From assembly GCA_024704765.1 (NCBI GenBank), contig JAKMXF010000298.1, positions 434,001-498,000 on the forward strand: a stretch of DNA of 64,000 bases, read 5' to 3'. Position 1 is the first letter of the stretch. Each line of letters starts with the position of its first letter. Position numbers and translations under genes: made by a program. This document shows positions 1 to 64,000 of the stretch, one piece after another. The notes beneath the pieces were generated by a model, which was not told where the DNA came from, did not search any database, and saw only the letters and a program-made list of their open reading frames with translations. This DNA is from Oopsacas minuta (Eukaryota; Animalia; Porifera).

Positions 1-82
1 TACAACGGAAAATCTGTTGGATATGAATTGAATGTCCAACGGAAAATCCCAGAGTATAGGAATTATTATCGTTAATGTATTT

Positions 83-3000
83 TCATATATTTCCATATTC
101 ACTAGGTTGTAATAATGTTTTGAGCAAGTAAACTGATTCAGGATTAATCTGAGCTAGAATAGCAATACCCTCAATTGCTTTAGCTCGTAATTCTCTAGGC
201 TGGGATAAACTACAATAAGGATGATATACAGAAAGGAGTTTATGAAATTCAGGAAAATGTATTTTCAAATCAAAGGCTATATTTGGTATTGTGTGCAGTA
301 ATGCGAGTTGAGATTTGTAATCTTGTGTGTGGAGGTAATACGTAGTAGAATTCTTGCTCTGATCAACTAGCCTTTTAAAACTACTGATAAAGAATGGCCA
401 TAGGTCCTTCTCAATTCTAGACCTCAAAAAATGTCCGAAATAATGCGCTAACAAGGCAAGACATTCTAAAGAAGCAATTAGAATTATAGAATAATTAGTT
501 TTGGTACAGGCTAGAAACTGTGGCCATATTCTATGTAGAATAGGCAGTGACCTTTCCTGATTAGAGCGTAGGGCTAGAATACAATTTGTAATTACTCTGA
601 TTGCAAAAGTTGTAACTTTAGCAGTTGGAAAGTTAGTATAATAAGAAATAGAATCAATTATTTCAACGCAGATGTTGTGTTCAACTAAATCGGAGCTTTC
701 CTGTGGATTTTCGGGGCTGGGATTGGTTACTTGGTCATCTTCCTGTGGATGATAATAATGTATATAATCCTCATATTCATTTAAGAAACATTCCGTAGAA
801 TTATCTGAGGTAATAATGACGTCATCATCTTCTGTATACTGCCAATTGAACAGCTGTTGGGATATGACAACGAGTGTAGGCAGCAAAACAACACTCTCAT
901 CATGTGAATGGTAGAAACGAATGCTTTTCAATAGATAACTTACTGAATCCTCAAGGAGAGCTAGTAGCTTAACTGAACTGTTACGAAATACAGCCTGCAG
1001 GACATCAAGTGCAGATTGACTGGTACATTCTTGAAAGAACTGTAGTGAAATTACGTTTGTTATGTAATCTGCATTATCGTGAATGAGATTTTGTACTGAA
1101 GGGTATTTTAATGCTAAACACAGTTTTTGTAATGAATCGTATGACTGAGCTTGTAAATGAGGATTTGAATTATTTGATTTTTCTAAAAGAGGGAATATTG
1201 TAGTTACAAGAAATGGTTGAAAATTCATTCCAAGAGAAACCGCGAAATGTCCTAACCCTTCTAGAATTAGAATTTGTTGAATTGTCCTGTCCTTCAATGC
1301 GAATATAGTCGGAATATTAATCTCTTCATCGAAATTTGCTCTATTCTTCACTAAAGCATAAGCACTCCTGTCTAAATCTTCAAACCATTCCGATTGTAGA
1401 TAAATCGGTATAACAGTTTCGATAGTATTCGTAACCAATTCAATAGATTGAGTTTCAACACTGCCAACAATTAAATGATTCAAGATGAATACCAATTCCT
1501 TTCGTATATGTTCTTTCTCAGATAACTCAAATATGTAACTCAGTATAGATTCAAACACACAATACATACCAATCGTATGTAGAATATCGATTATAGCTTT
1601 TACGGATTTGTCACCCAAATTTGTGAAGATGATTTTTAGGGTACTTAGATCTTCCGTTTTTGGGGCAGAAAGCACCATAACTTGGTTAAGAATTGTATTA
1701 TCAGAAATATCAAATTCCAAAACGCTAATAAAAGTTTTTACTAAATTCTTGATACATTCTTTCATTCGAATATTAGTATTACCAATCTTTAGTTGGATTT
1801 TACCTATCAGTTTGAGATAACCTGATAGCAAACGTAGAATTGGTAATTTATTACTGTCATTAAGATTGTGAGCTATTTTCGGGAGTGAATATGTAAGTTC
1901 TTCTATCCTCAACAACAGAGAATTGAATGAATTAAGTTCGGGTAAATTTGAAAACGTTGATATCATTTTGGTAGCGGAATCTGACACAAATTTATTAGTA
2001 TCAGCTGATAACACAATGAGCGTATCAATCAAACTTGTCATCAGAATTGGCAGACTGATTTGACAGTTTCCAAGCATAACGGCTGCCGCTTCTAACAAGC
2101 ATAGTCTCGTTTTAAAATTTTCATGTGCAATACAAATTTGAGTAGTACTGACATAAAGTGAGGATAATCTTATGGAAGTCCGCTCCCACCAATCTTTGTT
2201 TAGATTTACGTAGAGCTCTTCCTTCTCCAAATCATGGGGAGGTGGAGATTCCTGTTCAAGGATATGTTTATAGAATTTATTATTGCAAGTGTAAACGATA
2301 AAATTCGCGAATGTGAGGATAACAGCCGCGATCAGACTCGCAGAAGGTTGCACATGAGTTGTAATAAAGTGAACAAGTTTGCTTGTAATACCAGGGATAA
2401 AGAAAACCATCACTTTTTGAATCTGAAAACTTTCAGTGCATTTCCTAACAGATGTCCACAGAAAATCATATTGCAATGCTGTATTAAAAAGAACTTTATT
2501 AGGAGTATAGCGTACCGGACGAAATTGGCAAAAAGTGTTCAATAATGACATTAAATTATTAATAACCAGAAATGGGATTTTATTGCCTTGTTTAATTTCA
2601 AGTTCTTTTAACATCAGGTGGATCAATAGACCCAATTGCTTTTTATAACTTGTTTCGCTGTAAAACTTTCTTAAAACATCTGAATCTGTAGATTTAAATA
2701 GAGCGGAGATTGACATTAATATTTGAATTTTTATTTCCTCAGAAATAGTGACTTTCGATTCATAATTTGGCAATTCTGAATCGAGAAAGAAGCAAAATGT
2801 TCCAAATATATCTAAGAAACCATTTATCTGTGCTATGTTTGTTCGTTTTAATGTATGATGTATAATCTTGAAGGCTAGCTCGATGAAATTTTCTGGTAAC
2901 TTTATTTCACTATTCCTCATGTGTATACATAGAGGGTATATTACATATGATCCAACTAGATAATGAATTCTATCTTCATCTTTAACTGATTCCAGCATTG

Positions 3001-3091
3001 TTTTCAATGTTCCCGCAGACGGGCTCTCTCTAAATAATCCACAAGCTAATTTAACTCGAAAGAACTGAGCTTCGGCTTCCTCACGATCCAT
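83..3091 (-). CDS. TTI1: TELO2-interacting protein 1 (TTT complex HEAT-repeat subunit), single exon, 1002 aa
   Basis: Uninterrupted 1002-aa helical ORF; segments NADYITNVISLQF, FIPGITSKL and HFLRSRIEKDLWP resemble TTI1 family motifs; an in-frame stop lies just upstream of the ATG. Confidence 0.8.
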   Translation of the reverse strand: MDREEAEAQFFRVKLACGLFRESPSAGTLKTMLESVKDEDRIHYLVGSYVIYPLCIHMRNSEIKLPENFIELAFKIIHHTLKRTNIAQINGFLDIFGTFCFFLDSELPNYESKVTISEEIKIQILMSISALFKSTDSDVLRKFYSETSYKKQLGLLIHLMLKELEIKQGNKIPFLVINNLMSLLNTFCQFRPVRYTPNKVLFNTALQYDFLWTSVRKCTESFQIQKVMVFFIPGITSKLVHFITTHVQPSASLIAAVILTFANFIVYTCNNKFYKHILEQESPPPHDLEKEELYVNLNKDWWERTSIRLSSLYVSTTQICIAHENFKTRLCLLEAAAVMLGNCQISLPILMTSLIDTLIVLSADTNKFVSDSATKMISTFSNLPELNSFNSLLLRIEELTYSLPKIAHNLNDSNKLPILRLLSGYLKLIGKIQLKIGNTNIRMKECIKNLVKTFISVLEFDISDNTILNQVMVLSAPKTEDLSTLKIIFTNLGDKSVKAIIDILHTIGMYCVFESILSYIFELSEKEHIRKELVFILNHLIVGSVETQSIELVTNTIETVIPIYLQSEWFEDLDRSAYALVKNRANFDEEINIPTIFALKDRTIQQILILEGLGHFAVSLGMNFQPFLVTTIFPLLEKSNNSNPHLQAQSYDSLQKLCLALKYPSVQNLIHDNADYITNVISLQFFQECTSQSALDVLQAVFRNSSVKLLALLEDSVSYLLKSIRFYHSHDESVVLLPTLVVISQQLFNWQYTEDDDVIITSDNSTECFLNEYEDYIHYYHPQEDDQVTNPSPENPQESSDLVEHNICVEIIDSISYYTNFPTAKVTTFAIRVITNCILALRSNQERSLPILHRIWPQFLACTKTNYSIILIASLECLALLAHYFGHFLRSRIEKDLWPFFISSFKRLVDQSKNSTTYYLHTQDYKSQLALLHTIPNIAFDLKIHFPEFHKLLSVYHPYCSLSQPRELRAKAIEGIAILAQINPESVYLLKTLLQPSEYGNI

Positions 3092-3304
3092 TCGATTATC
3101 TAAGATTCATCATGCACCTCTAGTAAATAATTCATCAAAAACAGGTTTACAATTAATATAACAAAATTGGGTTTCATCTAACGAATACAATTATAGTATA
3201 CCATAAAAATATTAATATAATTATATCAAAAGAACGAAGATATTAAAATCCAAAATTCAAGGTAGAAACTAGAAAGTTAACTAATTAGGAGAGAAGGTTT
3301 CTCA

Positions 3305-4465
3305 CTAGTAAATTGCTATCTGTTCTTTGTCGTATTTTCTAGCACATACCAGATCACCATCTTTCGTAACAGCTACACCACCTGGCGATTTGACATCAAT
3401 CGAATGGATAAGCAAACCATTTTTGTTGAATATTTGCATACATGAACTCGCACTATTGTTGATGATAATATTGTTAGAATTATCAATGCAAAAGAATAGG
3501 GTCCCTGTCCCACCTTTCAAGTCGATAATACTTTTCATGTGGGTACCATCTAGTTGAAACATATGTACATGTAATGGTACACTGTAGTCGATGACGTATA
3601 AGTTATCAGTATGGATAGTGACATCACGAGGGCTATTTAGTCTATCTTTACCAATCTCCAGCTTAAAATCTAAGTTTTCTGTATTGAATACAGCAATTCT
3701 GTTATTTTCACTATCAGCTACGTAGATACTTCCGTTCTTATCACCTACAACGCCTAATGGAGCATTGAGTATTCCTTCTGCAGTAAAATCAAGAGAATTG
3801 TTTGGTATAGCATGATCTGCAAATTTGTGCAACGCGTTTTGATCCGAATCAGTGACGTATATAAATGGATGGTCAACATATACCCCATGAGGTTTAGTTA
3901 ATTTTTGCCAACCAAATTTCAGTAGATATGTACCTTCCATGCTAAACGCTTGTATCCTATGATTCATTAAATCAACAACGAAGATAGATGAGTTAGTAAT
4001 TGATATACCTAGTGGGACGCACAGCTGGCCTGGCTTAACTCCTCTTTTACCAAATGTTACGTTAGGATCTTTCTTCCGAATAAATGGGGTAAATAATATG
4101 TTACCGCTCATTTGCAGAATTCGCTTAAATTTAATAATGTTTGTATACAAAAATCCTTGGATAGAAACAGGAGTGGGCTGAAGGAATTTTTGCATTTTCT
4201 TTTTAGTATTCGATACGAAATCATTTTGGAGGTTTTGACTTAGTTGGTATGTGGGTTCTGTACTATCAAGTTGTCCGATCAATTTTTGTAAATCTTTTAG
4301 GTGCTCTTCACGCATCCGTTCACTCTCCAAATATTTCAACTTTATCTCTTTTAATTGTGAGAGCAGAATACTTCTCCGAGCATTAAGAATGTCAATCAAT
4401 TCATCGAATGTACTTTTTATGGAATCTTCAGTATCTTTGAATATGTCCGGAATACGCGAGGCCAT
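3305..4465 (-). CDS. Coiled-coil + NHL-repeat beta-propeller protein (TRIM-NHL-like, no RING/B-box), 386 aa
   Basis: N-terminal heptad-rich helix followed by NHL repeats (LCVPLGISI...VVDLMNHRIQAF; LNAPLGVVGD...YVADSENNRIAVF; LNSPRDVTI). Confidence 0.85.
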   Translation of the reverse strand: MASRIPDIFKDTEDSIKSTFDELIDILNARRSILLSQLKEIKLKYLESERMREEHLKDLQKLIGQLDSTEPTYQLSQNLQNDFVSNTKKKMQKFLQPTPVSIQGFLYTNIIKFKRILQMSGNILFTPFIRKKDPNVTFGKRGVKPGQLCVPLGISITNSSIFVVDLMNHRIQAFSMEGTYLLKFGWQKLTKPHGVYVDHPFIYVTDSDQNALHKFADHAIPNNSLDFTAEGILNAPLGVVGDKNGSIYVADSENNRIAVFNTENLDFKLEIGKDRLNSPRDVTIHTDNLYVIDYSVPLHVHMFQLDGTHMKSIIDLKGGTGTLFFCIDNSNNIIINNSASSCMQIFNKNGLLIHSIDVKSPGGVAVTKDGDLVCARKYDKEQIAIY

Positions 4466-6394
4466 TACCTAAGTAGAAAATGGAAGAGAGAGAGGGCAGA
4501 AATTCAGAATAGATTGGCTAAACTAGGATACGATGAAATAAATCATAGCTACTATGTATTCTGAATTCCTGAGCAAAAGATTACCAGCATTTACAAATAG
4601 TTGAAAATCTGGCATAAATCTAACATAACTGAAAATAACTGAAAATCTTAGATCCGAATCTACATACTCGATTACCCCTAACAAACCGTTGAAAAGAAAT
4701 CTCTAGCTCCACTTTGTGAAATTTCGCTATTGATACCTGAGGCGCAAACCTCTGACTCAAATTTTATGTGTACCAATATTCATGTTACCGGAGTGCTAGA
4801 TTTCGCACGGCAGAGCGTACGGAAGTCGTCCATACCAATAGAATATCTCCTTATATAGGAAATTCACTAAAATTAGCTTCCCAACCGTAATATTCGCTGT
4901 AACCTAATAATGAAGGAAACATTTTTTTTAAAGTGGTATATGGAGCTTGCTCTGTTGTCAAACGAGATATTTTTCGAATTAGTCAATATTCAATCTTCAA
5001 ATTGTAGTTCATTAAACTCGCGTTATAACCAAGTCGGACACAATGAAATTTATAATGAAGTGGCCCAATGGTCAGTAAATCCATCCATCTAATTATATCA
5101 GTAAAACTTCGTGTATAATGAAATAGATAGATGGATACAACGAATTTCGCATATAACGAAGTTACGTATTTCCCCTTTAGGCAAAAATCTATTGAAATTC
5201 AGTCGTTATAACGAAGTCCGCTCATAACAACCCCGTTTGAATTAATAGTAATTTTGCTAAAATCAAAAACTCCGTATTTAAAGAACTTGATTAAAGATTT
5301 TCGGTATTATTGCTTTAATTTTACAAAAATTATACAACTTGTATAGCGGAATGATAATAGGTCCCGCGATCCTGAGCACTTAGTTATTATGAGGGTATAC
5401 CGTATTTGTGGATTTTCCTTTTTATTTGTACTGTGGCTGAGAAATTTGTCTAGGGATTAGTGTAAGTCTCTCCCATGATTTGCATATTTCTAATTCTGTA
5501 CTTGAATAATACATGATATAGTGGCCGGATAACTGAGTGAATTTAGTGCAGTTACCCATTTGGCCTTCGGAATTACCCCTTGCAAAGCAAAGCCTGCATT
5601 AAACATCATGACGAGCAATTTTATACATATAATAAATAGTGGGGGACCATCCCTGGATGCCATATATTGTCAGGCTGGACTATAAATAGCCAAGGACGTA
5701 TTGGGGGGGAACACTGTTCCCTTACTTTAAATCCCAAGAGGAATGAGGGGAACGCGAAGACGCTTCTTTATGGAAATATTTGGATTGTTAACTATATTTT
5801 AATTAGAAATTAGACTCCAACATTAAAGTCAACATTTTATCATCAAGTAATATATTTTGTATTATCCAAATATTGTGTAAGTATCGTTTACATGTGGAAA
5901 TGCTTATATTCCTTCGATTTTCAGCTAAAAAGTACTAACCTAGTTTCACTTGAATTTTCCACATTTTTAGTGTAAATATCTTGTAAAGATGAAACGTAGA
6001 CAAGTCTGGAAAACTAGGACATCAAAAGCCGGAGATTTTACCACATAAGAGGCACAAATTAAGTGGAAGGGTAGTGTTGGAGCGTTCCCTTACTTAAAAA
6101 TACACCCCTACATATAGCGTGACAGCCGCACACTTCTGAAACGAACAATTTTGCCTCTTGGGGGTATTAGTCATTCCAATGATTCACTGTGCTAGAGAGG
6201 TAAAACAATAATTTTCAACAAATTAGCGCATATGGGTCCCCAAAGATGGAAATGTAAGTGGACACTGATATATTTATAAATAATGTTATATTTTTGACAC
6301 TAAGAATAATAATAATGATGTCATATAAAGACAATAAGAAAGGTAAGTGATTTAGTTAGAAGTTGGATTATTTAGTAATTCTTTCTGGGGTGTT

Positions 6395-6763
6395 CTATGT
6401 AGCGACCCTCTTCCTGGAAAAGTCAACCTCCACTGTTTTGTCAACTTTGGATAATGCTTCTGATTTGGGTTTAGGAGCGTTTATGGCTTGTTCCACGCTG
6501 ATAGCTCCCGGTCCGAATGAGGACTTGCCAGAGTCAGGAGAGAGTGCGTAACCCTTGTTTGTACCGACTTTCGGGATTCCGGTGGCGGATTTTATACTCA
6601 CAGCTCCAGCTCCATAAGAATGGGAAGCAGACGATCTCTGGATACCGAGTTTCTCAGAGCGACCAGCTTTCCCAGTTGCTTGCTTTACGTGATCGATATT
6701 GATAGATCCGGCGGTGTAATCAGCACCCTTACCAGCAGATGGAGTCAATTTTCCGATTGGCAT
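6395..6763 (-). CDS. Orphan small basic G/S/A/K-rich protein with three 33-34-aa spaced repeats, 122 aa
   Basis: ATG-initiated, clean GC-richer ORF in AT-rich surroundings; motif [YF]xxG[SA][IV][NS][IV] at residues 16, 50 and 83. Confidence 0.6.
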   Translation of the reverse strand: MPIGKLTPSAGKGADYTAGSINIDHVKQATGKAGRSEKLGIQRSSASHSYGAGAVSIKSATGIPKVGTNKGYALSPDSGKSSFGPGAISVEQAINAPKPKSEALSKVDKTVEVDFSRKRVAT

Positions 6764-8112
6764 TTTCGTTTAGAATAAAACAAAGAAACTAACTAGGTGG
6801 GCGAATACAATAGTGAAATATGATAGTAAGGTATTTATGTGGCTATATATGGATGTTTCGTTGATCTAATTATGCCTATCTACGATTTAGGAATTCAGTG
6901 TTTGGTGTTTGGTTTCAATTTGAATCAAAACAAAGAAGCAATACATATTTTGGTTTCACAAGAAAATAATATGATTCAGCTAAATACATCGGTTCAGATG
7001 GAAAAAAAACCTTAGATTTACATATACTTTTCAAATGAGTTGGAGAAAACGAGGACGGAGAGAATTATAACGGAGTAACCCGGGTCAAAGCAAATTAGTA
7101 TAGTGTCAGCAGCTTCACTTGTTCGTGCTGCGCGGCTTCGAACACTGTCAAGATCATATACCCCATCCTATCACTTTCCATATGCTAGTCATCATACAGT
7201 TTTAATGTTTATTGCAAAATATAGACAATTAAGAGAATAGCTTCTATGAAAAATATGATTCTAAGTCTCTACTGTCTAACATAACATTGAATGGTAAATT
7301 TAAAGAATTTTCAGGAATAAAATTCGAATTTTTAAATTTTGTAATCGCTATAAATGATGGTCACTTGGGGCGTATGCCATTAATACAGAATTTCACGAAA
7401 ATTATTAAACTTATTGTCTACTGAACGTTGCTGCCAGCTTTCATCTCGTCAGCGCCAATAAGGGATATTCCACTGTTCTAACCATTTGTTAGACAGGAGA
7501 TAATTGCAGGATAATCATTTAGAGTTTTATCCATAGAATTCGAGGATAAAAACGTGAAGTTTAGCAGGGGTTAATAATATTGAATATCCTGAAATATTTC
7601 TCAGATCCAGTCAAGAGCCCAAAATCAGTCGGGGTCTGTTGCATTGCGGCATCTACACGGGGGTCAGGGTGGCGTGCCCCCCTGAAAAGAACCAAAACAC
7701 ATAACCCTGAGCTGCAGTACCATTCTGTCGGCTGGACATTTTACATTTTTGTCAATGCACTCAAGCGATGAACAATACAATATCTGAGGTGGCGAAGATG
7801 GTTTTCAGGGTTGAGTGCTGCACCACCGTGTACCACCCTAGCGGCGTCCCTGAACATAAAATCATCAAATTATCATATCAATGAGCTCAGAAAATTTCCA
7901 ACATCTATTCGGGCGAGGTGGGAACCAATAAAATTACTTTAAAATGTGTTTAGAGCATAAAATGCCAAAAGTAAACAGGCTCAGATAGAATTCATTAATT
8001 ATCCTCTTAAATGAACGGCAACTCCAAGAAATAAGTTATTAAGAAAATAAGTAAAAATTGTAAACAAAAATCAAACAAATATACAAAAATACAAAAATAA
8101 AAATATAAAAAA

Positions 8113-11100
8113 TTAAGTAAAAGATTTACACATATCATCCAGAATATTAACTATATCCGGGAACCAAGGTCTGTATCTTGGATCTTGATTCCAACAATCT
8201 TGCAACAATGATACATAGTGAGTAGGACAGTTTGTAGGAACTTGTAGACGACCTCCTTTTAACACGTGTTCCATAACCTGTAATAAACAAAGAAATAATT
8301 AAATAAAGGAATGTTCTAACAACTTATAAACAAAAATAAACAAAGATCGCCTTTTTCGAATTTCACAAAAGAATTAGAAAAATTAGTGAATGAAAAATCT
8401 CAAAATAGAGCCTGTGCCGACTTAACTTTCACTAAATGACTTACAGTTAGGAAGTTCCCGGTCATACATATATCTGTGCGTATTGCTAAACTGAGGTAGG
8501 AGTAATCAGCTTACCTCAAAATCAAACTTTAATTCGACATAAGGCCACTCCCTAGTAGCGAGCTCCCATAGGATAACCCCATAAGAATATATGTCAACTT
8601 TTTGTCCATATACTGTAGCAGCTAGCTTGGGTTTCATTGATTCAGGTGCACACCAGCGTATAGACCCAGCACAGGTTGTGTTGTACTGCTCAGCTTGTCG
8701 ATGTAAGAGAGGAGCTAGGAGAAGGATTTACAGTAGAACCTCATTAATACGAAACGAACAGATCTTCAAAGTTCGTTCGTATTAACCAGAGTAATACCAG
8801 TGAATAAATATTATTGTAGGGACAAGATTTTGTGTAAATATTCGTTCGTTACATTAGTATTAACCAGTTCCAATGTATATATAAGGTAGATCTGGAAAAT
8901 GGATATAAATTTTGTGGGAATATTTCCCTGTAAATAATTTCGTAGGTCTAGGGTCGTGACTTACATAACTACACAACTCTGAATATTCCCGGGTTTGATA
9001 TATACGTGGTTAAAAAGCACGCAAATATTCTGAGATCGAATATATATAATATTTATGATATAAAATCTTACAATTTTCACTTGGCTCATTCGCCTGAGTA
9101 GCAGCCTCCAAGCTTGGCATATTGATGAGTGAGTTACTTATGACAGATACCATATAGTCAATATCTTTAATCATTTTAGCAACTCCAAAATCAGCGACTT
9201 TAAGTTTCCAACTGTGGTCTACTAGAAGGTTAGCAGTCTTCAGATCTCTGTGAATTACAGGTGGAGTCACCCCGTGTAGATACGTCATACCTCTGGCTGC
9301 GTCAAGGGCCTACAAGGAAATGAACCAGTTAATTCATTCAGCCATACAAATACCAGTAGATTGAAGGAAATAACTGGACTCTCGTTTAGATGTATATACT
9401 TCATCAGGGCCAGTTGTTATTTCAAAGTCTGAAATTGTACAAATATGGTATGCAATACTCACCATTATAATCCTCTTTCTCCAGGTCAAATCTATAGAAT
9501 GATCATCTAGGATTTCTCTAACAGATCCTCTGTGCATATACTCTGTTATAAGACAGAGGTTAGGTACCTCTGTACATACACCCATCAGAAGTACAATATT
9601 TGGATGTAACAGTTTGCTAAATATAGAAATTCCATGTAATCACACTATTATCACATCCTTTAAATTCCTGAATTCAATAACAATATCGATTATTTTGATT
9701 GTCTCGATATTGTTAAATTTGATATTTAAATATATTTTGGCATATTACACCAATTGACACATTATGGAGCTTATTAAAGCCCCAGACGAAAATGAGATAT
9801 TTACGTAACTTGAGCATAATGTCTGATTCAAGCAAAAGGGAAGTCTCATATCAAAAATGGTATAAACTCTAAACTCAAAGCTATCAACACAAACATTTCC
9901 AAAAGTAGTACAGCGATGCCAAGACTTGTAGTGCCAAAATACCCAACAACTTTCGTTCCAATTTAAATGAAAATCAAGCCTATCGAGCGACTGGATTGAT
10001 CCGATTAAGTTGTACGATGCTCGCCGTACCTGCACCACGGGTGTGCTGCCCCTGCGATATCAGTCGGTTCAACATAATTGGTGGTAAGTTAACCAATTTC
10101 ACATTAACCATATATAGATGTATAATACTTTGGGTTGGAGTGTTCCGATTAAGCGAGTTAACTATACATATCCAGATTCATGAATATACCTCATAATAGC
10201 TGCTTCTTGTTGGAACTCCTCCTTCTCTTCCTGAGAAAGTCCTGAAGAATGTACACGAATCTTCTTAACAGCCACGATTGAATTACGCCATTTTCCTTTG
10301 TACACCTCTCCGAAACTACCACAACCAACTCTACACACATACAATAATGAAAATACACTAATAGAAATACGTATATGATAATACTAACTGTCGCATAATC
10401 TTAATCTCATTAAAATCTATAATGAGGCTAGGAGGAACTCGTCTATTCTTTAATGTATCCACATAGCAGTTATGTTGCTCTTCTAGATGATCTCTAAGAT
10501 TTCTCAACTTGTGACGTGTTGATCTCTGCCAGCATTTGTACACTCCCAATGTGACAAAGAAAGATAAGACTATGCCTAATGAGCCTGCTGCAGTCAGCAC
10601 TATCCACCAGTGAACTAAATACATGCACAGCAGTTCATAAAAATATGAGAAATCTGAGATTAATGTAATTCTTGTTGAATACACAGTTGAAGTGTCATAT
10701 CGAATAAAATTCACAAGCTTCATTCGGTTGAAAGTTATATAGTAAACTATCATGTATTTATGTGCTAGAGAAAGTCTTAATAATGTCTACAGCCTCACAA
10801 TCACTAGATTGCTGCTAATGTTTAGAACTAATCTCAGGAAATATTGACAGACAGTTTTGGTTAGAATAATATAATAATCAAAATGAGTTAAGTAACATAG
10901 AACATAATAACCAGGCTTGCCGTGGGTATAGGAATCATTTTCTTGCTATGGGAAAACCAATGGGAATTCCGTCCTAAGCCAGGCGCCTTCTCTTGAGACG
11001 AAAAATTTGTTTTTGCTGTCGGAATGGGAATTCCCACAGAAATCCTGTGGTAATGGAATGGGAATGAAATTCAGCACCCACGGCAACCCTGTTAATAACT

Positions 11101-14100
11101 CACATTCACTACAGTCAAAGCCTCCAAACATAGGGTTACATTGACAAGTGTTTATCCGTGGAACACAAGGATACCCGTGACAGTCATTTGGACAACATGA
11201 TTCTTTCATTTGGATAGGACAAGCTGATAAAGTGCTGACGTCAGTATCTTCTATGCAGCTGTGTGTAATAACACAGTAGGTACATTTAGAATTAGTACGA
11301 CAGGTGCTACAATCACATGACAGGTGTTCACATGCTATATCTAAGTAAGGTACATATATTATATCATGAAATATGTTCACGTAAAGAGAAAGAAGTAGTG
11401 ATCAAGTAATCTGGTAAACGCTCGTTAATATCAATACAGGTGACGTCGAAATTCATACTCTTAAGTACGCTAGTATTGAAGGGACGATAATAGCTTAGTA
11501 GTTTGTATGAATTAACGAGAATATAATGTATGTGGAGTTCGTCTATTACTAGACTATTAGCAAGTCGCCTTTCGCATGCATTTCACTTGCTATTAGAGCA
11601 TTATTTCCAATACAAAATGGACTCTAAGTCCCTGAAAAATCTAGCTACTGTATTAAGCGGGTATCGCTAATAAGTGAACATCACTGTATAACTTTAGCGG
11701 CATCAGATAATATTATTCTTAAAACTCTATAAACCAAGAATACAAGTGAAATTTATATGTATAATCTGAAAAATGAGCTCCTCTAAAATGAAAATATCAA
11801 CCTCCCAAATAATGACATAGTCTCGATTGACATCTAAAAATGCCTGCCAAGTTGGCCAGTTTTCATAGTAAAAATTACTAAATATATATTTATCATAACA
11901 TTACCTATAAAATTAGCATTCCAAAAGTTCCCTTCATGCACCTGGTTAAGAGTAAAATTAATTCCATTATCATTGAGAGGTGTAGGTGTCCCCTCTGAAT
12001 AATAATATCTAAGTATTTCAGCAGGTAAGATTTGTGACGGACAATCGTGATCTTTCTCTGAAAAACTTAGCAAAACACTTCCATTCCAATAAAGATACGC
12101 TACATACCATGGAATTATCTTCCCATAAACTATATTGAGAGTTCCATTTTGTGTTTGATTGTAAGACCGTAGAAATGGAAAATCACCTTCTAATTTCAAA
12201 TAGTTGAAGTTGACAATCGAGTCAAACTTTATTAATTCAATATTCTTGATATGAAACAATCCGTGATTATCAATACTCATAGAACTCTGTGAATGTGGTA
12301 TATAGTACCCAGACATTGTGAGAAAGGCTTTCCTCTTAAGGAGAATAGCAGTGTTATATAGTCGGGCTGAAGGGTTCCAGGCTGGAGTACACACTGTGTT
12401 TATGTGACAATCCCAGTTAGAAGCCCCTGTTATAGTTACCGTCCTAGCAAGAGAGAAATAACCTCCGAACCAATCCAAACGTTCTATTTCTAAATGAATA
12501 TAACCATCAGATAAATTAAATAATCTCTTCAACAAACCGAAAATATAGTATGGCTACATACCACATACATTAATTTTATCCTGCAACTATGGAAATGGTT
12601 TGAAGTTAAGTCAGACATATCCTTAGATAAATGGTTCCCTTCCCTAGTCAATTTGTCCACCTGTGTGTCTTGGACAACTAGGAAAACGAATCAAACGAAA
12701 CTATGTAAACTGATGTTGAACTTAAAAATGTACATTGAATATTGTGTGGTTTATGCTTCTGTTAAACAGTGTTAACATATTAAGTAAAATAAAATAGCCA
12801 GTTACTTGTCCATACATCCAATGATTAGATTAAATTTCAGGGTGGGATAGTCTGAATTCAGCTGATTTGTTATTCTTAATAGTTTTCAGCTCAATAGATT
12901 TCGAAACTCGTTATTACCAGAAATTCAGTTTCTTTAAATCCTAATACAGTGAAACCTGAATAATCCAAAAATCTCGTCGGATTACGGCTGAATTTCACGA
13001 AAGACATCAGGATCAGAATGACATAAAACAAATTATGGCATTTTCTAGGGAATTAGTCGATCACCAATTTAATGACACGATCACGACCGTTCATTGAAAA
13101 ATAATCGGAGATAGTAATCTCGATCCTTTCGCCAAAAAGGATCTCGATATTCTTCACGATCATCATTTTAGCGATCACTTTTCTGAAATTTATAAGCATC
13201 TCCTATAGAGAGATGCTATTGAGTCCGTCCGTCGTTCTGGGCGATCATGCGAATCTATCAGTCAGATTGCCATGAAAGTTAGCGCATAAAGTTTGGGGTT
13301 TAGATTCGCAAATATTATCTGCCTAAAGGATCGAAAATATCGAACTTTCGGGAAAAATGATCTCGATCTTCCATGAGATCACTGTATTTAAAAAGATAGA
13401 CGATCATCCCTCGATCGTCAAAAATAGATCACGATACTAATACCTTATCATTTACTCACCTATTTCTTGCTCAGTGTTAATATACAGGACACTGAATTCA
13501 TGGTACATAGAGAGATAGTCAATATGAATTGTAGAGTTAACATTCTTAGGAATATCTTCTAAATCACTAATTGCAACTTCTGAGTCATTAATGTATATAG
13601 AATTAATCTGATTAGGAGAGGTAATGTATACACACACGTAGTATGTATCTATCTGTCTGTTCAGCTCGTATAGAGTCTGTATTGATATCGTATTGGTGAG
13701 ATTATTGAGGTAAAGATCTATCTAATTGAATAATATTTAAATAACGTACTACGTTGTTAAGGAATTTGTGGATGATTTACAAAGATTATATTATACGTAG
13801 GAATTATTTTTGAAACATTCCATGGATTCTAGCCTCTGTACTTTTCATCAGTCATTAGATAGTTTTTCCAAAGAAACTTGAGAAATGTGCCTAACAATTC
13901 AGGAATGCAGTGTATATTGCAAAAAGCTACCAAATTACCTTTCATTACTAATAAGTTCCCAGAGAAGAAATTTGGGAGAAAAAGTTCTGTTAATTGATCT
14001 TTTCCCGGATATGTATATATATATATATATATATATTAGAGGTTGCAAGCCGGCCCAAGCCTAGTTTGAGCTTCTGACTTATACTTTAGGGCACCGAATA

Positions 14101-15665
14101 AACCTGCCATTAACTTTGAAGTAATTTCGGTTAATTGCTTATATTAAATTAAAATCATCATTGAAATTCGTATTCATCTATTTTCATTCAATTTTAGAAT
14201 TATTCTAACTATGTTTTAGGTATGCGTCGTGCAGTGCTGGGCTCGGGCTGAAAAACTTAGCCTATTGCGACATCTAATATATGCAAGTGATCCCAAATTT
14301 TTCATAAATTGTACTAGAGTAGACGTACATTTAAATAAAGATACATACGCACTGTAAAAGTAAGACCCAATTATTCAGCTACTACAGTCAACTCCCAGTA
14401 TATCGAACTCCGCTTATATCAAATTAATTCTCGCTGTCCATTGAGCTTCGATATAACCGGAGTTGACTGTATTGATTATTCGTTAATATTTATGAGCGAT
14501 TAATAACCAACAAGCAATAGGTTAAACATATGTATAAGATGAAAAAGCTGGGTAATTAATACAAACTACACCATGCACAAAACTCACCATAGAGTGTTCA
14601 ACTTCATAACGTTTCTCCTTGAAAGTAACATTATACACAGAAATAGATATATCTTTCTTATTATCAGGATATAGCCCTTCTATATACACAATAGTAGAAT
14701 CTTGATCCGATACAAAATCAAATATACAATTTCTAAGATTAACTTTGGAATTATACAAAGCAAGACCCTTCCCAACTTCACATTGTAGAGTCTGGTTATC
14801 AGAGATGAAGGTAGAATTCTCAATATTCAAACATCTAACATTCTTAGTCATAATTAACCCACCAGCATTTCCACTTGCAAATCCATTTCTTAACACTAAT
14901 CCAACCAAGTCAACTATATTATATTCTTCGGGTTGAGCTAATCTAGTCATGAATCGACTATTTCCTCTTAAATCAAATACACATAAATCATTCTCACTAG
15001 TGACGTCACATCGAATTGAAATGTTTACCTTGTGAGTTAGATTTAAAGAATGTTGTATACCACTAAACATTCCAGGCTGTATACGAATTAAAATACCAGT
15101 TTTTCCATCGGGAACACGATTTATAGCACCTTGTAATGAGCTACAAGGATTATCATTGCTACAATCTTGAGTATCATTACCGTACTCTGCTATGTAGAAT
15201 GTGATGTCTAGATTGAGAGACCAGATTTATCGTTAATTCATAAAATATGATTATTCCTAAAAGTTTACATCTTAGTACCCGCAATGTATATAAAGATCCA
15301 TAATTTACTGAAAAAACGAGTTTTGACATATCCATGGTATTTTGATCCTGACGGAAATTTCAAGGTTAGGTCAAATACGCAAATGTATATATTTAAAAGG
15401 GCGGTGAAAGTGTTAAATAGTGGTCAGGCCCTACCATACAATTGAGTAGGCCCAGGCAAAATAGGGTCATGACATGGCCTGACTAGCCTGACCATTCGCG
15501 CTGTCCCCGATTTAAAACTGAATACAAAGAAATAAAGAACAGTTATAATGTGAATTCATTACCTGGAGTGAAAGTAGCATCACAGAATGAGTTAGCTGGT
15601 TCCGAGGAACAACCCTCTGAATTGTGTAATAAAAATAGTATTAAAAATATTGAATAAAAATACAT
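8113..15665 (-). CDS. Multi-exon single-pass receptor-like kinase: signal peptide, beta-helix/pectin-lyase-like ectodomain, PSI + EGF module, TM helix, TKL (Raf/MLK-like) kinase domain
   Basis: Phase-consistent GT-AG exons 15665-15563 ([18 protein letters not shown] signal peptide), 15207-~14580, 13607-13460, ~12550-11905, 11340-11104 (PSI/EGF cysteines), 10614-10389 ([26 protein letters not shown]), 10330-10190 ([13 protein letters not shown]), 9616-9463, 9309-9072 ([11 protein letters not shown]), 8714 or 8693-8515 ([15 protein letters not shown]), 8277-8113. Exons between ~14580 and ~12550 are not fully resolved. Confidence 0.85.
10912..11091. mobile_element. hAT-type MITE in kinase intron
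   Basis: TIR caggcttgccgtggg / cccacggcaaccctg; 8-bp TSD ataataac / ttaataac (7 of 8 match); related copy at 48317-48442. Confidence 0.75.
13191..13310 (+). mobile_element. HINE/DINE-1-like element 5' fragment
   Basis: Hairpin agcatctc-ctataga-gagatgct followed by gtccgtccgtc; shares ctcctatagRgagat and the GTCC repeat with 39985-40350. Confidence 0.45.
14385..14469. mobile_element. 85-bp pogo/Tigger-like (Tc1-mariner) MITE
   Basis: TIR cagtcaactcc / ggagttgactg flanked by TA on both sides. Confidence 0.75.
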
Positions 15666-16517
15666 ATCAGTTGTTAGAATCTGTCACCAGCCAGGAAATA
15701 AACATCGATAAAACTAGTCAACAATATTACAAAGATAGAACTAATCATGTAATAAAAGGGACGGAATTATGGTGTAAATAATTAGGTCACATATTCAAAA
15801 ATAGGAAAATAATACTCATTCGATAATCGACGAACTTTTTTCCTTGAGAGTTCGAACTAACACACGATGACTATTTCTTTCATTGAAACTTAGTCTGGCC
15901 ATGAGCTATATAGTCAAGAAAAAAATTATGGGAAAACGCTTTCTGGTGCCATGGTGATGACAAAATTGAAGTTGATAAAACCCTGGAGAAAGAGTGTATA
16001 ATAATAATCAGTATGACCAAAGATATTCCACGGTATTTTTAGTAAAGTTGATTTCTGTCATTTTGGCCAAACTTGACAAACTAGTGGACCTGAGTGTATT
16101 CATGATATAAAATTGTATAACTATTGTGGCCATATGCCAAGAAAGTTGAGAACCCAGGTATACAAGATTTATTGTTGGTATGAAATTATACTGTGTTCAT
16201 CGTAAATTTCCAGGACCGCTTGGCCTGCATGATGTGCGACGTCAAACAAACTTTAAATCATTATTAAATCGAAAATAAACGTCGTCTAAATAGCAACCCC
16301 AATTATATTCCACTCAATTATCTACATACAAAGGTAAGTATTCTCTAAATTCAATAATGGAAATGAAACTTAATATATCTCTAATATTATTGTAAAGTTA
16401 CTAATGAATCAAATGAAATGTTAAGAATGTAAAACTATCTAGAAATTAATAAGTGTGTACGGGGGTATTACAAATTAAAGGGTTCTAATATCAAATTTCA
16501 TTACGACCTACACGTAA

Positions 16518-17440
16518 CTATGTTGGAATTTGTAACAAAAGATTCTGATCATGACCACCGGGTAGATAGGCAACATTCTTTGAATGAGAAAGTTGTTTAG
16601 CTAAATCTTCAGCAGTTTCAAGTCTTCTCAACTCAATCAAACTGTCTCCAGCTGTGGTAAACGCATCTGCTAGGATCTGTGCAGCCTTGGCGTCTCCCTC
16701 AGAACTAATCACATTTGCTTGTTTAATAAATTCAGCTTTCTCCACTACGAATCGAGCCTTTTCAGCTTCCTGTTGCGCCACCTGCTTCTGTTCTACAGCA
16801 CTAGTGAATTCCCTTCCAAAGTTAAGATGTGTGATAGATATATCATCGAGTAATATACCAAAATAATCAGCTCGTAGTGATAACATGTCTCCAATACGCT
16901 GACTAACTAAATCTCTTTGAGTTAACAGTTCTGAAGCATCAAACTCTGCCACCACTGACTTCAAAACCTCTAAATTAGTATTGCAATAAATTAGAAATTC
17001 ATGCCATATTTCCTTAATAATAAATTTACAAAGTGTGTACCCGTAGTGTATATTTTACCTGTAGTAATGGAAGGCAAGACCTTATCAGCATATTCTGTCC
17101 CTAGATTCCTGTATATATTAACCAACTGAGTTTCTTGGGGATGGAACAATACTCTGAGGGTGATGTCTACTGTCTGTAGATCCTTGCTACCCGTTTCCAC
17201 ACGTATACTCCTTGGGGTGGAGCGGATACTATATATGTAAGGCTTCTGGATAAGCGGTATCAAAAAGTGAGTTCCCTCTGACGTGACATCCTTCAGGACT
17301 CCACGAAATCTGTCAAATATTATCCCTCGCTCACCTCCATCCACATTGTAAAGACACTGATTCACAGCTGCACCTACCGCAGCCATACCTAATCCCAACC
17401 AACCTAACTTGCTTACCAACCCATAAGCAGCTCTAGCCAT
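16518..17440 (-). CDS. PHB1: Prohibitin 1, 2 exons (17440-17059, 16969-16518), 277 aa
   Basis: [36 protein letters not shown]; spliced junction [18 protein letters not shown]; [24 protein letters not shown]; phase-1 GT-AG intron. Confidence 0.95.
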
Positions 17441-18038
17441 GATAACCTAGAATTATATCAACTTTAGAAAAATAATCGTTTAATGAATTGAGGGAACTCG
17501 ACATGCTACAGGTAAACCACGGAAAGCGGCATTAGTGGTTAGCGGTCGCAACGAGCCGAAACTACCCGATTTAGGGCATAGAGGCCCCGAAGTCCGGTCT
17601 GGCCTGACGCATACCCACAACAACATAGTTGATAATATTTTCTAAAATTTAATGAAAATTTAATGAACCAGATCTTACAATCAGTAACTGTGATTGGATA
17701 CAATTTCAATGATGATTTTAGTAATTTAATAGCACTGTTCGTTTGAAATGTTGATGGGGGCGGGGACATTAGGAGTGTGCTCCCAAATCTTGTATCAATT
17801 CTTGGCTAATCATACCTCGTGCAAACTTATCGCATAATGACGCAGAGGCATCACTCACACTGTCTACACAAAGTAAAATAAGTAGCATAAATTCTAATTG
17901 ATGAACAATAGAAACAACAAAGAAACAAAAATATATGTCTAAGCCTTCGGCAATTTCGAATTCTTTATTAATTAAAGATAATAAAAAGTATAGATAGATC
18001 GTCAGGAGTGTTTTGGTTGAATTCAAAAATGTGAAACA

Positions 18039-20528
18039 TCAAAAGTATGAAGTAATTAAAGCTTGTAATCTTGTCAATTCGACTAGCTGTAATTGACTCT
18101 TGTTAATTTGTGAAGTTAGCTTATCTAAAAACGACTGTGCTCCCTTGCAAGCTATGACATCATCTTGATTAAAATCTCCACTATTAACAATCCCTCTCAA
18201 AGCGATACAGAGCATCGACTCAAATTCGTGAATGACACTCATTTCGATCGGTACTCGAAGTTTAGAATTAAACCCTATGGATGAAGCAATAGCTTCAAAT
18301 TTCTGCTCATCATAGCCAATTTTTAATAATTTAATCAATTTCTTGTCAGTAGCTACTTGAAAAGGGTAATTTCCATACTTATCAAGATGTAAAAGTAAAG
18401 AAGGGCCTCCTAATTTCAATAGACAAACACATACATCTATATTACCATACTTGGCAGCTAAATGCAATGGTGTAACTCCTGTTCTGCTCTGAATAATGTT
18501 AAAATACTTTTCAGTATCAAGTGAAGTCTCTACGATAGCTTCAATACTAGAAACTTTTCCATACCAACAAGCTCTTAATAGAGAATTCCAATTTTTATCA
18601 TCAAATACATTCGGTTCACATCCAGACAGAATTAATTTTCTAATATTATTACAGTCACCGAGTTGAGAAGCTTTTATCAATCGATTCTTTAAACTATTAG
18701 AAATTGTCGTTTCAGTGGATTCAACTACTGAATGTTTTGGAAGGAAATTAGTGTAGTTCGTAAAAAAATCTCTCAATTTGGGAGAGATACATTTATTATT
18801 TGACGGAGAAACCCCAATTTCTTGTAAGCGTAATTGTGCCATATAACCAGCAAACCATGGCGGATTAATACAATCTAGTAAATGGGTATGAGGATTTGAT
18901 TTAACTTCTGTGAGATGTTTATGGAATTCTTTAGCTGCCTCATTAAGCCACAAAGAATCGATATTTTTCCTAGCACATTCTAGCACAAGTCCAAGCATTC
19001 TAAACAATGTATGAATCAATGGACAAGGTTTAGAGATTAATGTGCAAACTAATGCTGTAAAATCCTTAAAATTATCGCTCAAATTGCAACGAGATTTTGG
19101 CCAGAATAACGATTGAGTGAAGCTCACACTATTCGGCTGGGAATAAGCCAACTCGCTTTCTATAACGTCACAATACAGTTTCAGTATACAATCATGTGTA
19201 ACTTCAATATACTTTTTGTTACACAGAGTTTGAATTGAATTAAGCAGAAGGTCCCATGTAAAGATCTCCTGGTAGCAGACAGCGTTAGCAAATGTACTAG
19301 CTGGATGTGTCTTTATGACGTCACATAATAACGTAGCTGTCTGTATTATAGTGGTAACATCCTGTGTTGTGACGAGATATGTAACAAGTGGTGATAATAG
19401 AGTTGTAGATATTATAATGCGTGGAGTTGTGATACAAGCACGTACGAATTGTAAGGAATTAATCTTAACGAAACTAGTTTGACCTTCTAGCGGTAGGTTA
19501 ATAGTGTCATCAATCCATTCATTAGGAAGTTCACTACCTTCAATATCGTGTTCAGGAGTGAAATTATAAATATAATCTGGGGTTGTGTATAGCTTTCTAT
19601 TACTCTCGAGTTTCTCTAAAGTGAGAACAGATATATGTGAGGAGAATAAGATAGGTGTTGGAGCGAGGAACACTTCATCTGACCAATTGCTTCTTGGTGT
19701 TTGAAAGTTTTCAAAATTCGAATCAGCTGATGCGGGAGACGTTAAACTGTGTTTATCAGTTAGGCCAACTATTTTGAGTCGTTCTGCTAATTGAGAACTT
19801 GTTGAACTGTCCTTTAGGTTATCTTTTCGTAAGAAATTTAATTCTGGAAGAGAAGAGGATTCATCATATTTAGAAATTCGTGATTTTCTAAGAGGTGATT
19901 TATAATTAGAAGCAAATAACTCCACTGTAGTAACGTCAGTAGGTAACAGGTCACTAAATTGAATATCTGAGTTATGAAACTGGTTGCTATCGTAATCACA
20001 ACCATTTTCATCCTGTTTATATGTTATGGGTGTCAAGCTTGGAGAGATCTGTACTAATCCATTGTATCTTGAAACATGTATACTAGAGCTAGCACGTTTC
20101 GGCGTTGATTGTTTAACATTGTTCGGAAGTGCGTTCAAAGGGGAATTTAGTTTTTTAAACGTATTTTCCTGTGTTTGATTAAAATTAGGTTTATTAGTTG
20201 GTGAAAATTTATGATGTGCGTTTCGATCTTTGCGAGTTAATTGGTAACGTGGTGAGCTAGTATAATCGTGTTTCTTGTAAAGACACGAAGTGGATTTAGA
20301 GCGGTTGGGTGTATAGAAAGGAGTTTGACAATCTTTTATACGTTTAGGAGGCGATTCGTCATCAGAATCACTTATCACAATTTCGTCAATAAATATGTCT
20401 GTAAGCCTTTTGGGCTTACATAGTACAACTTTTGGTGTAGTTAAGTCAATATTTTGTATTAGTTTAGGTGTTGTCAGATCTATTAAGGTTTCTATAGAAG
20501 ATTGTCTCTTCTTGGTGGGCGTCTTCAT
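18039..20528 (-). CDS. SLF1: SLF1/ANKRD32-like protein: disordered SIM- and S/TP-rich N-terminus, helical middle, C-terminal ankyrin repeats, 829 aa, single exon
   Basis: C-terminal GVTPLHLAAKYGNIDVCVCLLKLGGPSLLLHLDKYGNYPFQ resembles the SLF1 ankyrin region (GVTPLHDAL...LLQHGGPVLL...GELPLD, recalled); no BRCT domain recognisable. Confidence 0.55.
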   Translation of the reverse strand: MKTPTKKRQSSIETLIDLTTPKLIQNIDLTTPKVVLCKPKRLTDIFIDEIVISDSDDESPPKRIKDCQTPFYTPNRSKSTSCLYKKHDYTSSPRYQLTRKDRNAHHKFSPTNKPNFNQTQENTFKKLNSPLNALPNNVKQSTPKRASSSIHVSRYNGLVQISPSLTPITYKQDENGCDYDSNQFHNSDIQFSDLLPTDVTTVELFASNYKSPLRKSRISKYDESSSLPELNFLRKDNLKDSSTSSQLAERLKIVGLTDKHSLTSPASADSNFENFQTPRSNWSDEVFLAPTPILFSSHISVLTLEKLESNRKLYTTPDYIYNFTPEHDIEGSELPNEWIDDTINLPLEGQTSFVKINSLQFVRACITTPRIIISTTLLSPLVTYLVTTQDVTTIIQTATLLCDVIKTHPASTFANAVCYQEIFTWDLLLNSIQTLCNKKYIEVTHDCILKLYCDVIESELAYSQPNSVSFTQSLFWPKSRCNLSDNFKDFTALVCTLISKPCPLIHTLFRMLGLVLECARKNIDSLWLNEAAKEFHKHLTEVKSNPHTHLLDCINPPWFAGYMAQLRLQEIGVSPSNNKCISPKLRDFFTNYTNFLPKHSVVESTETTISNSLKNRLIKASQLGDCNNIRKLILSGCEPNVFDDKNWNSLLRACWYGKVSSIEAIVETSLDTEKYFNIIQSRTGVTPLHLAAKYGNIDVCVCLLKLGGPSLLLHLDKYGNYPFQVATDKKLIKLLKIGYDEQKFEAIASSIGFNSKLRVPIEMSVIHEFESMLCIALRGIVNSGDFNQDDVIACKGAQSFLDKLTSQINKSQLQLVELTRLQALITSYF

Positions 20529-21665
20529 AGCAATTTTATTGAGGATCTAACGATAGCTTAACATATAAGGATTTTGATAAGGTAGACTACGCTTAACTTG
20601 GATACGTTGGCTTATCACAAAGTCCCAATTAACACATATAGTAGAACTTCACTAAGTGGGGGGAGGTTGAGCTAGCGAATTTCCTGTCTCCATTTATAAT
20701 TTCAAATGTAAATTAATGTTAACAAGAGATTTTGAGTGAATATGTATAGCCACTTCATTTTAACGGTATTCGATTTAATATAATATGCATTAAGGTTGTT
20801 GGTTGAATATAAGAAATTTTCTTCTTAGGAACCAAAACTTTCAATTCATCATAGCGATAAATAAGTGCTATTTTTTTTCCAAATTTAGCACAAAAATTGA
20901 TTATTCAAGAAAATTTTTCGTTAGAATTCCTCACTTATAGAGGTAAATTCAATGGTGAGACGATGCCTCATTCCCCACTTCCCGCTTATAGAGACCCCAT
21001 TTATAGAGCTTGTACTGTATTTTCCAATATGAATATCCCAATTAAATGTACACTATTAGTATTAGACATGTTTATGCAGTAACGCTCGTTATCTCGAACC
21101 CTTGTATCATTCTCCCAACACTTGATTTTCACACATCAAATCGAAATACGACAAGTTGGTAAAAGTAATGAGAAACTCATGTACAGAGATATGTATGTAC
21201 GAGCCCATCAGTTTACATGGACAGCCAACAACAATTAGAGCTATAAAGATCCCATCCCATATAATCAAACACCCCAACTCCCCAAATAGTCTTACTTTAT
21301 TCATAATTGTTAAAATTTAAAACTTCCAACGTAAGCATGCCCATTGCACACGCATCTCACCAGCCTTGCACACAAAATTAACTTTACACTAGCATAGAGG
21401 TTCCCAATTTGTCGGTCCACAGAATGTGTAAAATTGGTACAGGGGTCCACAGGTGAGAATATTGGGAATAACTGCACTAGCATGTACTAGCATATTCTCT
21501 CTATTTTAAACAAGTTATTACAATTTGTCGAACAAGTTCACTTTTTCCGAAAATCAATCTTAAAACTGGGAGAAGGAAATGTTCAATAACCAAGAGCTAT
21601 TGTAATTAAAATGAAAATTCGAATCCTACAATATAAGATAAACACTTAAGTAATATAATATATGA

Positions 21666-23164
21666 TTATTTTTTTGTTCCTCGCTTAGTTCTAACTTTTG
21701 ACTGTTTTCGGTCAACTCTAACTTTCTTAGCTTCACTTTCAGTAGAATATTTGTCTTCTAAATTATTCAGAAAAGATTCTACACGATTTTTCCCATGAGA
21801 TCTAATCTTAGCAATTAAACTACTTTCATTATCAAAATCAATTCCTAATTCTTTTTGTAACTGTTTAGCCTCCTCAGATTCACGAATTGCTTTCCTTTTC
21901 CTCTTTTCTTGTTTCTTCTTTGATTCTGTGAACTTCTCATAAACAGGCAACTCACCAGATCCAATAAAAGGAGTCAATAGACTACGAAATCTATCATCAT
22001 CACTATATACACTACACATCATACTCTCTAGTATCATATCCATATCTCCTTCATTTGTTCTATAACACTGTTTCAAGTCTGAGAGCTCATCCTCACTCTC
22101 TCTGTATTGTTTGGAGAATTTATCAACCTCTTCAAGCAGGATCTAACCGAACAAACTATACAGTTAAATCAAATAAGCAGGTACTGATATCATTAAATAC
22201 AGAAAACCTCCAAAAGACGGAAACTTTTTCTCAGTCTTAGAATGCTTTACACTGATACATACAATGTCCTAAAAAGTAAACACCTCTCATATGTGAACAT
22301 TTTTGGCTGGTCCCCATGGTGTTTACTTCGTGAAGGTATTACTAAATAGGATACATTGCTGCAGGGCGGGTTTAGGTTACTTTGACTAACTCGTAGCTTT
22401 TCAAATACAACTAATGAAAGTATTACAGTGAAACTCAGATAAGACGTACTCATTGGGGAAACAAATATTAGAAAATACTTTTCCAGTGTATGTCATTTTA
22501 AATAGGAATTTTTAAAATGGAAAAAATGAAATTTGGTTAGAAATAAAGGGTGTGTGTTAACCGAGCATTCTCTGGACAGTAACATGTTGATTTTGTACTA
22601 ATTTCAGGCTCCTTTGTCCTTTAGGGCTGCGAAATGGGACTTTTAGCTGCCCGAATAGCACCTAGATATACTCCTGCATCAAGGATATTATAATTATCGT
22701 CCTTGATGCAAGAGTCCTTCGTCACTCAATATAAATGCTCACCTATGTATCTAACCTATTACCTTAGGATATATGACTTTCCAATACTCCTCCCAACTAT
22801 CTGCTCCTTCGGGACAACTCATCTCACTCTCCATCTGAATAACACCAAACTTATCATACTCTCTCCTCCTAGCAGGATCACTCAGGGTCTGATACACCCT
22901 CCCTAACAGCTGGAACTTGTGAGTAGCTCCCTCTCTATCCTCAGAAGATACTCTATCAGGATGTATCTTGATGCTTAACTTATGATATGCTTTTCTTAAA
23001 CAAGTGATGTCACATGACTTATCAGATAGTTGTAATACTTCGTATAATTCTGATGTTCCGAAGCAGTCCTGTAATTCATCTAGAAAATGTTTAGAATTAT
23101 TCTCTCCCACTTCAGTGTCACTCTGTGATGATGAAGAATTGTGAATTGTATCCTTAGAAGCCAT
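21666..23164 (-). CDS. DNAJC9: DnaJ subfamily C member 9, 2 exons (23164-22763, 22142-21666), 292 aa
   Basis: J-domain with HPD motif, WEEYW, spliced ILLEEVDKFSKQYRESEDELSDLKQCY...GDMDMILES, C-terminal FLNNLEDKY. Confidence 0.9.
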
Positions 23165-23744
23165 GCTATACTAGCGTGTAAAGTAGTTGAGGAAATTCAG
23201 TGAAACACGTATTTAAATGAAAATAAGGTTGATATTTGATAGATATACAGTGTACACACTTTATTAGAACTGCGTAACATTTCTATAAAGCTTAGGCGTA
23301 AGACAAAATACTGTTAGAATTTAGGATCGTTAGGATATTCCTCTATACCGTAATATCATACGTTCATTATTTAGAAGATAAAGCAGTGTGCTCTCATGAA
23401 CCTAAAAAATGAGAAAGAATCAGTTTAATGACCCCTTTTATCCCTAAAAAAGTTCAATTCGCAAAATAGGCGGTTTGATTATACTTTTATGAGATTAATA
23501 AAATTGGCCTCTCTGTTATATTCGTTGGTTCCCCATTGCATTATAGAGTAGTCTATGCAGGAGTTAATCAACATTGGTTTGGTTCTGTTTCTGGCCAAAT
23601 GACTCGATTAGCCAATGCGCTATATTTGAAGAGTCCGTTGTATATAGAAATATATCAATAAGAATTCGATTAGTATAATTAATAAGATGAAAACAACTAC
23701 ATATGAAATCGCCCTAACATCTCATAGCTAACTCACTCATAAAG

Positions 23745-26700
23745 CTATCTCTTCTTAGAATGTTTCTTGAACTTTTTATCATTTCCAATTCTATTCAATT
23801 CTTTCAATGTTTCATCAGTATCAATATGTTTCCTCTTAGCAGAAGAGGGAATACTCACAATAGTTTGTTTCTTACCAGATCCTAATGCCATCTCCCAGTC
23901 CTGCTCAGCTCCTGTCACTGAGTACTGGGAGAGATCTGTGTGGAGAAATTCTTTAAGTTCACGTTCCTGTTGAACTCGTACTTCTCTATATAATTAAACA
24001 TACAGTAGACTCTGTTAGTACGTACTTTTCTCAAAAAACGAAAAATATCCGGATAAGACGTACTTCGGTAAGATTGTCGAATTTAAATTCAATATAATAT
24101 TAGCTAATAATAATAATTCTTACTTAGCAGCTTGTTGTAATTCCTGCTCAAGTGGCACTCCTTCTTCCCCAACTATAGACAATTCAGTATTCATTGTCCT
24201 GCTCACTGAAGGTAGGCTATCAGCTATACCAGATTCCTCTAGATCTTTAAAGAATTTAGAAAACTTCCTAATACTTCGTACAAATAATCCTAACAGCTGA
24301 GTAGCCGGTAGTTCCATCTCATTAGATATATCATCAGGAGACTTGTGTTGTAATCCCATGCCTAGAAGCACAGCACACTGTGCAAGAGATAATCTATAAA
24401 AGGAATGAAGGGGTAATATATAGCAGGGACTATGGATACTATGAATTAGATGGTATCCTCAAATTATACAAATTTTATGGTATCGCATTCGTAATTTATA
24501 AATCATTAAAACAATTCCAAATAAGAGGCAATATCTCTACAATGCGTAGGTAGTTAAGCGTTCCCTCTGTTAATAAATCGATGAGTTGTTATTTTTATGA
24601 AATAAGCCAGCAAATCTAAGACTAGCAAATTGAGTATTCTTAAGTTGATCCAATTTCATGATTCACAATTTATCGAATTAAATATAGAAAAAGAGACACA
24701 GCAATTGATCAAATATTTATAATTTCCAATATATCAAGGGATGCAGTTCATCAACATTAAAATATTAAATGGGGGCTGTAGATCAGAGATGGAACTACAA
24801 AAAAAGCTTTGAGATCAATACTGGGCGACCTTACTGTAGTATAGCCGGCGCATTAAAATCCTGTAAATAATTAGCTGATGCAAGGAAAAATCTATCAAAA
24901 AGTCGACCAACTGCATAACAATTGACAAAAGTCGATGAATTGCAAAGATTACTACACTCTATTATGAATAATTCAAGTTATAAAGATTCGGCCAATTATC
25001 AATTGAATAGTTAGGTAATATGAATAAATCACAAAATACCTGAAATTAGTTCTCTCAAGGAAATACAGTCTAGCTACATTAGGCAGCAAATCCACAATGA
25101 GATGATAATCAACCAAATGTCTCGCATATAAGTGAATTCTCTTCAAATCATACTTTGTGAAAAACACATACAGCTCAGATAATGTAATTATATTAGAATC
25201 TGTTGCTGTATTTTTAGATCCATTGTTAAGTTCATCCGTATTAGATACTTGCTGTCTTCTATTCCTATACAAAACGTTTAGAGCTAAGCTGACAGGAAAT
25301 TGTTTGAATTGGTAGGACAAGAGTTGTATGAATCTCCGTGTGAAATCTGTCCAGTAGGCTTCAAGCCATTCGGGAGTAGATTGAGGTGACGTAATGCCTT
25401 GTAGCATGACTACTGTGTGTTCTCCTGTTAACTCGTTTGGAGTCTGTCTCATGTAAACAGGGAGATAGTCTGCTCGCTTCCAGAACTTTAGGAGTGGTTC
25501 TGTTACTCCGTAGCTTACACCTAGTATAATATATTTATCAAAGGTACATTAGAATACGTTTAATAGGGTCAATTGACCTGAAGCAGAGCAATGGAAAAGT
25601 TTAATAACTAACTCCAGTTAAAATAACTGATGTCGAAGTGCCCTTATCAAACTTAGTCTATTATCGTATATTTATTTCATCTTGACAGGAAATGTAAAAT
25701 GTTTTAAAATTTAGAATAGAACCAAACGGAATCCATCAGCTAAAAGCATAAAAATTACACTAAAATTCTAACCTAAATAATCCAACTTCTCTGCTCTCCT
25801 CTCAGACAACTGCAGCAAGAGAGGAGGTAGATTCTGTCTAGGCTTAATCTGCTCAGAAATAAGTGTCTCCTTTTCATTAGGATCAATCTCCTTAACAGAT
25901 TGTATACTCCTATCCTCTTCTCCCTCCTCCCCATCAGTACATGGAATAAGACCTGAATAGTATTGTTTCAGTAGAGACAGAGCTCTACTACCATATCCCA
26001 TCCCCTGATAGTCAGGGTGTGTAGCAATACGTACTACACGAGCTCCTGATAAGTTGCAAAACTCAAAATCTTGGAATTGTTCAGATACAGTCCATGGAAT
26101 GAGATCGCCACTAGCTTTCATTCCTTTAGAGAGACCACTTTTCATGCGTGCTGAAGAAATAGCTCCTTCCAGACACACCTACATTGTGCCAATTGTTAAA
26201 AACAATCTAGTCTTATAACAGTCAGTAATTTTGGATCAATCGGAGCGCAGAGCACAATTTGCATATGATTTTGTAACTTGACTACACTCAAGTCGACTTG
26301 TTTGTTCAAGTTTAGTTATTTTTTGGTCGAGTTTGGCGTGCTAATTAGTCTGTTGCTTAATTTGCCCTATATGGAAACTTGACCAAAAAATGAGTGGTCG
26401 AGAAACCAGCTGGCCAAACTTCAATTGGCTCTCTCCTGATTGTGCTCAAAAGATTCAGCCTTGATAACATAATTTATATCATTATGGTATTACCTGCATA
26501 ACAACTAGTATCTCTGGTAGTGTAGCTTGATTTAGAGCAGTAGGTCCTAACAATACAAACACGTTATGAGCAGGAGCATCTGACATCAGCTGTAAGTCAT
26601 TGGGAGTATTCCTGTAGTGAGAACTGACATAGAGAGACATAACTCTATGAAGAAATTGCTCGGAAGCCTTATGGTAAGAGAAAAGAGTGTCTCTGTTCAC

Positions 26701-29700
26701 GAAATAGAGGTCACATTCTGATGGGGATGGACACCCAGAGAGGATGCGGGGAACCTTAAAAATAATAATTTCAAGGTTGCAACCGAATAGTTCAAAATTC
26801 TTTTACCAACAAATTGAAGCGAATATTGAACTATTTCCAATATCAGTATTCGGTTAGGCTGCTTTGTGGCCGTTCAAACGTTACGTAACCCAAAATTTCC
26901 TAAATTTTGACAACCCTCCCTGCGTCACGCGTATTCACAAAAAGCATTCGCCTGTCACACTTCGCATACCATCCCCTCCCCTTGTAGCGTTACATAACGT
27001 TTGAACGGGCCCTTTTCATGAATACTGATATTCGGTTCGAGCGGTTTCAACCTTGAAAATTTAGCATATTTCAGAATTATAGATTAACTCACACCTGTTT
27101 GGAAATTAATCACATATTAACACCTTTCCATGTAATTTCAAGATGATGCTAAAGATAAGGTTTCAACATGTTTGTGAATTGATTAAATAAGGTCAAATTG
27201 ATAAGTTCATTAAAATGCAACATAAGGTGATGTAGGCGTATCAGTTAACTAAATGATACTGAGGTATTGGGGAGTGAACTTCTCTACAAAGTTCATTAAT
27301 ACGATGGTAAGTACACACTAACATAGTGTAGACTAAATAGAATACTTTAAATCAAATTTGAATAACAAGTTAAGCTAATTAAACAAGCAGAGTACAAGCA
27401 TAGTAGGGTGTGTGTCATCTCCAGATGGTAGAATAATTCATAATGGCGAGGGTAGAAATGAATAATATACACATTAATTGTGTAGAGTAGGAAAAGAGAA
27501 TAGAACTTATTTTGGCAAATAGCTAGCATGTTAAGTGAATATTTGGATTATTCTCTTGAAAATATGTACATACTTCCTGTTCAGATTTGCCTATTTGTGG
27601 TTATGACCTCCATTATCCCGTATAATCGTAATTTTCACTCTTCACTCAGGTTTGCAATAATGCTTGTCGCATACAAACGACTAAGGGTTAGTAAATATAT
27701 TTTCCTTCAAAGTTCTGGTTCCTAATATACCCGAAATTTACCAATATCTCGAATTTGATTATATTTTGCGTTGAAGATGTTAAATGCTTACAAACGTATA
27801 TTCGAATATTAGTTTCAGCCTTAATTCGGTTTATCGCGACAATGCCTTTATTTCTATTATTTATGACAAGGATTACAAAGCTTTGTAATTATTAGTTTGC
27901 TCCAATATGTTAATACTTGTTAGCAATGCAAGTGATGATTACTATGCAAAGTTAAAATTTACTTAATTGTATTTGAATCAAGATAATCTTTTTAGAAAAT
28001 TGTCAATACTCAAAAGTAAAAAATCTATAATTACAATCTTTGCCAACAGAAAAGTATATTAATGGAACTTTTCAAAAGTAGCACTATTAATTGGAGACCT
28101 ATAATATGTAAAATTAACTCAATAGCCTCAAATACACAAATAGCTCCTCAAATAATTAATCCCACTTCAAATAAATTCAATAAACATGCTAAGCTGTCGG
28201 CAAGGATAGGATTATAGATTGTTTTCAATGAAAATTAGGAGTACGAATGTGGAATAGATATAAATCTGTCGGTAGCTTGGATGTGTGAGGCTTTGAGCTT
28301 TGAGAGGGCTACCTTTAAATACAAAATGAATATACACTTCATTAAATAAAACTGTTCATACAATACAGTATATATGTACATACAACATCAAAAGTTTTAA
28401 ATAATAAGGTAGAGACTGTGACTAACTATGACCAGGAGTACTAACAGATTCATATTCACAAGAATATGTCCTGAAGTAGTAAATTTCAAAGTCAATAATA
28501 CAAGTTATCTTGTTATTGGAGAAATCAGATTCAGGTACGTACTTTGAAGGATTCATGTCTAACTCTAGACGGTATAATCCTGGTGGAGTAGAAGTTACAT
28601 CTATCCATTGACAGTCTAAATACTCACTATACAAATCATAACAGTTAGGAGAGATACCCTGATTTCCAGTTCTACCATACCCGCATCTATGCGAGGCCAC
28701 GCCCCCCGGAAAACATCCACTATCCTCTAGACAGAAACTAGCCTTGTGCCCTTCTCCTACTGATACAAAGCCGTCAAATGATTTCAGAGAATAATCAACG
28801 AAATGTTCAATTGAGTGATAATGCCCGTGACATTGATGGTAATCCCACTGATCACTAGACACTGCAGGTCTAAAGTGATCAGATCCCAAATTATCACTCC
28901 GTGTGGAGAAGGTTAGAAGTGTCCGTCTGTCATATCTGTTGTCAGGATCTGCGTCTGGAGCCAAGCATCCGTCCTCTACAGCACATTTCTTATACCTTGT
29001 GTAGATTAAATTTGTAGAATGTGTATTGAATATGCCACCGAGTGATCTCAATAATATATCTATGTTAGGCACTAGATCAGGGAGAACTGAAGAACAACAT
29101 ACATAAGTATATTGTTGGGAAGGACAAGACACAGATATATTAAATTCCTGACTGTTACAACCATCAGTATAACAGCTACCTTTCTCGCAGGTATAGTTTC
29201 CTTGAGAAGAATATATGATGTCACTACGAGGAGCAGTACAACCAGAATTGGATAAATATTGTCCTTTAGCTTCTCTACACACTGTAGCTAGATTGTATTG
29301 AATACCAGTGTTATCCTCACAACAATGAGGAAACCATTCTTCTCCGTGTTTGAACTCAAGCAGGTTGCACTCACCTCCGAAACGGTTTCCATAAGGTAAA
29401 CTCACAGGTGTTTCTAACCGCACTTGCGGTTCTGGTGGTTCTGCTTCACACCTGAGCATAATATCAGTGTAGTGATATCTGCAGTAATGATCGTTAGTTG
29501 AAGTTATTACAGTGTGTGAACAGTCTGTTAATTTCTCTTCATTACCCTTACACGCAACATCACGTAGATTAATAGCACCATATCCTGCATTACGTAGATC
29601 TCGTGACGTATATCCTATAAACCTAAATCCTAACTGTCTACAGGCTACTATAGCTGATTGCCTTAAGAACCCGTGGTTACACACACTACCCCATTCATCA

Positions 29701-32700
29701 TCAATTTTAACCTCAAGTCTACCTTCCCAAGGCTTGACCTTACTCCTCAAACGGATCTCACTTTGTTCTAACTCGCCACACTCGAATTTAGCTTCACATG
29801 CACACTGTACGCTAAACACACCATACTCAGCTAGATGTGGAAAGGGACCCCATCCCCAATGAGAGCAATCTTTGAGCTCATTTTCTGAACCAGTGCAATA
29901 GGGTTTAGCTAACAAAATGGGCTCATAAATGTCAAGAAGATATTCGGGAGGAACAGGACCTAAGTATGTATAGTATCCTAACTGCTCGCATACAATTGAA
30001 CCTACTATTCTATCAACTCCTATACTTGATATAAACCCTTCTTCACCGTTATAAGAGATTTGTACAACTCCAGAGCAACGAGATTGGAGCTTAGGAATTT
30101 CTATATCAGGGGAGTCAGGAATATCTAATCCAGGGAGATAGAGCGAAACTGGTAGAGATTCAGGTTCATCGTAAGTCTTTTTGTAACAAGTCAAGGCTAG
30201 ATCTCTGCCATGATAATAGCCGTAATAATCTCTGCAAAATCTTGGCTTATCTTCACTTATAATACATTGTTTGAAAGAAGGTTCACTCCCACGACATTCT
30301 ATGTAACTCAATAGCATTGGTACATTATAAGGAGCTCGCGAACAAAAAAAGTTATTACTGTATTGAGAGTGACTATATCCCATTTCTCTACAAAGTAGAT
30401 CACCTGTATCTTTAGTCAAACGGTTACGACAAATTGTCCCCCACCTTCCGTTAAAGAATACTTCAACTCTTCCACTTACACTCCTCGAACTTTCCCTACA
30501 CCTATAATCCTGTACCAGACGTACATCAATATACCCCATTAACTGCTCATACGTGGGTGATATTAATGAATCGTATTGTGAGACGGATAATCTCAACAAC
30601 ACAGTTATGATAAACAAACAAGAAAGAAGAAACATATTAAATATAATATAATAATATTCAATAGATGATTTAAGTATTCAGACAGATAAGCATTCTTATA
30701 CATATATTATAGTTGAAATGTGGTCTCTCAGTGGTTTTGACTAACAAAATAATCGTCTAAGACAACTCAATGATTAACTAGTTCTCAAAGAAATGGAATG
30801 AAAGCGAAAGTTATATTTCAATTATTTTGTTAATTGTCAGGTTCGTTGAAAAACAATAAATAATTAATAATATGTAATTAGTGTAAGACAATAGGAGACA
30901 GCTGATATATACTTTTCATATACGAATAATTAACTAAGTAATTATTACAAATTAAACACAGTTTCCAGCTAATTAATTAATATATAATAATGATGGGCAA
31001 GATTCATACCCAGGACAAGAGGAACTTGCAATTGATATATTATTTAATGTTTATTGTTGCTTTGCCTGTATGTACGTATATCAGATCAGATCTTAGAAAA
31101 TAAGTTTTACAGAACACATATGTGATAGTATTGATGTAATAGTTTAAGAATATTGTACACTAGCTAGCTAAGAATAACTAACCTTGTTAACATCTAGACA
31201 TAATAGATCATGTAACCATTTCTCAACAAGATCTCCCACACCATATCTAATAGGTTCCTCTAGAGTAACTTCCTGTAGTAGTCTAGAGCTAGTCAGCTGG
31301 GGTTCATCTGTTAGAGGTACTGACTGCTGGATAGACTGCTTCTTCAGCTGATCTATCAGTTTCAATGACAAACTTCTACCAGTACCCTCGTAACTAATAA
31401 GATAAATATATTGTAGTGTTCCGCCTATCAAGCAATATTTGCAAAATAGCAACTTCTCGTATTAACAAGGGAAATTCGTGCAAATTCGAATTATATATAA
31501 TAAGTTAGCTCCAGTGTAATTTCTTGTTATTTGTCCTGTTTGGCCTTTGGGTAATGAGATCTAACGTGACCAAAAATTAAATAAATCATTGCGGCTACAG
31601 TAGCGTAAATCTATACTTTCAGGACGTGGAATAGGTGATATAATTATCAAATAACAAATTTGTATTATTTTCTGCTGGTACAGTGAACCGACAGTGTTTA
31701 TGATTTGAAATAGGTTCCGCAAAACACATTCGCCTGAATAATCCTACAATATACTAAACCCACAAATTTTTTATGTCCCAACGAGTGTCGGTTTGCGCAA
31801 GTTCGTCGGCTGTAATCTACGTGCATAGAAAAGAAGTACACAAAAGTGAATGACTAACAGTATTCGGTGTATTACTTTGCTATGATTATACATATTATAA
31901 GTTGGTGACGGATATTATAAATGTGCGCATGAAGATGATGGTAGCCCGGTTGGATCTGAACTTTTGCCCAAGTTCAAATTGATGGTCAATTATCGTATTT
32001 GTGACTCTATCAAATTCTAATAATATTCTTTATGTTCTGTTAGAATAGCAGAATTATCGTCTATTCTGCAAGAAATAAAGAACCAATAATATGCGTATTT
32101 ACCAATTTCAATTTCCTTCAGCAAAAGCAGGATTGACAAAAGACAGTAGAAGTTCTGGGCTGCTGGTAACAACTGTACGTCTCCAGCACTTACCCTAGAC
32201 TTAGAAGACTATTTCTTGGTTATGAAATAATTAGGAAAGATAAATATTTGAAATATTAAATTATTAATTCAATTTTATACTTTGCTAAATTCGAGGCAAG
32301 AAGTACCGAGTCCTATGTGAACACAAAGTGTTCACAAGTCGCGCAGCGTGAGCAAGCGAAGCGGTTCGTCTATTATATATATTGTTTCTCTCCTAAACAA
32401 CTCTAATTATTTGACGAATATATTCGTGTATCAAATTTACCATATAATTAATGTGGAATATCTTCTTTAATAAATAAGTTATATAAAATAATCAAAATGA
32501 GCAAATTAAATTATAGAGTTACACCTTAATGAAGAGATAAGAAATGACATCTGATTCCATTGCTCCAGGAATTACAGTTCATTAAATTATCCAATTAATA
32601 CTTGGGTAAACATACTTAATGTATTATATTACAATAATGTTTGTATAAGTACGAGTGAATAGGATTGTAGAAAATGTAATGTTATGTACTGGATTCGATC

Positions 32701-35700
32701 TTTTGAAGAGATATTTGTTAATAAGTAAAGGTTGTTTTGTTCATGGAATAAATGCCAAAAAATAGATATGTGAAAAGATCCATAAATTTGAACTCAATCT
32801 CGGAATAGTCAACTTTACTAAAATGAAAGGAAAAAACCCTTGTCAACAATTGAGAAATTATTTTAATATGTTCGGGAAATGACCTGGGTTAACAGTAGAG
32901 TGGAGTTATTTCCTATTCATGCAAGGAAATAGCCAAATTATTCCTAAGTATTGAAATTCCATTATATTATAAATTGCCAGTTTGATGTTAGTCTGTTAGT
33001 TACGATATATACATCTTCAAAAATTGGTTGAAAACTTTTGAATTTGGTTGTAGTTCTTGTTACTATATTTGTGTTGAAATCATAAAATAGTCTATAAGTT
33101 TCGTTTCAGTATTATTGTCAATACTATTTGGTGTAATGATATATATATGGGCAGGCAAAGAGAGTCACATCAAAAGTTATACGTATGTAGATTGTTTTAC
33201 ACACTATTGATATATATATAATGCTTATTATACGAAAAAATTTTTCTTCTAGAATTTCTTAAGTTCGATTTCTCGTACAGTTAAATATAATAGAGATTCT
33301 ACCCAATACTTACCCATTAACGGTAGAAGCCATGAATATCAAATACGGTCCCATCAACTTCCTAACCATTGGTAGAGGAATAGCAGCAGCTTCATCGATA
33401 ACGAGAAGCTCAGCATGAGATAGATAATGCGAATCATTCGGGTGGATGTACTGCACAATTTGACGATGTTCTCTGAACACGTTCAAGCGAGTCACTGCTC
33501 CTTTAAACTCTGGATTAGTAGACCGTAATATTTCATAATCAATATGCTCTTCATAGCCAAGAGCATCTAATCCTTTAAATAAGAACTCGAATAAAGTTCT
33601 CAAGTTTTCCGGAGATGGTGACGTCACGAAAATTGCTCCATACCTATTCATATAGAAATTGGTAATATTTTGAAATCTGATTGAATTAAGGCTCAGTGAA
33701 ATTAACGCGAATGAATATTTTTAAAGTCTTCAATTCTAAGTAAATAGTCCCCCTAAACTCAATTAATATGCTAGATGATAAACACATTTCTAGACTATCG
33801 AAATGACCTTCCCTGTTCATATCCCGCGTATATAGGATTCGTCTTGAAATCTATCCACATATTATACTGCGAAAATACACATACGAACGAACCCGAAAGC
33901 AATAGCCATTGATAAAGCTAGTCCCATACAGGCAGATTTCCCCCTCCCTCTAACTGCTGTAATAGATATAGTAGTACGTAAGGTCTTGTCAGATATTGAG
34001 TCAGCTAATTTGAGTAGTGTCTTAGACTGATCCAGAGTACAGCAGCATTTCAATACGTCGATCAGTGGTTTAGTATCAGAGAGTGAATCCTGTAAATATT
34101 AGAAAAGTACCATACTTGAGGAAAAAATCCCAAGAAAATTATTCCCACAGAAAGTATAATATTGTTTTGGGCAGTCCAACGTATATACTTCGATGCAACT
34201 GTTTTATGATAATAATATTGTTCAGGACTATTTCACATACTGAATTTCCCTGCCGGGGGCTAGAAAACACCACAAGACTTGCGAATAAATTTTATCGTCA
34301 CCCTCTAGACTAACTGTTTTTGATGAAATGTATGTCATATTTCACTATGGAATAAAATAGGAGAATTAGTTAGAAAACACATTTTTAGAAAATATTTAGA
34401 CGAAAAATGCCCAGTAAAATAAAATGCAACTGATCGCTTATTCGGAGGAATTCGGTGTTTCGAAATTCTATTTACTTTCAATTTTCCCAGTTCATCACTG
34501 GTAGCATTCACAACAGTAGGGAGTACTGTCAAATTCTTCATAGTTCTTGAAGATAACGGTAGAACATGGTATGTATCATCAAGAGCTAGGAACGCGTGAC
34601 AAGCTGTGAGGGAGAGTAGGAATCTCTCGTTGAATCTGCCGACAACATCTTGGTGACTGTCTGTACGATATCTAGCATGTACATCCATTGTAAGAGTGTA
34701 TAGCTGTTTTAAAGAATTAAGAGTTCTGAGTAGGATCACGATAAGACCACCTCCCTCTACCTATAATACAATATTGAATAGATATTATTATTGCTTAGAA
34801 CAGAAATAATGTATAGCTGGTGCAGGTTTCACAAAGTTTATAATCAAATAACAATCACATAGATACAAGCAGTAAACACAAATAATCAAAAAAACAAACA
34901 AACAAACAAACAAAATAAGCAATCAAATAAACAAATAAACAAACAAACATACAAATACACAAACATACAAAATGAACAAACGTGAATACATACAGTATTG
35001 CCTAGTTAATAGGTATACCTGGGGCAATTCGCACTCCTTAACCTGCCAGAACAGGAGTACGTATTGACAAAACAAACTCATATCAAAATACTTTTTAAAT
35101 AATTAGAATTCAAACTGGCTAACTACTCGGGATATGATAACTCTAGTGATGAAGAGGAGGTGCTGATAGATGACATCTACAGAGAGAAATACGACTGGAT
35201 GGAGAAATTACTCAAATTCGAGTATGAAGAGGCTATACGAGAAACAGCTAGCAACTTCCATGAGCTATACAGACGTATTGAGGAACAGGAACGTCTAGTG
35301 ATCACTAAGCTAGAGTTAGAGAGAGATGAAGCTATGGAATTGATACATAAACAGTATACTAAAGTTAAAAAGCTAGTCGAAACGAGAGCTACAATGATAA
35401 AGGACAATAGTATCATGTTAACTGACAAAGAAATTGACAAATGTACAAAGAACATGCTCAACGTCACAATGACGAAATTAACCTGGGATATGGAAACAAT
35501 AGAACCATTTCTAGAAAGTCTATGTCAAATAGAAGACGTTGAAAAATACACTACGCCATACTGGTCTAAAATAACGAGAGGAATGGAAGAGTATGAAATT
35601 GAGACACCTCGTGGCATGGCAATCGACCCATCAACTAACTACATATACATAGTTGATTCAGGAGATCACACTGATAGAGTACAAGTGTTTGATGACTACG

Positions 35701-38700
35701 GTGTATTCTTGCATACACTCTCTGACCCTGGTGAGATAAAATCTCCATTCGGTATATATCTACATGATGATACGATATACCTCACGTGTATGGACACGCC
35801 AACAGACGAGGATCAGACAAGTATTGCAAAGATGGATAAAGCTACAGGAATCATTGAGCTACTCAAAGAGACAGATGATCCAATCTATCATCCGTTTGTT
35901 GATAGCGAAAACGATCCTACTATTCTTATATACGGATGTGGTATGTACAATCATAGGCTACACGTTTTTGACACTTTTCTAAACACAACTGAAGAATCTC
36001 CAATCAACATGAATACCATTAATAACCATGATGAGATATTCGAACTAGAAGCACGTACAAAGGTGATGAGTTGTAAGGTATTTGATGGGGAAGTATTCCT
36101 GCTGCTAGCTTTCACAGAATTTCCAGTGCAAGTGTTCGATATGACAGGCATTCTACAGAAGAAACTCGTCGACAATAAAAAGCTTCTGGAGCCCTTCAGC
36201 TTCTGTTTTGATATATTCAATAATATGATCATAGCAGACAGAGGTCAAAATTGTGTGAATCTGTACAGCTCTGTCAGTGGAATATTTCTCAGAGAAATCG
36301 GTGAAGGAGCCGGGGCAGATATAGGTCAGTTCGTTGGACCAAAGGGGATCGTTATCGGTAGGAAACAGCAATACATTATTGTGGATAGCAAAGATATTTT
36401 CACGCTGCAAGCATTCTAAACTACGTTAATAATTAGACTGTAATTTGGGCCTTTGCGGAACAAGCAGCTAAAGCATGTTTTCTTGATTATTCATTTTGCT
36501 ACTTCTAATTTATTCATTTGCTACTTCTAATTTATTGTCAATGTGCATTTGTATAAGATTTGTAAATATTCCTTAAATTATGAAAATGTTAGTAACTGCG
36601 ATGTTTAAGAAGAAACTTGGGGTTGTTCATTCAAAAGTGCGGATTTTGTAATACATGTGGAATCTGGAAAGTAGGTCACCTGTATAGGAATGGCGGGAAA
36701 TTTGGTCGCCGAAGCATCCATGTCGGTATAAACACTAATTCAGGTTACATCCCCGCTCCAACCAACGCAAAAGTCCCTCAAAATGATCTGAAACTGCATC
36801 CAAACAGGTTTGGTAACTAATTCAGGGTAATCCCTATTACAACCTAGCAAGTCGAAGTAGTGCCTCAAAAGACCTGGAACAAGGACGATTTTTCTCGTGG
36901 AAATTCTACCTCGACCATCTTTCCTTCAACGCCTGTATAGAACATCTACATTGGTAAACGGACACTTAGGTGCATGGAAATTTTGTGTCACGATATTATA
37001 TTTCTGGCCAAACTTTTAACTGGAAATTATAATTATTACAAAATATCAAATTATATAAATAAAAGTAAACTAATGATAAACAGAAAATATTCTTCGTATT
37101 AGCCAAACAGATTAAAATATTCAAAAGCAAATAACTGGCATAGTTATAGGATATACGTCTGTACAAGAATGTGTTTACCAGACAGATTGGCAAATATATC
37201 CGTAATTATTCCATAACTTATATTGTATGTAACATATGATTGTGTTAATGTAAGGGAGATACTGTTGTTTGCATAAACAGATATTAGTTCCTATCAAATT
37301 CAGTACTAATTGAATGCAAAAATATTTATGACTGAATTTGATGGGAAATAATAAGGAATAATTAGAATTAGCTACATACAGTTGACTCCACTAGACAACT
37401 TTTTGGGAATCGCAATATACCCCCAGTAGTAGTCCAGCATATAATTACTTTCGCATCATTGTGACCCAATCAAGCAGAGTGGATTCTCTGTGACGCCTCC
37501 AGGAATGTTGAACAATCAGGGAAATCAAAATCTGTTCGAGATAGCGAATTTTCGAGTTAACGGATGCCAAATGGTACTAAAAGTACAACGAAGGGAGAAA
37601 ATATTCGTTGGATTTACCCAGCATTCAAGATAGCGAACGGTTTTTCTATATAAACCGAATAGTAAAACGAGGGGAAATGAAAATTCGTTTAAGATAGCGA
37701 ATGTTCGAGTTAGATGATATGGATTGTAATAGTAATTTTACTCTGTAATATGAAAATGCACTTGAAAAAATAAACTAATCGGGTAAAGCGTTGCAGGAAT
37801 ATGATTACTATAAGCTAGGGGCGGTCCCCGGATTTTGCATACATTGGGCTAGGATTTCAAATCCAGGGAAAATCTTATTAAATAATAGGCAGTGGTGGTT
37901 TGAGGATCTGTCAGACCCAGGGCAGGGTTTCAAATCCGGGGCAAATGCCCCTTTGCCTCCTAATTGATATGGACGGTCGCTTTCATATAATATTTCCCCG
38001 AGTGAAGTTTGCTATATAGTGATTTAACTCTTGTACGCATAATAACTCCTTGAGAGATGCTGGGCGAATTGTGGGGCCAGCCTGACGCTAATCCAGCGGT
38101 TCCCAACCATTTTCACAAGTGGACCCCAGGTTGGGAACCGCTGCGCTAATCCAATAAAGATTTGGCTCACCGATATGCCAATATAAACACTTAATACACT
38201 AGAACAACCATTAAGTAAATTACAATCCGAATTTAAACAATAGTATAGTATACTTTAACTTACAGTCTCAATGGTTCTAGCTAGGATATTAGGAGTTAGA
38301 GCTTCAAAATCTTGCAGAACACATGCTCCAAATGTGTTACCAAGAATCTTATGAGTCTCTGCATAATAACAATATCTTATATTAGTTGAAGATATGAACA
38401 ATTCCCAAGGATCTCCTTCTTTGGGATCAATTAGCCCGATACGAATCCTCTTTTGAAGTTCTTTCATTCGTTTCTTACGGTGAGTAGTAAATCCTAGATC
38501 TTTCTTGTAGCACCAGAGCAATGATGGTCTACCGTGAGCCTCGCTACGTGCACGAGCAAGCAGCTGTAGCAGGGGTACTATCAACTCGCGGCTTTTGTCA
38601 CCTACAATTAGGAAAATACTTCTGTGTTTATTAGCTACACCTTGTTCTATCAGCTGAGTGACTCTAGAGTCTAAACGGACTTTTGTATTAGACTGTGATG

Positions 38701-38722
38701 AATGCTGTGTTGAATCTGACAT
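23745..38722 (-). CDS. NAT10: RNA cytidine acetyltransferase NAT10/Kre33, 10 exons, 1046 aa
   Basis: Exons 38722-38264, 34760-34476, 34089-33893, 33643-33314, 31393-31183, 26754-26494, 26178-25773, 25520-25040, 24393-24124, 23985-23745, all phase-consistent GT-AG; motifs LWCYKKDLGF, GRGKS, DEAAAIPLP, RIATHPDYQGMGYGS. Confidence 0.95.
26868..27012. mobile_element. PIF/Harbinger-like MITE
   Basis: TIR ggccgttcaaacgttacgtaac / gttacataacgtttgaacgggcc; a matching end also occurs at ~54755-54778. Confidence 0.5.
28422..30635 (-). CDS. Lysyl oxidase-like protein (signal peptide, 3 clear + 1 degenerate SRCR domains, LOX catalytic domain), 737 aa, single exon, nested in NAT10 intron 5
   Basis: SRCR motifs GRVEVFFNGRWGTIC and GRLEVKIDDEWGSVC; copper motif WDYHQCHGHYHS; LTQ Lys in GHKASFCLED and Tyr in CYDLY; CQWIDVT. 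Confidence 0.92.
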   Translation of the reverse strand: MFLLSCLFIITVLLRLSVSQYDSLISPTYEQLMGYIDVRLVQDYRCRESSRSVSGRVEVFFNGRWGTICRNRLTKDTGDLLCREMGYSHSQYSNNFFCSRAPYNVPMLLSYIECRGSEPSFKQCIISEDKPRFCRDYYGYYHGRDLALTCYKKTYDEPESLPVSLYLPGLDIPDSPDIEIPKLQSRCSGVVQISYNGEEGFISSIGVDRIVGSIVCEQLGYYTYLGPVPPEYLLDIYEPILLAKPYCTGSENELKDCSHWGWGPFPHLAEYGVFSVQCACEAKFECGELEQSEIRLRSKVKPWEGRLEVKIDDEWGSVCNHGFLRQSAIVACRQLGFRFIGYTSRDLRNAGYGAINLRDVACKGNEEKLTDCSHTVITSTNDHYCRYHYTDIMLRCEAEPPEPQVRLETPVSLPYGNRFGGECNLLEFKHGEEWFPHCCEDNTGIQYNLATVCREAKGQYLSNSGCTAPRSDIIYSSQGNYTCEKGSCYTDGCNSQEFNISVSCPSQQYTYVCCSSVLPDLVPNIDILLRSLGGIFNTHSTNLIYTRYKKCAVEDGCLAPDADPDNRYDRRTLLTFSTRSDNLGSDHFRPAVSSDQWDYHQCHGHYHSIEHFVDYSLKSFDGFVSVGEGHKASFCLEDSGCFPGGVASHRCGYGRTGNQGISPNCYDLYSEYLDCQWIDVTSTPPGLYRLELDMNPSKYVPESDFSNNKITCIIDFEIYYFRTYSCEYESVSTPGHS
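34888..34970. repeat. Degenerate (AAAC)n microsatellite
   Basis: Direct reading: aaacaaacaaacaaacaaac...aaacaaacaaacatac. Confidence 0.8.
34972..36419 (+). CDS. Coiled-coil + NHL-repeat protein nested antisense in NAT10 intron 1; probable 10-nt first exon 34972-34981 spliced to 35107
   Basis: Open frame 35103-36419 has no ATG before residue ~32; ATGAACAAAC|gtgaat...aattag|AA gives MNKQFKLANYSGYD; NHL repeats TPRGMAID, SPFGIYL, EPFSFCFD, GPKGIVI. The start exon is inferred. Confidence 0.75.
38094..38143. mobile_element. 50-bp hAT (Charlie-like) mini-MITE
   Basis: Perfect 15-bp TIR cagcggttcccaacc / ggttgggaaccgctg and perfect 8-bp TSD cgctaatc. Confidence 0.9.
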
Positions 38723-39155
38723 TATATTATCTACTGTAACCGAACTAACTAAACAATTTCATAATATATTTCCAGGCAAGTGCTGGAGTATTATAGCTAC
38801 GAATAAATATATGTAACTAATACTTAATGGAAGTGAAGTGGAAGTTTACTAGTTCATTGAAAAATGGCAAATAATTATGAATTATTCAATTACTCAATAA
38901 ATGAACAATTTTATTGGGAATCAGCTGGGCAAATAGCGAGTAAATAGTAGCTTGAATCAATCTAAAATTCTAAATGGCAGTTTAATGAAGCTATGATTAT
39001 TTGTTTTCAGTTATTCGTTGAGTAATTAGTTGAGTAATTCATGAATTAGTTAACTAAGAGTGAAATATCCTCAGTAGGTATCATTTCCAAATAATTAATA
39101 TGCAGCAGACCGCGCTCAATTAAGGTATTTGCCGATACGTGTATATTATTAATAG

Positions 39156-39818
39156 TCAATATACACACTTATTCCTCTGATATCTATAGACAAATAAGTG
39201 CTCATTTGCTGCTCTCCTCTCCATCACCAATTCACCTTTAATATCAAATCCTTCCAAATACTCTCTCACTTCCTCAGGTTTATTCTGCTTTATAAGCAAA
39301 AGATAGAACACACCTGTTGGGGAAAGGAGATTTGGAATTTGAGAGAGAAGTCTATTCGTAACAACTCTACCGTCAGCACCTCCAGCCCAAGAGGCCTCGA
39401 TACCACACCCTCCTACCTCAACCTCTGACGTCACTACATAAGGCGGATTGAATACCAACAAGTCTACAAATTTATGTAACTTCGTGTTTGAGACTAAATC
39501 AGTATTAACAATCTGTACAGAACACTTATTGTATTCTGTAGTGTATTTAGTAGCTAAACAAGCGTAATGGTTAATATCAGTAGCAAAGTATATACAGTTA
39601 GGACCAAGCATCCTAGCTAAGAATGTAGTTATTATTCCAGATCCACAACCTACTTCAAGACTTATTAAAGGGTTCAATTTATGAATAATAAAGCTGTCTT
39701 TCTCAAGTGAATCTAAGAGGAGATAAGTATCTTCTGAGGGAGGGTAGAATTTATCTTTTAGCTTGTTTGATTCAGGACCTAGATCTGGAGTGCTAAAGTC
39801 AAATGTAGAGCTATTCAT
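39156..39818 (-). CDS. N6AMT1: Methyltransferase N6AMT1/HEMK2, 220 aa
   Basis: YPPSEDTYLLLDSLE, LEVGCGSG, VFNPPYV, SWAGGADGR. Confidence 0.93.
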   Translation of the reverse strand: MNSSTFDFSTPDLGPESNKLKDKFYPPSEDTYLLLDSLEKDSFIIHKLNPLISLEVGCGSGIITTFLARMLGPNCIYFATDINHYACLATKYTTEYNKCSVQIVNTDLVSNTKLHKFVDLLVFNPPYVVTSEVEVGGCGIEASWAGGADGRVVTNRLLSQIPNLLSPTGVFYLLLIKQNKPEEVREYLEGFDIKGELVMERRAANEHLFVYRYQRNKCVY

Positions 39819-39984
39819 TCTAATATTACATTAAATAGCTTGTTTCCCGTAAATTATCCCTCTCGAAATAATAATATTAATAATGGGAGAAATACCCTAA
39901 ACAGCTAACTGATTACAGTAGAATTCGGGTAAGAAGTACAGTGTCGTACACTCAGTTAGGTAATACTTCTTTCATCCTAAACTT

Positions 39985-40350
39985 TTTAGTGTACCTCCTA
40001 TAGGGAGATTCCTTAATGGCGTGGACGATGTGCGACGTCCGTCCTTCCGTCCGCGCGGCCGTTCGAAATCTAGCAGTCCAATTTACATGAAAATTGGCAT
40101 ACAATTACATTGTGGGTCGAAGATTTGCACCTCGGGTATGAATTTTTTCAAAGTGAATATTTGACACCTTTTTGGTGATTGATCATGTTTCACACCTTTC
40201 AATGTAAAATACAAAAGCAAGCTAGAGATTAGGTTTCAACATGTTGTCAGGGGTAATTGGGCGCGTAGAGTCCGATTTTAGAAGTTCAGAGTCTGAAAGT
40301 TACAAATTCACAGATTTATCATATGAATAATCATATTTTCACACCTTTTT
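39985..40350 (+). mobile_element. HINE/DINE-1-like (Helentron-associated) non-autonomous element; inverted partial copy at 40654-40720
   Basis: 5' ctcctatagggag hairpin + gtccgtccttccgtcc; 40190-40350 matches the reverse complement of 57274-57437 and partly 27090-27175. Confidence 0.5.
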
Positions 40351-40818
40351 GCACATATTTCAAATTGATCTAGAGATTTCGTATAGACAGTGGGGTAATT
40401 GTAGGATAATTATTCGGAATTTTACCCATAGGATTTGAGGATATAACATGGAATACAGTAGGGGGGACGAATGATACTGATAATACTGAAATATTTATCG
40501 GATCCAGGAGCCTAAAATCAGTCTGGTCCGGCATTTGCACGGGGGGTCAGGGGGACGAGGCGTTACAGTGCTAATATAATACACTTCACCAGAACCAATT
40601 TTATGATTTTATTCCTAATTAGCAAAACCCTACAATCTGATTGGCCTAAAATGAAAAGGTGTGAAAAAGTATGAAAATATGATAATTCATATGATAAATC
40701 TGTGAATTTATAACTTCCTGTTCGAATGTGGTCCCGCGATGCCGCACAAGTTTTCAATTTTTGACAATTCCAGCCCTGTATTTTCTAATTATACAACATA
40801 TAATATCAAATGGATAAA

Positions 40819-41142
40819 TTAATTAGTATTAATAATTGGATATAGAACTCTACTTCTGTGATCCAGGTTCTGGAAGGAGGGCCTGTAGCTTAAGCTATCA
40901 TATGTCACACGATTGAGCTCGTTAACTTTCCTGATGTCTTTAAACTGAGGGAGACCAGCTGTTATACCAGCTATAGACATAAATAGTCCAAGAATAGTTT
41001 CCAGAAGCAGATGAAGAGGTTGTTTAGCGAGAGAGATACTGCTTCTGGATATAGATTTATACAGTGTGCAATATTGTATTGTAGAGAAAGTGCTGTGTAC
41101 TAAAAGTATTAATCCAAACACGAGAACATATCGATGTAACAT
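40819..41142 (-). CDS. MMGT1: Membrane magnesium transporter 1 / ER membrane complex subunit 5, 107 aa
   Basis: Two TM helices, LLVHSTFS, LLETILGL, TYDSLSYRPSFQNLDHRSRVL. Confidence 0.88.
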   Translation of the reverse strand: MLHRYVLVFGLILLVHSTFSTIQYCTLYKSISRSSISLAKQPLHLLLETILGLFMSIAGITAGLPQFKDIRKVNELNRVTYDSLSYRPSFQNLDHRSRVLYPIINTN

Positions 41143-41647
41143 TTAGCTAAAGAAAGATATACAATGAGCTCAATAAATATCCAAAAAATTAGAACTGATT
41201 TATAAGAACTCCAAATGAATTCACTAGGTTATGTAATTGGTTTGATTATCAATCAATCTGGCATTTTTCGAATGTACAGTGGCCAATTCGGAATACTGAT
41301 CAATTTCATTTATAATAGTATAGTGGAAAGTCAGGGCAGGGCTAGTGAGATTTATGATTTAAAGATGAGGTAAATAGAGGGCGGATTAATAAATAATATT
41401 AGTTACAATTTAGTAAGATATAAACTATGTACTAATATTAAACATTTCAGATATCTGAATGAACTTATAAACCAACAAAGAAAAGTTCGAATCTCGTGGG
41501 TGAACTTCGTTACAACAAGACCGATTATATTTACAGAAACTGCTTAATAGACCCAATTCTATTACACAAGGGATTGTACTAGCTATGCGATGTCCTGTTC
41601 TCTAAGTAATGAAATTATATCTGCTCAACTAAGAAATTTACTAAACA

Positions 41648-42850
41648 ATGGCTGAACTCTATCCAGAAATTCCTCTAGTCATGAACCCGACAGAGGCTCG
41701 TATCAATCAGTTGTTCGATCATCTGGTAATCTGCCTCAACAGAAGACGTGTTAAGCTCATCAGTGAGTTCCGAGAGAGACAGAAAGAGAAAAGCACTGCG
41801 CTATCAGAAAGTGATCGAACTATTAGTCAGCTACAAGAATCGAAAGCAAGCATACAAACCCAGATGAAAGAGAACATGCTTCAGTCCATGAGAGAGAGGA
41901 TGATTGAGGACATAGACGCTAAACTGAAAGAGCTACGGGTAACAGTGAGGGAGACAGAGGTGCTGTTTCAGTGTGAGACTCAACAAATAGAGGAGAGTAT
42001 CTTTGTGTTAGGTCAACTGATAGAGAGGGAGATCATCTCTCCACCAAACTATCCCGCCCTCCTACAACCCAGCATATCTGCCGGAAATAGAGGAACAGCT
42101 GAAGGAGAACTTGATTTTGCGAGAGGAATAGCTTTTAATGAGAATACACAGCTCATCTACGTAGCACATGGTAGTAATTCAGGTCGTATAAGTGTATTTT
42201 CTGTTACAGGAGAATTCATTAAAACTGTGTGTGAGGGAATATTTAGGTATCCACGAGGCATAGCCATAAGTGGAGAGGATGTATACATTAGTGATGTGTT
42301 GTTCCATTGCATATTTCATTATAAGTTACCAAACTTCCGATTGGTAACTGGTGTAGGCAAAGAGGGGAAAGGTAAAGAAGAGTTCAATTCTCCAAGTGGC
42401 CTCACTGTATCTACTGACAGGTCTGTGTTCGTAGCAGATCTAGATAACCACAGGATAGTAGTGATGGATGCTAACCTAAAACACCAAAAATTCATCACAC
42501 ACGACACCATGACAGCGCCGCAAGATGTGAAACTACTTGATGATTCAATATATGTTCTGAGTAGTAAAGACAACCACTGTCTACACGTGTTCTCTCCAGC
42601 TGGTGAGAAGCTACGCTCTTTCATCACATGCAATCAGTAGAGTAATGCACAAGTTAAAGGACCAACCACATTCTGTTTCGCCAAGAAACAGAATATTCTG
42701 ATCGGAGACTATTCAGATGGAAATATCAAAGTATTCTCTCTAGATGGGGCGCTACTTCATACACTAGGGGATACTTAAGATGATGGCAAGAGAATAAAAC
42801 CTATGGGCATAGTAAATTTGGATTACATATTTAGAAACAACGGTTTTCTA
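41648..42850 (+). pseudogene. Coiled-coil + NHL gene truncated by in-frame stops at 42638-42640 (TAG) and 42776-42778 (TAA)
   Basis: 330-aa ORF with NHL repeats; the same frame continues past TAG as SNAQVKGPTTFCFAKKQNILIGDYSDGNIKVFSLDGALLHTLGDT*DDGKRIKPMGIV, i.e. the remaining NHL blades. Confidence 0.7.
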
Positions 42851-44174
42851 GAAAGTTAATTAAAGGAAGCATCTAGTAGTGCTCGACAAATTATGTGGTT
42901 TGGTAGCTTAGTTTAGTTAAGCCACCAAAACAATTACCTTTTACACAAAGATCCTATCCTCAGTTTCGGAAATCGAAATAATATAGCCACCGAATATATT
43001 TGCGGGCCGGGCCGCGGTTAGAAATTTGAACCGCGTGTAACTCTGATTAATGGTATGCTATCTTGAATTCGCAATTCCAGATGTCGCATAAATATGCATT
43101 TATCATGTTAACCAAATAAGCAAAGAAAATAAATAAAACTTGACCAAATAGGAGAACTCAGATCAGACATACTAGGCTAACAAGTACATTCGGCTAGTAC
43201 GTACTTTTCTCAAAAATGGATTATCAATTTGGTGCTAATAGTAGAGGAAAATATTCGGATAAGACGTACTTCGGTTATTACGTACGTATATCAATGATAC
43301 ATGTACTCCATATATGATAATACTGTCGAACCCGTATGTTTTGTCTCCAAAATGCATGGAAAAAGAGGTAAAAAAAACAGTTTCAACTACTAAACAATTA
43401 TGCTTCGAGAGTGAAATTCTTAGTCTTCCAATTTTTCATAAAAAAACAAGTTTCTGAAACTATTTATATATCTGTTTACTTTAGATTCATAAAAACAACA
43501 ATAAATTTACATATGAGAAACTGCGAAATTCGGAATCAGCATACTTTGTTACCCCAATGTAGCCGTTAAGAGCAAGTCCAGGACCGTAGCAAGCTCATGA
43601 CAACTGGTCTGGCCATCGAATATAACTCAACCTGCTCAGCCGCCCATCGGTAATAGAATTACATTATGATTACAAAAAAAGACGGGATCCGGGTACCCAG
43701 GGCTGCAGCCATGAAATCTATACGTATATGTTAAGATTTAAACTATAGTTTACTTGATATTCATAAAAACAAAATTTACATATGAGAAACTTAAAAATTC
43801 GAATTTTGGATTCTACGTACTTTGTTACCTCATTATAGCCGGTAAGAACAAGGACGAATTCGATTAGAGTGTGATACTATCTTGCAGAAACTAACTAAAT
43901 ATTTTGTTGGGCAGTCGCGTACGTTCGCAAACTTTATGGTTCATAACAATTGTGCATTCCACATGAACTAGCTGAACTCCACACGATGGGCGGAGCTCTA
44001 TTATTACATCCACGCCTATAGAATTACTGGAGTAGAGCGGGAATCGAGTGTAATATGATCCATAATACAAACAGGAGTGTCAAAAACAAGTAAGTATATA
44101 GTATTACATTGTGCAATAGTAATATACGTATAGACATACATATAAGAGATGTGATCATTAATTGAGCTCATTAA

Positions 44175-44763
44175 ATGGAGACTGCTAGGTTAATCCCCAA
44201 TCAAAACGCATATACTCGTCCTGGCCCAGGAGTAATAGGAACTCTGTTCGGTCCGTATCCTCTCAGAACCGGACCTAATTTCAAACAAGAGGGATACCCA
44301 GACTCTGTACAGATGAACAAGGAACCACAGAGAGTAATTTGTCCTACATGCAAGATTGAACAGGTAAATAATACAAATAATATGCTAGAAAAGAGTTAAC
44401 AAGTTCTCTTTGTAAATTCATGTTGGTTTAATGATATAATGTACTTAGGTAACTATGAAATACCGAACTATAGTCCAAATTGTGCATTTTAGCGAGACAC
44501 GACACAATCAATATCTACTCAACTATTAGGTATTTAATTTTATCCTCTAGACAACTGTAATTAGCAAGAAGTCTGGAAAAGCAGTAAACATACTCGCTCA
44601 ATTCATGATCATCGCTATATTATGGTATACTTGGTTATGGGCTCTCCCAATTATCCTTGTCCCAATTGCGTTGGTACCTTACTGTATAAAGAGGTTCTAC
44701 GACACGCTACATCACTGTCCTGTCTGTAATAAACTAATTGGAAAGAGACAGTTTGCTTTCTAG
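44175..44763 (+). CDS. LITAF-domain protein A, 2 exons (44175-44363, 44551-44763), 133 aa
   Basis: CPTC...hydrophobic stretch...HHCPVC...IG; phase-0 GT-AG intron. Confidence 0.85.
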
Positions 44764-45143
44764 CGATAAGGATTTCCAAATTACCAAACAAACAAATTAT
44801 GTTAAAGTCAGACTGGGTACAATTATGACTTATGAGAGATGTTTAGCAAGACTATCAATATGTGCAAGTTTTGTATTATTATGTAGCAAGGTATACCAGC
44901 AGATTTTGATAATATTACCCAAAATTATTCAAAAATACTCTTTATGCTAGAAATATGCCAGTCATATGCCAGAATTTAAAACATTATGCTTTATTTTATG
45001 ACAGAAAATTCTTTCTGCTAGAATTATGCTAGACAAGCTAGAAAGTACTAGTAACAACTCCAGCATTTATCGTATTCATAATTTTTAGTGAAAAGGCCTC
45101 ACTGAAATCCAAACGATTCATTTGTCAAACTAGATTTATACAT

Positions 45144-45326
45144 CAGTGGGACCTCGTTAATACGAACACAGTTAATACTTATTTCCGAATAAGACGAACA
45201 AATATTTACACATATCCAGGTCCCTATAGTGGATTTCCAATTAGTTTTGCTCCGGTTAAACGAACTCTATGTAAGGAGAACAAATTTTGACCCTCTGTTG
45301 GTGTTCGTATTAACGAGGTTCCGCTG
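45144..45326. mobile_element. pogo/Tigger-like MITE, 183 bp
   Basis: 26-bp TIR cagtgggacctcgttaatacgaacac / gtgttcgtattaacgaggttccgctg (2 mismatches); a related end occurs at ~8730-8785. Confidence 0.7.
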
Positions 45327-45513
45327 TCTGTATTTTTACACTATAATTGAGTAACTCAAATATGATAGCATCAATAATATATATGCCCAACCATGGCCGG
45401 CGCCGCCTATTTGAGAGAGTGGACTAGTGGGTGTCCGACTCTCAGGACGCCCACGGTGGCGCTGACCCTGCCAACTAAATTTTTTATTTTGAGCAAGTTG
45501 AGTTAGCAGTTCT

Positions 45514-46255
45514 ATGTCACAGCAAAGGAATCAAGTGCCTCGGGGCTATGAACGAGGACCACCACCAAATTACACCTCTGTTATGCCAACAGGAAACGAA
45601 TATGGTTCTTTAGTAGAGCAAATAGGACACAATCCTCAACATATAACTTGTCCAAATTGTAGAGTTACACAGGTAATGTATACTATCTTATTAATTTATT
45701 AATTTTTCGTGGAATTAATTCTGGGCTGGTATCTACATTCTCAACCGTATAGTTAGAGCGGTCCGTGCGTAATTTATAAATGTTGGGCGGACTCATGCAA
45801 CAATGCTAGATCCACTACCCACCAAAGTCGTCAGGCACTAATATTTATCATACAGAAATGAATTATATTTATTTGTATCATATGGGAAATATTGGTAGTT
45901 CCAATCAGCTCCAGTCTTAAATATCATAGCAAGCTACAACACATTCAATATTATATAATGAGATGGCAAAAAAAACTAGAATTATTTCATATGTATTACA
46001 TCATTATTGCCCTGAATTTATACTGTTGACTTTATTATTTAGATATCGAAGATACAAAGAGAAATAGGACCAGGTGCACTACGCTGTACTTTAATCATGT
46101 ACATAGCGGTGATATGCACTTTGATATTTATATTACCAGTTCTTATTGTTCCCTTCTTTTGTGTTCCACTCTGTATGAACCGCTACAAACAAACAGAACA
46201 TGTGTGTCCTTCATGCAATCACATCATTGGCGTATGCCGTATGAAAATAAAGTAG
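45514..46255 (+). CDS. LITAF-domain protein B, 2 exons (45514-45672, 46043-46255), 123 aa
   Basis: PPPNY motif, CPNC...hydrophobic stretch...HVCPSC...IG; intron at the same position as in LITAF A. Confidence 0.85.
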
Positions 46256-47134
46256 TCTATATTTATTATGTGTTTCTGGACATGCTCTTTCTATTTTATA
46301 TCCTGTTAATGTAAACTTTAACAAATTACTAGTTAATATATTTCAACGAATATCAGGCCCTCGGGAGGGCGAGACGCATTTCATTATCATTACCTTATTA
46401 TTTATGACGTTATTATAATACAAATAGCCATTTAATGGAAAATTGAATGACTCTACTTTGAAATATGTAAACTAAAGTAAACGTGTTATATGACTTTTGT
46501 GAAGAAAAATCTACTATTCACCTTATATAAGTAAATAAATTGTGTAGTTGAAACTTGAAAACATTGAGAAAATGGTGAGGTAATGACAATATGCTGAAAC
46601 AAGTTTCCAACTACAGTGAATTTGCCTTAGTTATTATCGCAGATATCACAAAATGAATACAGTAGAACCTCACAAAGTGGGGTAAGACTTCGGGAATACC
46701 CACTCCGACAAAGCGAGGGGTACCTAAAAAGGGCCCAAAACAACATCCAAGCCATTTATTCATTATTAATACCGTTACTCAATTGCCGAATAATAATATC
46801 CGAGAGTCGAATAAGAGATAATTATTCGACAGTCGAATAACGATGTTAATAACTTTGGGATTTTTCACTGATCTTTACCCCATTTATGAGATATACACCT
46901 CTTTAGGAGGTTTGGTCTTCGAAACAGGCCCTTCCTCCATACCAATTTGTGGGGCACCTACCTTGAAAAGCTCCAGTTCAGCGGTTTTGATTAATTTTAC
47001 AAGATTTTCTTGTCGAGTTATTTTATAATTTCAAAAGGATTCAGGTTGGCCCAGGGCTCCTGAAGGACCCATGCTTATATAAAAATAAGAGGCGTCCCAC
47101 TTCTCTGACGGAGGGGAAGGCTAAAAATACTGAT

Positions 47135-47262
47135 AAAAAGGAGGATAGCGTCTATCGCAGAAGAGATGCTTATCTGGGAATCGAACCCAGATTCTCACAT
47201 GAGCAGTGTGTGCGTTATATCCATTAAACTAATAAGCGAAGTAACGATAGACAAAGCCCCCT
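47135..47262 (-). ncRNA. Putative Pol III ncRNA (copy B): tRNA-like cloverleaf inside a 5'/3' panhandle, 128 nt
   Basis: A box TAGTTTAATGG, B box GGTTCGATTCC in a perfect T-arm CTGGG/CCCAG, outer stems AGGGGG/CCTCCT and GTCTATCGT/GCGATAGAC, T5 end; ~85% identical to 52204-52331 by hand alignment. Confidence 0.7.
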
Positions 47263-47285
47263 ACTTATATATAACCTCACAAGCT

Positions 47286-47293
47286 TATATATA
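47286..47293 (-). promoter_or_regulatory. TATA box at -31..-24 of ncRNA copy B
   Basis: TATATATA at the same offset as in copy A although the spacer sequences are unrelated. Confidence 0.5.
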
Positions 47294-48316
47294 TTCCATA
47301 ACTCTAATCAAAATTCTCTTATGGGTAGATAATATAATTGATACAGTAGTTAGAGAATATATATTAGATTGAGTATGATGAATGTAGATATAATTTAACA
47401 AAAAATATCGACTATAAGAAACATGAATAGTCTCCAGGGGTAACACCCGGAATTCCAGTGTAAGCGCGTTTTGGAGATATAATGTTCAATTCAGTGATAT
47501 AGGTCCCCCCCACCCAAACGAAGGTCACCCATATAGAACCTATAGGCTCAAGGAGATACATAGCTCTATATAGACTTCTCGCTTGTTGACCCAGATACAT
47601 TCCTTGTACGTGCTCGTTATTAAGAGGTTTCAGTTGTGCCAGAGTAACTCTCTTGCGAGTTGGTTCAGATTTTTACTGTTTTAGATTATGACTGCCCTCA
47701 CATGTTGTCCCAGAGGATCTATTTCCGAGATTACATATTCGCAAAAAGTTTGATGCAAAAAATGAAAACGAAACGAAATCAAATACAAAGAAGAGATTAC
47801 TGCTACAAATAATTTACATGCAAACGAAGTTAACGAACAGAAATAGTAATACAAAGAAAACCCTGCTGCAGCAAATCAAATCGTGCATCAAACATCCGGA
47901 CAACACCCAGAGGCAAGTCTGATACTAATCCAAACAACATCCTGACTACAGTAAGATTCGTTTGCATGTAATCTGTTTGCAAATAAGTAATCTGTCTATT
48001 TCCTGCATCGCTAGTAATTTAGTGTACAGGCCCGGTGACCCCCAAAACACTAGTGAATTCGGACCATCACGCCCAGAAAACGCTAACGATTTCACCTACG
48101 CCGGCCCTATATCGCTAGCGTGAACCACCTGCCCGCATGCAAGCTCCCAAAACGCGCTTGATCTATGTTTACTGAAATCATCAGTTACTTCATAAGGTGA
48201 AATTTACCCTATTTTGAGAACAGCGGACGTGAAGAAGAGAATTCTACTGAGAATGTATCATCAACAAAACCATATAAATATCATGTGATAAGTCAATGAA
48301 TTAATGGTACGATTGG

Positions 48317-48442
48317 CAGGATTGCCGCGGGTATGAGAATCATTTACTTGCTATGGGAATTCCCATATGAGAAAACCCATAGGAATTCCCACAGAAATCC
48401 TGTGAGAATGGGAATTGAAATTCCGTACCCATGGCAACCCTG
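48317..48442. mobile_element. hAT-type MITE, same family as 10912-11091
   Basis: TIR caggattgccgcggg / cccatggcaaccctg; shared core gaattcccacagaaatcctgtg; TSD degenerate. Confidence 0.65.
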
Positions 48443-49929
48443 ACAATGGTGGCTATCGGGCTAATAATCTGCAATTTAAAGCGGATCTGATGCTGTCCAG
48501 CTTTTATTCAGGTTTGATAGTTCATTTGTGCAGTAATGTCCAATTTTTTTGTAAAAAAATTGAAAATTCTACTGTGTTTATGCAAAACCCATCTTCTGCT
48601 AATTTTGATGAATCACTAGTTTTAAATGTGAAATCATTTTCAGTTTATGGAATTAAAGTTCCATGCATATTGCATTATTGCTGCCATGTGCCAATTTCGG
48701 AAGGGCATTAGAATACTTTTGATTAATCACGTGGTAACATAATTATGAATACAACCAATTGATTTTGTATTTTAACAGTTTCTATCAATGAATATTACCT
48801 CTTTTGAAACAATTTGGATGATGCAAGTTGGTTTAATAGTCTGATGGTATCAACTAGTATCCTGATAGAACAGTAAATGTATAAACACGCTAATTACTAA
48901 AATAGGGAAAAACAACAACAAATAATACGAATAATATAAACAAGGGGATAGAGAGAATAGAGCCTCTGTAGGTTGTGTTTTCATATAACATTGTTCCGTT
49001 AGTTGTGTATATATTCGGTATTCCAGTTTATAGCGATCACAAATAGAGCTACCAGACTTATCATATGGTAGATTTTCGAATTTTCATCTTGTGTGATTCT
49101 AGACAAGATAATATATCCAAATATACGAGTATTAAAATTGGGGGTAAAGAAACAAGTTATAGTGTATCATTGTCTGGTTGAGAAACTTTTATATAATTCC
49201 ATACGACATCGCAAATCGGCTAAATTAATTAAATAGTTTACGTTGCAGTTTTGTAAACTCGAACAGACTATCAGATAACCATTAAGTAAATATAACAACA
49301 TTCCAATAGGTTCTTCATATTTTATTTAAATATAAATAAGCTCTTGTTGACTTATTTTGAAATGGCGTTCGCCTATTCTCCCGTGAATTTTTCACTTCGA
49401 TAGGGCTGTAATTGGGCTACTCTAGCTATACTAAACTTAGTCATATTGTAATTACCTATTTTTAGGAGAACAATAACTAGCTAAGTTTGTTTCTAATGAA
49501 ATTGCCACAAAATACATTAGTTTCCTATAGTATATTATTTCGAAAATATTTTCGGATTTAAATTCCTACACATTTCCCAACCTTTTGATAAGAACCCCTT
49601 ATTAGCCTATATAGACCCCCCTCTATAGATTACAACTTCCCGTGCACCCTTCAGGAGTCTATGGCCCCTAGGTTGGATCCAGGGTTTATACATAAATTTC
49701 TGGACCGTCACTTTTTCTTACCCTGGCTCTCCTGGGATGGCACTTTTTTGGACGGTGACATATTGATCCTGACTAATTTGAGTCTCATGGCCGGTACTTT
49801 TAGGTGCCCGCCAAGCACTTAGATAAACCCCTGGTTGGATCACTATCCTACTCTATAAATGAAGGGCGCCCAAATACGAGTTTTCAACACCTTATTTATA
49901 ATTACACAACATTACCCTGTGTTATTAGC

Positions 49930-50613
49930 ATGTCAGGCCTGAAGCTATTCACAGACCCCATATCACAGCCATGTAGGGCTGTAATGATTTTACTCGATAT
50001 CAATAAAATCCAATTCGAAACGGTTCTGATACAAATATTGAAAGGAGAACATAAGACTAATCAGGAATTGAAGGCTGTAAATCCGAATTGTTTGATACCT
50101 GCATTGCTTGATGGGACTTTTTCACTTTATGAGAGTGGAGCTATTCTTAGGTATATTTGTAATACTCGGCCTGTTGCAGATAATTGGTATCCTAAGGACC
50201 CTAAAATACGCGCTAAAGTTGACCAGTATTTGGACTGGCATCACTCAGCGATCAGAATATCTACTGTTTGGTTTTTGGCACAGTATGTCTCAAAAAAACC
50301 TCCCTCAGACCCTGAGATCGTGAAAGTTAAGGAGAAATTGGTTGCTTCGCTTACAATCCTAGACAGTCATACTTTGAAAGAGAATAAATTCATTGCTGGA
50401 GAAAACATTTCAATCGCTGATTTGCAATTATTGTGTGAACTATCTGAATTCTGGATTGTCAACAAAAATATTTACGCTGGATTCCAGAGGATTGAAGAGT
50501 GGGTGAAAAATTGTGTCGAGTTGCTAAATCCACATTTCGACCACAATAACGCAGCTATTATGCAACTTAAAGAAAGTGGTGCACTTGGTTCCGACCCTGA
50601 CCCACTCAAGTAA
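49930..50613 (+). CDS. Glutathione S-transferase, theta class, 227 aa (ATG at 49930)
   Basis: DPISQPCRAV, VNPNCLIPALLDGTFSLYESGAILRYI, WYPKD, VDQYLDWHH, FIAGENISIADL. Confidence 0.9.
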   Translation: MSGLKLFTDPISQPCRAVMILLDINKIQFETVLIQILKGEHKTNQELKAVNPNCLIPALLDGTFSLYESGAILRYICNTRPVADNWYPKDPKIRAKVDQYLDWHHSAIRISTVWFLAQYVSKKPPSDPEIVKVKEKLVASLTILDSHTLKENKFIAGENISIADLQLLCELSEFWIVNKNIYAGFQRIEEWVKNCVELLNPHFDHNNAAIMQLKESGALGSDPDPLK

Positions 50614-51791
50614 CCTTTGTTCAGAAGTTAGTATCCATAGTCCATTTAGGGATTTATAGAGTTTGCTTCTCTTCTTCAAGCTTTGTATCCATATTTACGT
50701 GGATATATTGTATATTGAAACTAAAACTATTTTGTGTTTCAACATGATATGACTAGCATGGACAACTCACATACATTCTGGGTTGCTTAATGTGAAACAC
50801 GAAGGGAGCAAAATCTTATTAATAATAAACAGACTTCATAGTAATGGAACTGAATTCAATATAATCCTTTGGAATGACTTTGTTCACAAGCAAGGATGAA
50901 AAGCTGTTAACTACCAATTTGACTGTTTGCGGTTAATAGCCACAATTCTCCAAGCAATCAACTGGTAAATTTGCAGCTATTTGAGCTCTTAAACCAAATT
51001 ATTGCAGTAATCAGCCTAATTTGAATCATAACAAATAATTTTAAGCTCCCAATTTTAGGTAATACGTATTTATAGACAGGCCGTAATAAGCAGTTTTCAG
51101 TTTGTCAAGTTGAGCTAATATTTCCTAGGAAAATGGTGGAAAACGACTGAATGGTGGAACCAAGCAGAAATTGATATAAGTAGGCATAAAAACGATCAGT
51201 TTGTCGGATAATAGTTCATTAAAATATCGGTTGTATCAAATATTGATGCCAATTCTTCGGTAAAAGAAATCAAACATGGGGGGCTAAGGTATCGACAAAT
51301 TTGGGAAAAAATCTCGATAATCAATTTCTAGAGCCAGGGTTACTCGGGTGGCTTGGCCAGAAACAGAATCATATAAATAGTGTTAAATTGCTCAGTTTAG
51401 TAGTCTAATACCTTTATTCCGCTTAAGAGGGTAAATTGGCCTGGTCCTGATGTGACCATGTGAAGCGGAGTCTAGTGGATATATATATATGTTCAACAGG
51501 GGTAATATGCGAAATTGGGCATTTTTGCATTAGCCATAATGCTGGATAATGTAGCTATTTGCTAACTTCTCAGGCATTTTGCAAAATGTCTCCTTCATTA
51601 GCCAATTTGCATAATGCCAAATATTGTGCAGTAGTAGGAGCCGCATAACCGGGACACCTCGGGAGTAAGGTTTTGTCCCCATTATCCGGACATCCCGTTT
51701 TACCAGTGTAAATCTTTAGATGCTTTACTATTAGACTCGGTTAAGCAGCTTCCACTGTATCAATTGTTTCGTTCGTTCCGGACATTAGGTA

Positions 51792-52028
51792 CAGTAGACC
51801 CTCGGTATCCGAACAGCAGGAAGTTTGTTTAGTTTGTGAAAATTGTACACATTTTTGGAGCTTCTGACTACTCTAGTACTAGTTTTTTTGAAAGCTGTCG
51901 TGGTATTATGCCTTAGTGGCATGAACATGCAGTAAAATATACTAAATTACAAAATCCTCTATTTCACTTATCCGAACACCATACTTGAAATTCAAAGACA
52001 AGGTGTTCGGGTAATCGAGGGCGAACTG
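51792..52028. mobile_element. pogo/Tigger-like MITE
   Basis: TA|cagtagaccctcggtatccgaac ... gttcgggtaatcgagggcgaactg|TA. Confidence 0.6.
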
Positions 52029-52172
52029 TACATATGTCCAAATTGCTGGACATTATGCAATTGCAGGTTGTCTAATTGATGTACAGCTTCATAAATTATC
52101 ATTCAGGATGCATTGCATCCCTGTATCCATATCTTACCTAACCATAAGAGTAATTAAAGTAAATTATCGAAG

Positions 52173-52180
52173 TATATATA
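52173..52180 (+). promoter_or_regulatory. TATA box at -31..-24 of ncRNA copy A
   Basis: TATATATA upstream of the inferred start at 52204; same offset as copy B. Confidence 0.5.
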
Positions 52181-52203
52181 TGAATGAGAGTATGTTAAAT
52201 ATC

Positions 52204-52331
52204 AGGAGGCCTTGTCTATTGCTACTTCGCTTATTAGTTTAATGGTATAACGCACATACTGCACTTGTGAATTCTCGGTTCAATTCCCAGATAAGCCTCT
52301 CTCTACTGCAATAGGCGCAATCCTCCTTTTT
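52204..52331 (+). ncRNA. Putative Pol III ncRNA (copy A): tRNA-like cloverleaf (52228-52298) inside a 5'/3' panhandle, 128 nt
   Basis: A box TAGTTTAATGG, B box GGTTCAATTCC, acceptor-like GCTTAT/ATAAGC, outer stems AGGAGG/CCTCCT and GTCTATTGC/GCAATAGGC, T5 end. Confidence 0.7.
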
Positions 52332-53252
52332 GGCAAATTCAGGGCCATTAAAGAATGGAATTGTGCATGATAGTATCCACTGCGTAGAAGTAAAGTAATT
52401 AGATGCTTATTAATAAGTCAAAGTCAAGGGGCTTGTAACTCTCTAAATGGTCCGGGCCGTGGAAAAATATGGCCGACATCAATAAATGCAATATTCTCAA
52501 CTAATCTGATCGAAAATCGATTCAATAAGTAGATATCGATCTCAAGACCTAATCTAACAACCACGAGGAAGTTAGACATCAGTGACAACATACAGAAGTC
52601 TGAAACTAACTAATAATGATAATCATGACAATATTAGTGCGGTAGCTAAATCAGATGCGGGCGGTGGAGCTGAAATATGTTTCCAACTAACAGTGGATTA
52701 ATATATTCTAATAATTGTGTACTTTGGTGAGTTCAACACTGCCAATATAAAACCCAATACAGGACCTTAGGCTCGGGTCCTGCCGGATTAATGGCATAGT
52801 ATAATTATAATAGATTTAAGAGTACCAGAACGAATTTCTTTCTTGACAATCCAATAGTATCGTTAGTTAAGGAAATATAGCAGTAAGTACGTCCTACATT
52901 GCTTTCAAAATGATACGTGTATATTACAAGTGTTAGAAGTTGTAACGTCAATTATTAAATATATCAGGTTTTCAAATGTTAAATAATTATTGAAGTAGCC
53001 CCACAGATAGAACACGACCTGGTCGAAAGGTAGTTTAGAACTAACCAAGGTAATATACTTAAAAGCGAGATATTAACGATAGAGCATATCTAACAAATGT
53101 ATAGCAAATAACAACATTAATGTGTTATCAAATATAAAACACTACAACGTCGTTAGAATCTACGAGTATAGTATACGTAACCAGCCAATATAACCAAATC
53201 AATAATATGCATAAAAGAAGTAGCAAATTTGTTTTAGAAGCTCAGAGAGAAG

Positions 53253-53609
53253 CTACAGTCTCTTGTGTTTACCGATTAGCCATTTGCAGTTGGGACAACG
53301 ATGCTCCACATCTTTTAGCGAATCGATAACACAGGGTATCCAGAAGCAAGGCCAGCAAATGAGTAGGAATATTATTAGAGAAATCAAGATTGTGAGTGTA
53401 CCTACTACAAAGTTTACTTCAGTTGTCACATGTTTGTGGCAGTTAGGACAGACACAAGCAACGGAGGATTCTCCGAAGCTAGTAGGGAGGATATTCACCA
53501 CTTGAGGGGCAGGAGCGGGCACTGGTTGGGGTGGGTAAAGGTAGCCTGGATTTTGTGGGGGAGGAGGTCCATAGGGAGGAGGTTGAATCAGAGGATCTTT
53601 CTCAGTCAT
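53253..53609 (-). CDS. LITAF-domain protein C, intronless, 118 aa
   Basis: PPPY motif, Pro-rich N-terminus, CVCPNC...hydrophobic stretch...HRCPNC...IG. Confidence 0.92.
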   Translation of the reverse strand: MTEKDPLIQPPPYGPPPPQNPGYLYPPQPVPAPAPQVVNILPTSFGESSVACVCPNCHKHVTTEVNFVVGTLTILISLIIFLLICWPCFWIPCVIDSLKDVEHRCPNCKWLIGKHKRL

Positions 53610-53938
53610 ACTAACTAACGATAATTAATAAATATTCATTTAATTATTGTCATCACATTGATACTTATATGTATACGTCATGCCCTGTAGATGGTTCAGT
53701 TGGTAAGAAGTCCATCTGACCAACATTGGACACTTAGTAAGATGTTAGTTAACCGGATAAATCTACGTTACCCGTATTAGGTAAACCTGACAAATTGAAA
53801 ACTGATTGCTATATGCTGCTGGATTGTATAGGAGCAGTTCAAACGTTACGTAACTTTACTTAGGGGGTGTCCAACCTGCATAACACCTTGTTTATGGTTT
53901 ACGCTTCTAAATTTTTCATTTCCTGAGAGAACACTATA

Positions 53939-54175
53939 CCGTAGTCTGGGGCTACTTTGGCCTACTGGGTTTGCTTTAGCCCAAATATCAGAGTTTCAAA
54001 GAAACTAGATTAGATTCAGTATTATACTTGAATATGACTTGGCAAATTTTTAACGAATTTTCAAATATCGTTAGACAATTTCGAATACAAATACAATATC
54101 TATTCGATAGGTAAGGAAATTTCAATATTTGGGCTAAAGCAAACCCAGTGGGGCCAAAGTAGCCCCAGTTTACGG
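53939..54175. mobile_element. Tc1/mariner-type MITE with ~50-bp TIRs, 237 bp
   Basis: TA|ccgtagtctggggctactttggcctactgggtttgctttagcccaaatat ... atatttgggctaaagcaaacccagtggggccaaagtagccccagtttacgg|TA. Confidence 0.85.
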
Positions 54176-54888
54176 TACCTCAAATTGATCTCAAATAATG
54201 TAAGTTAAATATTATAAGCCTACCTGATTTAATCAATTAATAATATAATTAGTACCATATTGTTGAGTTATATAAAGCTTCCCTAATTAGTACACTGGAG
54301 GCAAGTTAAATACTTCTAAAAATACAATGTGATAGATAGATAGACAAATATGGTATGCTAGATGTAATATGAGCAGAGGTGCCGGATGGATTATGGATAA
54401 TGATGGCGGTCATGGTCTCACTCCGCAAAAAACGAGGGTAGATTTTTTGTTTATCAACGATTTGAATTTGAGATCCGTATTCCATATGGATATGTTATTC
54501 ATATATGAAATGGATTACGGATTGGATTTGGACTATGATTTGGATCCATCCGGCCTATATTGTACGTACATACCTAAATCAACTTATAGAATCTGATTCT
54601 ATATTAAAATCTCTCTGAAGGAATTTGTTCAGTTGTTTATGTTACGCAATTGAGCTCCATTTATGAAATAGGGAGCTGAATCTGGGCTCCAAAAGAATCG
54701 TGACACGGGGAAGAGAGGGACCCAAAATGCGTTTAGGGAATATTGCGTACATGCATCACGTAACGTTTGAACGGTCCCTTATAGAGCACTGATTTAGCTA
54801 TCTTCCAGAATAAATTGTACGTAGGTGCTTAGAAGATATAAACAGATAATATGTATATATGCTTTAATATTTAAAGATAACTGGAATC

Positions 54889-54940
<52 letters not shown>
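54889..54940. repeat. (AAT)n microsatellite, ~17 units, just downstream of the ANKEF1 stop
   Basis: Direct reading. Confidence 0.95.
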
Positions 54941-54942
<2 letters not shown>

Positions 54943-54996
54943 TGATTGTAGAGTTGAAAAAGAATTACTCCACGGTTAATAAGTGATGGATAATAA

Positions 54997-57900
54997 CTAC
55001 AGATCTTCTGTATCCATATGTTTAACACGAGCATCAATACTTATCGTAAAAGGAGATCTTATTTCACCGAAATCAACCACATCCTCTCCCTGACTCTCTC
55101 TCAGAGATTGTTGTCTCTTGAGAAATTCTTGGGTTGACGGAGGTCTAGACCCCCAAGCGGTGGGAGGCTTGTTAACAGAGGGGAGAGTGGAACCTGGAGT
55201 GATCGTGTTGCCTGGATTTAAACTATGACGTAATAGATCAATCTTCTCCATGGGTGTAGGGAGACGAGCTGGTGGATTAGTTTTAGGAGCCAATACACTT
55301 ATTTGGTCTGGAGTTAGTTTAGGCATCGCATCATCCTCATCTTCCCCCTTTCCTTTTTTCTTTCCTTTCTCTTTCTTTCCTTTTCCCTTTTTCTCTTTCT
55401 TCTTCCCTTTCTTCTCTCCCTTCCCAGCTTTTTCTTCCTGTTTCTCTTCCTTAATTAATCCTCTAGCTACTAACAATGTATCACTATCTCCCCATTCATA
55501 GGCTATGTCCAGAGCAGTTTTTCCACTTTTGTTCCTGAGATCAGTCTTAGCACCTCTATCCAATAATAACTTAACCAAGTCAATCTTTGAGCTCTCCATA
55601 GCGCGCATCAGTGATGTACCTCCATGTATTGTCTGAGTGTTTATGTCAGCTCCTGATTCAATAAGACGCTGTACTATGTTTATGTGTCCTGCGTGCGATG
55701 CGTGGTGTATAGGTCGCCAGAGAAAGTTGTCAAACGCATTCACATCAGCACCTAAAAGCGTAATAGGTTAGGACATATTTCAGAGAGGGATATTTTATCC
55801 GTTTTATTGGACATATGTTGAATACACAGATTTATCTAAGAGCGCTCCTTTTGGCGTTTGATTTAGAGCAAAAAGACTTCTCTATCCTCCAAAATTCATA
55901 TCCTAATTACAGGAAGTAGCAAGCAGATACGTACATATAAATTATACAGGTTGACCTATACTATACAAATATATAGAGCCAATAAAGTTAGTCCCGTTAA
56001 CTTCTAACTAACCGCACCAAGGGCCATGTGATTTAGCGTATGAAAATTAGAGAGAGGAGAGTAAGGATCGTGCTCCCACGGACCTGTAAAACACCCTAGT
56101 TGAGTGCCATGACCCTCCAAACCAAGGTTTCATCCAGCTTTTCTGAATCATACGCCTAAAATGCTCCCATTCATTTTTATGCGAATTATACATGGAGTTA
56201 CGAATTTCTACATCGTTATAGCCTAAATGTATCATTAAGAAGAACAAATTAATTAATAGTACAAACCTCTCTCCAGCAACCAGTCAACAACATCAATCCG
56301 TCCGTGAGCACAAGCCATCATCAGAGGCGTCTTATTAAACTTGTCTCTAATCTCAGTAGTAGCTATACCCCGAGTAAGGGCAGACTCTAGAGACACAAAG
56401 TCTGCCTGTTTAACCGCATCATATATGTTAAGATACTGTTTGTCAGGCTCAGGCATGTACCAATGGGAGTCATCTTGTGAAGGGTTAGACACCGGAGCAT
56501 CTCGCGGAAATCTAATCGGATCTGAGCAATACTCCTCTTTTAAAATCATATGGTCAGGTATATCAGGACGAGGACCACTCTTGGGAGTGATTGGAATGTC
56601 AAATGGTATCTTTAACTTTTTCCCTTTCTTTCCGCCTTTCTTGCCTTTCTTACCCTTCTTGCCTTTCTGAGATTTTCCTAGAGATTTTCAAAATATCATA
56701 ATCATTTACATATATATACACCGAAGTAACATACAGTGTGTTACTGTATTTGTGTAATCATAGCTATGGTGTAATAGAAGCTATAATAAATTATTAATCT
56801 GAGGACCGCGATTATTACTTCGATATAACCAATAAGTAACTTTAACGGTTTGGGGTCAAATTTTAAGACTTCGAAATAAGCAGATGTACATGTGTCTGTG
56901 TTGGAACAAGGAAGTTAGGAGCCTATAATTAGCCCACCTCAACCAGACGTAATGTTAGTGTATTCTAAATTGGAACTGATCAAAATTCTCAATCGAGGCT
57001 TTCGCATTATTAAACCCGAATTTCCTTATTAAAATGACAGAATTAATTTATTAGTATCTATGGATATATTGTAATCCCACCAGTTAAATCATTAGCTGAT
57101 ATCTTATATGAGAAGTGTAAGTATTTGTTCTCTTGTAAGAAGGTCTTGAAGGGAACAGGAATATCTTTATTCTTAGTCAAGAGATTTAGGAGATTTTCTA
57201 GTTCGTCTTTCTCAGCAGGAGCACCAACTTCTAACAGACACTAAATGAAATGAAAATTTGTAATTACCCTTAGAAAAAAGGTGTGAAAATGTAATTAATC
57301 ATATGATAAAGCTGTATATTTGTAACTTTCAGACTCTGAAAATCTCAAAATCGGACTCTACGCACCAAACTACCCCTGACAACATGTGGAAACATAATCT
57401 CTAGCATCCTTTTGAATTTTACGTAGAAAGGTGTGAACTGTGAAAATATACACATTAGAAAATTTCAAATTTCAGGTACTCAACTAGAGGGCACTACGAC
57501 AGTATTTAAATGAATCAGCACTCGGTGAGTATTTTTTTTCGTGAAGACGATAACCCCAGTGCTTATTGAGGTTAAAATATTTTCAATTTCGTGTAGAACT
57601 ATCCTCTGGTGTGTATTCAGAGGTTTATGGTACCGGAATACTACCAATGAGATTATATAAAAGGCCATTGAAATGATAAACTTGTTCCAGCTCTGCATGA
57701 CACCTATGTGCATGCTTGCATGTGGCATTTCCTCATAAGTATCTCATTATTTTATGACGTAGCAGAGACAAATTTGCTAAGTGATCTCCATTGTCCTGTC
57801 TTGTATAATATTGTATATAGCTGAATTGTATAGAGTAATGGCGAAATCAATATCCGTTGTCTATGCGTTGAAATAATTTAGTAACGGAAGGTGGGCTAAA

Positions 57901-60081
57901 TTAGCTAAATTAGTAAATAGCCAGTAAATTATGAGACTAACATTAATTAATTCTGGCTTAGACAACTCTCCCTTTCCTTCTACATCTACTTTCTTGAGTT
58001 GAGTATATAGATCGTACTTGTTAACTTGAATCCAGTCGTACAGCTGTACTAACCAGGCTTCTGAATAACCTTTAGGATTACCTCCGCTGAGTACTTTATC
58101 TTGCTGATCTCCCAGTTTCTTTAAATCTTTTCCAATAGCTTTACTACCAAGAGACAAGGCAATCTGCTTAGCTAACAATCCTTCCGTATTCTCTTGTGAA
58201 CACGGAGCACCACGCTGTGCAAGGAACTTACAGGTCAGCTGATCAGGTAGAGATGCAGCTAGATGGAGCGGTGTATTATGATCAGGATGAGATGTGACAG
58301 AGAAGTCAGCTCGGTAACCAGATAAAGTAGTTAGGACGCCAAAACTTCTAGATTGTGAAGCGTAGTGTGCTGATGTCCAACCACGAGAATCCGCGGCCTA
58401 AAGAATAATTGAAATATATACAATGGAGTCTCCCAATAACGAACATATTGAGGATTAGATTTGTCATTTGTAGGTGAGATGTCCGCTATTTACATGTATT
58501 ATTAACATATTTCGTTCCTCCAGCTTGTCAGTTGTAGAGACGTTATCCGCTTTTCGGAGTGTCCCTTTTGGAGACTCCAATGTAAATGATAGGCAAAATA
58601 GTAGTACTATATAGAATGAAATTATATTCTCCACCCAGCATCACAGGATCTGGCTTACCCAAGGTCAGGATTTTCAGATCTGGGAAAAATGCCCCGTTTA
58701 CCCCCGCTAGGACAGCCACTACTCACTAACAGCTAATTAGTTTAAAATAGGTAATATTGTATTTTTACTAAAAAGTGCTCAGTAATTGAGGATGGATTAT
58801 TTTATCAAACCTACCAACCTGTAAGTCAGCCCCTGCATGAGCTAGCACTCGTACACACTCTGAATGTCCTGCTTCAGAACTAATCATCAGGGCAGTCTTA
58901 CCAGATTTCTTAATACAACTGTTTGCAGATGCTCCTTTAGCTAACAGAATTTCAGCTGCCTTCGATTCTCCTGCTTGACAAGCTGCAAGAAGAACTGGAA
59001 AACCATCTGAGGATCGAACCTATAGAAATCCAACTTGTTAATAAGTTTTTAAGCATGGCAATACACCCACTATATTTATAATTCACACCTGTCCTGTATC
59101 CTGTATCCTGTATCCTGTATTCATATGATTCTCGCAAACTGAGACATATATCGGCGGGAATATGAAATCTAAGGGTTTGTCAATGGAAATCCAGGAAGCT
59201 ATTTTATTAAATTTCAATTGTTGTCTGTCAGGTTATCCGTTCTCAAGAAAAATTATGGAATTTGAATTCGAAATTCGCAATCTGAGATAACTATGTATTT
59301 TATCGCAGTTATCAAGAAATAGAAAATAATTCATTAGAACGTAAATAATATATCGCAAATGCTAAATCCGATTTTCACACTTTATATTTCATCCTATTAA
59401 AGGGTGTTGGGAAGTGTAAAATTGTACTATATTGTACAATTTTGTAATTGTAACATATGTGTTGCTACGAATAAAAACTCTTAAAGTTATTTATGAATAT
59501 ATAACTAACAAAATAATGAAATCTCAAACCTAATATATAATAAGGCCATGTCAAATAAATTACTTATTTCTCATCAGGAATTATTTCGGAAACTGGGAAG
59601 GTGGGCGGGCGGGCGGTTATTATGCTTGTATGTATGCTAGAGTAATTACCTGATTAGGATCTGCTCCTGCTTCCAGGAGTTTCTCAATACACACACAATG
59701 TCTGTTAGTAGACTTCAGACAGTAGAACAATACATTACTCCCAGTAGCGTCTAATGACTTAACCTCTGCTCCTTTCTCCAATAGAGTATCTAACGACTGT
59801 ATATGTCCGTAATCAGCTGCCACCATGATAGGGCGTACCCCTTCCTTCGCCTCCAGATTAATATCAGCTCCCTGCTCCAGGAGGATACCAGTCAGCTGAT
59901 CATAGTTGTATCTGACTGCTACGTGTAAGGCTGCCTCTCCGGTCAAAGGATCCTGTAGATTCAACAGACCAGGTACTCCATAGAGGAGCATTTTGTAGAG
60001 TTGGTTAGCGTCATTGTTACGGATAGCTTGAGCGAGTTTCTTCACTTGTAAAACCTCGAGACGGCTGTTAGCACATGGCAT
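54997..60081 (-). CDS. ANKEF1: Ankyrin repeat and EF-hand domain-containing protein 1, 6 exons, 804 aa
   Basis: Exons 60081-59650, 59019-58819, 58397-57942, 57240-57081, 56677-56267, 55751-54997, phase-consistent; N-terminus SRLEVLQVKKL and VLFYCLKSTNRH, WLVQLYDW, DNFLWRPIHHASHAG resemble ANKEF1. Confidence 0.88.
57274..57437 (-). repeat. Dispersed repeat, inverted copy of 40190-40350
   Basis: Shared aaaggtgtgaaaa...tttgtaactttcagactctgaa...aaaatcggactctacgc...cccctgacaacatgt. Confidence 0.8.
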
Positions 60082-60376
60082 TCTAATGTATTAAATTCTA
60101 TGCAATATTATATAATAATTATTCGAAGTCGATACGGAATCTATTTAAGAATCCTCGAATATTTACACAAATAGAAAAGCATTGATGTAAGATCCTATAT
60201 TTCCAAAAATGGGAATATATCTAAAGTTAATTGCTCAGCAATAAAGGATGAAATTATAAATTAGTCAGAGTCACTGTAGTCAAGAAATACGTTTCATAAA
60301 AGTCTATCTAACTCAGATATAAGATAACTAATATTCCCTGCGGATAGTGGTTTGCTGTACTCTAACAGTTTAACAA

Positions 60377-60988
60377 CAGTAAAGGTTTGAAACCGAAATT
60401 TGTTAGAACAAGTCGTCTTGCTCAATGCCAGGTAATTCGTAGTTGAATTGTGATATCAGTTTCCAGATACTTGGGCGGGCTTCTCCGGTCAGCTAGAGGT
60501 GGAAACCGCGTGTTAAATTTTGCCTTTTCTGACTTCAGATAATCAATATCCACCATGTTTATGACTTCCAAAATTTTAGGTATACTCAGGGTGTTACCAG
60601 GAAATATGAAATTCTAATCAGAGCAGTATATGGTCATTTAATCATTAATATTCGGTCAAAGTGTACTATCCAAACAATTCGAAAATCCCCCCCTAGTAAA
60701 AATATATTCTACTCGATCGGGCCTTTTCAAATGGAAAAGTAAGTCGATTATGTTACTGAATTTTGGCGGGTAAAGCTAAGCTCTAATTGTCTAGTATATA
60801 AGTTGCGGGAACTGACCGAAAGAGAAAAGGATAAAGATATGTAAATACTAATTATCTGATTTCAGAAAAGACAAAGTCATAGTATCTCGAAACTGATACC
60901 ACAATTCAACTCTACGAACTACCTGGCACTGATCACTGAGTAAGGAGGACAACTTGTTCTATCAAAATCCGGCTTCAATTCCTAACTG
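60377..60988. mobile_element. Foldback-type MITE with long imperfect terminal inverted repeats
   Basis: 60392-60471 matches the reverse complement of 60881-60975 (agaacaagt...tgccaggtaattcgta...gttgaattgtg.tatcagtttc.agatact); further inverted match 60510-60548 vs 60848-60878. Confidence 0.6.
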
Positions 60989-61284
60989 TATGAGAGTAAA
61001 GCGAAACTATATTTTCGGTGCTTTGTGCCCTACCTATGATAATATACGACTTGAGAAACATTATATACAATATCACTGACATTACACACTGTACAAATAT
61101 ATACATATTTCAAATGACATCATATCTCGTATAGTATGTGGCTGTATAATCCCATGAAATTTGTAGATAAGACTGCTTCAATGCCCTGTCCCTGTGTCCT
61201 TCCCATCTCTTCCGAAACCCTAGGAAATTCCACACAAGTAAGTAGAAGATAAAAAGAACATAGCAAACATTAACAAGTTCAAAA

Positions 61285-62250
61285 TCAGCACAATCTTCTA
61301 CCATCCAACCATGCAGAGTGAATCCGTCTTAAATTTATAGGAGTAATATAGTGTTGTAACCAAGTAGTAGCATCACAGTTATTTCCCAAGGGTATAATTC
61401 GTTCATCTTGTAAAAAACTAAGTTTGAGAGGAGCAACCCAAGATCCTAAAGAGGTATCCTCATTGTGGTGATGCATAAATTTATCTGAATTATATGATAG
61501 GTACTTTACAATATCTTGAGTCAGTATGTATCCAACACCAGTAGGAAAGTCCAAATAATAGAGACACAGAAACCAAACAAATTCAGACCATTTGCCTTCT
61601 GTGTGTGGGACAGATAGATGGTGAAAATTCCCAACAATCGCTCTACTAACAGGTAAACCTTCATTGGTAAGAACTTGATATAAGTTGTCAATAACAACAT
61701 AACTATCATCATCAGTCTTAAGATAATAGACAGCATCTATGTGTTTGTCTGCCCATGTGAAAGCTTGCAACACTTTCCTGGATAACTTAGTGTATACCTC
61801 TTCTACACCATCTAACATTATAATATCTCCAAATGTATCTCTTTCCTTTAGAACTAATGACAAATCTGATTGAGATACTCGTTTATTTCCTATTGCAAAT
61901 GAATATTTGATAGAATCATAGTTACTGACTGTTTTCCCCCATGTATTTCTGATGGCGTCCCTCTGAGGGTAATTGAGTGGAGCACTGACTACGATTATGT
62001 AAAGAAGGTAAGGATCTGGTTTCGATACTATTTCAGGAACTTCGGTTTTCTTTTCAAGATATTCTAACACTTTCCTTGGATTTTCATAAACTTTTACTTG
62101 GCAATTTGTATCACTATTCCAATCATGTAACACTATATACAAAGTTTGCATTGCAGAAAGAACAATCAGTACGAATAGATAAATCCGGAGTTTTTTAATC
62201 ATCTCTTGTAGAATACTAATGTTATACACAATACAATGATTCATACGCAT
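61285..62250 (-). CDS. B3GALT6: GT31 beta-1,3-galactosyltransferase, B3GALT6-like, 321 aa
   Basis: Type II TM anchor, VVSAPLNYPQRDAIRNTW, LKTDDDSY, GKWSEFVWFLC, EDTSLGSWVAPL, C-terminal GRRLC. Confidence 0.75.
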   Translation of the reverse strand: MRMNHCIVYNISILQEMIKKLRIYLFVLIVLSAMQTLYIVLHDWNSDTNCQVKVYENPRKVLEYLEKKTEVPEIVSKPDPYLLYIIVVSAPLNYPQRDAIRNTWGKTVSNYDSIKYSFAIGNKRVSQSDLSLVLKERDTFGDIIMLDGVEEVYTKLSRKVLQAFTWADKHIDAVYYLKTDDDSYVVIDNLYQVLTNEGLPVSRAIVGNFHHLSVPHTEGKWSEFVWFLCLYYLDFPTGVGYILTQDIVKYLSYNSDKFMHHHNEDTSLGSWVAPLKLSFLQDERIIPLGNNCDATTWLQHYITPINLRRIHSAWLDGRRLC

Positions 62251-63854
62251 GGTGACAGTTGATCGCTAGTGCCACATTTTGCCCACCGACATTTTATGTT
62301 TCACGATCTGGTACGGATATCTCTGATAATTGGATAAAACACCTCTCACGAAAATATTAGTCGATTCGAATTAGTCCGTGGATACATAATATTTCATTAA
62401 AATAGGTACAACCATAGGCTTCGGGATAGCCTGACTGAGGGGACGCTGTCTTCAAATTACATATAATTGTTAGTACTATGGTTATTGGAGAACGAAATGT
62501 CCGTTTAGTGACGTATACGGAGATAACTAATCCTGGAAATGACTCGAGCCCAAATAGATAATTATTGATTTTTCTAATGCAAGAAAACTGTCTCAAGTCT
62601 CAACATTACAATATTATTGCCCAAATAGAGGGAGAAGATTCACAACATACATATAAGCTATATGGGTGTAATCAGAATTAATTCGTTATATCCGATTTGA
62701 TTCAAACGACAGTTTTCTGTCAACGTATTCACGCATGTGAATAACATAGGTGCTAACTGCTAGCATGGCGTAACACCTATCCGTTAGGGATTCATTTCAA
62801 AATTCCGTTAAATGAACCAAAATGTACAGTTAAGGAACTAAACAACCGTGAAATTTACAAGGGCTACAGTGGATAGGATCCCTACATTTAGGATGTAAGA
62901 TCTATCCTTGAGATTTCCTTAGGAACTGTTGAATTTCGCAGGTTTTTGTACTGAAAAGGATGGCTAAAAGGAATTATACCCACCATGATAGTGGTAATTT
63001 CGTTGTGAATCACTGTTATACCGCCGAATTCCCAGAGAATTTTAAAATGATGAGGTAAAAATCAGGGTGAGATTGCGTTCAATCCGTGAGACTTAACAAA
63101 TATGCATACCCATGGGTGTGGAATGGGTACATGGGAATCCAATAGAAATTTACAGTCTCATATGGAATTCATACCTACATTCAAAGAATAATTTACTTTC
63201 TAAGATTAAGTTTCCTCATCACTATCAACATTTTGTCCTTGTTTTGACTTCATCCTAATTGAATGCTTTTACAGATAATTTTGTTCACTTGAAATGCGAT
63301 GTATTAGCGAACTTAGTGTGTTTGTGAACACACCAGATTCATATGGTGTATATAGCCAGTATGGGGATCCAAATCAGGGCTCTGTCTATACTTACTGCAA
63401 AATCCTTGGTCTTTTTACGAAAAATTAATACTAATTCGTGCATCTCAGTCTTGTGAAGTACACTTTCCAACCTTCGTCACATACATCATTGGACAGAGCA
63501 TAATTTCCCCTGGACACCAGAAAATTCCAAATTGTTTGAAATCATCTTTAGCTTATACAATTAAGGTGACATACCCTTTGTCCCAGGTGTCAATTGTGGC
63601 AGAGTGTCCCAATACCTTTGGCCAGGTAGTGTATATGGCATCAATATATTCTATTTAAAATTATTATGAGGAATAATACTTTATACTTTAGAAGATACGT
63701 ATATTTATACTTATACAAGACATAATTGTAAATAATTCTCTTCGTGACTTTCCCATGAAATATGATTCAGCCAAGACTACCTCACTACCGAGAACACTCC
63801 TACCGCGTTCTAAATTCAATCTAGGGATTCTAAAAACAATTAGATAGATTACAT

Positions 63855-64000
63855 CATAGCAAGCATTAAGTTCAAAATCAGCACAATCTTCTACCATCCA
63901 ACCATGCAGAGTGAATCCGTCTTAAATATATAGGAGTAGTATAGTGTTGTAACCAAGTAGTAGCATCAGTTATTTCCCAAGGGTATAATTCTTTCATCTT
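63855..64000 (-). pseudogene. 3' end of a tandem B3GALT6-like paralogue with a 2-nt deletion creating a premature TGA (63966-63968); continues beyond the window
   Basis: Near-identical to 61259-61410; copy 1 AAC TGT GAT vs copy 2 AAC TGA. Confidence 0.6.

Follow-up and report, generated by a model that had tools for sequence, protein, structure and literature searches.

A candidate type I receptor kinase joining a β-helix ectodomain to a Raf/MLK-like kinase domain in the sponge Oopsacas minuta

The 11-exon gene, its splicing and its expression

A 64,000-nucleotide stretch of the Oopsacas minuta genome (contig JAKMXF010000298.1, positions 434,001–498,000; hereafter the window) was analyzed by reading its open reading frames together with the splice sites. 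This located an 11-exon gene on the minus strand at 15665–8113, which comprises 2931 coding bases and encodes 976 amino acids (aa). The coding sequence begins with the ATG at 15665, remains open across 10 canonical GT-AG introns, and ends with the stop codon at 8115–8113 of the minus strand. The first-pass annotation of this DNA had given exactly the coordinates 8113–15665, and all the sequence strings quoted in it were found; absent from it was the 262-nt exon 3 (13721–13460), which is conserved and required for the open frame. The exons are as follows.

Exon 1, 15563–15665, minus strand: start codon and signal peptide (aa 1–34), with the hydrophobic core IFLILFLL and a conserved G-C..NSFC motif
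Exon 2, 14588–15207, minus strand: predicted right-handed parallel β-helix with a DUF1565/Pel9A-like N-terminal cap (aa 36–241)
Exon 3, 13460–13721, minus strand: conserved 87-aa ectodomain exon (49–72% identity in four orthologs)
Exon 4, 11905–12489, minus strand: β-rich 195-aa ectodomain exon (48–69% identity in orthologs)
Exon 5, 11104–11340, minus strand: Cys-rich module with 15 invariant Cys, PSI-like in its first half and EGF-like in its second (ortholog alignment)
Exon 6, 10389–10614, minus strand: transmembrane (TM) helix, basic stop-transfer, juxtamembrane region and kinase strand 1 (68–80% identity in orthologs)
Exon 7, 10190–10330, minus strand: Gly-loop GCGSFG, VAVK lysine and α-C glutamate (Pfam PK_Tyr_Ser-Thr 6–60)
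Exon 8, 9463–9616, minus strand: kinase hinge and α-D/E (Pfam PK_Tyr_Ser-Thr 52–111)
Exon 9, 9072–9309, minus strand: catalytic loop (an 11-residue stretch) and start of the ~35-aa activation-segment insert (Pfam 108–162; 82–91% identity in orthologs, insert included)
Exon 10, 8515–8714, minus strand: end of the activation segment (GSIRWCAPE) and α-F (Pfam 156–208; 95–97% identity in orthologs)
Exon 11, 8113–8277, minus strand: end of the kinase C-lobe (DPRYRP) and stop codon (Pfam PK_Tyr_Ser-Thr 212–258)

Four orthologous loci with shared synteny (L001–L004) agree with the window in both the position and the phase of all 10 junctions; their exons are kept while their introns have diverged. 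Exon 1 is conserved in all four; exon 11 occurs in L003 and L004 and did not turn up in the examined parts of L001 and L002. Upstream of the gene, L001–L003 have DNAJC9, an Ank protein, and prohibitin, and L004 has prohibitin. The most compact locus is L003, where introns of 57–107 nt bring the whole gene to ~3.6 kb. Expression was examined in a public sequencing run (X4), whose RNA nature we infer from its exon-peaked depth and spliced contigs rather than from its record. The depth was 500–970 in exon bins versus 0–58 in intron bins, and contigs were spliced at introns 1–6 exactly as modelled with GT-AG borders (joints 15563/15207, 14588/13721, 13460/12489, 11905/11340, 11104/10614, and 10389/10330). 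One contig spans precisely exon 3 (13460–13721) with a joint at either side, and for intron 7 the sequence of a loose end at 10190 agrees exactly with the first bases of exon 8 (9589–9616 of the window); introns 8–10 were modelled from conservation alone. A minor splice form uses an in-frame alternative donor of exon 4 at 12187 (joint 12187/11340), which drops 94 aa. The gene is expressed. Its signal lies far above chance, since the exons are conserved but the introns are not, and since the RNA-like contigs are spliced as modelled.

The question raised in the first-pass annotation, whether the ectodomain and kinase exons belong to separate transcripts, was answered by the joint 11104/10614, which leads from the Cys-rich exon 5 to the TM exon 6. 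X4 contigs spliced across it at a depth of 785, near that of the adjacent joints, link the ectodomain exons to the TM and kinase exons, and this check did not refute the annotation. Two adjoining genes, one for a secreted β-helix/EGF protein (exons 1–5) and one for a membrane-anchored kinase (exons 6–11), would agree with the very unequal rates of the ectodomain (36–69% identity) and the kinase (82–97%), with an in-frame ATG a few codons 5' of exon 6 in the window, and with the finding of no single long read across the entire mRNA in X4, but this arrangement is extremely improbable given the contigs just described, the phase 1 and strong donors of the exon 5–6 junction in 5/5 loci (with a gap of 57 nt in L003), the conservation of exon 6 that begins precisely at the acceptor, and an exon 5 that runs without a stop into its donor. 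We are highly confident of the gene model and its receptor-kinase architecture; a single 11-exon gene for a type I membrane receptor kinase, taken with the whole explanation given below, is considered probable.

Ectodomain, membrane topology and kinase class

Every similarity search was run exon by exon, not with the joined spliced protein. Exon 2, which encodes the first 205 aa of the ectodomain and contains FYIAEYGND at aa 38–46, gave Beta_helix/DUF1565/Chlam_PMP as its language-model look-alikes (0.96) and profile matches to β-helix surface proteins down to 1e-14. Its AF2 model, for which the input alignment contained distant β-helix homologues, had a pLDDT of 78 and a pTM of 0.81. When this model was compared with known structures, β-helices accounted for 50/50 of the top entries of VIA (Z 16.3–9.8; best rmsd 3.0 over 191 residues), the Foldseek probability was 1.0, and the Atlas TM values were 0.68–0.79, of which 0.79 was obtained for DUF1565. 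Exon 2 is thus modelled as a right-handed parallel β-helix of the DUF1565/Pel9A-like kind. The Pfam DUF1565 scores of three orthologs, at 13.8–15.3 bits, lay below the cut-off of 20.3, and the window's own exon 2 had no match to this family; a precomputed match to PF22842 (Pel9A-like_beta_helix) is recorded and graded 'weak'. Exons 3 and 4 supply ~280 aa of β-rich sequence between the β-helix and the Cys-rich module, for which family searches gave no detectable family. Exon 4 had neither a Pfam nor a PDB match, exhibited no similarity to the exon-2 profile by hhalign, and gave an AF2 pLDDT of 37, which is unusable as a model. The β-helix ectodomain proposed in the first-pass annotation was hence borne out for exon 2, and not for exons 3–4.

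Prokaryotic β-helix surface proteins and carbohydrate-active enzymes of the DUF1565/Pel9A-like kind share this fold with the sponge module (VIA Z up to 16.3, Atlas TM 0.79), together with an N-terminal cap motif, Y-x-x-x-x-G-x-D-x-x-x-C-x-x-x-x-P-C-x-T/S-I/L-Q-x-A. In contrast, the identity is just 18–24%, the DUF1565 score stays below the Pfam cut-off, and the sponge module resides in an intron-containing animal gene, where it is fused to a kinase; this fusion occurs in 0/135 relatives.

The first half of exon 5 contains eight invariant Cys with CxxC...CxYC spacing in the ortholog alignment, but no PSI match was obtained for this exon from Pfam at E ≤ 10 or from PDB profiles. An EGF-like C-x-C-x5-G-x2-C pattern at aa 589–600 is invariant in five species, and the best EGF matches of the exon were weak (mastigoneme EGF repeat, E 0.16; EGF_alliinase, E 0.2). 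Of the PSI and EGF modules annotated earlier, the cysteine patterns are therefore present, while a significant profile match is not. The TM helix (HWWIV...GVY, aa 604–628) is followed by K/R/H; it and the signal peptide, both claimed previously, were read directly in the sequence. The signal peptide, one TM helix, and a basic cytoplasmic side are features of type I topology, and they are conserved in the five loci. Because basic residues lie C-terminal to a single TM helix, the C-terminal kinase would be located in the cytoplasm, and the protein is predicted to be a type I single-pass receptor. Its signal peptide is predicted to be cleavable and its ectodomain to be N-glycosylated, with 13 sequons in exons 1–5.

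Pfam PK_Tyr_Ser-Thr was tiled from 6 to 258, in order, by five exons that each exceeded the 23.1-bit cut-off. The motifs GCGSFG (680–685), VAVKK (697–701), QQEAAIM (718–724), and HRDLKTAN (796–803) are followed by DFG (816–818), CAPE (877–880), and DPRYRP (954–959), so that the kinase possesses every catalytic residue of an active eukaryotic protein kinase (ePK). The activation segment from DFG to APE measures 65 aa versus the usual ~25–30, with a conserved insert of ~35 aa. The best PDB match was TNNI3K for exon 7; DLK, CTR1, MLK4, and TAK1 for exon 10; and CTR1, CERK1, and RIPK2 for exon 9, with FERONIA, SymRK, and BRI1 also among the top entries. For exon 8, the kinase-homology domain of the ANP receptor scored slightly higher than CTR1 and MLK1, and for exon 11 the insulin receptor and Eph were slightly higher than ZAK and MLK1, which stood near the top. 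The best matches, RAF included, are mainly TKL kinases, and the domain is assigned on sequence grounds to the TKL group as a putative Raf/MLK-like member, its subgroup within TKL being tentative in view of the mixed matches of exons 8 and 11. The intact Raf/MLK-like kinase of the first-pass annotation was thus recovered with all its motifs, as was its separation from tyrosine kinases (TKs) and TGF-β receptors. The TGF-β receptor family (STKR) was rejected as an identity, as each of the five exon-wise PDB lists was free of STKR kinases, the juxtamembrane region has no SGSGSG-type GS motif, and the ectodomain is ~585 aa with a β-helix. A receptor tyrosine kinase was likewise rejected, the catalytic loop being HRDLKTAN rather than HRDLAARN or HRDLRAAN; the AAR/RAA form of this loop is defining for TKs.

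Known receptor kinases and the origin of the gene

In the literature consulted here, the TKL receptors reported from metazoan kinomes belong to a single family, the TGF-β/activin/BMP receptors (PMC1420674). They resemble the sponge protein in being single-pass type I receptors whose cytoplasmic Ser/Thr kinase belongs to the TKL group, and differ in a small three-finger ectodomain as opposed to ~585 aa. The closest kinase domains are those of CTR1, MLK1/4, DLK, TAK1, ZAK, TNNI3K, and RAF, which were best or near-best for exons 7, 9, and 10 and among the top for exons 8 and 11. Raf-like and MLK kinases share the HRDLKxxN catalytic loop with the sponge kinase, whose 10-residue stretch with the +1 motif also resembles the RAF/MLK motifs. 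These kinases are cytoplasmic, however, whereas the sponge kinase would be anchored in the membrane behind a large ectodomain and carries the ~35-aa insert. Plant RLK/Pelle kinases (CERK1, FERONIA, WAKs, SymRK, BRI1) are built on the same principle, with an ectodomain that senses glycans or the wall, one TM helix, and a TKL-related Ser/Thr kinase, but their ectodomain folds (LysM, malectin-like, LRR) are unrelated and their high scores were confined to exon 9; convergence is the simplest reading of the resemblance. Dictyostelium GDT/DRK proteins consist, like the sponge receptor, of a signal peptide, an ectodomain, a single TM helix, and a TKL-type kinase other than STKR (PMC1420674), and the same layout is described for the Entamoeba transmembrane kinases (PMC2880585). 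By these descriptions, the ectodomains of both groups are lineage-specific and unrelated to the sponge one. Receptor kinases as such are already known; the combination of a β-helix ectodomain with a Raf/MLK-like TKL kinase was seen in a handful of related sponge assemblies and, within the data searched, nowhere else.

The distribution of the gene was examined by an exhaustive profile search of 1.84 billion representatives with the ectodomain as query. It yielded only two close clusters, both of them orthologous exon ORFs, and none of its 135 ectodomain matches carried a kinase motif, so that no β-helix–kinase fusion was seen elsewhere among these representatives. When exons 2, 4, and 9 were used as queries, word searches detected orthologs in about seven assemblies only; exon-sized queries reach short proteins only, and the kinase half was covered by word searches alone, which may miss full-length annotated relatives. 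Within the data searched, the gene seems to occur only in a few (glass-)sponge assemblies that are related to one another. With a handful of such assemblies, a lineage-specific invention fits at least as well as the retention or horizontal acquisition suggested in the first-pass annotation, and the gene most likely arose in that sponge group by the joining of a β-helix module to a TKL kinase.

Horizontal acquisition of the β-helix from a prokaryote, followed by fusion to a resident TKL kinase, is an unlikely origin. All non-orthologous sequence and structure relatives are prokaryotic by label or by prokaryote-type domain sets, with contexts such as DUF1565, Beta_helix, NosD, Big_1, and dockerin and with Atlas clusters labelled Bacteria/Archaea, but such a ranking is expected anyway because the databases are dominated by prokaryotic β-helices. 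Their identity is 18–24% with no particular donor clade prominent, and the module is interrupted and flanked by spliceosomal introns and carries N-glycosylation sequons. Rather improbable, too, is a relic of pre-metazoan TKL receptor kinases comparable to Dictyostelium GDT/DRK and kept only in this sponge lineage. Dictyostelium has nine receptor-type TKL kinases where the TKL receptors of metazoans are described as STKR only (PMC1420674), and the nearest non-orthologous matches of the kinase exons (L005–L007) are TM-anchored and TKL-like; these carry another ectodomain and a poly-Asn tail. Against this, the sponge ectodomain is confined to closely related assemblies, the gene at L005 has other intron positions and an unrelated ectodomain, and TM and ectodomain modules have often been fused independently to kinases in holozoans (PMC12716839).

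Proposed ligand and activation

An extracellular ligand, most likely a polysaccharide or glycoconjugate, would bind the β-helix region and cluster or re-orient the receptor molecules. Trans-phosphorylation by the kinases could then modify Ser/Thr, and perhaps Tyr too, in the long activation segment. Once active, the kinase would phosphorylate targets in the cytoplasm and might thereby signal into a MAPK-type cascade, like MAP3K-like TKLs. We regard this activation scheme as evenly balanced between right and wrong. The glycan ligand is proposed because the β-helix fold usually binds or cuts polysaccharides; taken from the fold alone, of one third of the ectodomain, it is tentative. It is a still more speculative thought that glass sponges own a class of animal receptor Ser/Thr kinases other than the TGF-β receptors, be it an independent invention or a pre-metazoan relic, in which a polysaccharide-recognizing β-helix drives a membrane Raf/MLK-like kinase. 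If true, this would be a functional analogue of the wall- and chitin-sensing receptor kinases of plants, for instance for microbial or matrix glycans.

The β-helix might instead be a rigid display scaffold in a receptor that recognizes proteins or cell-surface ligands and not free glycans, serving adhesion, self/non-self discrimination, or symbiont recognition. Between L001 and L002, pN was 0.20 for the ectodomain versus 0.06 for the kinase, and dN/dS was 0.23 for the ectodomain, 0.14 for the Cys-rich module, 0.05 for the TM and juxtamembrane region, and 0.10 for the kinase. Such a fast ectodomain is consistent with a protein ligand, as is the PSI/EGF-like stalk, stalks of this type being typical in protein-binding receptors. 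However, every locus has the gene in one copy and in conserved synteny, and this locus showed no sign of positive selection, no paired receptors, and no tandem paralogues; a protein ligand is considered rather unlikely. A membrane-tethered polysaccharide lyase, hydrolase, or esterase, with a kinase that regulates or reports matrix turnover, is quite doubtful: the identity to any enzyme is 8–18%, no enzyme family exceeded the Pfam threshold, and the fold is also common in non-enzymatic adhesins (PfbA, SRRP, pertactin-like proteins, Pmp). It would agree with the structures that exon 2 matches best, namely glycoside hydrolases, pectate, alginate, and rhamnogalacturonan lyases, pectin methylesterases, and phage depolymerase tailspikes. 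CEMIP and TMEM2, surface hyaluronidases that bear a β-helix, offer a loose parallel to such an enzyme.

Gene model, orthologous loci and transcripts

Minus-strand open frames between 15683 and 8113 hold all the strings quoted in the first-pass annotation, which had reported a receptor-kinase gene here, and the gene was hence located as described. Comparison of the window with orthologous loci using tblastx and tblastn gave eleven conserved blocks with unconserved sequence between them, one of which is a 262-nt exon (13721-13460) absent from that annotation. The total coding sequence of the model is 2931 nt, corresponding to 976 codons and a stop.

Exons of the window gene model
15665-15563, minus, exon 1
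15207-14588, minus, exon 2 (predicted beta-helix)
13721-13460, minus, exon 3 (262 nt; ectodomain)
12489-11905, minus, exon 4 (ectodomain)
11340-11104, minus, exon 5 (Cys-rich)
10614-10389, minus, exon 6 (transmembrane helix and kinase start)
10330-10190, minus, exon 7 (kinase)
9616-9463, minus, exon 8 (kinase)
9309-9072, minus, exon 9 (kinase)
8714-8515, minus, exon 10 (kinase)
8277-8113, minus, exon 11 (kinase)

Three exon-sized ortholog ORFs (58-61% identity) came from a word search queried with the first of the large ectodomain exons, and an exhaustive profile search added two further cluster representatives. For all 10 junctions, each locus containing both exons has a canonical GT-AG pair, with codon position and phase unchanged. 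Four contigs with orthologous loci (L001-L004) share synteny with the window: all four have prohibitin upstream and the kinase exons downstream. In the window, the two-exon prohibitin (Band_7) gene at 16518-17440 (minus) is directly upstream, on the same strand as the kinase gene. The upstream neighbors in L001-L003 also include DNAJC9 and an ankyrin protein, and the gene order DNAJC9, ankyrin protein, prohibitin, receptor kinase is maintained there; in L004 prohibitin alone was seen upstream. L003 is compact: its eleven exons occupy approximately 3.6 kb and are separated by introns of 57-107 nt, and its exon 1 likewise codes for a signal peptide carrying the conserved G-C...NSFC motif. The 20 kb fetched for L001 and L002 did not contain exon 11, which is probably located past the fetched flank.

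Several other genes were observed at these loci. Further upstream in L003 are a lysyl oxidase ORF and then NAT10-type domains. A Peptidase_C14 (caspase-domain) gene is located on the same strand 3' of kinase exon 10 in L001, L002 and L004; in L004 its ORF (16250-17137) sits inside intron 10, between exon 10 (15377-15574) and exon 11 (17138-17296). In L001 (19265-20639) and L002 (17555-20603) this is a giant gene with products of at least 2323 and at least 1271 aa, respectively, which contains many tandem repeats of an 87-nt (29-aa) unit. Intron 10 of the window is 237 nt long and carries no caspase-gene insertion.

Splicing was evaluated with four public sequencing runs (X1-X4) having contigs that match the window, which were mapped on 9900-15700, a stretch with introns 8-10 lying outside it. 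None of these runs is on record as RNA, and we infer the RNA nature of X4; its evidence consists of assembled contigs instead of reads, with no single record across the whole mRNA. Three runs exhibited flat depth and no joints over this stretch. The depth of X4 was 500-970 in exon bins versus 0-58 in intron bins, and its contigs were joined exactly at 15563|15207, 14588|13721, 13460|12489, 11905|11340, 11104|10614 and 10389|10330, with CT..AC ends throughout, that is, GT..AG on the strand of the gene. A loose end at 10190 continued for 28 letters identical to 9589-9616, the start of exon 8. The joints and this loose end confirm introns 1-7. The alternative that the ectodomain and kinase exons belong to separate genes, which by the first-pass annotation would refute its reading, is not borne out: the spliced joint 11104|10614 connects the last ectodomain exon to the exon for the transmembrane helix and kinase start, and both parts hence belong to one gene. 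A minor joint at 12187|11340 (depth 72 versus 495 for the main joint) uses a GT donor at 12187 within exon 4, leading to in-frame loss of 94 codons (11905-12187, minus) from the part of the ectodomain that has no fold assignment.

Within the introns, the segments 14362-14555 and 11452-11645 are covered 4-30 times as deeply as the adjoining sequence by contigs of the DNA-like runs X1-X3, and probably represent dispersed repeats. There is also a TA-rich simple repeat at 14003-14044. At 14176-14181 in intron 2, contigs of X2, X3 and X4 have 36 other letters, a difference from the assembly of the window that is either an indel or allelic.

Composition of the ectodomain

The Pfam scan gave no match for the ectodomain segments, the kinase alone being recognized. 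Exon 2 (aa 36-241) starts with a cap motif that aligns with those typical of DUF1565/Pel9A-like beta-helices, and its language-model features indicated Beta_helix, Chlam_PMP and DUF1565 at 0.96. A profile of exon 2 built from four orthologs retrieved two orthologous clusters followed by 133 proteins at E-values of 1e-14 to 1e-3; a kinase motif was present in none of these 135 matches. When twelve of the higher-ranked matches were scanned against Pfam, eight contained DUF1565, Beta_helix or NosD together with, for example, Big_1, PKD or dockerin domains, three (P0010, P0013 and P0008) contained only Big_1/PKD/dockerin-type domains, and one was without any Pfam domain. The best Z of the AF2 model of exon 2 (pLDDT 78, pTM 0.81) against solved right-handed beta-helices was 16.3, with an rmsd of 3.0 over 191 residues, and this fold was found in all 50 top entries of the structure comparison. 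Foldseek probabilities were 1.0, and Atlas TM values reached 0.79 against DUF1565 clusters. Exon 2 fell below the Pfam family thresholds, and the predicted beta-helix is an assignment at the level of fold and distant homology, not of family membership.

The beta-helix ectodomain of the first-pass annotation is accordingly retained for exon 2 by profile and model comparison. Exons 3-4 code for approximately 280 aa conserved among orthologs, for which neither a Pfam or PDB match nor similarity to the exon 2 profile was detected. The AF2 model of exon 4 from five orthologs was unusable (pLDDT 37), and its Atlas look-alikes at up to 0.85, which are pertactin, rOmpB and G8, serve as leads only. Exon 5 contains 15 invariant cysteines, spaced in a PSI-like manner ahead of the EGF pattern C-x-C-x5-G-x2-C, while its profile gave no significant PSI or EGF match; the PSI and EGF modules described earlier thus stand as cysteine patterns, and not as profile-level matches. 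Thirteen N-glycosylation sequons were counted in exons 1-5.

Membrane anchor and kinase type

Exon 6 codes for a helix of 25 residues without charges, then a basic stop-transfer sequence, a juxtamembrane stretch of approximately 45 residues and the first kinase strand, so that the kinase is physically tied to the transmembrane helix. Five open segments tile the Pfam domain PK_Tyr_Ser-Thr in order (positions 6-60, 52-111, 109-162, 156-208 and 212-258), each scoring above its cut-off. All the catalytic motifs are intact, and together with this tiling they bear out the intact kinase reported earlier.

The best solved-structure matches were TNNI3K for exon 7; the ANP-receptor kinase-homology domain, CTR1, MLK1 and DDR1 for exon 8; CTR1, CERK1, RIPK2, plant RLKs and TNNI3K for exon 9; DLK, CTR1, MLK4, TAK1, TNNI3K, MLK1, RAF, ILK and ZAK for exon 10; and the insulin receptor, ZAK, Eph receptors and MLK1 for exon 11. 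CTR1 was the most consistent high scorer. An STKR kinase was ruled out, as no TGF-beta-family receptor appeared among the best matches of the five kinase exons, and a TK-type catalytic loop was ruled out by the sequence HRDLKTAN. These exon-wise matches and the HRDLKTAN loop support assignment as a putative TKL Ser/Thr kinase, possibly of dual specificity, of the Raf-like/MLK kind, in agreement with the first-pass annotation; the database searches were run exon by exon, and the kinase type was read from single-exon matches.

The activation segment (9072-9184 and 8650-8714, minus) spans 65 residues from DFG to APE, approximately 35 above the usual length. The insert of approximately 35 aa has many Ser, Thr and acidic residues. 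Its conservation of 82-91% across five species suggests a regulatory role, and it offers a handle on regulation of the kinase.

Selection, distribution and relatives

The dN/dS ratios for the closest pair of loci, L001 versus L002 (dS 0.2-0.5), were 0.23 for exons 2-4 (ectodomain), 0.14 for the Cys-rich exon, 0.05 for the transmembrane and juxtamembrane exon, and 0.10 for kinase exons 7-10. Synonymous sites were saturated between the window and the other loci, for which the kinase showed 0.06 non-synonymous differences per site, compared with 0.20 for the ectodomain. Purifying selection acts on all parts, of which the ectodomain evolves fastest.

Exons 2, 4 and 9 used in word searches, and exon 2 in an exhaustive search, retrieved only orthologs, which lie in approximately seven ENA or Logan assemblies and have identities of 48-66% for the ectodomain and 82-90% for kinase exon 9. 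The exhaustive ectodomain search returned exon-sized ORFs only, with no full-length annotated homologue. Receptor architectures peculiar to single lineages are known from sponges and their relatives, which tempers the significance of the gene. The Dictyostelium kinome paper places metazoan receptor kinases in the TK group and, within TKL, in the STKR (TGF-beta) family, and reports that nine of the Dictyostelium TKL kinases have a classic receptor architecture (PMC1420674). Choanoflagellates carry GPCR-TKL/K fusions and sponges GPCR-kinase fusions according to a 2025 study, which argued that fusions of this type arose repeatedly (PMC12716839). No description of a beta-helix receptor kinase was found in the literature searched.

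The receptor architecture is supported and backed by transcripts, and the gene is most simply read as encoding a lineage-restricted receptor Ser/Thr kinase that arose when a TKL kinase was fused with a beta-helix module; the claims on its ligand and evolutionary origin are hypotheses. The gene, which is spliced, expressed, conserved and under purifying selection, is a well-supported exception to the TK/TGF-beta-family picture, indicating that early-branching animals also connected MAP3K-like TKL kinases straight to the cell surface. An outer part of this kind is otherwise characteristic of carbohydrate-active proteins of microbes, and the gene is a concrete candidate for a sponge sensor of glycans or microbes, as well as a data point on the origin of receptor kinase classes through domain joining.

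The next-nearest matches to the kinase exons belong to another gene for a membrane-anchored TKL-like kinase on low-coverage contigs.

Loci of the other TKL-like kinase gene
L005, 6394-8958
L006, same gene
L007, 6938-8318

The catalytic exon of this gene is 65% identical to that of the window over HRD-DFG. The ectodomain of this gene is unrelated, its intron positions differ, and it has a poly-Asn C-terminal tail. The N-glycosylated ectodomain, the transmembrane helix and the GSGSFG loop are all coded on one exon. The gene adjoins a Roco-type gene (COR-B and kinase).

Follow-up and report, generated by a model that had tools for sequence, protein, structure and literature searches.

A probable Nse5-family protein of the glass sponge Oopsacas minuta with an SLF1-like layout and candidate SUMO-interacting motifs in place of BRCT domains

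Gene model, neighbours and orthologues

The window analysed here is a stretch of 64,000 nucleotides of Oopsacas minuta contig JAKMXF010000298.1. It contains on the minus strand a single open reading frame for an SLF1/SIMC1-like protein of 829 amino acids (18039-20528, Table 1). Six stand-alone orthologues (823-870 amino acids, 43-56% identity) were found in other assemblies and are taken to belong to other glass sponges because the gene order is shared. NAT10, DNAJC9, the SLF1/SIMC1-like gene and prohibitin follow each other in all three loci examined, as they do in the window. All three of these loci carry the gene as one ORF that starts at its own ATG, and its distance from the preceding DNAJC9 ranges from 204 to approximately 1400 bp; in four species DNAJC9 lies on the same strand 0.2-1.4 kb upstream. 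Conservation counts given below refer to seven proteins, that of Oopsacas and the six orthologues.

The ORF is contained, identical in sequence, in an O. minuta protein deposited at NCBI (P0001, 1118 amino acids) under the label 'DnaJ-like protein subfamily C member 9'. In the gene model behind P0001, the upstream DNAJC9 is joined to the SLF1/SIMC1-like ORF by an intron whose terminal AG lies shortly 5' of the ATG, and the exon begins at 20546. Four public sequencing runs contain DNA of the window. None of them is recorded as RNA, and X4 alone is RNA-like in its behaviour, DNAJC9 showing a GT..AG joint between 22142 and 22763. The SLF1/SIMC1-like ORF is spanned in X4 by two joint-free contigs (18000-19209 and 19180-20558), the second of which passes the acceptor of the fusion model and takes in an in-frame TAG 7 codons 5' of the ATG. 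In-frame stops upstream of the ATG are present in both loci checked (L001 and the window). A joint from DNAJC9 to the ORF is not reported in X4, which as a set of contigs does not prove its absence and carries no information on transcript levels or ends. For the transcript form in X4, an upstream in-frame coding exon is excluded, and nothing in this run supports the fusion. The deposited fusion model was rejected on the in-frame TAG, the separate contigs and the stand-alone orthologues with their own ATG; P0001 wrongly fuses two separate genes, DNAJC9 being a gene of its own, and the misfused entry of that name is hereby put right.

An incomplete or fused gene model, with additional exons of the real protein lying upstream and coding for BRCT domains or DNAJC9, is very improbable: the splice of P0001 onto the AG upstream of the ATG, approximately 30 N-terminal residues present in all six orthologues but missing from the Oopsacas protein in the alignment, and the contig break at 20558, a possible sign of splicing in the 5' UTR, are countered by the TAG inside the RNA-like contig, by DNAJC9 exon contigs distinct from those of the ORF, by orthologues with a conserved N-terminus of their own (MSQV...) and by a tblastn search of the window for the missing residues, which gave nothing. 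A BRCT exon spliced in from upstream, considered in the initial annotation, is likewise implausible given the close DNAJC9, the own ATGs, the in-frame stops and the TAG in the contig.

Table 1. Features of the SLF1/SIMC1-like locus in the window (residue numbers refer to the 829-residue protein)
Feature	Position	Strand	Evidence or remark
SLF1/SIMC1-like (Nse5-family) CDS, intronless, complete	18039..20528	-	829 aa + stop; ORF list, six orthologues, RNA-like contigs
Helical segment after ankyrin insert, 92 residues, conserved	18042..18317	-	
Ankyrin repeat domain (ARD), residues 605-737, four repeats, inserted in solenoid	18318..18716	-	Pfam Ank_2, PDB ankyrin matches, 8pef_A register
N-half of Nse5-like alpha-solenoid, residues 331-604: two-strand hairpin loop, then 13 helices	18717..19538	-	
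N-terminal region, residues 1-330, S/T/K/P/N/D-rich	19539..20528	-	Composition, shuffling, conservation islands; no Pfam domain
Conserved linear motif LLPTDVTTVELFAS (residues 194-207)	19908..19949	-	9/14 residues invariant across orthologues
Candidate SIM 3, acidic CK2-type tail and basic patch, IDEIVISDSDDESPPKR (residues 47-63)	20340..20390	-	Alignment
Candidate SIM 2, NIDLT (residues 26-30)	20439..20453	-	Oopsacas-specific copy of IDLTTPK unit; not in six orthologues
Candidate SIM 1, LIDLT (residues 15-19)	20472..20486	-	Alignment, motif scan; human SIMC1 FIDL/VIDL class
In-frame TAG before start codon	20547..20549	-	Within RNA-like contig ending at 20558
DNAJC9, upstream neighbour: DnaJ and HTH_DNAJC9 exons, GT..AG intron 22143-22762	21666..23164	-	Pfam, run X4 joint, synteny

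Candidate SUMO-interacting motifs in the N-terminal region

Ankyrin repeats (612-730) are the only Pfam domains of the protein. The tandem BRCT by which SLF1 binds phospho-RAD18 was found neither in Pfam, even at E<=1, nor in the precomputed Pfam results of the six orthologues, nor in the upstream locus, so that the initial annotation was correct in seeing no BRCT. Residues 1-330 are, judging from their composition, probably disordered. Only 15% of the columns in this region are invariant, and these are clustered as islands (IDLT, IVISDS.DES.PKR, LLPTDVTTVELFAS and SSQLA).

Three SUMO-interacting motifs (SIMs), LIDLT, NIDLT and EIVISDSDDE, had been proposed for the N-terminus and were located at the residues given for candidate SIMs 1 to 3 in Table 1. 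IDLT is invariant in 7/7 proteins, in the form [F/Y/L]IDLT followed by TPK. The two IDLTTPK units of Oopsacas differ at 6 of 21 nucleotides, every change being synonymous (P about 1e-5 under random change), which indicates that both copies are maintained by selection on the peptide. The best-conserved island of the N-terminal region is the third candidate, with I47, I50-S55, D57-S59 and P61-R63 invariant in all seven proteins and IVISDS[DE]DES present in each of them. It lies approximately 25 residues past the IDLT SIM and has a hydrophobic core and, behind it, serines in an S-x-x-D/E context. Phospho-regulated SIMs exist, e.g. in PIAS1 and PML, and by analogy IVISDSDDES is a putative CK2-tunable SIM.

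The count of 18 S/T-P sites in the N-terminus was reproduced for residues 1-330, the remaining 499 residues containing only 5. Composition-preserving shuffles gave 5.6 +/- 2.0 sites, and 18 was reached in none of 5000; the orthologues have 15-20 sites in this region.

In human SIMC1, the functional SIMs are FIDL (26-29) and VIDL (45-48), and the protein no longer localises to PML bodies once they are mutated to AADA (PMC9708086). The FIDLT, YIDLT or LIDLT of the sponge proteins sit at a comparable N-terminal position. By motif match, the earlier assignment as SIMC1-type SIMs holds, [F/Y/L]IDLT belonging to the same class as the experimentally validated FIDL/VIDL (PMC9708086). The tandem arrangement of [F/V]IDL-class SIMs in an N-terminal, probably disordered region is, on the same motif match, likewise that of SIMC1.

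The ankyrin-split helical body

Residues 331-829 were modelled with AlphaFold2 on the seven-sequence alignment with medium confidence (pLDDT 73, pTM 0.61). The model runs from a short hairpin through 13 helices and a four-repeat ankyrin domain to 4 further helices. The ankyrin repeats, described as C-terminal in the initial annotation, are an insert, and the conserved helical segment of 92 residues follows them. In human SLF1, the Nse5-like solenoid (410-1058) is split by an ARD (726-935), and the helices resume behind it with alpha14 (PMC9708086). Compared via this published layout and the SIMC1 alignment, the sponge ankyrin insert also stands before alpha14, and the modelled order of 13 helices, ARD and 4 helices agrees with the layout of human SLF1 in both helix count and insertion point.

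With the 499-residue model as query, the best fold match in the ESM Atlas was a chordate SLF1 cluster (TM 0.54, 335 residues aligned, model residues 4-499), the matches listed beside it reaching TM 0.34 or lower. The nearest language-model neighbours of the full-length protein were seven chordate SLF1 clusters (0.92-0.93, 187-188 of 256 features). For the N-half, plant SNI1 (the plant NSE5) was nearest (0.91), and for residues 1-628 chordate SIMC1 (0.90), by a method that is uncalibrated for protein parts; scores near 0.90 arise in 4-10% of shuffled proteins. CANIN (SLF2/NSE6) clusters were weak, lower-placed neighbours in both part-length lists. In structural alignment the N-half was placed onto SIMC1 468-787, a range that reaches 857 once the C-half is added, at an identity of only 10-12%. 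Four separate searches (48,161 chains or 7.7 million clusters) had SIMC1, SLF1, SNI1 and again SIMC1 as top matches. The Nse5-like alpha-solenoid of SLF1, which had been suspected in the middle region, is thereby recovered in fold and language-model comparisons.

At the level of sequence, the alignment profile of the N-half had no match in the PDB at E<=10, and its HMMER profile, run exhaustively against 1.84 billion representatives, retrieved three glass-sponge orthologue clusters and nothing else. HMMER profiles revealed no homology to SLF1, SIMC1 or Nse5 proteins, and a word-based search with residues 320-829 yielded, past the orthologues, unrelated ankyrin proteins only. Fold and language-model searches can hence recover the Nse5 family where HMM searches fail. 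The fold searches were not uniform. When the 499-residue model was compared with the PDB by Foldseek, DARPins and ankyrin domains dominated and SIMC1 was absent among the matches listed. The N-half by itself, in a TM-based search of the Atlas, retrieved generic ARM/HEAT proteins (TM about 0.5) but no member of the Nse5 family, and yeast Nse5 and plant SNI1 were absent from the structural top lists.

The H4K20me0 pocket of SLF1 is formed by E808, D838, W842, E847, N850, D874 and D881 (PMC11551741). In the ungapped HMMER register to 8pef_A (SLF1 ARD), W842 and D838 are kept as W647 and D643, while R652 falls on E847 and W655 on N850; the register presumes that the chain of 136 residues includes three from a tag, as the match of W on W supports. 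Mapping via the ankyrin consensus, by which the ANK1 and ANK3 positions were inferred, places L690 at D881 and about K614 at E808. W647 is invariant, and the E847 position holds R or K in 7/7 proteins; across the sponge proteins N850 is changed to W, C or Y and D881 to L or I. Of the acidic pocket of SLF1, this domain retains only a part, and the pocket as a whole is not conserved. The ARD was rejected as an H4K20me0 reader because the glutamate of the lysine channel is replaced by a basic residue, and it probably reads a ligand other than unmethylated H4K20. Among the ankyrin matches, 8pef_A ranked 12 in one search and 23 in another, and BARD1 was among the better natural sequence matches to ANK2. 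Many ankyrin domains are equally close, and the sequence of the ARD is not distinctively SLF1-like. The proposed resemblance of the ankyrins to SLF1 therefore stands for ARD and solenoid taken together, which group with SLF1 in fold and language-model space, but not for the ARD sequence alone.

Proposed role, alternatives and known systems

With good confidence, the protein is the Nse5-family protein of glass sponges, has an SLF1-type architecture and likely recruits SMC5/6, with candidate SIMs in place of the BRCT pair. The hybrid put forward in the initial annotation, SIMC1-type SIMs joined to the ankyrins of SLF1 without BRCT, is a reading supported by these results. The predicted alpha-solenoid of approximately 17 helices, split after helix 13 by the four-repeat ankyrin domain, would most likely pair antiparallel with a CANIN-domain SLF2/Nse6 partner, through which an SLF1/SIMC1-like protein may act as the recruiting subunit of SMC5/6. 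Two or three conserved candidate SIMs, [F/Y/L]IDLT-TPK, which Oopsacas has twice, and IVISDSDDES, which carries CK2-type serines, are surrounded by approximately 18 putative proline-directed phospho-sites. Judged by motif class, position and conservation, this array of SIMs could bring the complex to SUMO-rich chromatin sites and be modulated by phosphorylation, both proline-directed and by CK2. Recruitment would then most likely be SUMO-dependent and phospho-tuned, like that of human SIMC1, and not phospho-RAD18-dependent, because BRCT is absent. The ARD may add a second ligand, probably not H4K20me0.

Whether SMC5/6 acts on damaged replication forks or on DNA of viral or extrachromosomal origin is determined by Nse5/6-type loaders, and in humans SUMO-directed recruitment serves antiviral defence and plasmid silencing. 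To our knowledge, these fast-evolving loaders have been recognised in yeasts, plants and vertebrates only, and none of the papers searched connects Nse5, SLF1 or SIMC1 with a sponge or any other non-bilaterian. The union of a SIMC1 targeting module with an SLF1 body in a non-bilaterian is a test case for the origin of both vertebrate recruiters and for whether SUMO-directed recruitment is the older animal mode.

How this union arose can be read in two ways. A rewiring within the hexactinellids, whereby the BRCT pair of an ancestral SLF1 was dropped from a compact genome that was losing genes, and SIMs arose independently by convergence with SIMC1, is a serious possibility, short of an even chance; the sponge protein would then be uninformative on the SLF1/SIMC1 ancestor. 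SIMs are short and evolve easily, one having been newly duplicated in Oopsacas itself, and in its pocket the ARD departs from the consensus of SLF1/BARD1/TONSL. By the title of its report (bioRxiv 10.1101/2022.07.26.501511), the Oopsacas genome is a compact one from which core genes are missing, which fits such a loss. Against this reading are the position of the SIMs at the extreme N-terminus with an [F/V]IDL core as in SIMC1, and the SIMC1-likeness of residues 1-628 as a whole in language-model space. SUMO binding may moreover be old, yeast Nse5 being a hub of the SUMO pathway (PMC13167486). The other reading, which is rather doubtful, is that the sponge protein keeps the ancestral animal Nse5 architecture of N-terminal SIMs and an ARD-split solenoid without BRCT. 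SIMC1 (SIMs kept, ARD lost) and SLF1 (ARD kept, SIMs lost, BRCT gained) would in that case be subfunctionalised duplicates, and animals would have loaded SMC5/6 through SUMO before the phospho-RAD18/BRCT route was added.

Improbable is a sponge-specific nuclear scaffold unrelated to SMC5/6, composed of a generic ARM/HEAT-like solenoid and an ankyrin domain with a chance resemblance to SLF1, and binding SUMO for another purpose. The absence of sequence homology outside the glass sponges, the likeness of the N-half to generic solenoids at TM about 0.5 and the unconserved H4K20me0 pocket are in its favour, but the Nse5-family proteins on top of four separate searches, and a helix count and ARD insertion point equal to those of human SLF1, speak against it.

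With human SLF1 (ANKRD32/BRCTD1), which is closest in global fold (ESM Atlas) as well as in language-model space, the sponge protein thus has in common a four-repeat ARD that splits an Nse5-like alpha-solenoid with 13 helices before and 4 after, together with the ANK2 residues W842 and D838. It differs in its length (829 versus 1058 amino acids), in the altered K20me0-binding residues E847, N850 and D881, in a solenoid without detectable sequence similarity, and in having SIMs where SLF1 has the tandem BRCT that reads phospho-RAD18. Human SIMC1 (C5orf25) has a continuous solenoid without ankyrin insert, whereas that of the sponge protein is broken by the ARD at 605-737, and the phospho-SIM-like motif IVISDSDDES is an addition of the sponge protein. 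Yeast Nse5 and plant SNI1 (NSE5) are alike in fold at the family level and in the presumed role as partner of Nse6/ASAP1/SLF2. SNI1 clusters are language-model neighbours of the sponge N-half, and yeast Nse5 is tied to the SUMO pathway (PMC13167486), as presumed for the sponge protein; both differ from it by the lack of an ankyrin insert, and no sequence similarity to it was found. The ARDs of the H4K20me0 readers BARD1 and TONSL share with the sponge ARD the four repeats and the tryptophan after the ANK2 glycine position, but not their acidic lysine channel. The sponge protein is without two features that define SLF1 (BRCT and K20me0 pocket) and one that defines SIMC1 (the continuous solenoid). 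Its fold, the position of its insert and the class of its SIMs agree with these relatives, and it represents a new domain variant within an established family.

Gene model and gene order

The deposited NCBI protein P0001 joins DNAJC9 to the SLF1-like ORF via an intron, by which the stop codon of DNAJC9 is bypassed. A single fusion gene of this kind was rejected, since both the orthologue loci and the RNA-like contigs of one public run indicate that DNAJC9 and the SLF1-like ORF are two separate genes. The order NAT10 - DNAJC9 - SLF1-like - prohibitin (- kinase) is kept in four assemblies (window 16518-41000 and the orthologue loci L001, L002 and L003), with all genes on the same strand and separated by short spacers. 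Since DNAJC9 is a chaperone of histone H3-H4, its conserved pairing with a predicted SMC5/6 loader targeted to chromatin may not be due to chance alone.

In the intergenic stretch at about 20690-20920, contig depth in the DNA-like public runs was 5 to 15-fold higher (780-940 compared to 50-165). Numerous alternative joints and loose ends were also present there, a pattern suggestive of a short dispersed repeat or a fragment of a mobile element.

N-terminus and disordered region

The N-terminal approximately 30 residues (MSQV..QNCTNT..SSKD) conserved in six orthologues are absent from Oopsacas, where the protein starts with MKTPTK. A break of the RNA-like contig at 20558 adjoins an AG and may represent a 5' UTR splice site. 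The conserved motif LLPTDVTTVELFAS lies in the middle of the putatively disordered region (residues 1-330), and SSQLA forms an additional island (residues 244-248).

Features at the SLF1-like locus
Feature	Window position	Strand	Residues	Remark
P0001 (deposited model)	20546-23164	(-)	1118 aa	named DNAJC9
Shortened Oopsacas N-terminus	20529-20560		ORF 1-5	orthologue comparison
Conserved linear motif LLPTDVTTVELFAS	19908-19949	(-)	194-207	9/14 residues invariant

Neighbours of the solenoid

The closest language-model neighbour of the solenoid N-half (residues 331-604) was an uncharacterised arthropod Atlas cluster (rank 1; 527 aa, 64 members, without Pfam), tied with plant SNI1. The cluster could be an unrecognised arthropod Nse5.

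Follow-up and report, generated by a model that had tools for sequence, protein, structure and literature searches.

Candidate Pol III genes of the glass sponge Oopsacas minuta for a panhandle-closed, possibly vault-type RNA with a tRNA-like core

Within a 64-kb stretch of the genome of the glass sponge Oopsacas minuta (GCA_024704765.1), analysed here as a whole and called the window, two paralogous units, genes A and B, have the appearance of Pol III genes maintained by selection; their non-decoding RNA is predicted from the sequence to hold a tRNA-like core closed by a panhandle. That both copies are real, functional Pol III genes for a non-coding RNA is highly probable in our judgement, and we give an even chance to the more specific reading that they are maintained for an RNA of the vault type with a tRNA-derived module at its centre. 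The anatomy of the sequence, the geometry of the promoter, the pairing kept between the copies, their single-copy status and a Vault similarity below threshold are seen directly; transcription of this RNA, its escape from processing, its protein partners and its association with vaults are steps that we infer. Few particles of animal cells are as abundant as vaults, or as poorly understood, and if the vault-type reading is right, the sponge genes would help to explain where their RNA component came from.

Two genes in one register

Aligned over 130 columns, genes A and B show 111 identical positions, 16 substitutions and three gap columns, which bears out a sequence-only reading of the window that had reported two genes of 128 nt with ~85% identity, at the positions of Table 1. 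Our own covariance model (R1) scores them at 158.6 bits (A) and 151.8 bits (B). The same reading had homology stopping abruptly at both ends. This holds on the 3′ side, where similarity drops to chance level past the T run, and fails on the 5′ side, where an ungapped inverted repeat of 116 nt spans ~-74 to +42 of the two genes. The similarity is nevertheless an island, confined to a repeated unit of 202 nt.

A set of Pol III motifs (A and B boxes, upstream elements and oligo-T) is predicted from the sequence in the same register in both copies. As had been claimed, TATATATA lies at -31..-24 in both genes, with the register fixed to +1, internal A and B boxes follow, and a T5 terminator closes both units; the A box reads TAGTTTAATGG, and the B box GGTTCGATTCC in gene A and GGTTCAATTCC in gene B. 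Overlooked at that stage was a PSE-like block at -71..-52, marked by the 9-mer CCATAAGAG, whose only two sites in the window are the PSE-like elements of genes A and B. In both genes the PSE-like block and the TATA box lie at the spacing of a type 3 promoter (PSE ~50-70 bp upstream, TATA at ~-30), a geometry compared by position, with the motif itself judged PSE-like by position. The spacer at -23..-1 is ~39% identical between A and B, whereas the PSE-like and TATA blocks are conserved in register. Because the PSE-like block is conserved in this way in addition to the TATA and the A and B boxes, we regard the promoter as a probable snRNA-type one combined with internal boxes. The PSE-like element (-71..-52) and the TATA box (-31..-24) would set the start at A(+1), while the internal boxes in the tRNA-like core would probably add TFIIIC binding, resulting in a hybrid promoter comparable to those of vault RNA and tRNA-Sec genes. 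The T5 run would end transcription and leave a U tail on the RNA.

Table 1. Positions of the predicted features in the window, counted from its first nucleotide
Feature	Positions	Strand	Remarks
Gene A, 128-nt transcribed unit	47135..47262	minus	+1 = A at 47262; T5 at end
Gene B, 128-nt paralogue	52204..52331	plus	+1 = A at 52204; T5 at end
PSE-like element, gene A	47314..47333	minus	-71..-52; contains the shared 9-mer
PSE-like element, gene B	52133..52152	plus	-71..-52; fixed-register comparison
TATA box, gene A	47286..47293	minus	-31..-24; fixed-register comparison
TATA box, gene B	52173..52180	plus	-31..-24; fixed-register comparison
Panhandle 5′ strand, gene A	47244..47262	minus	RNA 1-6 and 10-19
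Panhandle 3′ strand, gene A	47139..47158	minus	RNA 105-114 and 119-124
Panhandle 5′ strand, gene B	52204..52222	plus	Predicted pairing
Panhandle 3′ strand, gene B	52308..52327	plus	Predicted pairing
tRNA-like core, gene A	47166..47238	minus	Loop CUGCUCA; A box 47221-47231, B box 47177-47187
tRNA-like core, gene B	52228..52298	plus	Loop CUGCACU; A box 52235-52245, B box 52277-52287
Third near-identical copy or divergent allele	Footprint 47158..47264	minus	~107-nt contig in all four runs

Genes A and B sit in a region with interspersed repeats, a neighbourhood that would suit non-functional DNA, either a SINE derived from a tRNA or a tRNA pseudogene that was duplicated and whose copies gene conversion has kept alike. 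Four sequencing runs of one sample were used, three of them DNA-like and one (X4) RNA-like. In run X1 the genes are covered to a read depth of 230-300, as are the single-copy flanks, and true repeats nearby to 4,500-7,600; depth thus places the genes between single-copy and ~2x, whereas true repeats in the same stretch reach 20-30x the depth of genes A and B. On this ground the units are not SINEs. The many 5′-truncated, TATA-less copies with target-site duplications that an ordinary SINE would have left, as the sequence-only reading had reasoned, are at odds with single-copy depth and a conserved TATA, and neither unit has an A-rich or LINE-like tail or a target-site duplication. Moreover, the PSE-like and TATA blocks are kept in register between diverged spacers, and retroposition does not copy upstream promoter blocks. 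Two observations fit non-functional DNA. Run X4 shows no enrichment over the genes (5-14x, as in the flanks, versus 2,300-3,800x on the neighbouring GST exon), although this run may be poly(A)-selected, and no copy occurs at the syntenic loci of relatives. With every stem change between the copies preserving pairing, as detailed below, we consider a non-functional origin very improbable.

Our own model finds only the two matches in ~82 kb, comprising the window and ~18 kb of flanking contig (10 kb to the left and 8 kb to the right), and no further copy in 20.7 kb elsewhere on this contig, at a second GST locus. The reads add a third copy or divergent allele, which differs from A only at RNA positions 43, 56, 57, 59 and 61 and has the loop UUUCACA. 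We considered, and rejected, that the genes were recently duplicated as an inverted pair along with the LITAF-like genes beside them: with only ~38-42% identity between the C-terminal parts of the LITAF paralogues, a shared duplication, if there was one, must be old. Beyond O. minuta, no copy was detected by the covariance model, ARAGORN or Rfam at seven syntenic loci of related sponges (~140 kb), namely GST orthologues in five assemblies (L001, L002 and L009-L011, with model filters off for the first two) and LITAF orthologues in two (L012, L013); the ENA assemblies used were ERZ25072730, ERZ25071281, ERZ25766962, ERZ25072740, ERZ25069837 and ERZ20067936. A metagenome scan with a degenerate pattern of both panhandle strands returned six matches, which we attribute to chance because none of them fitted the covariance model.

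A tRNA-like core inside a closing helix

In both copies, the ends are predicted to pair as a helix of 6 bp, an internal loop of 3x4 nt and a second helix of 10 bp, with pair probabilities of 0.93 and 0.86 for the two helices in A and 0.96 and 0.98 in B. The five stem substitutions between the genes fall on four pairs, and every one leaves a canonical pair (G-U>A-U, U-A>U-G, C-G>U-A and U-G>C-G), one of the changes being double. That all five preserve pairing had been noted from the sequence and is confirmed in our alignment. The further claim that they amount to a signature of selection on the fold stands in a weaker form: the simulated probability of such pairing-preserving substitutions is ~0.002-0.035, for two sequences in which all changes are transitions, and the covariation is modest because only two sequences contribute to it. 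In the proposed structure, an RNA of ~128 nt would zip its first 19 nt and the last ~20 nt of its paired region into the 6-bp and 10-bp helices, and the tRNA-derived module would hang inside this panhandle on single-stranded linkers of 6 and 9-11 nt. We discarded the idea that the leader-trailer duplex acts in the manner of a miRNA, since its 16 interrupted base pairs are probably too short for Dicer-type processing.

The centre of the unit passes the Rfam tRNA model (RF00005) in both genes, at 44.2 bits for core A and 37.0 bits for core B (cut-off 29), and the elements of a cloverleaf proposed by the sequence-only reading are present. ARAGORN calls core A a tRNA-Ser(GCU) and leaves core B, which has one C.C mismatch in its T stem, uncalled. 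The nucleotides on which an L-shaped fold depends are in place: U8, A14, G18-G19, U33, the GUUCRAUUC T loop, and A15 with U48. The thermodynamic pair probability of the cloverleaf is low (0.29-0.45). As that reading had also held, the core is unusable as a tRNA. Pair 1-72 is mismatched (C.A in A, C.C in B), which reduces the acceptor stem to 6 bp, position 37 is a C in all copies, and the anticodon loops differ; a functional decoder would have a 7-bp acceptor stem with 1-72 paired, a purine at 37 and an anticodon that fits the identity of its body, and the core has none of the three. On account of the mismatch, C37 and the differing loops we do not regard it as a decoder. GCU, GCA and UCA loops occur on one and the same body (A, B and the third copy), and the 'Ser' version carries no long variable arm.

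These features also bear on whether the units might be unusual tRNA precursors, in which the panhandle is no more than a pairing of leader and trailer and the active products are a 72-nt tRNA-like RNA freed by RNase P and RNase Z, or small RNAs of the leader-trailer duplex. A core that passes the tRNA model and retains the tertiary-contact nucleotides would suit such a precursor, as would the single-stranded linkers beside the acceptor stem and a leader-trailer duplex that is stable by itself (-22 kcal/mol); RNase P is also known to cut the mycobacterial YrlA RNA (PMC4201824). Against this stands the acceptor stem of 6 bp with its mismatched end, given that a stem of 7 bp ranks among the main features that RNase P recognises (PMC4201824), and so do the pyrimidine at 37, the three loops on one body and a 'Ser' form lacking its arm. 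Furthermore, the compensatory changes in the panhandle and 85% identity in the linkers point to selection on the full-length RNA. A precursor is accordingly an improbable explanation, and the core would rather be a poor RNase P substrate in an RNA that stays full length.

A vault RNA or a new RNP RNA

Vault RNA has been traced in deuterostomes and, separately, in trypanosomes only (PMC2655684, PMC3762200), being 'largely unknown beyond deuterostomes' (PMC2655684), and its sequence conservation is slim beyond the A and B boxes (PMC2655684, PMC3762200). Sponges possess the major vault protein (PMC3762200), and vault RNA is bound by the TROVE domain of TEP1 (PMC3762200, PMC12547018). We found no description in the literature of a sponge vault RNA or of the present architecture; two glass-sponge genome papers cover non-coding RNA by tRNAscan and barrnap annotation only, or not at all.

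The family had been described as undescribed-looking, which is correct insofar as no Rfam family covers the whole unit at its own cut-off. It needs qualification insofar as copy A aligns over its full length to Rfam Vault (RF00006), with 28.6 bits over 47134-47263 and model positions 1-99 (cut-off 34; E = 0.004 in 6.5 kb and 0.039 in the 64-kb window). Since this alignment extends over the exact length of the unit, the family may be a divergent vault RNA instead of a wholly new kind. Copy A is the sole Vault match in the 64 kb and forms all 14 panhandle pairs of the model, with which it has in common the letters GGC-UUU, GUUACUUCG, CGCU-UCC and the U tail; part of the score comes from generic features (panhandle, B box and U run). 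Copy B reaches 14.3 bits (E = 1.6), and the curated gathering score of 34 thus lies above both copies. Homology with vault RNA, for which this sub-threshold match leaves membership unproven, has in our view a chance slightly short of even.

That the RNA is instead a lineage-specific, tRNA-derived Pol III product unrelated to vault RNA, either a Y-RNA-like partner of Ro60, with a tRNA mimic borne on a terminal stem that binds protein as in bacterial YrlA, or a wholly new RNP RNA, is a less probable reading that still carries some weight. Copy B barely fits the Vault model and copy A lies under its cut-off; a type-3-style promoter and a terminal stem would suit Y RNAs as well, and a tRNA-like module is found in the bacterial members (PMC4201824). 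On the other hand, the common unpaired letters and the layout of a 6-bp helix followed, across an internal loop, by one of 8-10 bp fit the Vault model specifically, whereas no Y_RNA or YrlA match is obtained with Rfam at E up to 10 (231 nt), the stem of YrlA leaves its tRNA mimic elsewhere (PMC4201824), and metazoan Y RNAs lack a tRNA-like domain (PMC4201824). Among the candidates examined, 7SK and further families likewise gave no matches at E up to 10.

Under the vault-type reading, a TROVE-domain protein (TEP1 of vaults) and La, both of them presumed partners, would bind to a platform made of the panhandle, its internal loop and the U tail, and the tRNA-like centre would correspond to the variable central domain of vertebrate vault RNAs. 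A bolder version, an ancestral type of vault RNA that still encloses a whole tRNA, we put forward tentatively and hold to be rather unlikely. If true, these genes would possibly represent the first vault-type RNA beyond bilaterian animals, and they would show that the origin of vault RNAs lies in a tRNA gene which came under the control of an snRNA-type promoter and gained a closing panhandle that binds protein, with the exchangeable anticodon tip as a specificity module. A sponge RNA with vault-like ends and an intact centre in the shape of a tRNA would anchor searches for vault RNAs in non-bilaterian animals and offer a concrete model of their origin from tRNA genes. It would also match, in an animal, the bacterial Y RNAs that mimic tRNA; metazoan Y RNAs are reported to lack such a feature (PMC4201824). 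Should the RNA not belong to vaults, it would still show, in a compact and testable form, how a new Pol III RNA can take over a tRNA fold as one of its modules.

Likeness to known RNAs

Like genes A and B, vault RNAs are encoded by Pol III genes in which A and B boxes inside the gene add to a TATA and a proximal element upstream, measure 80-150 nt, and pair their ends in two helices, of 6 bp and 8-10 bp, with an internal loop between them, the centre being variable and the ends conserved. In vertebrate vault RNAs nothing but the A and B boxes is left, in or beside the panhandle, whereas the centre of A and B is a complete cloverleaf that passes the tRNA model. Genes for tRNA-Sec and others with hybrid Pol III promoters have a tRNA-shaped body with an internal B box and, upstream of it, a PSE and a TATA. 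A and B share the PSE-like element, the TATA and the B box with them, and the third copy even has a UCA loop; unlike tRNA-Sec, however, they have no 9/4 acceptor/T-stem fold, long variable arm or 6-bp D stem, and their 25-nt leader and ~30-nt trailer are conserved and paired. Similarly, tRNA-derived SINEs have a tRNA-related head with A and B boxes and a Pol III terminator, and differ from A and B in the low copy number of the latter, their conserved external promoter, their lack of a tail or target-site duplication and the apparent selection on their closing helix.

RNAs of the mascRNA type also adopt a cloverleaf shape without aminoacylation for translation (PMC9777231), although RNase P and RNase Z excise mascRNA from long transcripts of Pol II (PMC9777231), whereas A and B would be stand-alone Pol III genes with locked ends. 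Finally, the bacterial Y RNAs YrlA and Yrn1 resemble A and B in joining a stem formed by their ends, which binds protein in these RNAs, to a non-decoding tRNA-mimic module with D- and T-arm features (PMC4201824). They are bacterial and Rsr-bound, and their protein-binding stem emerges at the place of the anticodon arm (PMC4201824), whereas the closing stem of A and B extends beyond the acceptor stem; A and B show neither sequence similarity nor an Rfam match to them.

RNA genes and their genomic surroundings

Both RNA units described in the sequence-only reading, two 128-nt tRNA-like paralogues (genes A and B), were confirmed in the window sequence exactly where that reading had placed them. 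The window covers bases 434001-498000 of contig JAKMXF010000298.1 in the Oopsacas minuta assembly GCA_024704765.1. The two units are divergently oriented and lie 5 kb apart flanking a theta-class glutathione S-transferase (GST) gene. Their alignment of 130 columns shows 16 substitutions and 3 columns with gaps; a repeat search found them to be the sole sizeable inverted repeat in the 10 kb around them. Our comparisons draw on these two full sequences and on one partial third.

RNA genes and neighbouring protein-coding genes, with positions in the window
Feature	Position	Strand	Remark
Gene A	47262..47135	minus	
Gene B	52204..52331	plus	
Theta-class GST gene	49930-50613		between genes A and B
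LITAF-like gene(s)	44175-46255	+	left outer side; inner left one ends at 46255
LITAF-like gene	53253-53609	-	right outer side, beyond gene B

The LITAF-like and RNA genes show a mirror-image arrangement about GST, with the inner left and the right LITAF-like genes convergent with the neighbouring RNA gene at ~880 and ~920 nt. An inverted duplication, if any, would be old, since the C-terminal parts of the LITAF paralogues are only ~38-42% identical. A hairpin of ~80 nt at 46767-46848, ~300 nt downstream of gene A, scores 25 and 19 bits on the two strands with the mir-230 model (cut-off 72.7) and is probably a palindromic repeat. Nested inverted repeats at 53937-54177, with 26-nt and 42-nt arms that are 83-92% complementary and 118-189 nt apart, look like a MITE and sit between the right-hand LITAF gene, past its 5′ end, and an ankyrin gene.

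In five assemblies of related sponges (L001, L002, L009-L011), the orthologous GST loci retain the upstream NHL and UBA_HYPK genes. Neither these loci nor two orthologous LITAF loci (L012, L013) contain an A/B copy, a tRNA or an Rfam match, and the insertion sites are therefore specific to the Oopsacas minuta lineage; copies were sought there with a covariance model of our own, whose E-values are approximate. Synteny with the five GST loci breaks directly after this gene (50613-53253): the next genes are AMP-binding and NADAR in the relatives, and gene B, a LITAF gene and a large ankyrin gene in O. minuta; the LITAF-ankyrin linkage is retained elsewhere in the relatives (L012, L013).

Contigs of four sequencing runs, all from one sample, were mapped onto 5.8 kb at 80% likeness. 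The copy number of the RNA genes is low: run X1 gave a depth of 255-308 over genes A and B and of ~230-290 over single-copy flanks, versus 4,500-7,600 over the interspersed repeats at 48352-48545, 49710-49903 and 51262-51455, which rules out an ordinary SINE, the alternative named in the sequence-only reading. These short repeats, together with another at 51806-51999, show 20-30 times the single-copy depth and many divergent contigs, and sit between the RNA genes and immediately upstream of the GST start. In all four runs, an extra contig of ~107 nt equals gene A over 47158-47264, save for RNA positions 43, 56, 57, 59 and 61; it represents either a divergent allele or a third copy that is nearly identical. 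Four of these five differences fall within the anticodon stem-loop, whose loop becomes UUUCACA, so that the tip of the core varies while the remainder stays constant. Run X4 resembles RNA-seq, given a depth of 2,300-3,800 over the GST exon versus 5-60 around it; genes A and B stand there at 5-14, not above their flanks, a weak negative at best for a 128-nt non-poly(A) RNA. An X4 contig over the GST coding region has a non-genomic stretch of 10 letters (AAAAACTTAC) just before 49927, a position 3 nt ahead of the ATG; the stretch may stem from a spliced leader or an upstream exon.

Promoter and gene boundaries

With the register fixed to +1, the first base of each gene, TATATATA occupies -31..-24 in both copies, in agreement with the TATA-type block claimed earlier. 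A second conserved block, overlooked at the time, lies at -71..-52 in the same register in A and B; its core is CTA.CCATAAGAG, and the 9-mer CCATAAGAG has no further occurrence within the 64-kb window. There is also a CTGTATC motif at around -84 in the two genes, its register off by one base. The sequence between the conserved blocks has drifted, and the -23..-1 spacer is ~39% identical. Homology had been said to stop abruptly at both ends, which holds on the 3′ side, where similarity beyond the T5 run is at chance level, but not on the 5′ side, where conserved blocks reach -71..-52. Conserved islands at fixed distances within diverged spacers are what selection on a snRNA-type promoter would leave. 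In human type-3 genes, the PSE (the upstream element of such Pol III promoters) is found near -66..-47 and the TATA near -31..-25, and retroposition is not expected to copy upstream elements of these types.

The internal boxes that had been proposed are likewise present in both genes, the A box as TAGTTTAATGG at +32..+42 and the B box as GGTTCGATTCC in A and GGTTCAATTCC in B, all good matches to the tRNA-type consensus. With a PSE-like block and a TATA upstream and the two boxes inside the gene, the promoter looks hybrid. An A box 32 nt from +1 seems too far for a TFIIIC-directed start covering the 5′ strand of the panhandle (the helices formed by the RNA ends), a distance that would fit a start set by the TATA box.

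Cloverleaf core and panhandle

The enclosed core passes the Rfam tRNA model (cut-off 29 bits) with 44.2 bits in A and 37.0 bits in B, which bears out the cloverleaf of the sequence-only reading. In that alignment, the cores retain U8, A14, G18-G19, U33 and the A15/U48 pair, and keep the T loop GUUCRAUUC (R57 being G in A and A in B), which makes an L-shaped fold plausible. The thermodynamic pair probability of the cloverleaf by itself is low (0.29-0.45), as is usual in A/U-rich tRNA sequences. The core has the shape of a tRNA and is no decoding tRNA, as already proposed: a mismatch at 1-72 (C.A in A, C.C in B) reduces the acceptor stem to six pairs, C occupies position 37, the anticodon arm is four pairs long, the same body bears differing anticodon loops, the 'Ser' version has no long variable arm, and ARAGORN called a tRNA in A only. 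A 7-bp acceptor stem counts as a major determinant for RNase P (PMC4201824), which bears on why the mismatched 6-bp stem of these RNAs may escape processing.

In both RNAs the folded ends pair as a terminal helix of 6 bp and a second helix of 10 bp, separated by a 3x4-nt internal loop. Within the thermodynamic ensemble, the mean pair probabilities of these two helices are 0.93 and 0.86 for gene A, and 0.96 and 0.98 for gene B. Between the copies, 5 of the 32 paired positions differ, on four pairs that all remain canonical, including one double change from C-G to U-A. The cloverleaf stems changed at 2/36 positions (a wobble, and a break that falls in the T stem of B) and the unpaired positions at 12/62. 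When five random substitutions were dropped on the 32 panhandle positions in a simulation, between 0.2% and 3.5% of the trials preserved all 16 pairs, the share varying with the transition bias assumed. The five pairing-preserving substitutions reported earlier stand, every pair being canonical; as a signature of selection they offer real but modest support, because only two sequences are compared and all five changes are transitions.

For the transcription, stability, partners and function of these RNAs, we infer that the PSE-like element and TATA box would position Pol III, probably assisted by TFIIIC on the internal boxes, and that the polymerase would begin at A(+1) and terminate in T5. 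The RNA ends would zip together, the resulting panhandle, conserved internal loop included, serving with the U tail as a protein platform. The tRNA-like module would remain attached owing to its imperfect acceptor end and its tethering on both sides.

Comparison with vault and Y RNAs

In a search of the genes against all Rfam families at a lenient threshold, gene A gave the single Vault match within the window, an end-to-end one (28.6 bits; E-value 0.004 over 6.5 kb and 0.039 over the full window) with model positions 1-99 on exactly 47134-47263; neither it nor gene B (14.3 bits) reaches the curated cut-off of 34 bits. The family, previously termed undescribed-looking, keeps that description in so far as no match reaches the Vault cut-off, and loses part of it to this end-to-end resemblance. 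All 14 panhandle pairs of the Vault model form in the gene A alignment; both have the same layout (6-bp helix, internal loop, 8-10-bp helix) and have in common GGC-UUU, GUUACUUCG, the B box, CGCU-UCC of the 3′ internal loop and the U tail. Comparisons with human vault RNA draw on the Rfam consensus of this family.

The major vault protein is present in sponges (PMC3762200), and vault RNAs have a known gap outside deuterostomes (PMC2655684). Together with the Vault alignment, this makes a vault-type role, in which a TROVE-domain protein such as TEP1 would bind the RNA, our best single guess. We found no mention of a sponge vault RNA or of a panhandle-plus-tRNA architecture in the literature searched, and ncRNA in the O. 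minuta genome paper is limited to calls by tRNAscan-SE and barrnap; one of these, a 'suppressor tRNA', might speculatively belong to this family. The product of the two genes would be either a vault RNA whose tRNA centre is intact or a tRNA-derived Pol III RNA that is new.

The Y RNA and YrlA models gave no match to either gene in the lenient Rfam search. Architecturally, bacterial Y RNAs come closest: in them the RNA ends make a protein-binding stem that bears a tRNA mimic. According to the authors of the bacterial Y RNA work (PMC4201824), no such tRNA-mimic domain is apparent in metazoan Y RNAs.
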